Assembly: GCA_040771865.1 (NCBI GenBank)
Contig: JAXGZF010000008.1
Location: 146,722-196,629 of the forward strand
Direction: 5' to 3'
From: Desulfobacterales bacterium
GTDB taxonomy: Bacteria; Desulfobacterota; Desulfobacteria; Desulfobacterales; UBA2245
DNA length: 49,908 bases
The notes below the pieces were generated by a model. The model did not search any database. It was not told the origin of the DNA and saw only the letters and a program-made list of their open reading frames with translations. Positions 1 to 49,908 of this stretch are shown here, piece by piece. Each line of letters starts with the position of its first letter. Position 1 is the first letter of the stretch. Both the position numbers and the translations under genes were made by a program.

Positions 1-861
1 GATGAAAAAGCAGACAATGATCATCACCGCGGATGCCTCGCTGAAAGACAGGCCGATACCCGGGCTGCCCAGCATCAACAGATAGTAGGAAAGCGCTGAA
101 AGCAGCCAGATCAGAACAGACAGCACCAGGCACAGGAAGATGCTTCGTGGAAAACGAATCAGGGAAAAACCGCCGGCAACGTTTTCCACCATGCGAACCA
201 GCGGAACGATGAAGCGCTGCCCGATTCGATTTTGAAAAGAAACGTTGGTGAAAAAAAACAGCCCGGGAAGTTTTTCCAGCATGCGGATCATATGCCTTCG
301 AGTAAAACCGAGGCTGACCGAGACGATGCCGGCGATCAGCACGAGACTGAGTTTGACCATGCCGGAAAACACCGTTTCCAGAGCGGATCGGTTCAGCGTA
401 TGTCCAGCGAAATTCAGGCTGATGTCCGGATCGATATCGACGATTGTCATGATTGTTGAAAAGAAAACGATCAGAAGCATCACGTCAAACAGGCGTTCAG
501 CGGCCACCGTGGCCAGTCCCGTGGTGAAGGGGACTGCCTCCTGCTTTTGAAGAACGATCGGCCTGGCCACCTCGCCGATTCGACCCGGCGCCACGCAGTT
601 GAGCATGAATCCGATCATCAGCGGATGGAAGGCGTGCCAGAAGCCGACCGGTTTGTTGGCGGCCGCGAGAATGATCTGCCAGCGGAGCGCGCGCAACAGG
701 AAACTCAACATCACGACCGCCGTCGAAGGAATCACCCAGAGGTACTCAATGGATTTCAGGTAGGCGAGCAGCTCTTGGAAAGGAACATTTCGAAAGGCCA
801 GATAAAGGGTTGCAACCGATATCGCAACTCCTGCGGCCAGCGTGACGGCACGTTTTTTCAT
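1..861 (-). CDS. Lysylphosphatidylglycerol synthase TM-domain / UPF0104 flippase-like membrane protein (3' end runs off window)
   Basis: Own translation from ATG at 861: MKKRAVTLAAGVAISVATLYLAFRNV...LRALRWQIIL...IGFMLNCVAPGRIGEVAR...AERLFD; RW, PxRxGE and ERxxD motifs typical of the family; directly downstream of ribF. Confidence 0.8.
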   Translation of the reverse strand, partial: MKKRAVTLAAGVAISVATLYLAFRNVPFQELLAYLKSIEYLWVIPSTAVVMLSFLLRALRWQIILAAANKPVGFWHAFHPLMIGFMLNCVAPGRIGEVARPIVLQKQEAVPFTTGLATVAAERLFDVMLLIVFFSTIMTIVDIDPDISLNFAGHTLNRSALETVFSGMVKLSLVLIAGIVSVSLGFTRRHMIRMLEKLPGLFFFTNVSFQNRIGQRFIVPLVRMVENVAGGFSLIRFPRSIFLCLVLSVLIWLLSALSYYLLMLGSPGIGLSFSEASAVMIIVCFFI

Positions 862-876
862 GGAGCGTTTCCGGAC

Positions 877-1818
877 TCATTCGTGATTGGCAAGGATTTT
901 TCGCGCTTCGACGATGTCGGCTCGAATCTGGCATTTGAGTTCTTCGATGGATGAAAACTTGATTTCATCTCGAATGCGCTCGATAAAGTTGACGCGGATC
1001 TTCTGGTTGTAGAGATCCTGATTGAAGTCCAGAAGATGAACCTCGACGGTATATATCCGGTCTTCAAAGGTCGGACTATATCCGATGTTGGCCACGGCCT
1101 GGTATGTTTTTCCCTGGTATTCGGCGGTAACCGCATAGACGCCGTTTCTGGGGCAGAGCTCATCGTGAAGGCGGATATTGGCCGTGGGAAAGCCCAGCAA
1201 TTTTCCGCCCCGGTTCCGACCGTAAACCACCGTGCCCCGAATCTGGTAGAAGCGGCCCAGAAGGTGCCTGGCTTCAGCAACACGCCCATCCATCACGCAC
1301 TCTCGAATGCGGGTGCTGCTAACCCGGCCCGACCGGATAAAGGAGGCCTGAATCCAGTCCGGAACGATCACATCAAAGTCAAAGCGTTTTGAATATTCCT
1401 TGAGAAACGCGACATCTCCCGTGCGCTCTGCGCCGAAGGTGTAATCCGGTCCGACCACGATTATCTTGGCGCCGATTCGACGGACCAGGATGTCTTCGAC
1501 AAATGTTTCAGCGGAAATGCGGGCGAACTCGAGGGTGAACGGAATGCAGATCAGGACATCAATGCCGGTTTTTTCGATCAGCTCCACCTTTTGCTCATAA
1601 AGAGTAATCAGGGGAGGGCGTCTCTCGGCGCTCAGCACACTGATCGGATGCGGCTCAAAAGTCATTCCGACGGCCGCTCCGCGGATCATTTCGGCCTGCT
1701 GAACCACCTCTCTGAAAAGCGCCTGATGTCCGATGTGAACGCCGTCGAAGTTGCCTATGGTTATGACGGCATTTTTGAATGGATGTTTAATGTTATCAAG
1801 GTGTTCGATGACTTCCAT
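877..1818 (-). CDS. ribF: Bifunctional riboflavin kinase / FAD synthetase
   Basis: TIGNFDGVHIGHQ, VSSTRIR, GFPTAN, GYSPTF, RIRDEIKF motifs. Confidence 0.97.
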   Translation of the reverse strand: MEVIEHLDNIKHPFKNAVITIGNFDGVHIGHQALFREVVQQAEMIRGAAVGMTFEPHPISVLSAERRPPLITLYEQKVELIEKTGIDVLICIPFTLEFARISAETFVEDILVRRIGAKIIVVGPDYTFGAERTGDVAFLKEYSKRFDFDVIVPDWIQASFIRSGRVSSTRIRECVMDGRVAEARHLLGRFYQIRGTVVYGRNRGGKLLGFPTANIRLHDELCPRNGVYAVTAEYQGKTYQAVANIGYSPTFEDRIYTVEVHLLDFNQDLYNQKIRVNFIERIRDEIKFSSIEELKCQIRADIVEARKILANHE

Positions 1819-1846
1819 CTTGTCCGTTCAATCCCGAATTAAACGC

Positions 1847-1875
1847 TTGACACGGCTGGTGAAAGAAAGTATATA
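1847..1875 (+). promoter_or_regulatory. sigma70 promoter of tRNA-Leu
   Basis: TTGACA-17 nt-TATATA, 32 nt upstream of the tRNA. Confidence 0.75.
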
Positions 1876-1907
1876 GGGCAAACTCAAGCATTAATCAATG
1901 CTTTTGT

Positions 1908-1994
1908 GCCGAAGTGGCGGAACTGGTAGACGCGCTAGGTTCAGGGTCTAGTGAGTGTACGCTCATCGGGGTTCGAGTCCCCGCTTCGGCACCA
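1908..1994 (+). tRNA. tRNA-Leu(CAG)
   Basis: GCCGAAG/CTTCGGC acceptor stem, GGAACTGGTAGACGCG D arm, CTAGG-TTCAGGG-TCTAG anticodon arm, long variable arm, GGTTCGAGTCC T loop, encoded CCA. Confidence 0.97.
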
Positions 1995-2005
1995 AACGAA
2001 GGAGT

Positions 2006-2046
2006 AGAGGGGTGTCCGATGAATCGGTCATCCCTCTTTTACTTTT
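2006..2046 (+). terminator. Intrinsic terminator after tRNA-Leu (probably shared with the convergent gene)
   Basis: AGAGGGGTGTCCGAT...TCGGTCATCCCTCT hairpin followed by TTTACTTTT. Confidence 0.7.
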
Positions 2047-2103
2047 GAGAGGTTGATCGATGCCCGGTTCAACACTTTTCCAGAGGCATCCCCTCCGCGG
2101 ACC

Positions 2104-2943
2104 CTATTTGGCAGCTGTCGTCACGAGGGAACCGGAGCTCATTTTTTTTCCAACAGCCTTGAAAAACGTGTAACAGAATACGCCGTCCGGCTCCGCAGTC
2201 CGGTACAGGTCCTGAATGCCTTTTTCAATAAGGCGGGGTTCGATGATTCCAGCCTGAATGGCCGGCTCACGGATGCCTTCGATCATGGCGGTAAAGGTTT
2301 TTTTCGTAAAACCCTCAACCAGCTCGGGTTTGCTGGCATCGACGTAGACCATGCGGGGGGATACGCGAATGGACCGATAGCCCGCGCTGTTCAAGAGCGG
2401 AAAGAGTTCCCTCCCTATCATTGCATTGCCCCCGGCCCGGCGTTGAAGTTCGACTTGGCACTGAATCGATTGGCGCGCAGCTTCGCTGTCGGGGTGAAAG
2501 CATACGGATCCGTGATCGCCTTCGATGACCGTGATCGTTCCGCCCGGCCTCAAATGGTTTTTCAGTATTTTCAGGGCCTCGACGGGTTGCGAGAGATGTT
2601 CGAGGACAAAGCAGACGAAGATGTGGTCAAAAGAATCCGGTCCGTACCGAAGATGAAAGATGTCTCCCTGTTCGAATCGAACATGGTCGATGCCTGCCGC
2701 CGCTGTTTTTCTTCTGGCTTCAGAGATGGAGGTCTCGGATATATCCACAGCGGTAATGAAAGCTTCCGGGCTGTTTCTCGCCAGGGTGACGGTTTGCGCG
2801 CCGACCCCGCAACCGGCTTCCAGGATATGGCTTCCTGAGGGATATTGGGTGTCGGAATGCAGCAGCTCGACCAGGGTGGAGGCCTGGTCCTGCAAACGTA
2901 TGTTTTCTCGATGATCGTAGCCGTGAACGTATGCGCGGTTCAT
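2104..2943 (-). CDS. Class I SAM-dependent methyltransferase
   Basis: ILEAGCGVG motif I, FDHIFVCFVLEHL, LRPGG; likely start MNRAYVHGY at 2943 with AAGGA RBS (ORF track starts at 3057). Confidence 0.9.
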   Translation of the reverse strand: MNRAYVHGYDHRENIRLQDQASTLVELLHSDTQYPSGSHILEAGCGVGAQTVTLARNSPEAFITAVDISETSISEARRKTAAAGIDHVRFEQGDIFHLRYGPDSFDHIFVCFVLEHLSQPVEALKILKNHLRPGGTITVIEGDHGSVCFHPDSEAARQSIQCQVELQRRAGGNAMIGRELFPLLNSAGYRSIRVSPRMVYVDASKPELVEGFTKKTFTAMIEGIREPAIQAGIIEPRLIEKGIQDLYRTAEPDGVFCYTFFKAVGKKMSSGSLVTTAAK

Positions 2944-3223
2944 GTTTTCCTTTCGTGGCGAACCATTAACGTGCGAAATGTCGAACACTCCGGTCTGCGA
3001 AAAAATTTCCGGACGCCTGATTTTACAAAGAAACTTTTTTGTCGAATAAGTCAACACAAAAGAACGTATGCGAAAATCAGGGCCTTTTTTGAATTCCGGT
3101 TAGAAAAAGAATCTGTATCGACACCCACAAGGGCGTTGCAAATATTCGTTCAAGGGCTTATTGTGGATGTCAAATTAAACCTCGTAAAGTTCGGGCGCGC
3201 TTGAGCGGAGGGAGAATGATTGT

Positions 3224-3976
3224 ATGAAATGGGTGGGAAAATTCATCGGCGGCGCGGTGGGGCTTGCCGTGGGAGGGCCTGTGGGCGCCGTGGCGGGCGC
3301 GGCGCTGGGACATGCCTGCGACGAGGGCTGCATTCAGGGTCTGTGCGATTCCGGACCTCTGCTTTCCGGCGATAATACCACGCAGTTCGCCTTTTACACA
3401 TCCACTTTTTCCATGCTGGCCAAACTCGTTCATATCGACGGACGCGTATCTCAGGAAGAAATCAATGCGATTGAAGATTTTATGGTTCGGGACCTGGAAC
3501 TGAACGCCGAAAGCCGAAACCTTGCCGTCCGGGTTTACCGGTCTGCATTGAAATCCGAAAAAAACTTTCAGGATTTTGCCGTATCCTATTACCGCCATCT
3601 GCACGCCCGGCCGCAAATGCTTGAGTTCATGATCGACGTTCTCATGCGTGTTGCCGTAGCGGACGGTGCACTGAAGGAAAGCGAGGAGAAACTCATTCGT
3701 TCCGCTGCCGCCATCTTCAACGTTTCCGATGACGCCTATCGCGCCATCCGTGCAAAACATGTCAATTCATTGGATCATGCCTATGCGGTTCTGGAATCCG
3801 AACCCGGGGATTCATCCGTGACGATCAAACAGAAATACCGCCGGCTTGCGGCCGATTATCATCCAGACAAGATTGCAGCCAAGGGACTTCCGGAGGCCTT
3901 CGTTCAGTTTGCCCATGAAAAGTTCCGGGAAATCCAAAGCGCCTATGAGACCATTCGGCACGAACGGGGCTTATAA
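3224..3976 (+). CDS. djlA: DjlA-type co-chaperone (Gly-rich N-terminal TM, TerB-like domain, C-terminal J domain)
   Basis: MKWVGKFIGG N-terminus, DGRVSQEE, YRRLAADYHPDK J domain. Confidence 0.9.
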   Translation: MKWVGKFIGGAVGLAVGGPVGAVAGAALGHACDEGCIQGLCDSGPLLSGDNTTQFAFYTSTFSMLAKLVHIDGRVSQEEINAIEDFMVRDLELNAESRNLAVRVYRSALKSEKNFQDFAVSYYRHLHARPQMLEFMIDVLMRVAVADGALKESEEKLIRSAAAIFNVSDDAYRAIRAKHVNSLDHAYAVLESEPGDSSVTIKQKYRRLAADYHPDKIAAKGLPEAFVQFAHEKFREIQSAYETIRHERGL

Positions 3977-4246
3977 CCAGTCCAAGCATCTATAAAACCA
4001 TTCCTGCCGCCATCGCGACCGAGATCATAAGCATGGCGCTCTTTTTTGCCAGGCAAAAAATCTTTTTGGCGCTGAAACCTCATGGCATCATTGAATGATC
4101 CAGTCCCAGGTTCGGTTAAACTCGTCCTTTAAACACCGCGGGAAAACCGCTCACAGATTTTGGATCGAATTCTTTAATCCGGCATTGAAATCCTGGAAAT
4201 TAGCGGAAGAATTTGATAGACTCCCAAATTTGAATAAAGAGGGATT

Positions 4247-4798
4247 ATGAAAATTCCTTCCATAGAACAGTGCTATGCATTGATGACCGACATGGACATG
4301 CCGGATCACATCGTCGCGCATTCTCGAAGGGTTTGCCAGGTGGCCATGTCGATGGTCGATCATCTGCTGACCAAAGATGTGCGTGTGAATCGCGAGCTGG
4401 TTCGGGCGTCGGCCCTGCTGCACGACATTACCAAGTTTCAGAGCTTCACAACGCGGGAAAATCACGCGATAAGCGGTGCGCGTTTCCTGGAAACTCTGGG
4501 ATACCCCGAGGTTGGCGCCGTCGTCGGACAGCACGTCCTGCTCGATTCCTATAACGGCATTGGATTGCCAGGAGAAGCGGAACTCGTCAATTATGCAGAC
4601 AAGCGGGTGCTTCATGACCGGGTGGTTTCCCTGGAAGATCGCATGTGGTATATCATGAACCGTTACGGGCGTTCGGAAAACGACCGGCGGCGGATTCGAA
4701 ATCTATGGAATGCAACGGAAACACTGGAAATGAAACTCTTTGGATTCCTGCCTTTTTCTCCGGATCAACTTCTTGAAAACCTGGGCCCTTTTCCCTGA
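4247..4798 (+). CDS. HD-domain phosphohydrolase
   Basis: HSRRV...LLHDITK...H...H...YADKR. Confidence 0.85.
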   Translation: MKIPSIEQCYALMTDMDMPDHIVAHSRRVCQVAMSMVDHLLTKDVRVNRELVRASALLHDITKFQSFTTRENHAISGARFLETLGYPEVGAVVGQHVLLDSYNGIGLPGEAELVNYADKRVLHDRVVSLEDRMWYIMNRYGRSENDRRRIRNLWNATETLEMKLFGFLPFSPDQLLENLGPFP

Positions 4799-4852
4799 AT
4801 GAATCCGATAGAAAGCGGCTGCTGATTTGAATGAAGAGTGGAGGACAAACGC

Positions 4853-5749
4853 ATGAGAATCATCACAAGAGCTGATTTCGACGGCGTCGTCTGTGCGGCG
4901 CTGATCCGCGAGGTCGAAGAAATCACCGAGCCGGTTTTGTGGGTGGAACCCGGCGACATGCAGAATGACCGTGTGGCGGTGCGGCCCGCGGACATCATTG
5001 CCAATCTTCCCTACCATGAAAACTGCGCGCTCTGGTTTGATCACCATTTTACCAACAAGCTGGACAAGCCCTTCAAGGGCGCGTTCTGGATTGCCCCTTC
5101 CGCCGCGCGCGTAATTTTTGATTACTACAAAGGCCGTTTCAAAAGAGATTACACCGAGCTGGTGCGCCAGACCGACAAGATCGATGCGGCGGATCTGACC
5201 GAAAACGAGGTGCTGTATCCGGAAAATTATCCTTATATTCTGCTTTCCATGACGGTATCCAACCGCGGTTCGGCGGATGAACCCTACTGGAACCAGCTGG
5301 TCGAACAGTTAGGACAATACGGTGTTGAAACCGTAATGCAGGATGCCGAGGTTAAACGAAGATGCGAGAAGGCGATCGAACAGAATGTCAACTTTCGAAA
5401 AATCCTTCAGGAACACACCCGGGTTCTGGGTCAGGTCGCCGTGACGGATTTGCGTTCGTTTTTTCCGCCGCCCTCCGGCAACCGGTTTCTGGCGTATTCT
5501 CTGTTTCCGAAGACCGTGGTCAGCCTCACCCTTCGCAGAAGCAGCCAGGACCCGAATGTGATTGTCGCCAATGTCGGGCACAGCATTTTCAACCGGAAGT
5601 GCAGGGTCAACCTCGGGTTGATGCTTTCCGAATTCGGCGGCGGAGGTCATCGCGGAGCGGGTTCCTGCCGGTTTCCTGTGAAAGACTCGGAGGCGGGTAT
5701 TGCCAGGCTGATCGATATTCTGGTCAGAAACGAGCCCAATGAATTCTGA
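4853..5749 (+). CDS. DHH/DHHA1-family phosphoesterase (exopolyphosphatase-like)
   Basis: TRADFDG, WFDHH, GGGGHRGAG motifs; ATG at 4853 with GGAGG RBS. Confidence 0.85.
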   Translation: MRIITRADFDGVVCAALIREVEEITEPVLWVEPGDMQNDRVAVRPADIIANLPYHENCALWFDHHFTNKLDKPFKGAFWIAPSAARVIFDYYKGRFKRDYTELVRQTDKIDAADLTENEVLYPENYPYILLSMTVSNRGSADEPYWNQLVEQLGQYGVETVMQDAEVKRRCEKAIEQNVNFRKILQEHTRVLGQVAVTDLRSFFPPPSGNRFLAYSLFPKTVVSLTLRRSSQDPNVIVANVGHSIFNRKCRVNLGLMLSEFGGGGHRGAGSCRFPVKDSEAGIARLIDILVRNEPNEF

Positions 5750-5757
5750 AATGCGAT

Positions 5758-7074
5758 TCAGAATTGTGTCGGGCAGATAATGGCGCCGCTGACAAAGTCG
5801 GCGGCCGCCTTTTCAATTCTGACGCTGACCAGAGCGTTTCTCAGCGAGTTTTCTCCCGAAATCAGAGCCGGCACATAATTTCCGGTAAGCCCCTTTAATT
5901 TTCCGGAACCATTTTTGCTTTTCCCCTCGATGAGAACCTTTTCGACTTTTCCTTCAAGACTTCTGTAAAACGTCCATTTTTTCCGGGCGCCGATTTCCCG
6001 GACCATGCGACAGCGATTGGCGATGATTTCCTGGGGTATTTTGCCGTCATATTCCGCAGCCGGCGTGCCTTCCCTTGCGGAAAAGGGAAATACGTGAAGA
6101 TAGGTCAGGGGCAGGTCCTCAATCAGCCGGCAGGTGTTTTCAAAGGCCGCATGGTTTTCTCCGGGAAATCCCGCCAGAACGTCCACTCCGATGCCCGCAT
6201 TCGGAATGAATTGATGAATCATCTGAATCCGGTCCGCAAAAAAGGACCGCGTGTAAGGCCGGTGCATTTTTTTCAGAACGCTGTCATCGCCGCTTTGAAG
6301 CGGTACATGAAAATGGGGGCAGAAGAAGTCGGATGCAGCGACCTTCCGAATGATCTTCTCGCTCAGCTCGCTGACCTCCAGGGAACCGAGGCGGATCCGG
6401 CATTGGATCGGCGATTCGGTGATCCTGCCCAGCAGGTGCTCCAGATCGAGACGTGGATCAAGATCCAGGCCGTAGCATCCCAGATGGATGCCGGTCAGGA
6501 CAATTTCCCGGTATCCGGCCTCATTCAGAGTCCTGATGTGTGATAGGACCGCTTCAAGGGGCATGCTGCGGCTTCGTCCTCTGGCATAGGGAACGATACA
6601 GTAGGTGCAGAAACTGTTGCATCCGTCCTGAATTTTTAAGAACGGCCGGGTGCGATTGCCGAAAACGACGGGATATTGACGATACTTTTTTCCATCGTCC
6701 AGATTTTGACGCGGTATCTGACCGGAATTGCTCGAAATGCCTTTAAATAAAATTTCCGCGATTCGGTGCTTGTCCGCATGGCCGATGACCGCATCGACGC
6801 CGGGGATTTGCCTTACCTGATCCGGTTCAGTTTGAGCATAGCATCCGGTGACGATGATTCTGGCCTGCGGATGATTCCGAATGATCCGGCGGATGGCCTG
6901 ACGGGACTGCATGGAAGATTTCCGTGTCACCGTACAGGTGTTGACAATGCAGGCATCCGGTGACTCCTTCAAGCCTGCCGGACGCCATCCCAGAACCTCG
7001 AGCTGCTGTGAGATACCATCGGATTCGTACTGGTTGACCTTGCACCCCAGGGTGATGATGGAAAATTTCTTCAT
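5758..7074 (-). CDS. mtaB: tRNA t6A37 methylthiotransferase
   Basis: TLGCKVNQYES, NTCTVT, KIQDGCNSFCTYCIVP radical SAM motif, HVFPFSAREGT. Confidence 0.95.
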   Translation of the reverse strand: MKKFSIITLGCKVNQYESDGISQQLEVLGWRPAGLKESPDACIVNTCTVTRKSSMQSRQAIRRIIRNHPQARIIVTGCYAQTEPDQVRQIPGVDAVIGHADKHRIAEILFKGISSNSGQIPRQNLDDGKKYRQYPVVFGNRTRPFLKIQDGCNSFCTYCIVPYARGRSRSMPLEAVLSHIRTLNEAGYREIVLTGIHLGCYGLDLDPRLDLEHLLGRITESPIQCRIRLGSLEVSELSEKIIRKVAASDFFCPHFHVPLQSGDDSVLKKMHRPYTRSFFADRIQMIHQFIPNAGIGVDVLAGFPGENHAAFENTCRLIEDLPLTYLHVFPFSAREGTPAAEYDGKIPQEIIANRCRMVREIGARKKWTFYRSLEGKVEKVLIEGKSKNGSGKLKGLTGNYVPALISGENSLRNALVSVRIEKAAADFVSGAIICPTQF

Positions 7075-8135
7075 GAAAGCTTTTGTGGATCGAAAACAGG
7101 GTTCGATTCAATCCACCCTCCGCCGAGCACTGCGTCGTCCTGATAAAAGACGGCGCCCTGACCCGGAGTGACCGCGTACTGCAACTGATCAAATCGAAGA
7201 CAGGCGACATTTCCATTGACAGGCGTCAGGACGGCAGAAACAGCGGCATGGCGGTATCGGATGCGGGCCTGAATACGGATGGCGCTTTCCGGCATCGGCG
7301 CGATCCAGTTGATTTCCGTCACCCGGCACTGCCGGACGCCGAGCTGATACTTGCGCCCCACGATCAGTCGGTTGGTCTCAGGCTCAAGTCTGACCACATA
7401 GTAGGGTTCCGCGGCCGGACAGTTGATTCCCCGCCGCTGGCCCACGGTAAACCGGTGTAATCCCCGATGCTCGCCCAGAATCTTGCCGTTGATGTCCGTG
7501 ATCGGGCCGGGTTTCGGACAAAATCCTGTCTCGCGCAGGAGAAAGGATTCGTAATCGTCCTGTATGAAACAGATATCCTGGCTTTCCTTTTGCGAAACCG
7601 GAACCAGTCCCGTTTGATTTGCCAGCTCCCTGACCTGGGCCTTGGTCATGTCCTGCAACGGGAAAAAAGCCCGCCGCAGCTGGGATTGGGTGAGAAAGGC
7701 CAAAAAATAGGACTGATCCTTTTGCGCATCGGCGCCCTTGTAAAGCAGGCGCCGCGAAATGGAATCTTCGGTGACCCGAGCGTAATGCCCCGTGGCCAGC
7801 CGGTCCGCGCCAAGGCTCCGGGCTTCGAAGAGAAGATCCTCGAATTTGATTTTTGCATTGCAGACCAGACAGGGATTGGGGGTCTTGCCAGCAAGATAGG
7901 TCCGGGTGAAATATGCGACGACTTTTTTTCGAAACGACTGGCTCAGATCGACGATATGCACGGGAATGTGAATCTGTTCGGAGATGCGTCTGATTTTTTC
8001 GGCAATGGCCGGCAACGGAATATTCTCATATCCGGTCAGGAAATGAAGGCCGATGGCATCTTCTCCGCTTTGCCCGACCAGATGCGCCGCAACCAGAGAA
8101 TCGATTCCTCCGCTGATGGCAATGGCAATCGTCAT
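7071..8135 (-). CDS. mnmA: tRNA 2-thiouridine(34) synthase
   Basis: SGGIDS PP-loop, TPNPCLVCN, ATGHYAR, KDQSYFL, SQDICF, TVGQRRG, VTPGQ. Confidence 0.96.
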   Translation of the reverse strand: MTIAIAISGGIDSLVAAHLVGQSGEDAIGLHFLTGYENIPLPAIAEKIRRISEQIHIPVHIVDLSQSFRKKVVAYFTRTYLAGKTPNPCLVCNAKIKFEDLLFEARSLGADRLATGHYARVTEDSISRRLLYKGADAQKDQSYFLAFLTQSQLRRAFFPLQDMTKAQVRELANQTGLVPVSQKESQDICFIQDDYESFLLRETGFCPKPGPITDINGKILGEHRGLHRFTVGQRRGINCPAAEPYYVVRLEPETNRLIVGRKYQLGVRQCRVTEINWIAPMPESAIRIQARIRYRHAAVSAVLTPVNGNVACLRFDQLQYAVTPGQGAVFYQDDAVLGGGWIESNPVFDPQKLS

Positions 8136-8561
8136 TTAATAAAAAGAATTCTTTGAAGGGCAGACTTCCATGGCGCGGCACGGGCACGCGGTAATGCAAA
8201 GCTGGCAAACGCTGCATTTTGTCTGGTCAAAAACGACCCACATTTCCGGCCGCCGAATGTAAAGCGCATCGGTGGGGCATACCGCCGTGCATGCGCCGCA
8301 GTGAATGCATTTGCTCTCGTTTCTGCTCACTTCCTGGGAGGCATTCTGAACCTGAACACCCTGTTCCTTAAGGTAGTTGACGCCGTCTTTGAAGTTTTTT
8401 TTCGAACCCGACAGCTCCAGAACCATCATTCCTTCCTTGCGGGGAAAAATCTTGGCGTTCAGAATGGTGAAGGTCAGATCGAAATCCTTGGCAAGGTGGC
8501 AGACCGTAGGTTTTTGAACCCTGTTTTTGGGAAAACGCAGAACCAGAATTTTTGAATACAA
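8136..8561 (-). CDS. NIL-domain / 2x[4Fe-4S] ferredoxin protein
   Basis: N-terminal NIL-like domain (DFDLTFTILNAKI...MVLELSG) and two CxxCxxCxxxCP motifs. Confidence 0.88.
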   Translation of the reverse strand: MYSKILVLRFPKNRVQKPTVCHLAKDFDLTFTILNAKIFPRKEGMMVLELSGSKKNFKDGVNYLKEQGVQVQNASQEVSRNESKCIHCGACTAVCPTDALYIRRPEMWVVFDQTKCSVCQLCITACPCRAMEVCPSKNSFY

Positions 8562-8639
8562 GGCAGCCTCCGGAAAACATTATTAAAGAGCGTATCATTC
8601 ATAAATGGAATTCGGGGCTCTGTCAACTTCAACCTGATA

Positions 8640-9917
8640 TCAAGGCAGGCAGTACGGCCTTTCGGCGGCCCATTTTTCAACGAATTGAAACAGTTGATCT
8701 TTCAGCCCCCCGGCAAGATAGAATCTGGGATAAAGCAGGTCGTCTTCGGGGTGAATGATGCCTTCCTCAATTGCGGATCTTGCCAGGAGGGTATTGGGAT
8801 AAATGCGAATGCCGGTGGTGAGTTTCAGGGCATCCAGTTCCAGGCTGTCGGCAAAGGTCAGGCTTTCCATCACCGTATTTAGGCTTTCGCCCGGTCCACC
8901 CAGAAGCAGAAAACCGGTCCGGCGTATTCTGCTTGCTTTCAGAAGGTCAGAGAATTGGCGCACCTCCTGTGGCGTGAATCTTTTGTTCATTCGGCCGAGA
9001 ATTTCAAGATTGCCGCTTTCAAAGCCCAGACTGACCTCCGCGCATCCCGCTGCGGCCATTTTTTGAATCAGGTCCGGGTCTGTTTTCCAGGGGTACAGAA
9101 TGCAGCGCCAGCTGATTTTTAAACCGGCCTGTATTATTGCATCACAGAGGGTTCCGGCGTAGGAAGCAGGTATGTTGAAGGTATTATCGACAAAGAAGAT
9201 GCGTCTGAAGCCAGCGGACGCATATCCTTCGAGTTCCCGTATCACCCGGCCGACGGATTTTTTGCGCAGAATTTCTCCCTCGATTTGCGGCGTTGAGCAG
9301 TAGCTGCATTGCATCGGGCATCCGCGCCGGGTCTGAAAGGGAAGCCAGAAATCCTGTTTTTCGAGGCCGGTTGAAAGGGCTTTGAGCATGTTCGCGGGTA
9401 CCATCGGGTGAGCATCGAGTCGATCCGGAATCCTTTTTGTGGATCGCGGGGTTTCTCCGGAAAGCAACAGACCATCGATGTCCTGAATAGGGGCATGGCG
9501 GCTGATCCGGTCGATCAGTGTCAGAAAAGCCGTCTCTCCCTCTCCCTGTATTCCCATATCCGCACCGGTGAAGCGCAGAACGCTTTCAGGGAAGATGCTG
9601 TAACCGGCGCCGCCAAGCACAATCGGCGCATCTGAAAGGTCGCGGCAGCGGGAGACCGCGGATCTGACCGGATCCAGAAGAAAAACCGGGCGCTTCATTT
9701 TCTGGTCGTCAATATTCCGAACCGAGATGCCGATCATGTCCGGCGCGAAACCGGACACGACGGCGCCGATTACCGGGGCAATGTCCTTTGGCGCCATGGA
9801 AACGGATTTGACCGTATGCCCGGCATTTTGAACCGATGCCGCGATGCAGGCCATGCCCAGGGGCATGACCGGAATGTTGACGTTTTCGGTAATGACGTAG
9901 ATCAGTAAAATTTTCAA
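8640..9917 (-). CDS. Cobalamin-binding radical SAM protein (class B methyltransferase-like)
   Basis: PLGMACIAA, GISVRNID, VLGGAG B12-binding domain; RGCPMQCSYC; TTG start. Confidence 0.88.
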   Translation of the reverse strand: MKILLIYVITENVNIPVMPLGMACIAASVQNAGHTVKSVSMAPKDIAPVIGAVVSGFAPDMIGISVRNIDDQKMKRPVFLLDPVRSAVSRCRDLSDAPIVLGGAGYSIFPESVLRFTGADMGIQGEGETAFLTLIDRISRHAPIQDIDGLLLSGETPRSTKRIPDRLDAHPMVPANMLKALSTGLEKQDFWLPFQTRRGCPMQCSYCSTPQIEGEILRKKSVGRVIRELEGYASAGFRRIFFVDNTFNIPASYAGTLCDAIIQAGLKISWRCILYPWKTDPDLIQKMAAAGCAEVSLGFESGNLEILGRMNKRFTPQEVRQFSDLLKASRIRRTGFLLLGGPGESLNTVMESLTFADSLELDALKLTTGIRIYPNTLLARSAIEEGIIHPEDDLLYPRFYLAGGLKDQLFQFVEKWAAERPYCLP

Positions 9918-10098
9918 ATTTCAGCCGCTTTCCGGAAAATTTTGCCTGTATGAATTGTTGACGCATATTTGTCAATAGCCGATTGCGCCTATCCGGGCAA
10001 GGGGTCTGTTGCGTTGAAGAATTCAATGAATTCGTGAAACAGGATGGTACAGTTTGACGAGCGTAAAAAAGAGGGCAGGAAAGCTTTTTAAAATGGAC

Positions 10099-10130
10099 GA
10101 AAAGCGGCCGGCCTGAGCCGGCCGCTTTTC
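10099..10130 (-). terminator. Intrinsic terminator after cheW
   Basis: Perfect 14-bp stem GAAAAGCGGCCGGC-CTGA-GCCGGCCGCTTTTC. Confidence 0.8.
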
Positions 10131-10144
10131 CCTTCAGGAGGAGG

Positions 10145-10675
10145 TTAAACGATTCCTTCAAGGTCCTGGGCGCTCAGAACCCGGTCGATGTCCAGAAGGA
10201 TTTTGATGCTGTCGCCGATTTTGGCCATACCGAGAATAAAATCGGTGTTGATTTTGACACCGAAAGACGGTGTGGCTTCGATGTCGCTCTCCTTTATGTG
10301 AAAGACCTCGGATACGGAATCCACGACGATTCCCATGGGAATTGCACCGGCGCCCTGCGCGAATTCCACAACCACGATGCAGGTGCGCTCGTTGTATTCA
10401 TTGGACTGCATTCCGAATCTGACCCTCAGATCAACGACCGGAATCACCTTGCCGCGCAGGTTGATGACGCCAAGCACAAAGTCCGGAGTCTGGGGGACAT
10501 TGGTGATCGGCATCAAGCCGATGATTTCCCGGACCTTCAGAATCCGGATGCCGTAATCCTCCCTGTCCAGAGTAAAGGCAAGGTACTTTCCTTCCTTCTT
10601 TCCAGAATCCACAGGTTTGAGCGAGTCGAAAGCCTCGGTCTGACCGGGTTGACTGGTTTCAATCTCTTGCATCAT
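10145..10675 (-). CDS. cheW: Chemotaxis coupling protein CheW
   Basis: KYLAFTL, GVINLRGKVIPVVDLR, GIVVDSVSEV, ILLDIDRVL; start at 10675 with AAGGA RBS. Confidence 0.93.
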   Translation of the reverse strand: MMQEIETSQPGQTEAFDSLKPVDSGKKEGKYLAFTLDREDYGIRILKVREIIGLMPITNVPQTPDFVLGVINLRGKVIPVVDLRVRFGMQSNEYNERTCIVVVEFAQGAGAIPMGIVVDSVSEVFHIKESDIEATPSFGVKINTDFILGMAKIGDSIKILLDIDRVLSAQDLEGIV

Positions 10676-10759
10676 ATGTTTGATATCCTTTCGGCTTTTT
10701 GGCCTGTTGCAACATGTTTCCTGTGTGCCGGGCCGTCCAGTCCTGTCCAGCTCGGGCAA

Positions 10760-12652
10760 CTAGAAGTCCGAAAAGCCGCCTTCACTCGCGTCCATGGGAA
10801 TCACCTGTTCGGGACGGACGACCTGCCCCTTGTTGAACGCCTGAAGCTGTTTTGCTTTTTTACCCGGTCCGACAAGCGCTTTCATGCCCTTGGATTTTTT
10901 TGCCAAAGCCTGATGGCCGTTTCCCTGCTGACTGCCGCCGATAATATCCATCAGCGTATGCGCGGTCTGCTTCATCTGTTCGGCCTGGGCGTTCATTTCT
11001 TCGGATGCGGATGCGGATTCCTCGGCATTGGCCGCGGTCTGCTGGGTGACCTTGTCCATTTCTGCGATTGCCTTGTTGATTTGAGAGATTCCCTGGGCCT
11101 GTTCATTGGAGGCTGCGGCGATTTCGCTGAGCAATTCTCCGACCTTGGACGAACTGGCTTCCACTTCGCAGAAGGCCTCATTGGTTTCGGTCACCAGATC
11201 GGAACCGGCCTTGATTTTCTTGACTGTTCCCTCGATCAGTCCAGCGGTATTTTTGGCGGCGTCGGCGGCCCGCATCGCCAAATTTCTGACTTCTTCGGCC
11301 ACCACGGCAAAACCTGCTCCGGCCTCGCCGGCACGGGCCGCTTCCACCGCGGCATTCAGCGCCAGAAGGTTGGTCTGGAACGCGATCTCATCGATTGTTT
11401 TGATGATTTTGGAGGTTTCTTCGCTGGCGGAACTGATTTCGTTCATGGACTGTGTCAGTTCCTTCATGGATGTATTGGCCTTGCCGACCACCTGATTGGC
11501 CTGTTTCATGAGGCTGTCGGCCTGTTCGGCGTTGCCGGCATTCTGCTGAATCATGGAAGACATTTCTTCCATAGAGGAAGAGGTTTCCTCAAGGGCGGAT
11601 GCCTGCTCGGAGGCGCCCTCTGCCAGTGACTGGCTGGCGGATGCAACCTGACTGGAGGCCGAAGCAACCTGATCCGCGCCTTCGTTCATCTGTTCCACGG
11701 CGGATTGAATCGGGCGGGTAATGCTTCTGGCGAAGAAAAGAACGCCGATGACAGTGAGAACGAGAAATACCACTCCGATGATGACAATGACATTTCGAAT
11801 CATATGGGCTGCGGCAAGAAATTCATCCTGGTTCTGGGTGACGCAGACGCTCCACCCCGTGATGTTCACAGGCGCAAAACCGGCGATTTTGGGAATGCCT
11901 TTAAATACATAGGATTCCACTCCGGCTTGAAGGCTCGCCATCCTTTGTGAGATGGTTTCCATTCCGCTCAGAGATCCAATATTCAGCGAAAGGATGTTGT
12001 TCTTGTCCGGATGCGCGATAATCAGCCCGCTTGAATTCGTCATGAATCCATAGCCGGTCTGTCCGATCTTGGCGCATACCTTGTCGACCAGGTAGTCAAT
12101 TTTCATGACGATGGCGGCGGTTCCAGCAAATTTCCCTTCTGAAGAGATGATCGGCGCGCAGATCGAGGAAATCGGGTTGCCGCTGATTTTGGATTTCACC
12201 ACCGCACCGACATTGGCCTTTCCATTTTTGGCCGATTGGAAATAGTCACGGTCTGCCAGTGAAAGGGTCTTGTAAGTTCCTTTGGATCCGTCGGCGATCA
12301 CGGTGCCTGCGGCATCGGTCACCAGGATTGTTTCATATTCCGCTCCAATGGTGCTCATGATGCCGGCCAGATGGCGGTCCAGAACGGCGATGTCTTCCGG
12401 CGCCTTGCTGGCCGCGGCCTGCACGCTTGTATCCGTGACGGCCAGTTCGCTAATCACCTTGATTTCGGTGCTCAACGACACCTGAACCATGTCGGCGATA
12501 TCCTTGGCCGACTTGGAGGCCTGATATTTGGCGGCTGATTCAAGGGAATTTGACGCCTTGACGGCCGAAAAAATTCCAACGGCCAGGAGCGGAATCAGGA
12601 CCACCATAATGCCTCCCGCTACCAGTTTAAATCCAAGTGTTCTTTTTTTCAT
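10760..12652 (-). CDS. Methyl-accepting chemotaxis protein with dCache sensor domain
   Basis: Two TMs, DRDYFQ Cache motif, [37 protein letters not shown] signalling hairpin. Confidence 0.96.
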
Positions 12653-12737
12653 TAGTTCTCCCCCTGTTTAAATTTGATTTGAAATAAGGACATTCAATCC
12701 ATAACGGCCATAAAAGTGAATCAATGCTCAGAATAAA

Positions 12738-12753
12738 AGCAAACCGTGTGCCA
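12738..12753 (-). promoter_or_regulatory. sigma54 (-24/-12) promoter of the MCP-cheW operon
   Basis: Minus strand TGGCACACGGTTTGCT, GG-N10-GC, about 85 nt upstream of the MCP start. Confidence 0.75.
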
Positions 12754-12814
12754 GATATTGTGGTGGTATGACCGGATTTTTGAAAATTGAGATTTGAGGA
12801 AGGGACGAGTCGAT

Positions 12815-12920
12815 CTTCAGGAGGAGCTTAAACGATTCCTGTTTCATGAGACTGTCGGCCTGTTCGGCGTTGCCGGCGTTCTGCTGAATCATGGAAGACA
12901 TTTCTTCCACAGAGGATGCC
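12815..12920 (-). pseudogene. Collapsed remnant of an MCP-cheW duplicate
   Basis: 12815-12840 matches 10132-10157 (cheW end, 25/26); 12838-12916 matches 11500-11578 (MCP interior, 76/79). Confidence 0.85.
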
Positions 12921-13134
12921 GCCGGACCGTTCAAACAACTTCGGATCGCTTTTGAGCAGATTACCATTTGGCTGGTGAAACAAAGCTGTTCCAAAGTCCG
13001 GCTTTCTTAATTTTTCAAAACAAAGTATATTTTAAACAATAATCGATCATTAGGATGAGGGCGCAATGGATATAAGGCGAGGGGATCTGAACAGATATGA
13101 TGAGCTTATTTTAAAGGTTTAGGAGACAGAACAG

Positions 13135-13536
13135 ATGAAACAGGTGCTGTTTGTGGTCTTGGTTCTTTTTTTTACGGGTTGCGCTACAGGCCCCGTTCTT
13201 TATCCCAATGCGCACCTTCAGGCGGTCGGTGAGGCCCAAGCCCAAGAGGATATTGCGGAATGCGAGCTTCTGGCCGATCAGTACGTCAAATCCGACGAGG
13301 GTGTTGCTATGGCTAAAAGTACGGCCATAGGAGGAGCGGGGGGTGCCGTGGTCGGTGGAGCTGTGGGCGCCGCGACGGGCAGCTTCGGGCGGAGCGTTGG
13401 CGTCGGCGCCGCCGCCGGTGCGGCGACGGGTTTGGTGCACGGCATCATCCAGGCTTCGGAACCGAGCCCCATTTTCAAGAACTTCATGATCCGATGCCTG
13501 CAGGAAAAAGGGTATGAGGTCATCGGGTGGGAATGA
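13135..13536 (+). CDS. Glycine-zipper lipoprotein
   Basis: Lipobox FTGC, GGAGGAVVGGAVGAATG zipper, C...CLQEKGYEV; AGGAG RBS. Confidence 0.85.
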   Translation: MKQVLFVVLVLFFTGCATGPVLYPNAHLQAVGEAQAQEDIAECELLADQYVKSDEGVAMAKSTAIGGAGGAVVGGAVGAATGSFGRSVGVGAAAGAATGLVHGIIQASEPSPIFKNFMIRCLQEKGYEVIGWE

Positions 13537-13664
13537 TGACCTGCGTTGCTGTGTGCGGGAACCCTGAAGGATTTTTCTCCGGAATGTGGTCCCTAAAAAA
13601 GGCCACAACCTCAAGCTGTCACCTTCATCAAGGCGCCTGGCGATTTTCCCGGATTGAACCCTAA

Positions 13665-13807
13665 CAGAGCGTTGAAAAACAAGAATCAGGCAGCCAGGCA
13701 AGGCGCGCGGCGATGCGACAAGCGCAGCATATTCAAGCATATGTGAGCATTGGCGAGAGCCGCGCAACGCGGAATGGCGGCCTCAGACGCAGTTTTTCAA
13801 CAGCCTG
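13665..13807. mobile_element. MITE copy A (143 bp, ~16-bp TIR, CTAA target duplication)
   Basis: CTAA|CAGAGCGTTGAAAAAC...GTTTTTCAACAGCCTG|CTAA; near-identical to three other copies in the window. Confidence 0.88.
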
Positions 13808-13893
13808 CTAAAGCCGCATTTTCCTGACGGACCGCTGCTGCTCTGGGCGCATGGAAACGTTCATGTGCTCGCCAATTTGCTTTAACCGCCCTG

Positions 13894-14793
13894 TTACAGT
13901 ACCTTGGTGAAGGTCAGGGTGGCCATCACGCCCCTGGGCCGGTCCTGTGTTTCGATCTCCCACTGAAGCCGCATGGATATACCCGTTGTGATGGACGGCA
14001 GAAAAACACTGGCTTCAGGGCCGATGGCAAAAGCCCTGTCATGAACATCCTTGTCCCAGGTCACGTCAACGCCGCTGTCGTTCTCGACCTGCCAGCTGCA
14101 GTAACCGGTCAGCCCCACATCCCAGATTTCCGCCAGGGTCTTGCTCACGCCCCACTCAAATAGGAAATCATCGCCCGGGGTAACATCCGCATCCCTTTTT
14201 TCGCTGTGTATTTCGTATCGCATGAGAATCGACGCCGCCCATGTTCTGCCCACATCCAGATAGTATGTCCCGCCGGCGGTGACCATCAGGGTCCAGAAGT
14301 CTTTTCCGGGAGAGGCGGGTTCGGACTCGTCATAGGCTCCCGTCGGCGTCCAGAGGGACAGGGCGGCGGCAGCGTCATACCGTCGGCCGTGCCAGGACAG
14401 GCCGACGGGTTCGATGTTGATGTCGCCCAGACCGAAGCGCGTGTCGGAAACCCCGGTTTCCCGAATGGAGATATCAGTGTAAGTCAGCGGAATGGTGGCG
14501 TCCATGAAGAAATTCGCACCCAGAACCTTTTGATCCGTCACCCAGAGAAAGCGGCTGACCGGCGCAAAGACCGTAAGGTCAAATGAGAGGGGAACCTTGT
14601 CTCCGTTCTTGTCCCTGAGTTCATTCGAGGTGTACAGGGCGTTGTACAGTTTGTAGTAAAGGCCCGGCGGGGGAAGGGTGCTGCATTTGATCCCCTCGAC
14701 GCCGTTGACGTAATGGCCGGTTTCTCCGGCAAAAGCCATGCCCGCAAAGCCGAAAAGAATTAAAACCCAGAGCGCCGTAACTGTTTTTTGCAT
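13894..14793 (-). CDS. SphA / 'MetA-pathway of phenol degradation' family outer-membrane beta-barrel protein
   Basis: Signal peptide, HYVNGVEG...LPPPGLY, GLGDI, PTGAYD...SPGKDFWT motifs, amphipathic beta strands; start MQKTV at 14793 with GGAGG RBS. Confidence 0.8.
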   Translation of the reverse strand: MQKTVTALWVLILFGFAGMAFAGETGHYVNGVEGIKCSTLPPPGLYYKLYNALYTSNELRDKNGDKVPLSFDLTVFAPVSRFLWVTDQKVLGANFFMDATIPLTYTDISIRETGVSDTRFGLGDINIEPVGLSWHGRRYDAAAALSLWTPTGAYDESEPASPGKDFWTLMVTAGGTYYLDVGRTWAASILMRYEIHSEKRDADVTPGDDFLFEWGVSKTLAEIWDVGLTGYCSWQVENDSGVDVTWDKDVHDRAFAIGPEASVFLPSITTGISMRLQWEIETQDRPRGVMATLTFTKVL

Positions 14794-14846
14794 GTGTTTT
14801 TTCAACCTCCGTTGATTTTCCGGCCCGGGGACGGCATCCGCCGGCA

Positions 14847-14885
14847 ATAAAAAACCCCGAAGCCAATTTGAAATCAGCCTGGGGC
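14847..14885 (-). terminator. Terminator of the riboswitch expression platform
   Basis: Minus strand CCCCAGGCTGA...TTGGCTTCGGGG-TTTTTTATT between aptamer and CDS. Confidence 0.65.
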
Positions 14886-14912
14886 TTTACCATTGCCGCC
14901 AAGATTTAAGGC

Positions 14913-15095
14913 CATTCGGCAGGTCTTCTGACTCGCGGATCATTCTAGTCCCCGCGCCTTCCCGCATCGATTCGTATTTTTCTTTCGATGCAGTGGCTTT
15001 CCCGCAGGTTTCGTCCTCGCTTACAGCGGCGGGTCCGTGCCGGATTTTCGCCGGGCTTCCCTCTTTTGTCGCCCTTTTGGGGCAACCGAATGCCG
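14913..15095 (-). ncRNA. Cobalamin (B12) riboswitch
   Basis: Minus strand CGGTTG...AAGAGGGAAGCCCGGCGAAAATCCGGCACGGACCCGCCGCTGTAAG...GCCACTG...GGGAAGGC...GAGTCAGAAGACCTGCC (B12 box). Confidence 0.95.
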
Positions 15096-15407
15096 AAATT
15101 GTGACTTTTCAGGTGCTCCTATCATATGGGGAAAACAACTGTCAATGAAATAAAGGGAGGAAAGAGTTCATCGTTTACGGCAATTTCGAATCCGGTTCAA
15201 ATATTTCCGAAATTCTTGAATTTGAATATTTAAACTGACCATCCACATTGACAGACAAACCCCGGCTGTGGTTTAGTGTAAATGATTGAATCAGGTGCGC
15301 ATGAACGTTAATTCAGTACAGGTGCGCATGAATTCCTGATCCCCCGTCATGAGAACCCGACCGGCGTTGTGGACAAAAACGGGTCCCTGTTTTGTTGGAG
15401 AAAAAAA

Positions 15408-15950
15408 TTGAAGATTCCGCTGATCAAGGAATACCCCTGCCAGCATGAATCCCGGCTCAGGCTCAAGAATGGGGCCGAGGTGTTTCTCAGGCCCGTTATG
15501 CCGGCAGATAGCCATCTCATTGTCGATTTGTTCAACAAAATGTCTCCGCAGTCGATCTATTTTCGATTTCTGAGGCGCCTCAACGCCCTTCCGGAAAACA
15601 TGATCCGGCAATTTACTCACGTCAATTATAACAGCGAACTCGCCCTGGTTGCCGTGATTCAAGAAGACGGAAAAGATGCCATTATCGCTGTCGGACGATA
15701 CGGATATGATCCTGATGAGGATATTACGGATCTGGCTGTTGCGGTCCGTGATGACTGGCAGCATTTCGGACTTGGCAAATCCTTGTTGAAAAAAGTTGTT
15801 GATATCGCAAAGGAAAATGGTATTTCACGTTTCACGTGCATGATGGATTCTCAAAATCACATAATCAAAAATATCTTACTGGCACTGGGTTATAGGGTGA
15901 CATATCTTTCACAGAGCGGTTTTTACCGGGTTGAGATCGTTGTCGGTTAA
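15408..15950 (+). CDS. GNAT-family N-acetyltransferase (Pat-like GNAT domain)
   Basis: LKNGAEVFLRPV, SIYFRF, AVAVRDDWQHFGLGKSLL acetyl-CoA motif; probable TTG start after GGAG. Confidence 0.85.
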   Translation: MKIPLIKEYPCQHESRLRLKNGAEVFLRPVMPADSHLIVDLFNKMSPQSIYFRFLRRLNALPENMIRQFTHVNYNSELALVAVIQEDGKDAIIAVGRYGYDPDEDITDLAVAVRDDWQHFGLGKSLLKKVVDIAKENGISRFTCMMDSQNHIIKNILLALGYRVTYLSQSGFYRVEIVVG

Positions 15951-16131
15951 AATAATTTGCATGTTCAACAAGTAAGCGCTATAGTTAATTCTTGAAAATG
16001 TTGAACAAAAGAGATATTGCGCCCAACAATCAATGATTGAAGACAGGGTATTGCTCAAAAGGCAAAACCGCTATTTTACCACCGTATTATGATTTGATTG
16101 ATGAATATTACAGAAGAAAGGAGAAAAAGTT

Positions 16132-17082
16132 ATGAAAAAGATCGCGGGCGTTATTTTTTGCATGGTATTTTGTTTGACAATCGGTTTTTCTGCATGGGCT
16201 GTTGAGTTGGATCCAGCCGCTGTGAAGGCAGAGAATTTTCCGGCAAGTTATGCAACGGAAAAGGGCGGGAACATTGTTTTCGGAAAATCGGCAACCGCAT
16301 ACAGCCCCGACGAAATGGATACAATACTGAAGGCTTATGGCGGCACAATGCAGGCGGATGCGAAGGTGCCGGCAAGTTATTCAAAAGGAAAAGCGGCAAC
16401 CGCATACAGCCCGAATTTAACCCATGAAATTCTGACGGCTTATGGTTTCAGCACCACCCCTGAGGCCATTGCGGAACTTAAAGATCCCGCCAGTTATGCA
16501 ACGGTTAAAGATGGAAACATTGTTTTCGGAAAATCATCAACAGCTTACAGCCCCGAAGAATTTAATATGCTGATGGCTGCTTATCGGTTGCCCGAAGTTC
16601 CCGTTGCTGCTCCGGTTGTGGAAAAGCCGGTTGCTGTCGCACCGCCGGTAGAAAAATGTATTGATGCAGATGGTGACGGTGTCTGCGATGATGTTGATAA
16701 ATGTCTGGGCACCCCGGTGGGCGCGAAGGTTGATGAAAGAGGATGCTGGGTAATTGGCGTTCAGTTTTTTGATTTTGACAAAGCCGTACTGAAGCCCATG
16801 TATTATGGGGATCTTGATGAGGTTGCGAAAGTGATGAAGGCAAACCCGAATCTAAGGGTTGATCTCAACGGTCATACCTGCGATCTCGGCTCAGAGAAAT
16901 ACAACCAGAAACTATCTGAAAGACGCGCCAAGGCGGTATTTGATTATCTGACAAATCATGGAATCGATGCGCAGCGGCTTACCTGGAAAGGATATGGCGA
17001 GACCCAGCCCGCATTTCCGAATACCTCAGAGGAAAACAGGGCCAAGAACCGGAGGGTTGAACTGACTCCAATCCTCAAATAA
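16132..17082 (+). CDS. OmpA-family peptidoglycan-binding protein with N-terminal repeats and TSP3-like Ca-binding linker
   Basis: Signal peptide; DADGDGVCDDVDKC...GC; FDFDKA, GHTCDLG, NQKLSERRA, NRRVE. Confidence 0.9.
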   Translation: MKKIAGVIFCMVFCLTIGFSAWAVELDPAAVKAENFPASYATEKGGNIVFGKSATAYSPDEMDTILKAYGGTMQADAKVPASYSKGKAATAYSPNLTHEILTAYGFSTTPEAIAELKDPASYATVKDGNIVFGKSSTAYSPEEFNMLMAAYRLPEVPVAAPVVEKPVAVAPPVEKCIDADGDGVCDDVDKCLGTPVGAKVDERGCWVIGVQFFDFDKAVLKPMYYGDLDEVAKVMKANPNLRVDLNGHTCDLGSEKYNQKLSERRAKAVFDYLTNHGIDAQRLTWKGYGETQPAFPNTSEENRAKNRRVELTPILK

Positions 17083-17418
17083 CAGCAATAAGAATATAGT
17101 TTGATCTTTTGCAAAGGCGGCGGGCAATGGCCGATTCCCATTGCCCGCCGCATGCAGTCAGGAATGGAAAACGGCTGTATGCCGCCGGGCCGGAACAGGA
17201 AGCGGGTGTCGTATTAGCCTGCCCGTGAATCTGATCTTTTGTGACCTGCCCCGCGAAGTCCCGGTGCGCCTTAGAACATCGGCCGCAAAATCATGTGTCT
17301 GGATGCCAGACGGTTCTATAGCATGGATAACCATACCAGATCGCTCTGTTGGCCCTTCATGAGGAAGGGTTTCGTCATCAATCTACAGATTGCATGCCAA
17401 CATAAAGGAGTAACCGCT

Positions 17419-17733
17419 ATGAAAAAGAGCCATGTTTGTGTCCGCTGTTTGTTGATTGTAATACTGATCGCCAGCCTGGCGGCCTGCGCATCGACATCCA
17501 AAAAGTCAAGTACCGGTGAGTACATTGACGACACGGTTATTACGACCAAGATCAAATCTCTTCTCGCAGCGGATGCTTTTCTTAAATCATTCCAGATCAG
17601 CGTTGAAACCTTCAAGGGCATTGTTCAGCTGAGCGGTTTTGTTGATTCCAAACAGGCCGCTAATAAAGCGGTGGAAATAGCGCGCGGCGTTAAAGGCGTC
17701 ACATCCGTGAAAAACAATCTGATTGTGAAATAG
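17419..17733 (+). CDS. BON-domain lipoprotein
   Basis: Lipobox LAAC, TGEYIDDTVITTKIKS, VETFKGIVQLSGFV, GVTSVKNNL; AAGGAG RBS. Confidence 0.92.
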   Translation: MKKSHVCVRCLLIVILIASLAACASTSKKSSTGEYIDDTVITTKIKSLLAADAFLKSFQISVETFKGIVQLSGFVDSKQAANKAVEIARGVKGVTSVKNNLIVK

Positions 17734-17906
17734 ACAGCCCGAAATTCACACGAAAAATCAAAAAATCTCCTGTTTTGTCTTCTCTACATCAATCGGGTAT
17801 TCAAAGAGCCGTTCCCGGTGGCACATGGGGGCGGCTCTCTTCAACTCAAGAGCCGGTCTTGACACGGAAAATGATCCCGTCACTTTTTCCCAGGAGGCTG
17901 TAAAGC

Positions 17907-18140
17907 ATGCAATTCCTGAAAACAAAACGCCAGCCATTGAGATCCATTTTTACTGCCGTTGGGTTGGATAAAATCGCAAGACATCTGGCCTTGTTGACCT
18001 GTCTGTCCATCGTGTCCAAGGCCAACGGGTGGTCTGATACGGGCGCCCCGGCCATTTTATCCCTTGCCGCAGCAGCCTGTCTGCTGCATCTGGCAGCCGG
18101 ATGGTTAAGGGGCTGCCGCCGCACAGGGCCAAAACCATGA
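17907..18140 (+). CDS. Small hypothetical membrane protein coupled to the ATPase
   Basis: AGGAGG RBS, two hydrophobic segments, stop overlaps the ATPase start (ATGA). Confidence 0.5.
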   Translation: MQFLKTKRQPLRSIFTAVGLDKIARHLALLTCLSIVSKANGWSDTGAPAILSLAAAACLLHLAAGWLRGCRRTGPKP

Positions 18141-21100
18141 TCAGCCAGCTGCTGTCGCCGGATCAGGTAATCCTGGATCTGAAAGACGATTTTGGCGCGG
18201 CCCTGCGCCGTCTGGCCTCTGCCGCCTGTCCGGGAGAGGACTTGGAACCCGCTCTTGAAGATCTGACCCGTACCGCCGATGATTCGGTTATGCAAGCCGG
18301 CGAAGATATCAGTTTGCCCCACCTGCGGATAGCGGGTCTTGAACAGCCCCGAATCAGTCTGGGACTGTCCCGCAAGGGTATTTTCCACAGGGGTAAGCGG
18401 TTTTCGCTGGTCCTGTTTCTGGCCACTCCGGAACAGGACAGCGCAGGCCACCTCAAGCTGCTTCAGCGGCTCAAAGCTCTTTTACCCCAGCTGCGCAACG
18501 ATCTGCTCAAGGCCAAAACACCGGAAAAGGTTATCGAAATTCTGGCTGCGGGTGAGGAAACATCCGTTCGTCCGACTTTTTTTAACCTCACCCAGGACCA
18601 GGTCGCCGTTGAATTGCGCACTGATCCGGTTACCGGCCTTTCATCCGCGGAAGCCAAAGACCGTCTCAGGCTTCACGGCCCCAACCAGATCCGCAGGGTG
18701 GCAGGCACACCCGAAATTATCAGGTTGCTGCGCAATTTTTTCAGCTTTTTTGCGATTCTGATCTGGGTGGCCGCGCTGTTGTGTTTCGTGCCGGGCGTGG
18801 ATATGCCCCAGCTGGGCGTGGCCATCCTCCTGGTAGTGGTCATCAACGGTTTATTTTCTTTTTTGCAGGAGCAGCGCAGCGACCGGGCGGTTGAGGCCCT
18901 GCAGCGACTTTGTGCTCAGCAGTGCCGGGTTCTGCGGGACGGACGGCCCGCTCAGATTGATGCCGCACTGATCGTTCCCGGCGATGTGCTGCTGCTGGAA
19001 GAAGGCGACATCGTAGCGGCCGATGCCCGCCTGATCGAGGCGGTCCAGGTGGAGGTGGACAACTCCTCGTTGACCGGGGAATCCGAATCGGCCAAGCGTT
19101 ACAAGTCGGACAAGCCCATACTGCTTCCCGGAAAATTTCTTTGGATCGAGCTGCCCAACGTCGTCTTTGCCGGCTCGATTCTGATCAGCGGTACGGCCCG
19201 GGCTATTGTCTTCGGCACGGGGATGAACACGGAAATTGGTAAAATTGCCGGTCTGACTCAGGCGATCAAGGGCGAAGGAAGCCCTCTGCAGAAACAGCTG
19301 CGGGCCACTGTACGGTCCATCGCCCTGCTGGCAGGAGGTCTGGGGCTGGTTTTTTTGTTTCTAGGCTGGTTGGCGGCCGGTTTGACCTTTGTACAGGCCT
19401 TTGTTTTTTTCATCGGCATCTTCGTGGCCAACGTACCCGAAGGGCTCCTGCCGACGGTGACCCTTTCACTGGCCATGGGGGTCAGCCGCATGGCCAAACG
19501 TAACGCCATCGTGAAAAACATTTCTTCCGTTGAAACCCTGGGATGCACCACGGTGATCTGTTCGGACAAAACCGGTACGCTCACCCAGAACCTTGTCATG
19601 GTTACCCATTTGTGGACTGACGGCGAACTCTATGCCGTCGGTGGCGAGGGATACCGGCCCGAGGGCGCCTTTCACCTAAATGGCCAGTTGGTGGACAAGT
19701 CCCGACTGACCGAAAACCCGGCCACAGCGCGACTGCTGGAATGCGCCCAGACTTGCAACAACGCTCACCTGGAAAAATCCAGGGGACAATGGCGTATCGT
19801 CGGGGACCCCACAGAGGGCGCCCTGGTTGTAATGGCCCGCAAGGCCGGCCTGCATGGGACCTATCAAAGGCTGCATGTCAATCCTTTTGAATCGGTTCGA
19901 AAACGCATGAGCGTTGTGGTCCGCCGGGCAGGCGCCGCAGAACTGATTCTTTACGTTAAAGGGGCTCTATCTGAGACTTTGGGGCTCTGTGACCGGATCC
20001 TGCGTGACGGGACGGTCCGTCCCATCAACGAAAGCGACCGTTCTCAAATACGGGCGGCCAGCGACGATCTGGCCCGCCAGGGGCTTCGGATTCTGGCTCT
20101 GGCCTATCGGGACGATTTGAAGGATTCAAGCGACTGGAGTGTGGATCATGCCGAACAGAAGCTGATTTTCATTGGCTTTACCGCCAGCTCCGATCCGGTG
20201 CGACCCGGTGTGCCCGAAGCGATTGACTCCTGCCACCGGGCCGGCATTCGCGTGATGATGATCACCGGCGACTATCCCCTGACCGCCGAATCCATCGCCC
20301 GTCAGGCGGGCATAGGCCAATTGAACCGGGATCAGCGGCTGGCGGTGATGGACGGTGCAGAGGTGATGTCCATGGACGATGAGCGCCTCAAAGCCGTTCT
20401 GAGCACCGGGGAAACGATTTTTGCACGGGTGGCCCCCGAAGAAAAGCTGCGAATCGTATCGCTGCTCAGGCAGCTGGGAGAAATCGTGGCCGTGACCGGC
20501 GACGGCGTAAATGACGGGCCCGCGTTGCGCTGTGCGGACATCGGCATTTCCATGGGCCGCCGAGGCACGGACGTCGCCAAGGAAGCCGCCCGCATGATTC
20601 TGGCCGACGACAACTTTTCCACCATTGTGGCTGCCATTGAAGAAGGTCGCGCCATTTTCGAAAATATTAAACGTTTTGTCGCTTATGTGCTCAACAGCAA
20701 TCCGCAGGAGTTGTATCCCTATATCTTCTGGATGCTTTTCCCCGAAATGCCTCTGACCATGACCGTCATGGGAGTGCTGGCCGTGGATGTGGGTACCGAC
20801 CTGATACCGGCCATGGGCCTGGGCATTGAAAGGCCTGAAAAAGGACTGATGGATCGGCCGCCCCGCTCCAAAAACGAAAAATTGCTCTCCATCGGTTTTA
20901 TTCTGCGGGCCTATTTTATCCAGGGCACAATCCTGGCCCTGTCCTGTTATGCCACCTATTACTTCTGCGGCTGGTATATGGGATGGTGGACGCCGACGGA
21001 TGCTCTCAGCAGTATGCCGGCCTCGCCGGCGGGTCTGAAAATGAATCTGGCCACGCCTGCCTACCTGATGAGCCTGACCGCCTATTTTTTCCCCACGGTC

Positions 21101-21652
21101 ACCACCCAGATCGCCAATGTTTTATGCAAACGATCCTGGAAAACATCGCTTTTTTCAAAAGATTTTATCGATTCCCAGCGCCGCCGGGAAATCCTTGAAT
21201 ATATCGGCAGGTGGAGTCCCTGGTCCAACTCCAGAGCGGACAAAGCCCAACAGGCGTCACAGGGTGAAGGATTGCCTCCTTCCACCGGATCTTTGTGGTG
21301 GCAATGGCTGGTCTTTCCCCTGCGTGTTTTACGAACCCTTCTCGGCCGGATTTGCCGGCGGCTGGAAAAACCCTTGCTCAGGCCGGCAGCCGCGGCATTG
21401 AGCCGGGCACTCGAACGGCATCCCGTGATGTTGAATTTTGTCTCCAATCCTCTGATCGACATCGGCATTGTCTTTGAACTGGGATTGTGCGTGCTGCTGT
21501 TTTACACGGATCTGGCCCGTATTTACTACTTTGCCCCCGTGCCCTGGCCCGTTTACGTTTTTGCCTTTAGCGGCACAGTGGTGTTGATAGCCTTTGAGGA
21601 AACCAAAAAATTCCTGCGCCGCCGAGGCCATCGGCTGGAGTTTCTGGGATAG
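18137..21652 (+). CDS. Cation-transporting P-type ATPase (Na/K-ATPase-like, P2C) with N-terminal PTS EIIA domain
   Basis: ISLPHLR EIIA motif; TGES, VANVPEGLLPTVT, CSDKTGTLTQN, MITGD, TGDGVND, DVGTDLIPA. Confidence 0.93.
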   Translation: MISQLLSPDQVILDLKDDFGAALRRLASAACPGEDLEPALEDLTRTADDSVMQAGEDISLPHLRIAGLEQPRISLGLSRKGIFHRGKRFSLVLFLATPEQDSAGHLKLLQRLKALLPQLRNDLLKAKTPEKVIEILAAGEETSVRPTFFNLTQDQVAVELRTDPVTGLSSAEAKDRLRLHGPNQIRRVAGTPEIIRLLRNFFSFFAILIWVAALLCFVPGVDMPQLGVAILLVVVINGLFSFLQEQRSDRAVEALQRLCAQQCRVLRDGRPAQIDAALIVPGDVLLLEEGDIVAADARLIEAVQVEVDNSSLTGESESAKRYKSDKPILLPGKFLWIELPNVVFAGSILISGTARAIVFGTGMNTEIGKIAGLTQAIKGEGSPLQKQLRATVRSIALLAGGLGLVFLFLGWLAAGLTFVQAFVFFIGIFVANVPEGLLPTVTLSLAMGVSRMAKRNAIVKNISSVETLGCTTVICSDKTGTLTQNLVMVTHLWTDGELYAVGGEGYRPEGAFHLNGQLVDKSRLTENPATARLLECAQTCNNAHLEKSRGQWRIVGDPTEGALVVMARKAGLHGTYQRLHVNPFESVRKRMSVVVRRAGAAELILYVKGALSETLGLCDRILRDGTVRPINESDRSQIRAASDDLARQGLRILALAYRDDLKDSSDWSVDHAEQKLIFIGFTASSDPVRPGVPEAIDSCHRAGIRVMMITGDYPLTAESIARQAGIGQLNRDQRLAVMDGAEVMSMDDERLKAVLSTGETIFARVAPEEKLRIVSLLRQLGEIVAVTGDGVNDGPALRCADIGISMGRRGTDVAKEAARMILADDNFSTIVAAIEEGRAIFENIKRFVAYVLNSNPQELYPYIFWMLFPEMPLTMTVMGVLAVDVGTDLIPAMGLGIERPEKGLMDRPPRSKNEKLLSIGFILRAYFIQGTILALSCYATYYFCGWYMGWWTPTDALSSMPASPAGLKMNLATPAYLMSLTAYFFPTVTTQIANVLCKRSWKTSLFSKDFIDSQRRREILEYIGRWSPWSNSRADKAQQASQGEGLPPSTGSLWWQWLVFPLRVLRTLLGRICRRLEKPLLRPAAAALSRALERHPVMLNFVSNPLIDIGIVFELGLCVLLFYTDLARIYYFAPVPWPVYVFAFSGTVVLIAFEETKKFLRRRGHRLEFLG

Positions 21653-22066
21653 GCGGACAACGCGATTATAAACATTGAATGATCGGGCATCATGTTGTGA
21701 AGTCGGATGTTTGACAAGACCATTCGGTTGATTTTTCGAAAACAGCCGGCTACAGTTTGTCAAGGCTGACAAAATGTTGATTATGAATGGAGTGCCGGCC
21801 CGCGGCGTGAATCGGTATGATATAACAATACGCCTTCCGGGCCCGCCGAACGCGGGCAGGGCTCCTGCGTGTTCTCAAAAAGTCCTGAAAATCCGGCACC
21901 GGCGAAAGCATCTTCGGATTTCCGCCTTCGTGGAAGAGACCGGCGAAAGTCCTTTTGCATCGCTGGTTATGCCTACGCAGGCAGATATTCCGAAATTGAT
22001 GTCCGGATGGGCATGGGCTCATTCCGGAAGGCATGAATTGCTATTTGTCTTGTTGAGTCTGAGGCC

Positions 22067-22495
22067 ATGGAAAAGAGAGCGAATATATCATACGAACCCC
22101 GCTGTTTTTTTGATGCAGGGCTATATTTTGAATGCCTTCAGTGCGGGGCCTGCTGCACCGGCGCATCCGGCACTATTTATGTCTCGAATCGGGAAATCGA
22201 TGCCATTTGCCAATTCCTGGCGATTCCCGCAGGCCGCCTGATTCAGGATCATCTCTATGCGTTCCGCGACAGCTACAGCATCCGCGAGCATGCCGACGGA
22301 AGATGCCATTTCTATGAAAGCGGGTGCCGGATCTATCCGGTTCGTCCCCATCAATGCCGGACCTTTCCTTTCTGGTTTTCCAGCCTGAGATCGATTGAGG
22401 CGTGGAAAAAGACCGCGGCTGGTTGTCCGGGAATCGGAAAGGGCCGGTTTTACGACAGGGAGCGTATTATCGAGATCGTTCAAACCACTTTCTGA
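22067..22495 (+). CDS. YkgJ-family (CxxCxxCC) cysteine-cluster protein
   Basis: CLQCGACC, CRIYPVRPHQCRTFPFW, CPGIG. Confidence 0.9.
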   Translation: MEKRANISYEPRCFFDAGLYFECLQCGACCTGASGTIYVSNREIDAICQFLAIPAGRLIQDHLYAFRDSYSIREHADGRCHFYESGCRIYPVRPHQCRTFPFWFSSLRSIEAWKKTAAGCPGIGKGRFYDRERIIEIVQTTF

Positions 22496-22505
22496 TAATC
22501 ATAAG

Positions 22506-22648
22506 GAGGGTGTTGAAAAACAAGAATCAGGCCGTCAGGCAAGGCGTGCGGTGATGCGACAAGCGCAGCATATTCAAGCATATGTGAGCATTGGCGAGAG
22601 CCGCGCCACGCTGAATGGCGGACTCAGGCGCAGTTTCTCAACAGCCTG
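22506..22648. mobile_element. MITE copy B (143 bp)
   Basis: GAGGGTGTTGAAAAAC...GTTTCTCAACAGCCTG|TTAA; between convergent genes. Confidence 0.88.
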
Positions 22649-22660
22649 TTAAAGAGTCTG

Positions 22661-23824
22661 TCATGCTATCCGCATGGTTTCCGTAAAGTGTTTAAAAAAC
22701 AATTTATAGCTTTCACAAAGATAATTTTTCCCCGGCTGACCGTCCTTGGAAAACATGATCCTGTCCTTGGGACAGCCGCCGAAACACAGTTTGATGTAGG
22801 GACAACACAGACATTCTTCCGGCAGGCCGCACATCTTGTTCATACCAAAGCCGCGGTTTTTTTCCATCAGTTCTCCCAGAGGCGTTTCCAGAATATTTCC
22901 GAGCTTATATGCTGAAAATGCATATCTGTCGCAGCTGTAGACATCTCCGTTGGCTTCGATCGATGCCGAATGACCGCATAAGGGTTCGTGCGCGCAGAGT
23001 CCTGCGGGCTTTTGCAGCATATTGCCGACAGTCGCTTCAAAGATCATGACATGTTTTTTTCCGAAGTCTCGCTTTTTCCATTCATTCAGCACGCCGCATA
23101 AAAACTTGCCGTATCCGCCGGCCGGAACGGAAAAATCAGTCAGGGGGCGCATGATCAGGGAGGAGTGGATACCCGGGGGCATGGCAAAGCGCAGCCCTTC
23201 CTCTTTCTCGAACTGCGGACAGACCGTTTCCACAACAGGAAGAAACTGCATAAAATCGGAAAGATCGCGCAGGAAGCCGTATAGTTCCTCGGGATACTCC
23301 CAATTCATCGCGTTTACCGTAGTCAGGCTGTTAAAGTTTACGCCGTGCTTTTTAAGCAGCCGGATACCTGCCATGGTCCGCCCAAAGGAGCCCCCGTTTG
23401 CATCGGTACGATATCTGTCGTGAAGGTTTTTGGGCCCGTCAATGCTGACGCCGATCAGAAAACGGTTTTTGGCGAAAAAGGCGCACCAGACATCATCCAG
23501 CAGCGTCCCGTTGGTTTGCAGCGTATTCAGTATCTTCCGGCCGGCGCCGTATTTCCGCTGGAGTCTGAGGGCCCGTCTGTAAAAGTCCAGCGACTGAAGA
23601 GTGGGTTCTCCTCCGTGCCAGGCGAATTCCACCACTGAGTTTTTCCCGTGGACGGCAAAATTCTGCTGTATATAAGCTTCCAGAACTCGACCGGACATTC
23701 CGCCGGGTTTTTGCTTCAGTGCAATCTGTTTATCCAGATAATAGCAGTAGGCACATCTGAGATTACAGATGGCGCCAATGGGCTTTGCCATCAATGCAAA
23801 GGTTCTGCGGTTGTCGCCGGTCAT
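22661..23824 (-). CDS. Anaerobic sulfatase-maturating radical SAM enzyme (anSME, SPASM)
   Basis: AKPIGAICNLRCAYCYY, WHGGEPTL, GDVYSCD, CFGGCPKDR; start overlaps the sulfatase stop. Confidence 0.93.
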   Translation of the reverse strand: MTGDNRRTFALMAKPIGAICNLRCAYCYYLDKQIALKQKPGGMSGRVLEAYIQQNFAVHGKNSVVEFAWHGGEPTLQSLDFYRRALRLQRKYGAGRKILNTLQTNGTLLDDVWCAFFAKNRFLIGVSIDGPKNLHDRYRTDANGGSFGRTMAGIRLLKKHGVNFNSLTTVNAMNWEYPEELYGFLRDLSDFMQFLPVVETVCPQFEKEEGLRFAMPPGIHSSLIMRPLTDFSVPAGGYGKFLCGVLNEWKKRDFGKKHVMIFEATVGNMLQKPAGLCAHEPLCGHSASIEANGDVYSCDRYAFSAYKLGNILETPLGELMEKNRGFGMNKMCGLPEECLCCPYIKLCFGGCPKDRIMFSKDGQPGKNYLCESYKLFFKHFTETMRIA

Positions 23825-25575
23825 CCGTCTGCATCCTCGTTCCACATGCTTTGAATGATCATCTCCACTTCCTGACCGTCATCCATGCCGATTTCCCTTT
23901 CGATTATCTCATTGAGCATGGCATTTAACTTCAGAATCAGATCGGCGTTTTCTTCAGGATCAGCAGCCAGGTTCACCAGTTCATCGGGGTCATTTTCCAG
24001 ATCGTAAAGCTCAACATCATTTCTGGCGAACAATTCTTCCAGGTTTGCAGGCGCATTGAATTCCAGCGCCGAAAAATAGCGTGCAAATTTGTATCGCTCC
24101 GTCGTGATACCGCGAACAAAAGCGCGTTTTGTAAAATCGATGTGCATGTTGACAATGTTTCCTTCTTCATCCATTTCTCCAGACATGTCGCTGTCGATCA
24201 TGGAGACCATCTCAAAGGCAAACAGAGCGCCTGACCTGATCCGGGTTTTGCTTCCGTCCATCAGGTCAAGGAGACTGCCCCCCGGTAAGCCGGCGGTTAA
24301 TTCGGACTTCCGTTCGTCGCTGAGACCCGTCATGTCCACAAAAGTAGTGGCCAGATCGATATGACTCGTGACCGCGTTGATGCGTTGACCGCCTTCATAT
24401 TCGGGATGACAGATGATGAGAGGAACATGTATGTTGTTTTCGTAAATAAAGCCGCCCTTGCCCCGAAGACCGTGGGAACCCTGTGTTTCCCCATGGTCGC
24501 TGGTAAATACGATGATGGTGTTGTCCAGCATGCCCAGATTGATGATTTCCTGCAGAATTTCCATCAGGCTGTTATCATTGTCCTGAATGCAGTTGTAGTA
24601 ATAATCCCGAAAACGTTCCCAGCGTTCTTCCTCTGACGGTATCGTGCCGACCCTCCGGTTCCAAAGCAGGTAATATTCCATGTGCGCGGCGACCCGGCCT
24701 TCGGCGTCGATGGGTTGGTTCCAGGTCGAAGGAATCGGAGCCTCGGAATAGGTGGTGCGGTAAAGTTCATTGTCGGGGGCGCCGAATATCTCCAGCGATG
24801 TCTGCCCCGTGTTCTGAACATTTTCCCCCTCGCGGTCGGTATTAAAATACATGATGTCATGGGGATTCACCAGATTCACCGCAAGAAAAAAGGATGTGCC
24901 GGCCTGATTTTGCTGCCTGCCTGTGGTGCGCAGCCATCCGACAGCCCCTCCGGCAATATATGCATCGCTTTCATAACCGCCGTATGCTTCACCCGTGATG
25001 TCCCCCTCGGCGTTCCAGTCATGGAAGCCGTAGCCCTCAAGGCCGTCCTGCTGCTGTTGCTCGGGTTCGGTGCTTTCGAACAGCATGCTTTCGTCGCCCA
25101 TGTGCCATTTGCCTTTATAGGCCACATAATAACCGGCTTCCGTCATGAGATCTCCCACGGTGGTAAGATCCTCGGACAGGGCCTCCTGCCAGGGATAATC
25201 GGTGTTGTCGATCATCCGCGTATCTGTGATGTGGGTTCCCGTATAAATCACGGAGCGGGAAGAGGTGGACATGGTGGCGCAGGCATAGTGCTTTTCAAAG
25301 GTGGCGCCCATCTCCATCAAAAGGGTTCTTGCCTTGTAGCTCGTACCTTCTGGAAATTCGGAGAAATAGTGCTCCTGATCGGTGGTGATAAAAACGATAT
25401 TATAGTTTCCGTCAGCATTGGCCGCAGCATTGACCTCCGGTACAGCCTGGTCCTCGATTCCGTCACTGTTGGACTTCGAACAAGAGGACAGCAGCATTGT
25501 GGCTGCCAGTGTCAGGCCCAGTCCGGCTGCCCTGATATACATCAAAAACCCTTTCATTCCTGCTTCGGTACCCAT
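23821..25575 (-). CDS. Lipoprotein sulfatase (Ser-type, non-canonical STSSR signature)
   Basis: Lipobox LSSC, NIVFITTDQ, STSSRSVIYTG, GKWHMG, NPHD, SDHGE, ELYDLENDPDE. Confidence 0.9.
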   Translation of the reverse strand: MGTEAGMKGFLMYIRAAGLGLTLAATMLLSSCSKSNSDGIEDQAVPEVNAAANADGNYNIVFITTDQEHYFSEFPEGTSYKARTLLMEMGATFEKHYACATMSTSSRSVIYTGTHITDTRMIDNTDYPWQEALSEDLTTVGDLMTEAGYYVAYKGKWHMGDESMLFESTEPEQQQQDGLEGYGFHDWNAEGDITGEAYGGYESDAYIAGGAVGWLRTTGRQQNQAGTSFFLAVNLVNPHDIMYFNTDREGENVQNTGQTSLEIFGAPDNELYRTTYSEAPIPSTWNQPIDAEGRVAAHMEYYLLWNRRVGTIPSEEERWERFRDYYYNCIQDNDNSLMEILQEIINLGMLDNTIIVFTSDHGETQGSHGLRGKGGFIYENNIHVPLIICHPEYEGGQRINAVTSHIDLATTFVDMTGLSDERKSELTAGLPGGSLLDLMDGSKTRIRSGALFAFEMVSMIDSDMSGEMDEEGNIVNMHIDFTKRAFVRGITTERYKFARYFSALEFNAPANLEELFARNDVELYDLENDPDELVNLAADPEENADLILKLNAMLNEIIEREIGMDDGQEVEMIIQSMWNEDADG

Positions 25576-25867
25576 GCTCCCCCTTTAAAGCCTCGAATCA
25601 GTTTGTTGTTTGAAAAAGTGCATTTTCAGCATTTCTATGTTCCGCTGTGAAATGCTTGTTTGACTTGACCGGTATACTGGACAAAAGGCCTCGCATGTGC
25701 CTTTTACATGAGCTGCTTAAAGAAATCAAAAATGAATTCATAAATTCACGTAAACCGTAAAAATCAGCGACCTGATCCGCAAACCTGCCGTCTGAATGTC
25801 CGATATCTCGAGAGGGGTCGTATCAGATCGTTCAAGCCTTTTTCTGAAATTTTCAGGGAATGAGGGA

Positions 25868-27235
25868 TCATGCGCAGACCGGGGCGTCCGGGAAAAGCCT
25901 TTTCAGCATTCGGCGGGTATACAGGTGGGCGATGAGCGCGGCCGTCCAGGTGATGGACAGAATGCCCCACCAGATCGAGATCAGACCGAGGTTGAAAATC
26001 CGCGTCAGAAGATAATAGAGCGTTGCTGGCAGAACCACCTGGCGGAACAGGCCCATCCACATGACAAACATCGGTTTCTTGAGCCCCTGAAGCGTGCCCA
26101 TGTTCAGGAAAAGCACCACGTATCCGTAGAGGGCGAACGCGTCGATGCGAAGATAGGCGGTTCCGGCGGCGATCACGCCGGGATCCCGGGTGAAAACCCC
26201 CATCAGGGCGGGGGAGAGGATCAGCATCAGCGCGGCGCTCAGGGCCATGAACCATCCTCCGTAATAAAGGCTGGTCCGGAGGGCTTCAAAGATCCGGTCA
26301 AAGCGTCCGGCCCCGTTGTTCTGCGCCGTCAGGGTCAGCACGGCCACGTTCAGGCCGATGGCCGGCAGCAGAACGATCTGCTCGATCCGTACGGCAATTC
26401 CGTAGGCCGCGACCGCCTCTTTTCCGAAGGGACTGATGAAATAGGTGATGATAAAGACGCCGATGCCGATGGTCATCAGGTTAAAGGCCGCCGGGGCGCC
26501 CTGGGCTGTGATCATTCGAAAAGCGGAAAGATCGACGGCCAGTTCTTTTGCCTGAAGTTTCGAAACCAGGCCGGTCTGATGCACCCGGTATCCGAGGTAG
26601 ATGCACCCGGCCGATTGAATCAGGATCGTGGAAAGCGCGATGCCGACAACGCCCATGGCCGGAATTCCGAGGCCTCCGAAGATGAACCAGGGATTCAATG
26701 CGCCGTTGGCCAGGCATCCCAGAATCAGAAAGTTTCGAAACGTACGGGTGTCGCCCCGGGCCGTCAGAATGGCGTTGAACATGTGGTTGAGCAGAAAAAA
26801 GACGCACCCCTGAAAGATCGTTCCCATGTAACCGGTGCTCAGCTCCAGGTAGGCGCCCGAGGCTCCGAGTATTTTAAACAGAACCGGTGAAAGATAAACA
26901 CCCGCCGTTGCCAGAGCGATCGCGGCCATCAGCCCGAAGAGCGCTCCCTGAACAGCGAACCGCCTCGCGCCGGAAGCGTCGCCGGCGCCCAGGGCGTTGG
27001 CGATCAGTGCGGTTACGCCGATGGAAAATCCTCGGCCCACGGCCAGAATGAGAAAGAAGATGGGAAAGGACAATGAGAGCGCGGCCAGGGCCTGGGTCGA
27101 AATCAGCCCGGCGCAATAGGTGTCGATCGCATTGAACAGGGTGTTGAAGAAAATTCCGACGCTGGCCGGAATGGCGATATTGCCGATCAACTCAGGAATG
27201 GGGCGGTTGATCAGCGCGTTGTCCGTTGCGTTCAT
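25868..27235 (-). CDS. MATE-family efflux transporter
   Basis: About 12 TMs; ALSLSFPIFF, GDTRT, AVAAYGIAVRIEQ, GAGRFDR. Confidence 0.92.
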   Translation of the reverse strand: MNATDNALINRPIPELIGNIAIPASVGIFFNTLFNAIDTYCAGLISTQALAALSLSFPIFFLILAVGRGFSIGVTALIANALGAGDASGARRFAVQGALFGLMAAIALATAGVYLSPVLFKILGASGAYLELSTGYMGTIFQGCVFFLLNHMFNAILTARGDTRTFRNFLILGCLANGALNPWFIFGGLGIPAMGVVGIALSTILIQSAGCIYLGYRVHQTGLVSKLQAKELAVDLSAFRMITAQGAPAAFNLMTIGIGVFIITYFISPFGKEAVAAYGIAVRIEQIVLLPAIGLNVAVLTLTAQNNGAGRFDRIFEALRTSLYYGGWFMALSAALMLILSPALMGVFTRDPGVIAAGTAYLRIDAFALYGYVVLFLNMGTLQGLKKPMFVMWMGLFRQVVLPATLYYLLTRIFNLGLISIWWGILSITWTAALIAHLYTRRMLKRLFPDAPVCA

Positions 27236-27324
27236 ACGGCCTGAATTCTTGAATTCCCGGCAACATTGCCGAAAATGAAGGCGCTGGTTAAGAAAATCTT
27301 TGAAAAGGCCATATGATCCAAGTT

Positions 27325-28287
27325 TCAGGCACCGATGGGAAGCTCGGTTCCAAGCCCCTTTTCGCGGGCGGACTGAAGCACCCGCGCGCCGACGGCCAGA
27401 TCCTGAATCGCCATTCCCTGGGATTCAAAGATCGTGATCTGCTCATCACGGGTCCGGCACGGCGATCTGCCGGCGATGATTTCACCGAGTTCGAAAATCC
27501 GGCCCCAGTGAATGCGGCCTTTTTCCAACAGGGGCAGAAGGTCTCCGCATTCTCTTTGCGCCACATCCTTAGCGTCCACAGCCAGGATGTCGGCCTTTCG
27601 AAGGGTTTGTTCATCCAGTTCGGACCGGATCAGGGCGTTTGAGCCTGCGGCGTTGATGTGCACGCCCTTTTCGACCCATTCGTGGGAAAACAGGGGCTTT
27701 GCGGCGGTGGTGATGGTGACGATGATATCCGCGCCGGAAACGGTGTCCCGGGGCGAAGGACAGGGAATGACCTCGATGCCGAGTTTTTCCGACTGGCTTT
27801 TGCAGAAGGCCTCCAGTTTCTCGGCATTCCGGGCGAACACGCGGGCGGTTTCGATTTTCCGCACGCAGCACAGGGCCTCGAGCTGCCCTTGCGCCTGCCA
27901 TCCGGCCCCGAACATGCCCACGATTTTCGAATTTTCACGGCTCAGCCACCTCGCGGCCACGCCGCCGGCCGCGCCGGTTCGAATCATGCCCAGATAATCG
28001 GCCTCGATCACGGCTTCCAGGTTCCCTCTCTGGCTGTTGTACAGATAAACCAGAAAACGGATGCCTTCCCGTGTGGAGGTATAGGCCTTGTATCCGAAAA
28101 CCCCGCAGCTTTCCACGGCGCCCTGAAGAATGTGCAGCGCCCCTTTTTGTATCCGGGTCCGTTCCCGGGGAATATTGACGGCCAGCCCGAGCGCGTGCTC
28201 CTTCATCGCCTGTTCCACGGCCTCGATTGCCGACTGCATGGTCAGAACCTGTTTGACCTCGTCTTCTCTGATAAAAAGCGCCATCAT
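27325..28287 (-). CDS. Ornithine cyclodeaminase / mu-crystallin family protein
   Basis: RTGAAGGVA, GAGWQAQGQ, GVHINAAGS, ESQGMAIQDLA. Confidence 0.92.
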   Translation of the reverse strand: MMALFIREDEVKQVLTMQSAIEAVEQAMKEHALGLAVNIPRERTRIQKGALHILQGAVESCGVFGYKAYTSTREGIRFLVYLYNSQRGNLEAVIEADYLGMIRTGAAGGVAARWLSRENSKIVGMFGAGWQAQGQLEALCCVRKIETARVFARNAEKLEAFCKSQSEKLGIEVIPCPSPRDTVSGADIIVTITTAAKPLFSHEWVEKGVHINAAGSNALIRSELDEQTLRKADILAVDAKDVAQRECGDLLPLLEKGRIHWGRIFELGEIIAGRSPCRTRDEQITIFESQGMAIQDLAVGARVLQSAREKGLGTELPIGA

Positions 28288-28410
28288 TCCTCCTGAGAGT
28301 TCGTTTCACATTTGAATCGGCATTATAAATGAAATTCAAAAGGATTGAAACCCGTTTTGGATGCACATTCAAAGGGTTCGCAATGCTTTGAGGCCGTTGT
28401 TCGCATTATT

Positions 28411-29532
28411 TTAATCACCGGCGTTATCGGAGATATCATCCATCTTCGGTTTTTCGGACGGTTCCGGCCCCGGAGCATGGACGCCAGGAAGCACATCGGC
28501 AAACATCACACCGTAGATCTCCCAGACCGAGATAAAAAGCGCCGCGATGATGGGTCCGATGATGAATCCGACCACGCCGAACATCACGATGCCGCCCAGC
28601 GTGCTCAAAAAGATCATCAGTTCATGCATCTGGGTGTCTTTGCCCACCAGAGCAGGGCGCAGCAGATTGTCCAGGCTTCCCACCACCAGACTGCAGAAGG
28701 CAACCAGGCCCGCGGCTTTGCCGTAATGGCCCGATGCGCCCAGGATGACGGCTGCCGGAACCCATACCAGGGCTGTGCCGATTCCCGGCAGAATGGACAG
28801 TATTGTCATGATTACGCCCCAGAAAACCGCGCTCGGAATGCCGACCACGGCAAAGGCGAGTCCGGAAAGAGCGCCCTGAAGCACGCCGATAACCGCCGTT
28901 CCTTTCAGGGTGGCCCGTGCAACCGAGGTGAAACGGGCCAGCAGAAGCTGCTCATCCCGGTCTTCCAGGGGCAGGTAGTACAGCGCCTGCCGGACCAGTT
29001 TTTTGCCGTCCATCAGGAAAAAATACATGGCATAGAGCAGCACGAAGGTCATGAACAGAAAGTTCATGGTGCCAACGGTGGCCGAAGACAGGCTGTTGAT
29101 CAGAAATCCGCTGATGCTGCCGACCATTTCTCCGGCTTTCTGGAAAACCGTGTCCCGGTAAGGGACGATCTGATCCCAGTACGGAATGGATTCCAGCAGT
29201 TTGAAAAAATCATCGGGCTGGGCGATCTGCTGCTGAACCCAGGGCTTGACGGAGTTGCCGACCCGGATGGCCTGAGCTGTGACGATTCCCATCAGAGCTC
29301 CCAGCGGCAGCAGCACAAACAGGACCATCAGTCCCACGGTGGTCAGGGAGGCCAGGGAACGACGGCCGCCGAACCAGTTCTCAAACCGTCGATAGACCGG
29401 GGTGAGCAGTGCGCTGAAAAGACCGGCCAGAAAGAGGGCCATGAGAAACCCGCGAATCATGGAAAAAAAGATCGATGAAATAAAAAAGACCACGAGAAGC
29501 AGCACGGATTTGTTGACAGTTTGACGGTTCAT
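28411..29532 (-). CDS. AI-2E family transporter
   Basis: PGIGTALVWVP, DNLLRP, STLGGIVMFGVVGFIIGP. Confidence 0.92.
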   Translation of the reverse strand: MNRQTVNKSVLLLVVFFISSIFFSMIRGFLMALFLAGLFSALLTPVYRRFENWFGGRRSLASLTTVGLMVLFVLLPLGALMGIVTAQAIRVGNSVKPWVQQQIAQPDDFFKLLESIPYWDQIVPYRDTVFQKAGEMVGSISGFLINSLSSATVGTMNFLFMTFVLLYAMYFFLMDGKKLVRQALYYLPLEDRDEQLLLARFTSVARATLKGTAVIGVLQGALSGLAFAVVGIPSAVFWGVIMTILSILPGIGTALVWVPAAVILGASGHYGKAAGLVAFCSLVVGSLDNLLRPALVGKDTQMHELMIFLSTLGGIVMFGVVGFIIGPIIAALFISVWEIYGVMFADVLPGVHAPGPEPSEKPKMDDISDNAGD

Positions 29533-29761
29533 TCGGCATCCATTTTGAATTTTTCAATCTTTTTTCAAGGTGCATGGCAGGATATCAATTCGAGGCCTAC
29601 TATATCACATTCGGTCTGTTTTAACAGAGCGTTGAATTAAAGAAATCGCAATGATAAGTCATTTTCCGCTTGCGATTGTTTTCTGCAAGGGGGAAAATTA
29701 TTTTTCTGAACAATGCAAAGCAAGGCTTTTGCTCGATCCACACAACCCAGGCAAAACATGA

Positions 29762-30181
29762 ATGATGCTCCAGATTTCCGATACCGTGGCCATTTCACTT
29801 GGCGAGATTGAGATCAGCGCCGTCCGGGCGCAGGGCGCAGGGGGTCAGAATGTCAACAAGGTTTCCACCGCCGTGCATCTTCGCTTTGACATTCGCGCCT
29901 CATCCCTGCCGGATTTTTACAAGGACCGCCTGCTTGCGCTCAAGGACAGGCGTATTACCGGCGAGGGCGTCATTGTCATCAAGGCCCAGCGCTATCGAAC
30001 CCAGGATCAGAACCGGGAGGACGCACTGATCCGTCTTCAAAAGCTCATTCAAAATGCGGCCCGATCGCCTGAAAAACGGAAGCCCACCCGTCCGACCGCC
30101 GGTTCCCAGGAAAAACGTCTTGAGCACAAAACCCGGCGCGGGCGGATCAAATCCGCAAGAGGAAAGGTTCAAATTGAGTAA
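29762..30181 (+). CDS. arfB: Alternative ribosome rescue factor B (peptidyl-tRNA hydrolase)
   Basis: GAGGQNVNKVSTAV GGQ motif, basic C-terminal tail RKPTRPT. Confidence 0.93.
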   Translation: MMLQISDTVAISLGEIEISAVRAQGAGGQNVNKVSTAVHLRFDIRASSLPDFYKDRLLALKDRRITGEGVIVIKAQRYRTQDQNREDALIRLQKLIQNAARSPEKRKPTRPTAGSQEKRLEHKTRRGRIKSARGKVQIE

Positions 30182-30290
30182 ATTGAGGGTCGGGCCTCGG
30201 TAACGAATTGATATCATGAGCAATAGATTAAAAAAACACGCCAAAAAATGGCTTAAAAGGGCATTTTAGGGGTCAAAAACACACGTTTAA

Positions 30291-30433
30291 CAGGGTGCTG
30301 AAAAACAAGAATCAGGCCGTCAGGCAAGGCGCGTGGCGATGCGACAAGCGCAGCATATTGAAGCATATGTGAGCATTGGGGAGAGCCGCGCAACACTGAA
30401 TGGCGGCCTCGGACGCAGTTTTTCAACAGCCTG
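30291..30433. mobile_element. MITE copy C (143 bp)
   Basis: TTAA|CAGGGTGCTGAAAAAC...GTTTTTCAACAGCCTG|CTAA. Confidence 0.88.
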
Positions 30434-30435
30434 CT

Positions 30436-30612
30436 AAGAGCGCAAAGAACACCAAGAATAAAGAGAATTTGAATTACAAAGGGCGCGAAGAATCAAAAAG
30501 ACTGCATCAACACGAAGTCCACACTGTCCACAAAGTCCGCGAAGAATATAAGAATGGTGTCCCGCGAGGGTTCGAAGTAAACGAAGACTACAAAAGAAGT
30601 AATTCGCCAAGA
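30436..30612 (+). repeat. Degenerate NNCACGAAG repeat array (R0)
   Basis: ACACCAAGAATAAAGAG, GGGCGCGAAGAATCAAAA, CACGAAGTCCACACTGTCCACAAAGTCC; colinear with the array at 36545-36680. Confidence 0.7.
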
Positions 30613-30618
30613 AGGATG

Positions 30619-30692
30619 CAAGATCGAGCCGAATCCGGTCATTCACGGTTCGCTCATTCTTCCGGAGCGCAGGGCCCTGTTCCCAAAGGCCC
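30619..30692 (+). pseudogene. Fragment of an abiEii toxin gene
   Basis: 66/74 nt identical to 37972-38045 (KIEPNPVIxGSL region). Confidence 0.85.
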
Positions 30693-30799
30693 TGCAACCA
30701 TCTCTAAAAAAGAGACAATGGCATGGGGTGTGTCCGGACCGGAGCGGCAAGTGCCCGACCTGCAGCGCCGAAACCGCCGAATGGCGGAAGGACCACTGC

Positions 30800-31999
30800 T
30801 TATGGGCTTGTTCCGGCGTTCAGCCTGTGATCAGCGATCGACAATTCCAGATATCCGCCGGGGGCCAGGCTGGTTGCCAGCATGACGCTGTTTATATCCC
30901 GATGCTCGGTCCAGGTGCGGGACTTTCTGCGGGGCGGTTCAAGCCAGAATCTTTCGATGGTTTCACTTAAGGAAACATGGCGCTCGAGACGGTCGATCAG
31001 CACATGGGCCTTGTGATTTCCGGGAAACGAGTCGGGGTTTTTTAACATCCGATCCTTCATTCTTTCCACTGCATGCAGACCGGTTGCCATTCCCAATTCT
31101 CTGAAAGCGAGCCGGTAATCGTCCGGAAGCTTCCATGATGGGTCTCCCGCGATCGCATCCAAACCTGTTAATGAAGATTCCAGCAAAGCAAGAAACAGGT
31201 CGGTGTGCGCAAAACCGCCCCTCAGGTTCAGTTGCATGAGTCTGTATGCATTCCCCAGAAGGTCGCCGATTCCCAGAGGATCCCCGGTCACCCAGTTCTG
31301 TCCTTTGCAGAGGGCTTCCATGTCTGCGATTTCCGCATTAAGGACGGATTCCGTGTGCCCGGAAAGTTCGGATGCCGTGGATTGGATCTGCCTGTAGGTG
31401 ATCAGGCCGTCCTGCGGGTCGTGTTGCCCCATGAAGGGTAACAGCGGCGAGGAAAGATCGATCCGCATCTTCCAGTACATTCGTTTCATTCCGGATTTCA
31501 GGGTATGGACAAAACCGGTATGCGCCGTTCCGGCAAGTTCTGTGGCCCAGAAATTGAAAATGGGATCGCCGGTGGATCGAGTCATGCAATTGAGCGCGTG
31601 CATCCATTTCGTCAGGTAATGATAGTATTGTCCGTCCCGATTCCATTCCATCCGTTCGTCATAGACATCGGTGGATTTGCGTTCGCTCATCTCTTTTCCG
31701 ATGCGCAAACCACCGATCGTGGGATGCCGGGCGCCTTCTTCCTCGCCGAGATTGCTGATCCACCCGGTACGTGCGTCGTCCTGACGATGGCGTCCCAATA
31801 TGTAATGGACCTGATCGACCAGGTTGAAGGCCGTTTTCCGCCAGTGTTCATCTCCGGTTTGTCGATAAAGTTCCAGGAAATTACATACCGCAAAAGCATC
31901 CGTCCACAGGTATCGCCGTGGAGGCTTTCCGGACGTGGAAAGTCCGGTGGAATGCATAAAATCGGTCATGATTGTTTTAAGAATGGACAGGGAATTCAT
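30800..31999 (-). CDS. Conserved hypothetical protein (possibly alpha/alpha-barrel)
   Basis: 399-aa ORF with RRYLWTDAFAVCNFL, DGQYYHYLTKWMHAL, HRDINSVMLATSL; function not assignable from sequence. Confidence 0.75.
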   Translation of the reverse strand: MNSLSILKTIMTDFMHSTGLSTSGKPPRRYLWTDAFAVCNFLELYRQTGDEHWRKTAFNLVDQVHYILGRHRQDDARTGWISNLGEEEGARHPTIGGLRIGKEMSERKSTDVYDERMEWNRDGQYYHYLTKWMHALNCMTRSTGDPIFNFWATELAGTAHTGFVHTLKSGMKRMYWKMRIDLSSPLLPFMGQHDPQDGLITYRQIQSTASELSGHTESVLNAEIADMEALCKGQNWVTGDPLGIGDLLGNAYRLMQLNLRGGFAHTDLFLALLESSLTGLDAIAGDPSWKLPDDYRLAFRELGMATGLHAVERMKDRMLKNPDSFPGNHKAHVLIDRLERHVSLSETIERFWLEPPRRKSRTWTEHRDINSVMLATSLAPGGYLELSIADHRLNAGTSP

Positions 32000-32016
32000 A
32001 GGCCTTTCGAAACTGT

Positions 32017-32845
32017 TCAGTTTTTTAAAAGTTTTCGAACCTCCTTCTCATCCAGGTCATACCAGTGTCTGTAGGCCTCGGCCACGGCAAAAGAGTATGC
32101 GGTTCGAATGTTGGGGCAGAAAATTTTATCCACTTCCGCTGATATGTGCTCAATCGTGCGCAGCGGGGCAGTGGGAACGGCCACAACCGTTTCGCGTGCG
32201 CCGGCTTTTTTGACCATGTGGACCGCGGCCAGCATGGTGAAACCGGAGGCCAGACCGTCATCCACCAGAATGACCTTTTTCCCGGCAAGATCCGGAAAGG
32301 GGCGACCCTCTCGAAACCGGGCATTTCTATCTTCAAGCTCGATTCTGACCCGTGCTTTCTCCGCCTCGATCTGCGAATCCCTTAACAGGGTGTTGAAAAA
32401 CAAGGATCAGGCAGTCAGGCAAGGCGCGCGGCGATACGACAAGCGCAGCATATTCTCAAGCATATGTGAGCATTGGCGAGAGCCGTGCAACGCTGAATGG
32501 CGGCCTCAGACGCAGTTTTTCAACAGCTTGTTAAACGCAGCCCCGCAAAAGGGGCTCATTAAAGAAGGTCGTACCATCAATGGCCATGGCGCCGAAACCG
32601 GCTTCCGGGTTTCCCGGAATCTTCAATTTCCTCACAATGATCAGATCAAAGGAAAGGCCCAATATGTCCCGCACCTTAATTCCCACCGGAACGCCGCCCG
32701 CGGGAACAGCAAGGACCATTCCTTTCTCGATATGCGCGTATTCGGGTTCCAACATCCTTGCCAGTATTTCTCCCGCCTCAAAACGATCTGGAAACAGGTA
32801 GCGCCGATCACGAAATTTTTCTATTTCATGGATTGCTGTCCTCAT
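32017..32845 (-). pseudogene. Phosphoribosyltransferase-family gene split by MITE copy D (plus 1-nt frameshift)
   Basis: N-half FPDRFEAG, AVPAGGVPVG, VRKLKIPGNPEAGFGA (32531-32845); C-half VILVDDGLASGFT PRPP loop (32017-32385). Confidence 0.9.
32386..32530. mobile_element. MITE copy D (145 bp, TTAA target duplication)
   Basis: TTAA|CAGGGTGTTGAAAAAC...GTTTTTCAACAGCTTG|TTAA inside a CDS. Confidence 0.92.
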
Positions 32846-33278
32846 GTTTCACCTGCCGGTTGCATGGCCGATCCATGGTGGAAGAAAGCGCCGAACCCAT
32901 AACGTTTTCTTCTGAGACCCGGTGCGGCCCGGAACATTGATATGCTTCAGGCGGCAGGGGCACAGGGGGACATTCGCTGTCTTGATGGTATCGGGTGTTG
33001 ATCAAACCACGGGGAAATCGCCCGAATGGGTCTGCTTGTTGACGGCGGTTTCGAGAACGCGGTGTATGATTTAAAATATCACCTGCGGGGTCTTGCCGTC
33101 CAGATCTTTTGCCGCGTCAGATTTGATATGGGTTATGCTGATGCCGCAAACCGCTTCTCCCAGTTTTCATTAGGGAGCCGCTCATCCACGGATGTCGCTG
33201 TCATTTTTAACGCTTTTATTTATTGCTGCGGGTGGTCTGCGGATGATTCAGCAAACTGTAAAGGCTTGAAAATAAAAA

Positions 33279-33376
33279 TGGCGGAAGTGCATGGGAATCG
33301 AACCCACCCGGGACGGTATTAGCGCCCCACACCGGATTTGAAGTCCGGGAGCCCCACCAGTGAGCTGCGCACTTCC
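33279..33376 (-). tRNA. selC: tRNA-Sec(TCA)
   Basis: Minus strand GGAAGTGC...CCGGACTTCAAATCCGG...GGTTCGATTCCCATGCACTTCCGCCA; 8-bp acceptor stem, UCA anticodon, long variable arm. Confidence 0.96.
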
Positions 33377-33382
33377 GGAAGT

Positions 33383-33411
33383 TTATTAACGGGTCGTGTT
33401 GTTTTTGTCAA
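33383..33411 (-). promoter_or_regulatory. sigma70 promoter of selC
   Basis: Minus strand TTGACA-17 nt-TAATAA immediately upstream of the tRNA. Confidence 0.7.
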
Positions 33412-33437
33412 CGGGTTTGTCGTTCGCGCGGCTTCAG

Positions 33438-33790
33438 CCCGGAAGGTTGCAAAGAATAAAGAGCTTGAACCACGAAGTTCACAGAGAACTCGAAGATTGA
33501 AGAGAATGCTTCACCGCGAAGGTTGCGAAGGACATGAAGAAAAGAGAGCTTGAACCACGAAATTTGAAGCAGAACCGCCTGCGGATATGATCCAATCAGG
33601 CAAAACGCTAATTGTCTCCTTTAAAAACTGAATCATTGCAAGTAATTACATTACTTTACATTCATTATAAAAAAAGCATAAAAAACATAAAATAAAGTCT
33701 TCATTCCGCTAAACTTTCTTGACCTTTGTGGTAAAAAAAGCTTTCGTTCTAACCGAACCTTCGAGCCATTCATGACCTTGGCGGTAAAAC
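33438..33790. repeat. NNCACGAAG array R1: forward arm, AT-rich core, inverted arm
   Basis: ACCACGAAG-TTCACAGAG-AACTCGAAG etc. (33438-33562); CTTTGTGGT and CTTGGCGGT inverted units (33713-33790). Confidence 0.8.
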
Positions 33791-33913
33791 GAATTGATCA
33801 GGCGCGGTGTAACGGCAAGGCCAGCGGACATTTTTCAGGACAAATTCTGTTTGATAAATTATGATTATGCTGTATTTATATGGTGTTATTAAATCATATA
33901 ACCGGACATTATT

Positions 33914-35116
33914 ATGGACATTTCTGAAGACGAAGGATTATCCGTTAATTTCACGAGACGCATCGAAACCGCACGCTTCGGCCTGTTTATCTTTCAAGTC
34001 GGCGTGGATGAACATGAGGCGGCCATGCCGTTGCAGCGGGTTGCCGATGCGCAGGAGCGATTCCTGAGCGCCCTCCTTTTCCAGGTGGAGAGCCTTCTGG
34101 AGCAGGAAGTTCTGGTCAGCAGCATCTTTAGCACCAATACCATTGAAGGAGGCACGCTGACCGAAGAAGAAACCAAAGACGCGCTCACGCTCGACCCCGC
34201 GGAGGTGCAGGCCGTAGAACAGCGGCGAGCCGTCAACATCAAGACCGCATATGACATCGCCCGGAAATCGGCGCAAGACCCTGGCTGGCGTTTGTCGGTG
34301 GATTTCATCAAGCAGATCCATGCTCTGATTACCGACGGTATTCCCCACAAACGCAACCGGCCCGGACAGATCCGGAACAACCCCAAAAGCATCGTGACCT
34401 ATGTCGGCGATACGGCTCACGGCGGGCGTTATAATCCGCCGCAGTACGAAGGAGACATAGCGCTTCTGCTCGATCATCTGACAATCTGGCACGACGAGTT
34501 GTTTACCGCTGAAATACCGGCTCTGATTCGCGCGCCCCTGACGCATTACTATTTTGAATTGATTCATCCTTTCTGGGACGGCAATGGCCGCGTCGGGCGG
34601 GTGCTCGAAGCGACCGTGCTTCATGCCGCCGGCTTCCGCTACGCCCCCTTTGCCGTGGCGCGCTACTACATGGAGCGGATCGATGAGTACTTTACCCTGT
34701 TCAATCTATGCCGCAAACAGGCGGACAAAAAAACGGCATACCCAAACACCCCTTTTGTCCTGTTTCACCTCGACGGAATGCTGGCCGGCATCAACCGCCT
34801 TCACGACCGGCTGAACGTCATGGTTCAATTTTTGCTTTTTGAAACAAGAATCAAGCAGCTGCGCGACGCAAAAAAAATCAATCCGCGCCAGTACGTCATT
34901 CTGACCCAGGTGATGGAGCGGGACAAACCCTTCAGAATAGGTGAACTGCGCCGGGCGCCGTGGTATGAGGCGCTTTATGCCAAACTGGGCGACAAGACCC
35001 GACAGCGGGACTTGAGCGGACTTTGTGAGCAGGCGCTTCTGTATATTGATGAGAAAGGCCTCGTCCGGCCGGGGTTTTTTGAGATCGGACTGAACATACG
35101 ACACAGAATAAGCTAA
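33914..35116 (+). CDS. Fic-family protein (AMPylase, class II-like)
   Basis: HPFWDGNGRVGR Fic motif; N-terminal TNTIEG inhibitory-helix motif; start codon uncertain. Confidence 0.9.
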   Translation: MDISEDEGLSVNFTRRIETARFGLFIFQVGVDEHEAAMPLQRVADAQERFLSALLFQVESLLEQEVLVSSIFSTNTIEGGTLTEEETKDALTLDPAEVQAVEQRRAVNIKTAYDIARKSAQDPGWRLSVDFIKQIHALITDGIPHKRNRPGQIRNNPKSIVTYVGDTAHGGRYNPPQYEGDIALLLDHLTIWHDELFTAEIPALIRAPLTHYYFELIHPFWDGNGRVGRVLEATVLHAAGFRYAPFAVARYYMERIDEYFTLFNLCRKQADKKTAYPNTPFVLFHLDGMLAGINRLHDRLNVMVQFLLFETRIKQLRDAKKINPRQYVILTQVMERDKPFRIGELRRAPWYEALYAKLGDKTRQRDLSGLCEQALLYIDEKGLVRPGFFEIGLNIRHRIS

Positions 35117-35151
35117 AAATTGCGCTGTGCGCAACGTGAAACGGAATGGGT

Positions 35152-35285
35152 CCACCACGAAGATTGAAGAGAAGTGCTTCACCACGAAGGGCACGAAGAA
35201 AAAAGGAATGAAGCCCTAAATCTTCGCGCCCTTTGTGGTAAAAAACAAAAAAATCTTCACGACCTTCATGCCCCTCGTGGTAAAA
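35152..35285. repeat. NNCACGAAG array R2 (forward and inverted arms, palindromic)
   Basis: ACCACGAAG...ACCACGAAGGGCACGAAG / CTTCGCGCCCTTTGTGGT...CTTCATGCCCCTCGTGGT. Confidence 0.8.
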
Positions 35286-35335
35286 TAACATCTCATTTGT
35301 GGTCAAATAAAACGGCAATAAAAGGAGAATCCGGA

Positions 35336-36520
35336 ATGCTGGCCTATTTCGACTGTTTTTCCGGCATCAGCGGGGATATGACCCTGGGCGCCCTGATCGA
35401 TCTCGGGGTGCCGGAGACATGGCTCATACAGAATCTGGAGCAAATTCCTCTCAAGGATTTCGAGCTGTCTACGGAGCGAACCACCCGAAAGGGAATTTCC
35501 GGGGTTCGAGTGCGGGTGCGTTCATTCGAAAAAGTGACTCACCGGCATTATGCGGACATCGTTTCCCTGATTCGGGGAAGCGGGCTTTCCGGGCGCGTTC
35601 AACAGCTGAGCCTGGACATGTTCGACCGGATCGCGACGGCCGAGGCCGCCGTTCACGGATGCGACAAGCAGCATGTGCATTTTCACGAGGTCGGCGCCGT
35701 GGATGCCATCGTGGATATTGTCGGAACCTGCCTCTGCCTGGAATACCTGAACATTTCGCGGGTGATCGGTTCCCGGCTTCTGCTGGGCTCGGGGTTTGTG
35801 ACCTGCGCGCACGGAACCCTGCCGGTACCAGCGCCCGCAGTGCTTGAAATTCTTAAGAACGTTCCGGTGTGCGGGGCCGATACAGGCCATGAACTGGTCA
35901 CGCCCACGGGCGCGACCATTATCGCCTCCATTGCCGAATCGTTTGCGCTCATGCCCGACATGCGCGTTGAAAAAATCGGATACGGGGCCGGGCAACGGGA
36001 TCTGGAAGACCGGCCGAACCTGCTTCGGGTCGTGATGGGAAACGATGATGCCTCGTCTGCCGAGGGCCGGGATTCGGTCGCGGTCATTGAAACGTGCATC
36101 GACGACATGAATCCGGAAATCTTCGGGTTTGTAATGGACCGGCTCTTTGAAGCAGGGGCCCTGGATGTGAGCTGGACCCCGGTTTTCATGAAGAAAAACC
36201 GGCCGGCAACGAAAGTTGAGGTCCTCTGCCCGCCGGACAAAAAAGAAGCCGTGATGCAGTGCCTCTTCAACGAAACCACCACGCTGGGAATCCGGTATTC
36301 CGAAATCCGGCGAAGGATTCTGGAACGTAAAGCCGAAACGGTGGACAGCGTTTACGGGCCGGTTGTTGTCAAACGGATCCGGCAGGCGGACGGCACCGAG
36401 CGCCTGGCGCCGGAGTACGAGGCGTGCAGACGCATTGCGCTTGAAAAAAACATACCCGTTCGCGTTGTCTACGACGCCGTGATCGAAAAATGCCTTCAGG
36501 CCGACAGGGCAGGGAAGTGA
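35336..36520 (+). CDS. larC: Nickel pincer cofactor biosynthesis protein LarC
   Basis: YFDCFSGISGDMTLGAL, VHFHEVGAVDAIVD, HGTLPVPAPA, TPTGA, MKKNRP, PEYE; AGGAG RBS, ATG at 35336. Confidence 0.94.
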   Translation: MLAYFDCFSGISGDMTLGALIDLGVPETWLIQNLEQIPLKDFELSTERTTRKGISGVRVRVRSFEKVTHRHYADIVSLIRGSGLSGRVQQLSLDMFDRIATAEAAVHGCDKQHVHFHEVGAVDAIVDIVGTCLCLEYLNISRVIGSRLLLGSGFVTCAHGTLPVPAPAVLEILKNVPVCGADTGHELVTPTGATIIASIAESFALMPDMRVEKIGYGAGQRDLEDRPNLLRVVMGNDDASSAEGRDSVAVIETCIDDMNPEIFGFVMDRLFEAGALDVSWTPVFMKKNRPATKVEVLCPPDKKEAVMQCLFNETTTLGIRYSEIRRRILERKAETVDSVYGPVVVKRIRQADGTERLAPEYEACRRIALEKNIPVRVVYDAVIEKCLQADRAGK

Positions 36521-36531
36521 TTCGCCATGAA

Positions 36532-36735
36532 AAATAAAAGAGCCTGAACCACGAAGGGCACGAAGGACACCAAGAATAAAAGAGTTCTACACCACGAAGG
36601 TTACGAAGGGCACGAAAAATCAAAAGGGCTTCACCACAAAGTCCGCAATGTCCACAAAGTCCACGGTAAATAAAAGAATTTTGAACCACGGAGTTCACGA
36701 AGGACACGAAGAATAAAGAGCTTGAACCACGAAGG
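36532..36735 (+). repeat. NNCACGAAG array R3 (forward arm, about 5 units of ~42 bp)
   Basis: Unit = AATAAAAGAGCTTGA-like linker + ACCACGAAG + 2-3 further NNCACGAAG 9-mers. Confidence 0.85.
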
Positions 36736-36817
36736 TGTGGTAGAAAAATCGTTCTTGTCCGGCCTGCATCGCGGTTTGATAATATTTATCCATGGAGAGT
36801 AAAGCTCTACTAAAACG

Positions 36818-36858
36818 AACATATTCAAACCAAAACTTGACATCGGTTTAAATATATT
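36818..36858. promoter_or_regulatory. Inverted-repeat operator around the -35 box of abiE
   Basis: AACATATTCAAACCAA ... TCGGTTTAAATATATT (13/16) bracketing TTGACA at 36837. Confidence 0.55.
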
Positions 36859-36863
36859 GTTAA

Positions 36864-37652
36864 TTGACGACTATGGATACTGATATAAAGACAAAAATAA
36901 ACCGCCTCATAAGCCAGTGGACGATGGGCGCCCCCAGCACCACTTCTTTTATGGTTGCTTCCGGCTTCAGTCGTGATCTGCTCGTCAAATACAAGAACAG
37001 CGGCTGGCTGGAGCCCTTTGGACGGGGCGCCTACATACGCTGCGGAGACAAGGTTGACTGGCCGGGCGCTCTTTTTACGCTTCAGAGACAACTGGGCCTC
37101 CCTGTGCACGCAGGGGGGAAAACGGCGCTGGAGCGAAAGGGCTATGCCCACTACCTGCCGGAAAGGCAAACGAGGATCTTTCTATATGGCCCGCGCGGAC
37201 TCATCCTGCCGGCCTGGTTCAGGGGCGATCGTTTGGGAGTCGATTTCGTGGTGACACGAACGAATCTCTTTCCGCCGGAAAATCATGAAGGCTTTTCCGA
37301 ATTCAAGGAGAAGGACTTTTCCGTTCGGATATCGGCGCCGGAACGAGCGATGCTGGAGATGCTTCATCTGGTTCCCCGAAAGGTCGGGTTCGATGAGGCC
37401 CGTTTGGTCATGGGAAACCTGGTCGCGCTGAGGCCGGAACTCGTCCAGAGATTGCTGGAGGAATGCCGTTCGGTCAAGGTGAAAAGGCTCTTTCTTTATA
37501 TGGCCGAGAGCCAGGAACACGCCTGGCTTTCAAAAGTGGATTTGTCAAAAGTCGATCTCGGGAAGGGAAAACGGATGATCGTCTCGCATGGCCGATATGA
37601 TCCAAAATATCGCATCACCGTCCCCGTTGATCGAGAAGAAATGACCCGATGA
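36864..37652 (+). CDS. abiEi: Type IV TA antitoxin, AbiEi family
   Basis: SGWLEPFGRGAY, HAGGKTALE, ISAPERAMLEML, CRSVKVKRLFLYMAE, DLGKGKR. Confidence 0.88.
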   Translation: MTTMDTDIKTKINRLISQWTMGAPSTTSFMVASGFSRDLLVKYKNSGWLEPFGRGAYIRCGDKVDWPGALFTLQRQLGLPVHAGGKTALERKGYAHYLPERQTRIFLYGPRGLILPAWFRGDRLGVDFVVTRTNLFPPENHEGFSEFKEKDFSVRISAPERAMLEMLHLVPRKVGFDEARLVMGNLVALRPELVQRLLEECRSVKVKRLFLYMAESQEHAWLSKVDLSKVDLGKGKRMIVSHGRYDPKYRITVPVDREEMTR

Positions 37653-38566
37653 TTGACAACGTGTACTTCAGACAAGCCGAACTGCTCCTGCGGGTTCTGC
37701 CGCTGGTCGATCGTGAGGCCGTCTTTGCCCTGAAGGGCGGGACGGCCATCAATTTTTTCTTCAGAAATCTTCCGCGTGTTTCCGTTGACATCGATCTTGC
37801 CTATATTCCCATAGGCGAACGCGATTTGTCGCTTCGCGAGATCAGCAATGCTCTGATCCGTATTTCCCGGAATGTCGAAAGCCGAATTCCGAAGACGAAG
37901 ATTTTTCCCAAGAAGATCAAAGGTGGTGAACTTTGGAGCGGATGTTTGGTTCAACGAAAGGATGCGACGATCAAGATCGAGCCGAATCCGGTCATTCGCG
38001 GTTCGCTTTTTCCCCCGGAACGCAGGACCCTGTCCCCAAAGGCCCGAAACGTATTTGAACTTTCCGTGGAGTGTCGAACCCTTGTGGAAGATGAGCTTTA
38101 CGCAGGGAAGATCTGTGCCGTCCTGGATCGTCAGCACCCACGAGATCTCTTCGATGTCATGATGCTTTTCAGAGAGAGGGCCTTGAACGACGACATGCGA
38201 AAGGCGTTTATCGTTTACCTGATCAGCCATGACCGGCCGATGGTGGAAATCCTCAATCCGGGATTCGCCGATATCCGCCCAGCCTTCGAAACCGAATTTC
38301 GAGATATGGCTTCGGAAAAGGTGACCTGCGAGGACTTGGAGAAGACCAGAGAAAAACTGGTCTCCATGATTGCGAGAGAACTGACCCTTCAGGAAAAGCA
38401 ATTCATCGTATCAGTCAAAGAGGGGATGCCGCAATGGGAACTGATCGGCTTGGAAGGGGTCAGAAACCTGCCCGCCGTCCAGTGGAAACTCTTGAATATC
38501 GGTCGAATGGCTCCGGCCAAGCATCGACAAGCTCTTCGTAAATTGAGAGATTATCTGGCCGTATAG
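37649..38566 (+). CDS. abiEii: Type IV TA toxin, AbiEii/AbiGii nucleotidyltransferase
   Basis: FALKGGTAIN, RVSVDIDL, GKICAVLDRQHPRDLFD; ATGA overlap with the antitoxin. Confidence 0.92.
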   Translation: MIDNVYFRQAELLLRVLPLVDREAVFALKGGTAINFFFRNLPRVSVDIDLAYIPIGERDLSLREISNALIRISRNVESRIPKTKIFPKKIKGGELWSGCLVQRKDATIKIEPNPVIRGSLFPPERRTLSPKARNVFELSVECRTLVEDELYAGKICAVLDRQHPRDLFDVMMLFRERALNDDMRKAFIVYLISHDRPMVEILNPGFADIRPAFETEFRDMASEKVTCEDLEKTREKLVSMIARELTLQEKQFIVSVKEGMPQWELIGLEGVRNLPAVQWKLLNIGRMAPAKHRQALRKLRDYLAV

Positions 38567-38574
38567 GCTGCCGT

Positions 38575-38989
38575 TTCACCACAAAGATCACAGAGAACGC
38601 GAAGGATAAAAGGGCTTGAACCACGAAGGGCACGAAGAAAAAAGGAATGGAGCCTTTATTCGTATTTTCAAGGCAATAAAAGAATTGTTTCACCACGAAG
38701 ATCACAGAGAACACGAAGAATAAAAGAGCTTGAACGACGAAGGGCATGAAGGACACAAAGAATAAAGAGCTTAAACCACGAAGTTTGAAGCACAATCGCC
38801 AGCGTCTATGAAATCGATCGGGCAAAATTAAAATTTTCTACCCTGAATAATGGATTTTACAACAATATCGGTATGTTAAAATATTCTAAAAAGCATACAA
38901 AAATAAAGATCTTCATTCCGCTAAACCTTCGTGTCCTTCGTGCCCTTCGTGGTAAAAGTTCTTTCGTTCTTAAACCTTCGCGGTAAAAA
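38575..38989. repeat. NNCACGAAG array R4: forward arm, AT-rich core, inverted arm; diverged direct repeat of R1
   Basis: Five forward units at 38575-38785; CTTCGTGTCCTTCGTGCCCTTCGTGGT inverted arm; shared blocks TTTGAAGCA, AAAAAGCATA, TCTTCATTCCGCTAAAC, CTTTCGTTCT with R1. Confidence 0.85.
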
Positions 38990-39081
38990 TGGCTTGGCGC
39001 ACCAGTTTCAATGGTCCGCCGGAACCCCAAGATTCATATCCGGCTCTTGACAAAAAACAGGTCAGGTTATAGAGACCATGC

Positions 39082-39552
39082 ATGAATTTGTCCAGCAAGG
39101 CAGTTCTTTTTCTGGCCACCGGATTCGGCGTCGGAAGAATTCCCTTTGCTCCGGGAACCTTCGGCTCGATCGCGGGATTGCCCTTTTGCCTGATGCTGGC
39201 ATCTGTTTCCAGGCCGGTTTCGGCCGCGCTGCTGGTCGGGTTCATTCTGATCGCCGTTCCGGTCGCTTCGAGGGCAGCGTGCATGCTCGGGGAAAAGGAC
39301 CCAGGGTGCATCGTCATCGATGAAATGGCCGGAATCCTGGTCGCCCTGTGGGGAATCCCTTTCAAGTTTTTGCCGGTTTGCGCCGGCTTTTTGATATTCA
39401 GGGTTCTGGATATTGCCAAACCCTTTCCCATAGGGTATCTTGACAGAACGCTTTCCGGAGGAACGGGAATCGTCGCCGACGATCTGGCGGCGGGTCTGAT
39501 CGGCAATCTTCTGCTCAGAGTTTTCCTTGCGCTGTTCGGAAGGGCAGCGTGA
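39082..39552 (+). CDS. pgpA: Phosphatidylglycerophosphatase A
   Basis: PFAPGTFGS, KDPGCIVIDE, FRVLDIAKPFPI, DDLAAG. Confidence 0.94.
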   Translation: MNLSSKAVLFLATGFGVGRIPFAPGTFGSIAGLPFCLMLASVSRPVSAALLVGFILIAVPVASRAACMLGEKDPGCIVIDEMAGILVALWGIPFKFLPVCAGFLIFRVLDIAKPFPIGYLDRTLSGGTGIVADDLAAGLIGNLLLRVFLALFGRAA

Positions 39553-39603
39553 ATCCGGAATGCTGATAATGATTCGAATTCTTCATAGAAAGTACAGGCC
39601 GTT

Positions 39604-40269
39604 TTGAAATCACAGAGTATATCCGAAGAATCTCAGGCGCCGCAGGAAACTCAGGCGCCTGTCCGGCGCAAGGGCAGGATCCGCGAAAACGTAGAGGTCA
39701 TTCTGATAGCGGTCCTGCTGGCCCTGTTCATCCGTTCATTCATAGTTCAGGCTTTCAAGATTCCTTCCGGATCCATGAAGCAGACCCTGCTGATCGGAGA
39801 TCACATCTTTGTCAACAAGTTCATCTACGGCGTCAAGATCCCCTTCATCAACAAGACCCTGATTCACGTCAAGAATCCCAAACGCGGGGACATCGTGGTG
39901 TTTGAATTTCCCGAGGATCCGGACAAGGACTTCATCAAACGGGTGGTCGGAGAGCCCGGAGACGTCGTGCAGATCATCAATAAGAAGGTCTACGTCAATG
40001 GGGTGGTTGCCGACGATTCCAACAGCATCTACATGGACCCGCACATTCTGCCCTCCCGCGCCCAGCCCAGGGACAATTTCGGACCGGTGACCGTTCCGGA
40101 AAATTCCCTGTTCGTTATGGGCGACAACCGGGATCAGAGCTACGACAGCCGGTTCTGGGGATTCGTGAGTCTCGATGCGGTCAAGGGCAAGGCGTTTATC
40201 ATTTACTGGTCCTGGAACAAGGAAAGATTCGGGGTTCGATGGGACCGGCTCGGCAAAATTCTAAGATAA
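39604..40269 (+). CDS. lepB: Signal peptidase I
   Basis: IPSGSM, GDIVVF, FIKRVVG, GDNRDQSYDSRFWG. Confidence 0.95.
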   Translation: MKSQSISEESQAPQETQAPVRRKGRIRENVEVILIAVLLALFIRSFIVQAFKIPSGSMKQTLLIGDHIFVNKFIYGVKIPFINKTLIHVKNPKRGDIVVFEFPEDPDKDFIKRVVGEPGDVVQIINKKVYVNGVVADDSNSIYMDPHILPSRAQPRDNFGPVTVPENSLFVMGDNRDQSYDSRFWGFVSLDAVKGKAFIIYWSWNKERFGVRWDRLGKILR

Positions 40270-40284
40270 AGCGTCAGGAGGCGC

Positions 40285-41226
40285 ATGGGGGCATCACCTA
40301 AAAAAGACATTCTGGACATTTCGTCGCTCAGCGCGGAAGAGATCACGTCGATTCTGGACACCGCCGAGCAGATGAAGGAAATATCTCAACGGCCCATCAA
40401 GAAGGTGCCGACCCTTCGAGGAAAAACCGTGGTGCTTTTCTTCCACGAGCCCAGCACCCGGACCCGAATGTCCTTTGAAATCGCGGCCAAGAGGCTCAGC
40501 GCCGATACGGTTTCGATTTCCGCAAGCACCAGCAGCATGGTCAAGGGGGAAACCCTGATCGATACGGCCAGAAACCTTCAGGCGATGAACCCGGACGTCA
40601 TCGTGATCCGGCATGCGTGCAGCGGCGCGCCCCGGATGCTGGCCGGGCGGGTCAGGGCCTCGATCGTCAACGCCGGAGACGGCCTGCACGCCCATCCGTC
40701 CCAGGCCCTGCTCGACATGCTGACGGTCCGGCAGCGCAAGGGCGGTCTCAAGGGGCTTCGAATCGCCATTATCGGGGATATTGCCCACAGCCGGGTGGCC
40801 CGGTCCGATTTTGCGGGATTCACCCGAATGGGCGCGAAAGTGATCGCCTGCGGGCCGCCGACCATGATTCCCAGCGGCCTCGATGCTCTGGGCGTTTCCG
40901 TGACCTACGATGCGGATGAGGCGGTGCGCGGCGCCGACGTGGTCATGATGCTGCGCATTCAGAAGGAACGGCTCAAGGGATTCTTCTTTTCAACGGAACG
41001 CGAATATGCAGGCGCCTACGGATTGAACGCCGAACGGCTGAAGCTGGCCGCAAAGGACGTTCTGGTCATGCATCCGGGACCGGTGAACCGCGGGGTGGAG
41101 ATCAGCCCGGAAATCGCCGATGGACCCTGGTCGGTCATACTGGAACAGGTGGCCAACGGGGTGGCCGTCCGCATGGCGCTGTTGCTGCTCGTGGCAGGAG
41201 GTGTGCGAGATGCTGACGCGGATTAA
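40285..41226 (+). CDS. pyrB: Aspartate carbamoyltransferase catalytic subunit
   Basis: [31 protein letters not shown]. Confidence 0.97.
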
Positions 41227-42505
41227 GGGCGGACGGGTCGTGGACCCCGGAAACATCGACGGCGTCGCCGATGTCTGGATTCAGGATGAAAAGATTCTGC
41301 GCGTGGTTCCGCAGGGTCAGGCGGATGAAAATTCAGAGGCTTCCGGCGCGCCCGACCGGGTGATCGACGCCAATGGCTGGATCGTCGCGCCCGGCTTGAT
41401 CGATATGCACGTGCATTTCCGGGAACCCGGAGAGGAATACAAGGAAACCATCGAAACCGGATGCGCCGCCGCCGCCGCGGGCGGTTTCACGGCGGTCTGC
41501 ACCATGCCCAACACGCGGCCGGTCAACGACTGCCTTCAGGTGACGGAGTTCATACTTGAACAGGCGGAAAAAGCCTGCGGGGTTCGCGTGCATCCCGTGG
41601 CCGCGGTCAGCATGGGGCTCGAGGGAAAGGCGCTCTGCGAATACGCCGAGCTCAAGCGGGCCGGGGTCATCGCCCTGTCCGACGACGGCCGGCCGGTGAC
41701 GAGCAGCCTGCTGATGAGAAGAGCCCTTGAATACGCAAAGGGATTCGGGCTTTTGATCATATCGCACTGCGAGGACCCGGACCTGGCGCCCGGAGGCGTC
41801 ATGAACGAGGGACCCGCAGCCACGCGCATGGGGCTTCAGGGAATTCCCAACGCCGTGGAAAGCATCATGGTAATGCGGGACATCGCCCTGGCCGAGCTGA
41901 CCGGCGGCCGGCTGCACATCGCCCATGTGAGCACGCTGGAATCGGTGCGCGCGATTCGGGACGCCAAGAAGCGGGGAGTTCGAGTGACGGCGGAAACCGC
42001 CCCGCACTATTTCACCCTGATCGATGAAAACGTCGGGGCCTACAACACCCATGCCAAGATGAATCCGCCCCTGCGTTCCGAAAAGGACCGGGAGGCGGTG
42101 ATCGCGGGCCTGGCCGACGGCACGATCGACGCGATCGCCACGGACCACGCGCCGCACAGCAGCCTTGAAAAAGACCTGGAGTTTGACCTTGCCGCCAACG
42201 GCATCATCGGCCTGGAAACCTCCCTGCCCCTGTCTTTGAAGCTGGTTGCATCCGGGGCGCTTTCCATGCCGGACCTGATTCGCAAGATGTCGAAAAATCC
42301 CGCCCGCATTCTGAACCTTACGCGCGAGATCCGGCCGGGCGCAATCGCCGACCTGACCCTGATCGATCCGAATGCCAAATATCGCATTCAGGCCGAAAAC
42401 TTCCGGTCCCGCAGCCGCAACACGCCTTTTGACGGATGGGAGGCAACAGGAAGGGCGGTGGGAACGATTGTGGGGGGGAAGATTGTTTGGAGGGCTGAGG
42501 GATGA
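41210..42505 (+). CDS. pyrC: Dihydroorotase
   Basis: [38 protein letters not shown] at 41210 overlapping pyrB. Confidence 0.95.
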
Positions 42506-42635
42506 GACCTGAAACCTGAGGGGAAGCAGAGGGATGAGGGCTGAAACCTGAGACCTGAAGGGGAAAGATGAGGGCTGAGGGATGAGACTTGAAAGAAGAG
42601 GGCTGAAAGATGAGGGATGAGGCCTGAAAGCTGAA
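42490..42635 (+). repeat. Heptamer tandem array (GAGGGAT/GAGGGCT/GAAACCT/GAGACCT; consensus GARRSMT, about 20 units)
   Basis: Read directly from the sequence; begins in the last codons of pyrC; reverse-complement units at 43035-43082 and 43628-43650. Confidence 0.85.
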
Positions 42636-42644
42636 AAAAAAAGG

Positions 42645-43019
42645 ATGGAGAGGGTTGAAGACTGGAAGGAAATGATGCGGCAGCGGACCTGGCGGTTCGC
42701 ATCCCTGATCATTCGTTTTTACTGCACGTTGCCGAAAAACAGAATGGAATGTCAGGTGATCGGCAAGCAGCTTCTCCGGTCCGGCACATCGGTAGCCGCC
42801 AACTACCGGGAAGCATCCAGAGCGCGAAGCAACGCCGAGTTTATTTCAAAAATTGAGCTGTGTGTCCAGGAAGCCGACGAAACCTCTCTCCGGCTTGAAC
42901 TCCTTCGCGACGACTGCGGCATCGTATCTGAACGGCTCGTTGAATTACTTGATGAATCCAACCAACTGATCTCGATATTTGTTACGATGTCGAAAAATGT
43001 AAAGAAACGCCAACAATGA
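42645..43019 (+). CDS. Four-helix-bundle protein (23S rRNA IVS / Avd-like family)
   Basis: IGKQLLRSGTSVAANYREASRARSNAEFISK...EADET..LELL; true start may be 42672. Confidence 0.9.
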   Translation: MERVEDWKEMMRQRTWRFASLIIRFYCTLPKNRMECQVIGKQLLRSGTSVAANYREASRARSNAEFISKIELCVQEADETSLRLELLRDDCGIVSERLVELLDESNQLISIFVTMSKNVKKRQQ

Positions 43020-43095
43020 AAAACCACACCCACACTCAGGTTTCATTCCTCAGCCCTCCTCCGACCCCTCTAAAGTCTCAGCATAAGAGGTCGCC

Positions 43096-43609
43096 ATGAA
43101 CGAAATCATACCCATAGAAAACATCTCCAAACTGATTTACCAGGTTCGCGGCCAAAAGGTGATGTTGGACTGTGATTTGGCTGAGCTCTATGGTGTCGAA
43201 ACCAGGGTGCTAAATCAGGCTGTCAGAAGAAACATAGAGCGTTTTCCTGAAGATTTTATGATAGCCCTTACCCGTGATGAGATTTCAAGGATATCACAAA
43301 TTGTGACATCCTCTAATATCAAGTATGCAAAAAGAGTTCACGCTTTTACCGAACAGGGTGTGGCCATGCTTTCCAGTATTCTGCGAAGCAGATCAGCCAT
43401 TCAGATCAATATCCAGATCATGCGGGCATTTACCAAGCTCAGACAGCTCATATTCGACAGTGCCGATCTTCGCCGCGAAATTGAAGAATTACGTCATGAA
43501 ACCGACGGCAGGTTTCGAATAGTTTTCCAAACCTTGGAACAATTGCTGACACAGGGGAAAAAGCCTCAAAAGAAAATCGGTTTTACGGCAAAAGAAAAGG
43601 AGGCCGGAT

Positions 43610-43620
<11 letters not shown>
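43096..43620 (+). CDS. ORF6N-domain DNA-binding protein
   Basis: VRGQKVMLDCDLAELYGVET..LNQAVRRNIERFPEDFM, AFTEQGVAMLSSIL, KKIGF. Confidence 0.9.
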
Positions 43621-45031
<1,411 letters not shown>

Positions 45032-45056
45032 TTCGGTCGGATAAACAACAATTATT

Positions 45057-45081
45057 TGTCGGGATGTGACAAAAATTGTCA
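45057..45081. promoter_or_regulatory. Putative enhancer (UAS) for PilR
   Basis: Overlapping palindromes TGTC-N7-GACA and TGACAA-AAA-TTGTCA about 110-135 bp upstream of the sigma54 site. Confidence 0.45.
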
Positions 45082-45190
45082 TTCCTTCAGGGCCTGCGGC
45101 GCATTCATTTTCCGAGTTCATATTTTTGGGGGAACCTGATTCGGGCTCTGTTCCGGCGGGTTGTCAATTTATTTTTCATATTTTATATTC

Positions 45191-45206
45191 TGGCATCCTA
45201 ATTGCT
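45191..45206 (+). promoter_or_regulatory. sigma54 promoter of pilA
   Basis: TGGCATCCTAATTGCT (GG-N10-GC). Confidence 0.8.
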
Positions 45207-45279
45207 TAAATATCTGGCAACGGTTCAGAAAAGCATTTTCAAGCGCGAATAAACAACAATTTTTTAAAGGAGGTTTTTT

Positions 45280-45675
45280 ATGTTGCAGAAACTCAGAGGA
45301 AACAACAGCAAGGGCTTCACGCTGATCGAGTTGATGATCGTCGTGGCCATCATCGGCATTCTGGCCGCCATTGCCATTCCGAACTTTCTGAAGTACCAGT
45401 GCAAGGCCAAGCAGAGCGAGGCCAAGTCCAACCTGGGCTCACTCCGGGTTGCACAGGAAGCCTATTATGCCGAGTGTGATACATACAAAAGTGGCACAAC
45501 TGGCTATGGTTTTAACGTAAAAGGAGATGCCAGATACGTTTATGACGCTACTGGCAGTACAACTGGATTTACTGCCACAGCCACTGCTGCTAATGTTGGG
45601 GATGGTGATCTTTGGACCATGACCGCCAGCGCAGACGGCCTGACCCTTACAAATAGCACCAATGGATGCGATTGA
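45280..45675 (+). CDS. pilA: Type IVa major pilin
   Basis: [36 protein letters not shown] prepilin motif; AGGAGG RBS. Confidence 0.95.
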
Positions 45676-45698
45676 ACAATTGTGAAATTGGATACCGG

Positions 45699-45740
45699 GC
45701 TTCCTCTCTTTCCCGTTAAGGGAAGAGAGGAAGCTTTTTT
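45699..45740 (+). terminator. Intrinsic terminator after pilA
   Basis: GCTTCCTCTCTTTCCC-GTTAA-GGGAAGAGAGGAAGC followed by TTTTTT. Confidence 0.85.
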
Positions 45741-45883
45741 ACCAAAAAGCAAATACAATAATGTCGCTTTGCCTATATGAAAATGCAAACGATAATACTT
45801 TTGACAAATGGGGGGATTTTACAGCATTTTATGTGTCCGCATGTGGTTCATAATTTCAACCTTTTGAAATAACGCCTTCCATC

Positions 45884-46579
45884 GTGACAAAGCGGTGTCT
45901 CCTTCCAATCGTTCTTCTATTATTCGCCTTTTCGGTATGGCTTCAGGCTGACTTGGTTTCCAGAAAATACGGGCAATTTATTCCCATTGAAGACTGCCCG
46001 TGGTGTGAAGATACTACGCTGCAAGACGATGCGGCCTTTATTCCCGTCCGGGCCGATATCCTGAAGCTGCTTGCCCCGGCGGACCCCCATTTCATTTCAA
46101 ATGTTCTTTGGGTCCGGGCGATGTACTATTTCGGCACGCACGCCCTGACCGACCGGCAGTATCCCTACCTGTTTCATCTGCTGGATCTGATCACCGATCT
46201 TTCCCCGCTCTGGGATCATCCCTATTATTTCGGCGCCGTCGTTCTGCCCTTTGAGGCCGATGCGGCGGAAGACGGCCTGTATCTGATCGAAAAAGGGCTT
46301 GTATATCATCTGGATAACTGGCAATTATGGTTTTTCAAGGGGTTCTGCCGCTGGAAGGCCTTTGGCGACACCATATCCGCGGCCGAGGACCTGCATCGGG
46401 CCTCGCTTCTACCGGACGCGCCGGTCTATCTGGCGGCCCTTTCCGCAACCCTGGCAACGCAGGCAGGCCAGAAGGAGCTGGCGCTTCGCTTTCTGGAGGA
46501 GGCCCGGAACAATCTCAGTGATCCGCTGCACCAGAAGCTTCTGGCGGACAAGATCGAGGAGATATTGAAAGGTGAGTGA
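45884..46579 (+). CDS. Pilin-associated TPR-like membrane protein
   Basis: N-terminal TM, LWVRAMYYFG, LITDLSP, helical TPR-like C-terminal half; typical position between pilA and ABC genes. Confidence 0.7.
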   Translation: MTKRCLLPIVLLLFAFSVWLQADLVSRKYGQFIPIEDCPWCEDTTLQDDAAFIPVRADILKLLAPADPHFISNVLWVRAMYYFGTHALTDRQYPYLFHLLDLITDLSPLWDHPYYFGAVVLPFEADAAEDGLYLIEKGLVYHLDNWQLWFFKGFCRWKAFGDTISAAEDLHRASLLPDAPVYLAALSATLATQAGQKELALRFLEEARNNLSDPLHQKLLADKIEEILKGE

Positions 46580-47510
46580 ATTCGCCCTGGAGTGGAGATC
46601 GGTTTCTTTTTCCGTACCCCACGGTTTCTGGATGCGGCCGAAAACCATCCTTCGCGGGCTGGACCTGGCTGTTGAGCCGGGAAGCGCCGTCGGGCTGGTG
46701 GGCCCCAACGGCGCGGGCAAGACCACGACCCTGAAACTCGGGGCCGGGCTCATTCGGCCCGAATCCGGCCAAGTGCTGATCAACGGTCAGCCCGCCACGA
46801 GATCCCAAAGCCGGAGACGCCTCGGCCTGCTCACCGAAACCCAGTATGTCTATCCGCATCTGAGACTGAAAGAGTGGCTGGCCATGGCCGCGGCCCTGTC
46901 CGGCTGGAAGGGTTCCGAGTGCCGCACAAGGGTCGATGATGCCCTTCAGCGCATGGAACTCACCGGTCAGGCGGATCAGGCGATGCGGACCCTTTCAAAA
47001 GGCCAGACCCAGCGCGCGGGCATCGCCCAGGCCTTTGTTCACGAGCCGGACATACTGCTGCTGGACGAGCCCATGAGCGGGCTGGATCCTTTCTGGCGTT
47101 TTAAGGTTCAGCAGATGCTGATGCAATATAAAGCTTCCGGCGGAACCCTCTTTTTCAGTTCTCATATACTTTCCGATGTCGAACGGATTTCCGATCAGGT
47201 CGCCCTCATTTCGGACGGCGCCATTCGATGGCAGGGCAGGCTGTCCGATATGCCGCGCAGGCTCACGGGATACGAGGTGCGGTGCCGGGCTGACAATCCG
47301 TCCCTTCTGGAAAAATACGCCCGAAACAGCCGGGTCGAGCTTCAGCCGGACGGGGCTTGTATTTTGTCCGTGGGTCCGGAACAAAAGGAGGCGCTGCTGA
47401 ATGCATGCGCCGCGGGCCATGTCGCCATCGAGTCTTTGATGCCCATCCGTCCGCATATCGAGGAAGTGCTGTTTGAATTCAACCTGCTTTCCGGGGAGAA
47501 AAGTGAATGA
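46572..47510 (+). CDS. ABC transporter ATP-binding protein (pilin-associated)
   Basis: GPNGAGKTT, LSKGQTQR, LLLDEPMSGLDP, SSHILSDVE. Confidence 0.93.
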   Translation: MSEFALEWRSVSFSVPHGFWMRPKTILRGLDLAVEPGSAVGLVGPNGAGKTTTLKLGAGLIRPESGQVLINGQPATRSQSRRRLGLLTETQYVYPHLRLKEWLAMAAALSGWKGSECRTRVDDALQRMELTGQADQAMRTLSKGQTQRAGIAQAFVHEPDILLLDEPMSGLDPFWRFKVQQMLMQYKASGGTLFFSSHILSDVERISDQVALISDGAIRWQGRLSDMPRRLTGYEVRCRADNPSLLEKYARNSRVELQPDGACILSVGPEQKEALLNACAAGHVAIESLMPIRPHIEEVLFEFNLLSGEKSE

Positions 47511-48289
47511 GCCGGCTTGCCTGGATACAGATGCGGGCCATTGCCGTTAATGTCTGGAAGGCCTCGGTCCGGGACAGAATCCTGCTGATTCTCTGGGCAA
47601 CGGCTCTGCTTTTCATCTTTTTTTCCTTGGTTCTGGCAAAGATGGTTGTCGGAAGCGAAGAAATGGCCCTGCAGACCGCCGGATTCTGGATTGTGGGCAT
47701 ATGGGGGCTGATCAGCGTACTTTATCTCGGGTCCAATATCGTACGCCAGGAAATTTATCAGAAAACCATATACTTTGTCCTGTCCCGGCCGGTTCACCGG
47801 ACCTCCTTTCTGCTGGGGAAGTTTTTTGGAATGATCGTCATTCTGGCCTCGCTGTTCGTCATTCTGGCCTTGTGCTGGCTGCTGTTGCTCCTGTCAAAGG
47901 GCGTGCCCCTGAATGCCGGTCATTTCATCGCGCTGGGATTTATTTTCGGAGAATGGGTTCTTCTCGCGTCTTTCAGCCTGTTTTTTGCCGCGTTCACCTC
48001 ACCCCTGCTGCATAATTTCTTTCTCGTGGGCCTGAGTTTTCTGGGGCACTGGAGCCGGGACCTGTATCTTTTTTCGCAAAACGCCCATAGCGCCATTGCC
48101 AAAACCCTGCTTTCCGTCATCTATCATGTTTTGCCCAACCTCGACGCCCTGAATTTCCGGCAGGCGGCGCTTTACAACGAACCGATCAACGCCGGCCTGC
48201 TGATGGTGGCAGGGGGCGTGCTGCTGGCCTGGATGCTCACCGCCCTGGTTTGCGCCAATCTCATTTTCGGCCGCAGAAAGCTTTTGTGA
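47507..48289 (+). CDS. ABC-2 type permease (pilin-associated)
   Basis: About 6 TMs, EIYQKTIYFVLSRPV..FLLGKF, LPNLDALN. Confidence 0.85.
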   Translation: MSRLAWIQMRAIAVNVWKASVRDRILLILWATALLFIFFSLVLAKMVVGSEEMALQTAGFWIVGIWGLISVLYLGSNIVRQEIYQKTIYFVLSRPVHRTSFLLGKFFGMIVILASLFVILALCWLLLLLSKGVPLNAGHFIALGFIFGEWVLLASFSLFFAAFTSPLLHNFFLVGLSFLGHWSRDLYLFSQNAHSAIAKTLLSVIYHVLPNLDALNFRQAALYNEPINAGLLMVAGGVLLAWMLTALVCANLIFGRRKLL

Positions 48290-48302
48290 GGAGTCATGAA
48301 CG

Positions 48303-49908
48303 GTGAAAACCCAGGGTGCATTCCTTGAAAAACTGTTTTTCCGGCTGAAAGAAACGAATTTTGCCTTTCTCCTTTACGCGCTTCTGATTGTTCTGATTTT
48401 TGCCGTCGGTCTGCTTTGCACCGTTCCGCCGATCAGCAAGGACGCCCTGATTCACCACCTGGCCGTCCCGAAGCTGTATTTAAAAAATGGCGGCATGTAT
48501 GAAATTCCGTCCATGGTGTATTCCTATTATCCCATGAACCTTCAGATGCTGTACATGGCCGCGCTTTACTTGGGCAGCGACGTCGCTCCCAAGTTCATTC
48601 ATTTTTCATTCGCCCTGCTCACGGCCGGGCTGATTTACGGCTATCTGAAACAACGGCTGAACGTATTTTACGGTATTCTGGGCACTGTCTTCTTTCTGTC
48701 CATTCCGATCGTCATCAAACTGTCCATTACGGTCTATGTCGAACTGGGGCTGATTTTTTTTTCAACCGCTTCGATACTGCTGATTTTTAAATGGACTGAG
48801 AACGGATTTCAAACCCGGCATCTGGTCTTTTCCGCTGTTTTTTGCGGTCTGGCCATGGGAACCAAATACAACGGACTAGTGGTCTGCTTCATTCTATCGA
48901 TGTTCGTGACTTTTGTATATTCCCGCTTCAACAAGAAAAGACATTTCGCCGGATTGAAAGCCGTCCAACATGGCGTTGCTTTCCTGACAATTGCGTTCTT
49001 GGTTTTTTCCCCATGGGCGATCCGCAACTGGAATTGGACGGGCAATCCGATTTACCCCCTTTACAACGGCTTTTTCAGCCATGCCCGAACCATTGTAAAC
49101 AATATCGCAAACATTTCAAAACCCGTCGTTCCGGCAGTCGTTGCGGAGCCCGAGAATTCAGCGCCAAAATATCGGAAGCCCGGTCACATTGCGTACCGTA
49201 GTTTGATTTATGATGAGACTCCGTGGGAGATTGCCCTGTTGCCAGTGCGTGTTTTCTTTCAGGGCAGGGACGGGGACCCGAAATATTTTGACGGAAAGCT
49301 CAATCCTTTTCTGTTGATTCTGCCGTTTTTCGCCTTTTGGAGAGCAGGGTGCCTCAATCCGGTGTACAAGTGGGAGATCAAGGCCCTTGCCTGGTTCTCC
49401 GCGCTTTTTTTTCTGATCGCCCTGTTTACCACCGTCATGCGGATCCGCTATATTTTGCCGATCATACCGCCCCTGGTGATTCTGTCTGTTTTCGGGCTGT
49501 ACAATATCAGTGAAAGCATTCAAGCGATCAGCTCACGGGGTAAGCTTTTGACTGGAGCGTGTCTGGGCGGGGTTGTGGTTGCCTGTTTGGCTCACAATGC
49601 GGTTTATCTGGCGGAGCAGTATCGATACGTTCAGCCCCTCGACTATATAACCGGACGCATAAGCCGCCATGAATACATTGCCAAATACCGGTTTGAATAT
49701 CCCGCGATGCGGTATATCAACGAAAACCTGCCGTCTGATTCAAAGATTCTTTTTTTCTTTATGGGCAAGCGCGGATATTATTGCGACCGGGAATATGTAC
49801 CCGAGAGCCAGACGCTCCTTTTGCGTTTCATTCAGCAGGGAAAGACCCCGGAAGATATATTTAATGCGTATGGCGCCATGAAAATAACTCACCTGCTGGT
49901 TCAAAAGA
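48303..49908 (+). CDS. GT-C / PMT-like membrane glycosyltransferase (runs off window)
   Basis: Own translation from GTG at 48303: ...PPISKDALIHHLAVPKLY...YSYYP...GLAMGTKYNG...GNPIYP..., many TMs; the same frame is open at the window end; absent from the ORF track because there is no stop. Confidence 0.78.
   Translation, partial: MKTQGAFLEKLFFRLKETNFAFLLYALLIVLIFAVGLLCTVPPISKDALIHHLAVPKLYLKNGGMYEIPSMVYSYYPMNLQMLYMAALYLGSDVAPKFIHFSFALLTAGLIYGYLKQRLNVFYGILGTVFFLSIPIVIKLSITVYVELGLIFFSTASILLIFKWTENGFQTRHLVFSAVFCGLAMGTKYNGLVVCFILSMFVTFVYSRFNKKRHFAGLKAVQHGVAFLTIAFLVFSPWAIRNWNWTGNPIYPLYNGFFSHARTIVNNIANISKPVVPAVVAEPENSAPKYRKPGHIAYRSLIYDETPWEIALLPVRVFFQGRDGDPKYFDGKLNPFLLILPFFAFWRAGCLNPVYKWEIKALAWFSALFFLIALFTTVMRIRYILPIIPPLVILSVFGLYNISESIQAISSRGKLLTGACLGGVVVACLAHNAVYLAEQYRYVQPLDYITGRISRHEYIAKYRFEYPAMRYINENLPSDSKILFFFMGKRGYYCDREYVPESQTLLLRFIQQGKTPEDIFNAYGAMKITHLLVQK

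Follow-up and report, generated by a model that had tools for sequence, protein, structure and literature searches.

The closest described relatives of the elements reported here are the intervening sequences (IVSs) of 23S rRNA, which lie in helix 25 or 45. According to the NCBI family description, IVSs can carry GxxExxY genes. REP/BIME elements of enterobacteria and REPINs are intergenic, alternating imperfect palindromes with few linker types that begin shortly after stop codons; REP sequences are species-specific, and BIMEs are insertion sites for mobile elements such as IS1397. Integrons string together single genes or small modules with imperfect palindromes (attC sites) between them, and toxin-antitoxin modules are among the cargo. 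Cyanobacterial STRR heptamers are short tandem units in intergenic gaps and to our knowledge have not been described as paired inverted arms around a gene. In the Coxiella IVS, an ORF lies in a stem that is excised by RNase III, and tandem heptamers in variable number stand upstream of the ORF (PMC4990558).

We analysed a window of 49,908 nt (the whole stretch of DNA under study) from the 2.98-Mb genome of a Desulfobacterales bacterium (G000) and compared it with the sister species (G001), with other genomes of the order and with records of other phyla.

Results

Four gaps of the selC-pgpA block are filled by mosaics of inverted 9-nt units

The block is anchored on the left by the tRNA-SeC gene selC (33279-33376, minus strand; ARAGORN; Rfam RF01852, 76.1 bits) and on the right by pgpA (39082-39552, plus strand; Pfam PgpA, 2.5e-41), 3' of which lies lepB (39604-40269; Pfam Peptidase_S26, 9.2e-53). 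Both anchors belong to a conserved block, as does larC, encoding a nickel insertion protein (35336-36520, plus strand; Pfam Ni_insertion, 5.3e-151). A Fic-domain gene, fic (33914-35116, plus strand; Pfam Fic, 5.8e-15), occupies the variable selC-larC gap, and the pair (36864-38566) of abiEi (36864-37652, plus strand; Pfam AbiEi_3, 1.6e-50) and abiEii (37649-38566, plus strand; Pfam AbiEii, 3.5e-32) is inserted between larC and pgpA.

All four gaps in selC-fic-larC-abiEi/abiEii-pgpA are mosaics of 9-nt units (NNCACGAAG), each a 7-nt core with two free nucleotides, and a tandem run of units forms an arm. The window contains 23 copies of the 7-mer CACGAAG, whereas shuffles gave 6.06 ± 2.33 and none of 100 reached 23; 18 of the 23 copies lie within 33471-38951. 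In array R1 (33438-33800) an AT-rich core of about 130 nt separates three degenerate forward arms from two degenerate reverse arms (repeat families D1, D3, D4 and D6), R2 (35145-35292) has forward arms, a short loop and reverse arms, and R4 (38573-38990) has forward units, an AT-rich core and reverse units (inverted pairs I1-I5). R3 (36530-36735, plus strand) consists of forward units only, with a period of about 42-43 nt (D1, D2 and D4). In R3, Tandem Repeats Finder (TRF) returned a period of 43 nt (2.3 copies, 80% matches) as well as 9-nt periods, which it also gave in R4. A repeat search found a 51-nt unit with 10 copies over R1, R3 and R4, the families D1-D9, nine inverted pairs (I1-I9) and reverse-type units in R1, R2 and R4. 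R4 is complementary both to itself and, across abiE, to R3: 36530-36574 and 38927-38971 match over 45 nt with 82% complementarity, 2352 nt apart. By reading, and with family D5 of the repeat search, the linker ATTGAAGAGAA(G)TGCTTCACC is common to R1 and R2, and AAAAAAGGAATGRAGCC to R2 and R4. As in REP/BIME mosaics, the gaps carry palindromes of alternating orientation that share linkers.

R2 is predicted to form a strong hairpin (-50 kcal/mol, z -6.35 against shuffles), and R4 likewise folds well in prediction (-116.8 kcal/mol, z -6.1). R1 is degraded and its predicted fold is weak (z -2.0), and R3 alone gave no predicted fold (z -0.6). Local folding is thus impossible for some arrays, R3 being forward-only and R1 eroded. 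The preliminary description had reported 9-mer arrays with a period of about 42 bp in every gap, reverse-complement arms closing R1, R2 and R4, a possible pairing of R3 with R4 across abiE, linker variants shared between arrays, and hairpin formation; all of this was borne out, the last by predicted folds. It was also right to set CRISPR aside: the units are 9 nt with two free nucleotides, and the linkers recur between arrays and are not unique spacers. Nor do the arrays belong to a curated RNA family, as Rfam gave no match to them, whether by gathering score or with E<=1. A type III toxin-antitoxin system, whose repeat RNA antitoxin consists of precise tandem repeats immediately before the toxin gene, differs as well, since the R3 repeats are imprecise (2.3 copies at 80%) and arrays also flank non-toxin genes.

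A degenerate fifth array (about 30441-30600), followed by an abiEii-like fragment of about 75 nt (together 30441-30720, plus strand), lies outside the 33438-38989 range covered by the preliminary description.

The window also holds a second type of element (42505-43650, plus strand), composed of heptamer arms, a gene of the four-helix-bundle 23S IVS protein family (42645-43019, plus strand; TIGR02436, 5.5e-20), a complementary arm, a 174-aa ORF and a further complementary arm. TRF found periods of 7, 14 and 21 in its heptamer tract (42505-42640), which resembles STRR heptamers. With a TIGR02436 gene beside tandem heptamer arms, this element parallels IVSs. It is absent from G001, where the comparison shows a 1.1-kb gap.

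Arrays are confined to few neighbourhoods in this genome

Clusters of at least three CACGAAG number only 10 in the 2.98-Mb genome, namely four in the block, five on contig C9 and one on C11. BLAST and reading added two weaker arrays, at C9:128.0k and the fifth array of the window, giving about 12 in total. Unlike dispersed REP elements, the arrays of this genus are confined to few neighbourhoods. Such genome-wide mapping had been proposed in the expectation of adjacent toxin-antitoxin or defence genes. The C9 arms flank genes other than toxins, judged by eye to be a histidine kinase, a TetR-like gene and an acetolactate-synthase-like gene.

A recombinase or HUH nuclease linked to the arrays, also anticipated, did not emerge. 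An integron integrase was not found in the genome (best TIGR02249 match 85.1 bits, cut-off 265), and neither attI nor a common promoter was seen. Y1_Tnp had seven matches, six above the cut-off, none of which lies at a CACGAAG cluster.

The same repeat family occurs in many phyla

The arrays are not particular to this lineage. The doublet CACGAAGNNCACGAAG is present in 62 of 201 genomes of the order (41 of 126 genera), with 12 copies in this genome, 103 in the sister species and a maximum of 409 (G125), against 0-2 per genome for a reversed-pattern control. The triple unit was found in at least 127 stretches, in records titled as Acidobacteriota, Planctomycetota, Verrucomicrobiota, relatives of Chloroflexota, Binatia, Gamma- and Alphaproteobacteria and others. 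Its usual form elsewhere is a compact palindrome of three forward units, a loop and three reverse units, with the consensus TTnAC, three CACGAAG cores separated by nn, a loop, and the reverse complement ending in GTnAA. Among 82 distinct elements, the outer AC..GT is fully paired in 61, and the loop has a median length of 45.5 nt (range 12-288). The 2-nt spacers pair at chance level (0.70 against 0.63 ± 0.07 Watson-Crick pairs per two).

In one genome (G016) the loops of the elements resemble one another, and in high-copy genomes arms also stand between ordinary housekeeping genes (L210). In G120, from one other family, a TumE/HTH pair lies between arms of this sequence, and in G149 a row of single genes or small modules is divided by imperfect palindromes.

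Arms bracket GxxExxY genes and keep complementarity when the 7-mer changes

In many genomes the same arms often bracket, in their loop, a GxxExxY gene of about 125 aa (TIGR04256; PD-(D/E)XK-like). The bracketing is tight in G028, G149 and G045; G149 has two such genes inside a T6SS-like operon. In two Planctomycetota records an ORF start that by eye resembles the GxxExxY N-terminus follows directly after the forward arm. Of 40 GxxExxY loci, each from a different genome, 21 have tandem 9-mers of a single 7-mer on one side and of its complement on the other, compared with 0.01 in shuffles; under laxer rules the figures are 28 and 4.1. At least 12 different 7-mers are used at these loci, at the same period and always with their own complement opposite. 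This retention of complementarity while the 7-mer changes argues for pairing. GxxExxY protein clades track the 7-mer used.

Across the order, a GxxExxY gene is present in 47 of the 62 doublet genomes and in 77 of the 139 others, a moderate association (odds ratio 2.5, kinship ignored). The gene is missing from three genomes that hold 103, 56 and 33 doublets. It is lacking in the whole of G000 and in G001; this genus retains only arms and linkers.

Arrays coincide with gene gain and loss

In four outgroup families larC and pgpA lie 130-290 bp apart with no arrays in the gap, and larC is 52-57% identical to the outgroup copies. This adjacency shows, from gene order, that abiE was inserted into a block kept throughout the order. 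The empty larC-pgpA site sought by the preliminary description thus exists. The gap between selC and larC, in which fic sits, varies between families: it is about 200 bp in one, and in two others it holds an ORF of about 380 aa (M20 peptidase-like, by eye). Among the matches listed, the fic stretch had none at selC in other families, and Fic had no tblastn match at five outgroup loci.

Gene-sized differences between G000 and G001 all fall, in the stretches compared, at an array or another tandem-repeat tract. The R2 gap of G001 is longer by 2.1 kb, in which an AAA_14/DUF4143 ORF lies, a Y1_Tnp ORF lies within its R4 array and truncates abiEii, a 256-aa ORF at an array is found in G000 only, and about 1.5 kb at an array is found in G001 only. 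At four sites such presence/absence differences have arrays on both sides. The abiEii-like fragment also occurs between fic and larC in G001, where it matches window positions 37965-38039 at 91%. A separate, true MITE of 150 bp sits in arrays of G001. Set against MITEs, with their terminal inverted repeats, target-site duplications and near-identical copies, the arms themselves act as inverted ends, the loops in G016 are alike, the arrays here are mosaics, and neither a target-site duplication nor a fixed breakpoint was found. The G001 Y1_Tnp gene is flanked by an inverted repeat of its own with another sequence (GGGTCGGGCCACG) and looks like an insertion into the array.

The CACGAAG arms were present at none of 13 loci of abiEii relatives outside the genus, in 12 genomes. 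Eight of these have the doublet at other places, three of them with 66, 23 and 17 copies. It follows that the cargo does not travel with the arms.

Discussion

On balance, we think that the arrays probably belong to a widespread family of palindromic elements, as members that carry no gene and have been amplified locally; the lack of a GxxExxY gene in the genome makes them look like derivatives of that kind. In design the elements resemble the ORF-bearing IVSs of 23S rRNA, placed outside rRNA. Shared features are an ORF within a long stem of inverted flanks, with short tandem repeats in variable number beside it, the same two protein families (TIGR02436 in the window, TIGR04256 in relatives) and a patchy occurrence consistent with horizontal spread. 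The stem itself is seen in the predicted folds of R2 and R4, the abiE arm pair and the arms bracketing GxxExxY genes. The elements differ from IVSs in lying between protein genes. Furthermore, 33438-38989 holds no S23p/four-helix-bundle or GxxExxY ORF, in contrast to 42645-43019 with its TIGR02436 gene, and the arms have been multiplied into mosaics, some enclosing abiE or TumE/HTH.

Arms may have multiplied through tandem duplication and exchange between arrays, yielding BIME-like mosaics. In a transcript crossing an array, the pairing of forward and reverse arms would give a roughly 25-bp helix, with 7-bp steps split by 2x2 mismatches. Such a stepped helix would suit RNase III, the cutter of IVS stems, and could also protect 3' ends; cut or protected, the flanking genes would end up on separate, insulated messages. 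This insulation would let fic, abiE or another inserted gene occupy a housekeeping block harmlessly. At the DNA level, the repeats would be fragile and prone to recombination, and the gain and loss of genes, MITEs and a Y1 transposase would concentrate there. The arrays would then mark and tolerate insertions without catalysing them.

A rather doubtful alternative is a true cassette system, in which the arms are hairpin or cruciform recombination sites and a structure-specific enzyme, perhaps a host resolvase or a GxxExxY nuclease encoded by a donor genome, moves the enclosed DNA; fic and abiE would have entered in this way. The bracketing of abiE by the 45-nt arm pair, and of the GxxExxY genes, the TumE/HTH pair and the two G149 genes by their arms, agrees with such a system, as does the joint change of protein clades and 7-mers, expected of arms and gene moving as a unit. 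The four G000/G001 differences bounded by arrays on both sides fit too, but any repeat-rich gap is expected to collect indels, and no target-site duplication or fixed breakpoint was found. G000 and G001 lack a GxxExxY gene, and arms also stand between housekeeping genes without variable cargo. The rows of palindromes in G149 and the toxin-antitoxin modules among the cargo recall attC cassettes; those differ in that attC, with its R''/L''/L'/R' boxes, follows each cassette, whereas the arms flank a gene on both sides and read as tandem 9-mers, and in their IntI, absent here. With abiEii relatives armless despite doublets elsewhere in eight genomes, and no linked recombinase, a dedicated cassette system is at most possible. 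The preliminary description had proposed the arrays as landing sites for cargo: the abiE insertion, the differences from G001 inside arrays and the arms enclosing TumE/HTH and GxxExxY genes speak for this part of it, while the armless relatives (0/13), the lack of a linked recombinase and the arms between housekeeping genes speak against it. TumE/HTH between arms and abiE between an 82% arm pair leave room for real cargo capture; capture by recombination is conjectural.

It is distinctly unlikely that the arrays are operator-like or nucleoid sites at which an oligomeric protein reads 7-mers on duplex DNA, at 9-bp steps and in both orientations, and controls or insulates the neighbours. A plain RNA stem does not need one 7-mer repeated within an arm. 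Here a single, conserved 7-mer is repeated 2-4 times per arm and is identical across phyla, and the 2-nt spacers vary without covariation; given this repetition and the chance-level spacer pairing, a unit-reading protein fits at least as well as an RNA stem. However, at least 12 different 7-mers, each with its own complement, are better explained by pairing or co-inheritance than by a single conserved factor, G000 has no co-occurring candidate protein, and a 9-bp spacing would place successive sites on different faces of B-DNA.

Mobilization as REP/BIME elements by a RAYT (Y1, HUH) transposase is highly improbable: the intergenic palindromic mosaics begin shortly after stop codons with few, shared linkers, the genome has six Y1_Tnp matches above the cut-off, and in G001 arrays receive the 150-bp MITE and a Y1_Tnp element, but that gene has its own flanking repeat, none in G000 lies at an array, arms are tandem 9-mers and not one palindrome, their sequence is the same across phyla, and the roughly 12 arrays here keep to few neighbourhoods, high copy numbers occurring in other genomes (409 doublets in G125).

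Beyond the gene-less, amplified arrays that we favour, a more speculative and on the whole improbable proposal is that the inverted arms of tandem 9-mers or 7-mers and their GxxExxY and four-helix-bundle genes together make up a single class of mobile cassettes, as yet undescribed, that spans many phyla. If this were true, 23S rRNA IVSs would be merely its best-known landing place. The GxxExxY protein would recognize the stepped helix of its own arms and cut or resolve it, and DNA between arms, including AbiE and TumE modules, would be moved or processed. The hairpins that lack a gene, like the arrays in this window, would be its non-autonomous offspring.

The selC–pgpA block and its arrays

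Each intergenic gap of the selC-fic-larC-abiE-pgpA block is filled with 9-nt units consisting of two free nucleotides and CACGAAG or a near variant. The block begins at the tRNA-SeC gene selC (33279-33376, minus strand) and continues through Pfam-supported genes for Fic (33914-35116), LarC (35336-36520), AbiEi (36864-37652), AbiEii (37649-38566) and PgpA (39082-39552), the last followed by a signal peptidase gene and pyrB. The window contains 23 copies of CACGAAG, compared with 6.06 ± 2.33 in shuffles, and 18 of these copies fall within 33471-38951. The preliminary description had placed an array in every gap (R1 to R4, in that order) and reverse-type units in R1, R2 and R4. Both claims are borne out: the sequence, TRF and a repeat search agree on the arrays, with a higher-order period of 43 nt in R3, 9-nt periods in R3 and R4 and a 51-nt unit occurring ten times, and the repeat search recovered the reverse-type units in the same three arrays. 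A fifth, degenerate array lies upstream of the block at about 30441-30600.

Nine inverted pairs were found among the arrays. One of them spans abiE (45 nt, 82% complementary), in agreement with the earlier proposal that arms could pair across this cargo. Predicted folds of R2 and R4 were far better than those of shuffles (z -6.35 and -6.1), while the eroded R1 scored z -2.0 and R3, which has forward units only, gave no predicted fold by itself. Rfam returned no family in the arrays, whether the gathering threshold or E<=1 was applied as cut-off. A coding role for the arms, as HEG/HEE or FVP repeats, was rejected by eye: the frames had no consistent start and the arrays lie outside Pfam-supported ORFs.

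The 2.98-Mb assembly holds 233 CACGAAG copies and only ten clusters of at least three, of which the window holds four, contig C9 five and contig C11 one; BLAST with the four arrays returned the same sites and one extra on C9. A single contig of the sister species (G001:C33) contains both the right end of the window and the C9 region, so the arrays of C8 and C9 probably share one neighbourhood of about 100 kb. Genes beside the C9 arrays, named by eye, resemble those for a histidine kinase, an SMC-like ATPase, a TetR-like protein, a B12-dependent mutase and an acetolactate synthase. The arrays of this genome are therefore not limited to toxin or defence genes. Part of the stretch is present in twenty sequencing runs, of which two are RNA according to their records. 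All four runs examined were in contig form; contigs from the RNA libraries span parts of fic and of abiEi as well as one array (apparently that of C11), and by their nature reveal neither transcription nor transcript ends or processing. A hydrocarbon-metagenome run gave many array-to-array joints, as repeats would, and no usable empty site.

A repeat family in many phyla

The main new fact is the wide distribution of these repeats outside this genome. Among 201 sampled genomes of the same order, 62, belonging to 41 of the 126 genera, carry the doublet CACGAAGNNCACGAAG. The sister species has 103 copies and four other families have 99 to 409, against 0-2 per genome for a reversed-pattern control. 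A search for the triple unit, with each species represented by a single genome, yielded at least 127 stretches, of which 80 loci were read. By record title, the matches listed include Desulfobacterota, Acidobacteriota, Planctomycetota, Verrucomicrobiota, Herpetosiphon and other Chloroflexota, Binatia, Methylomirabilota, Nitrospirae, and Gamma- and Alphaproteobacteria.

The commonest layout is compact, with three forward units preceded by TTnAC, then a loop, then three reverse units followed by GTnAA. Among 82 distinct elements, the outer AC..GT was fully paired in 61 and the loop had a median length of 45.5 nt (range 12-288). Pairing of the 2-nt spacers in these elements was at chance level (0.70 versus 0.63 ± 0.07), with no spacer covariation. 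Spacers and loops are similar inside one genome, like a copy family. For the compact elements of 12 loci, Rfam gave sub-threshold microRNA-like hairpin matches only and no family. In the running text of the paper library searched, no bacterial paper contained any of the six 16-nt arm words tried, and the only matches were two unrelated mammalian papers; 'CACGAAG' combined with 'repeat' matched unrelated primers only.

Arms flank GxxExxY genes

In several genomes the arms bracket genes of the GxxExxY family (TIGR04256), which encodes small PD-(D/E)XK-like proteins; arm-bracketed genes match this model at 2e-45 and 4e-41. In G028, both arms lie a few bases from a 123-aa gene. In G149 (locus L204, G149:C233), arm pairs occupy all gaps of a T6SS-like operon whose ORFs resemble, by eye, tssF, tssG and clpV, and two GxxExxY-type genes are inserted there, both flanked by arms on either side. 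Two more bracketed genes lie in an island of G045 rich in small toxin-antitoxin-like pairs, and in two Planctomycetota records an ORF starting directly after the forward arm has, by eye, a GxxExxY-like N-terminus.

We took the best-scoring GxxExxY locus from each of 40 genomes. At least two tandem units of a single 7-mer upstream and of its complement downstream, with an exact 9-nt period, were found at 21 of the 40 loci (shuffled flanks, 0.01), and laxer bracketing rules gave 28 of 40 against 4.1 expected. The 7-mer varies between loci (CACGAAG, CATGAAG, CACGGAG, CACAGAG, CGCAGAG, CGCGAAG, CACGGAA, CACGAAT and others) and is tracked by GxxExxY protein clades. Complementarity is preserved across the changing 7-mers, an argument for pairing between the two arms, and arms and gene appear to be co-inherited.

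Of the 201 genomes, the 62 with the repeat include 47 with a GxxExxY gene and the 139 without it include 77, an odds ratio of 2.5 uncorrected for kinship. Neither the window's own genome nor the sister species has such a gene, and it is also missing where the doublet count is 56 or 33. The gene is thus a frequent passenger or founder rather than a requirement, and an obligate partnership in this genus was rejected on the two genomes that lack it. Steczkiewicz et al. 2012 (PMC3424549) list PDDEXK_3/GxxExxY proteins as function unknown. In the library searched the name GxxExxY turns up in only three papers, in one of which the passage naming it is silent about function; a search by family name returned nothing on flanking repeats.

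Insertions and polymorphism at the arrays

In four other families larC and pgpA lie 130-290 bp apart with no arrays between them. This makes the 2.6 kb comprising R3, abiE and R4 an insertion. The selC-larC gap is variable, with fic as one occupant: it measures about 200 bp in one family and holds a ~380-aa ORF (M20 peptidase-like by eye) in two.

All gene-sized differences between this genome and the sister species in the compared stretches sit at an array or other tandem-repeat tract. The sister has an AAA_14/DUF4143 ORF in R2, a Y1_Tnp ORF beside R4 in place of the abiEii 3' end, and ~1.5 kb of its own between large arrays; on C9, a 256-aa ORF is found only in the window's genome, and at that place the sister carries a run of nine reverse units. 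In G120, the interval from a forward arm to a reverse arm holds a TumE-like gene and an HTH gene. CACGAAG arms were absent within 1.5 kb of abiEii relatives at all 13 loci (0/13) surveyed elsewhere in the order; these loci come from 12 genomes, 8 of which carry the doublet in other places. On these loci, the idea that the arms travel with abiE was rejected.

A piece of abiEii of ~75 nt (in-gene counterpart 37965-38039) recurs at 30626-30700 and, in the sister species (locus L016), between fic and larC upstream of the AAA_14/DUF4143 ORF. Each piece is followed by TCTCTAAAAAAGAGA, and it looks as if an earlier insertion into a copy of abiEii had left this scar.

Other elements nearby

A 150-bp MITE with ~20-nt terminal inverted repeats (TTAACAGGGTGTTGAAAAAC...) has copies at 32382-32535, 30287-30437, 13662-13812 and 22507-22653. 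BLAST gave 86 matches in this genome, 72 nearly full length, and dozens in the sister species and G025; two contigs terminate within copies. The copy at 32382-32535 interrupts a minus-strand phosphoribosyltransferase-like gene that is intact in the sister. Another element has GGGTCGGGCCACG and the complementary sequence as its boundaries. In the sister (L016) it contains a Y1_Tnp (RAYT-like) ORF, and in this genome nothing but end remnants persists, at 30181-30290 and C9:151023-151427. In the same syntenic block of another family (L019, G016:C75), different short tandem repeats occupy the selC-ORF and ORF-larC gaps and yield ORF-like MLDAGYW and GQRSEV repeats. A cobalamin riboswitch (RF00174, 114 bits) lies at 14901-15105 on the minus strand.

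A parallel with 23S rRNA intervening sequences

An element at 42505-43650, between pyrC and a sigma-54 response regulator gene, opens with tandem heptamers. A four-helix-bundle gene and a complementary tract follow, then a 174-aa ORF and another complementary tract. The four-helix-bundle gene (TIGR02436, 5.5e-20) is the sole copy in the genome and belongs to the family known as S23p from the intervening sequences (IVSs) of 23S rRNA. The sister species lacks the whole 1.1 kb and retains just a heptamer tract. GxxExxY genes are also found in 23S rRNA IVSs. The element at 42505-43650 is a second case of the arm-and-gene design described above. In the Coxiella report (PMC4990558), the IVS carries an ORF in a stem that is excised by RNase III, and the number of tandem heptamers upstream of the ORF differs among strains. 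By analogy, R1-R4 are best filed closest to IVS elements, as ORF-less forms outside rRNA, and we rate them as akin to known kinds (IVS elements and REP/BIME mosaics).

Interpretation

We lean towards a passive role for the arrays, IVS-like and BIME-like at once. A transcript running over an array would form a stepped helix of ~25 bp, which may be cut or stabilised as IVS stems are, and the repeats would render the DNA liable to slippage, exchange and insertion.

An active cassette system seems doubtful. The notion that arrays delimit cargo fits the insertions, the array-site polymorphism and the TumE/HTH pair, but the armless abiEii relatives and the housekeeping-type neighbours count against it, and in a high-copy genome (L210) the hairpins lie between ordinary biosynthetic genes. 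Neither target duplication nor a fixed breakpoint was seen at the insertions. No recombinase is linked to the arrays: the profile search found no integron integrase, and GxxExxY is missing. Binding sites for a protein on duplex DNA are an unlikely alternative. REP/RAYT elements are highly improbable, as the Y1 transposase genes of this genome lie away from the arrays, and a RAYT link was rejected.

A wider reading, one mobile class across many phyla, seems less likely. For annotation, the passive reading accounts for spurious ORFs derived from repeats and marks array gaps as hot spots for gene gain and loss and for assembly breaks. If the passive reading holds, three things now viewed separately would form one family: ORF-bearing 23S rRNA IVSs, scattered GxxExxY and four-helix-bundle genes, and intergenic hairpin repeats whose copies run into the hundreds in single genomes of several phyla. 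GxxExxY proteins would then gain a testable function, and stems that split the message would let foreign genes occupy housekeeping operons harmlessly.
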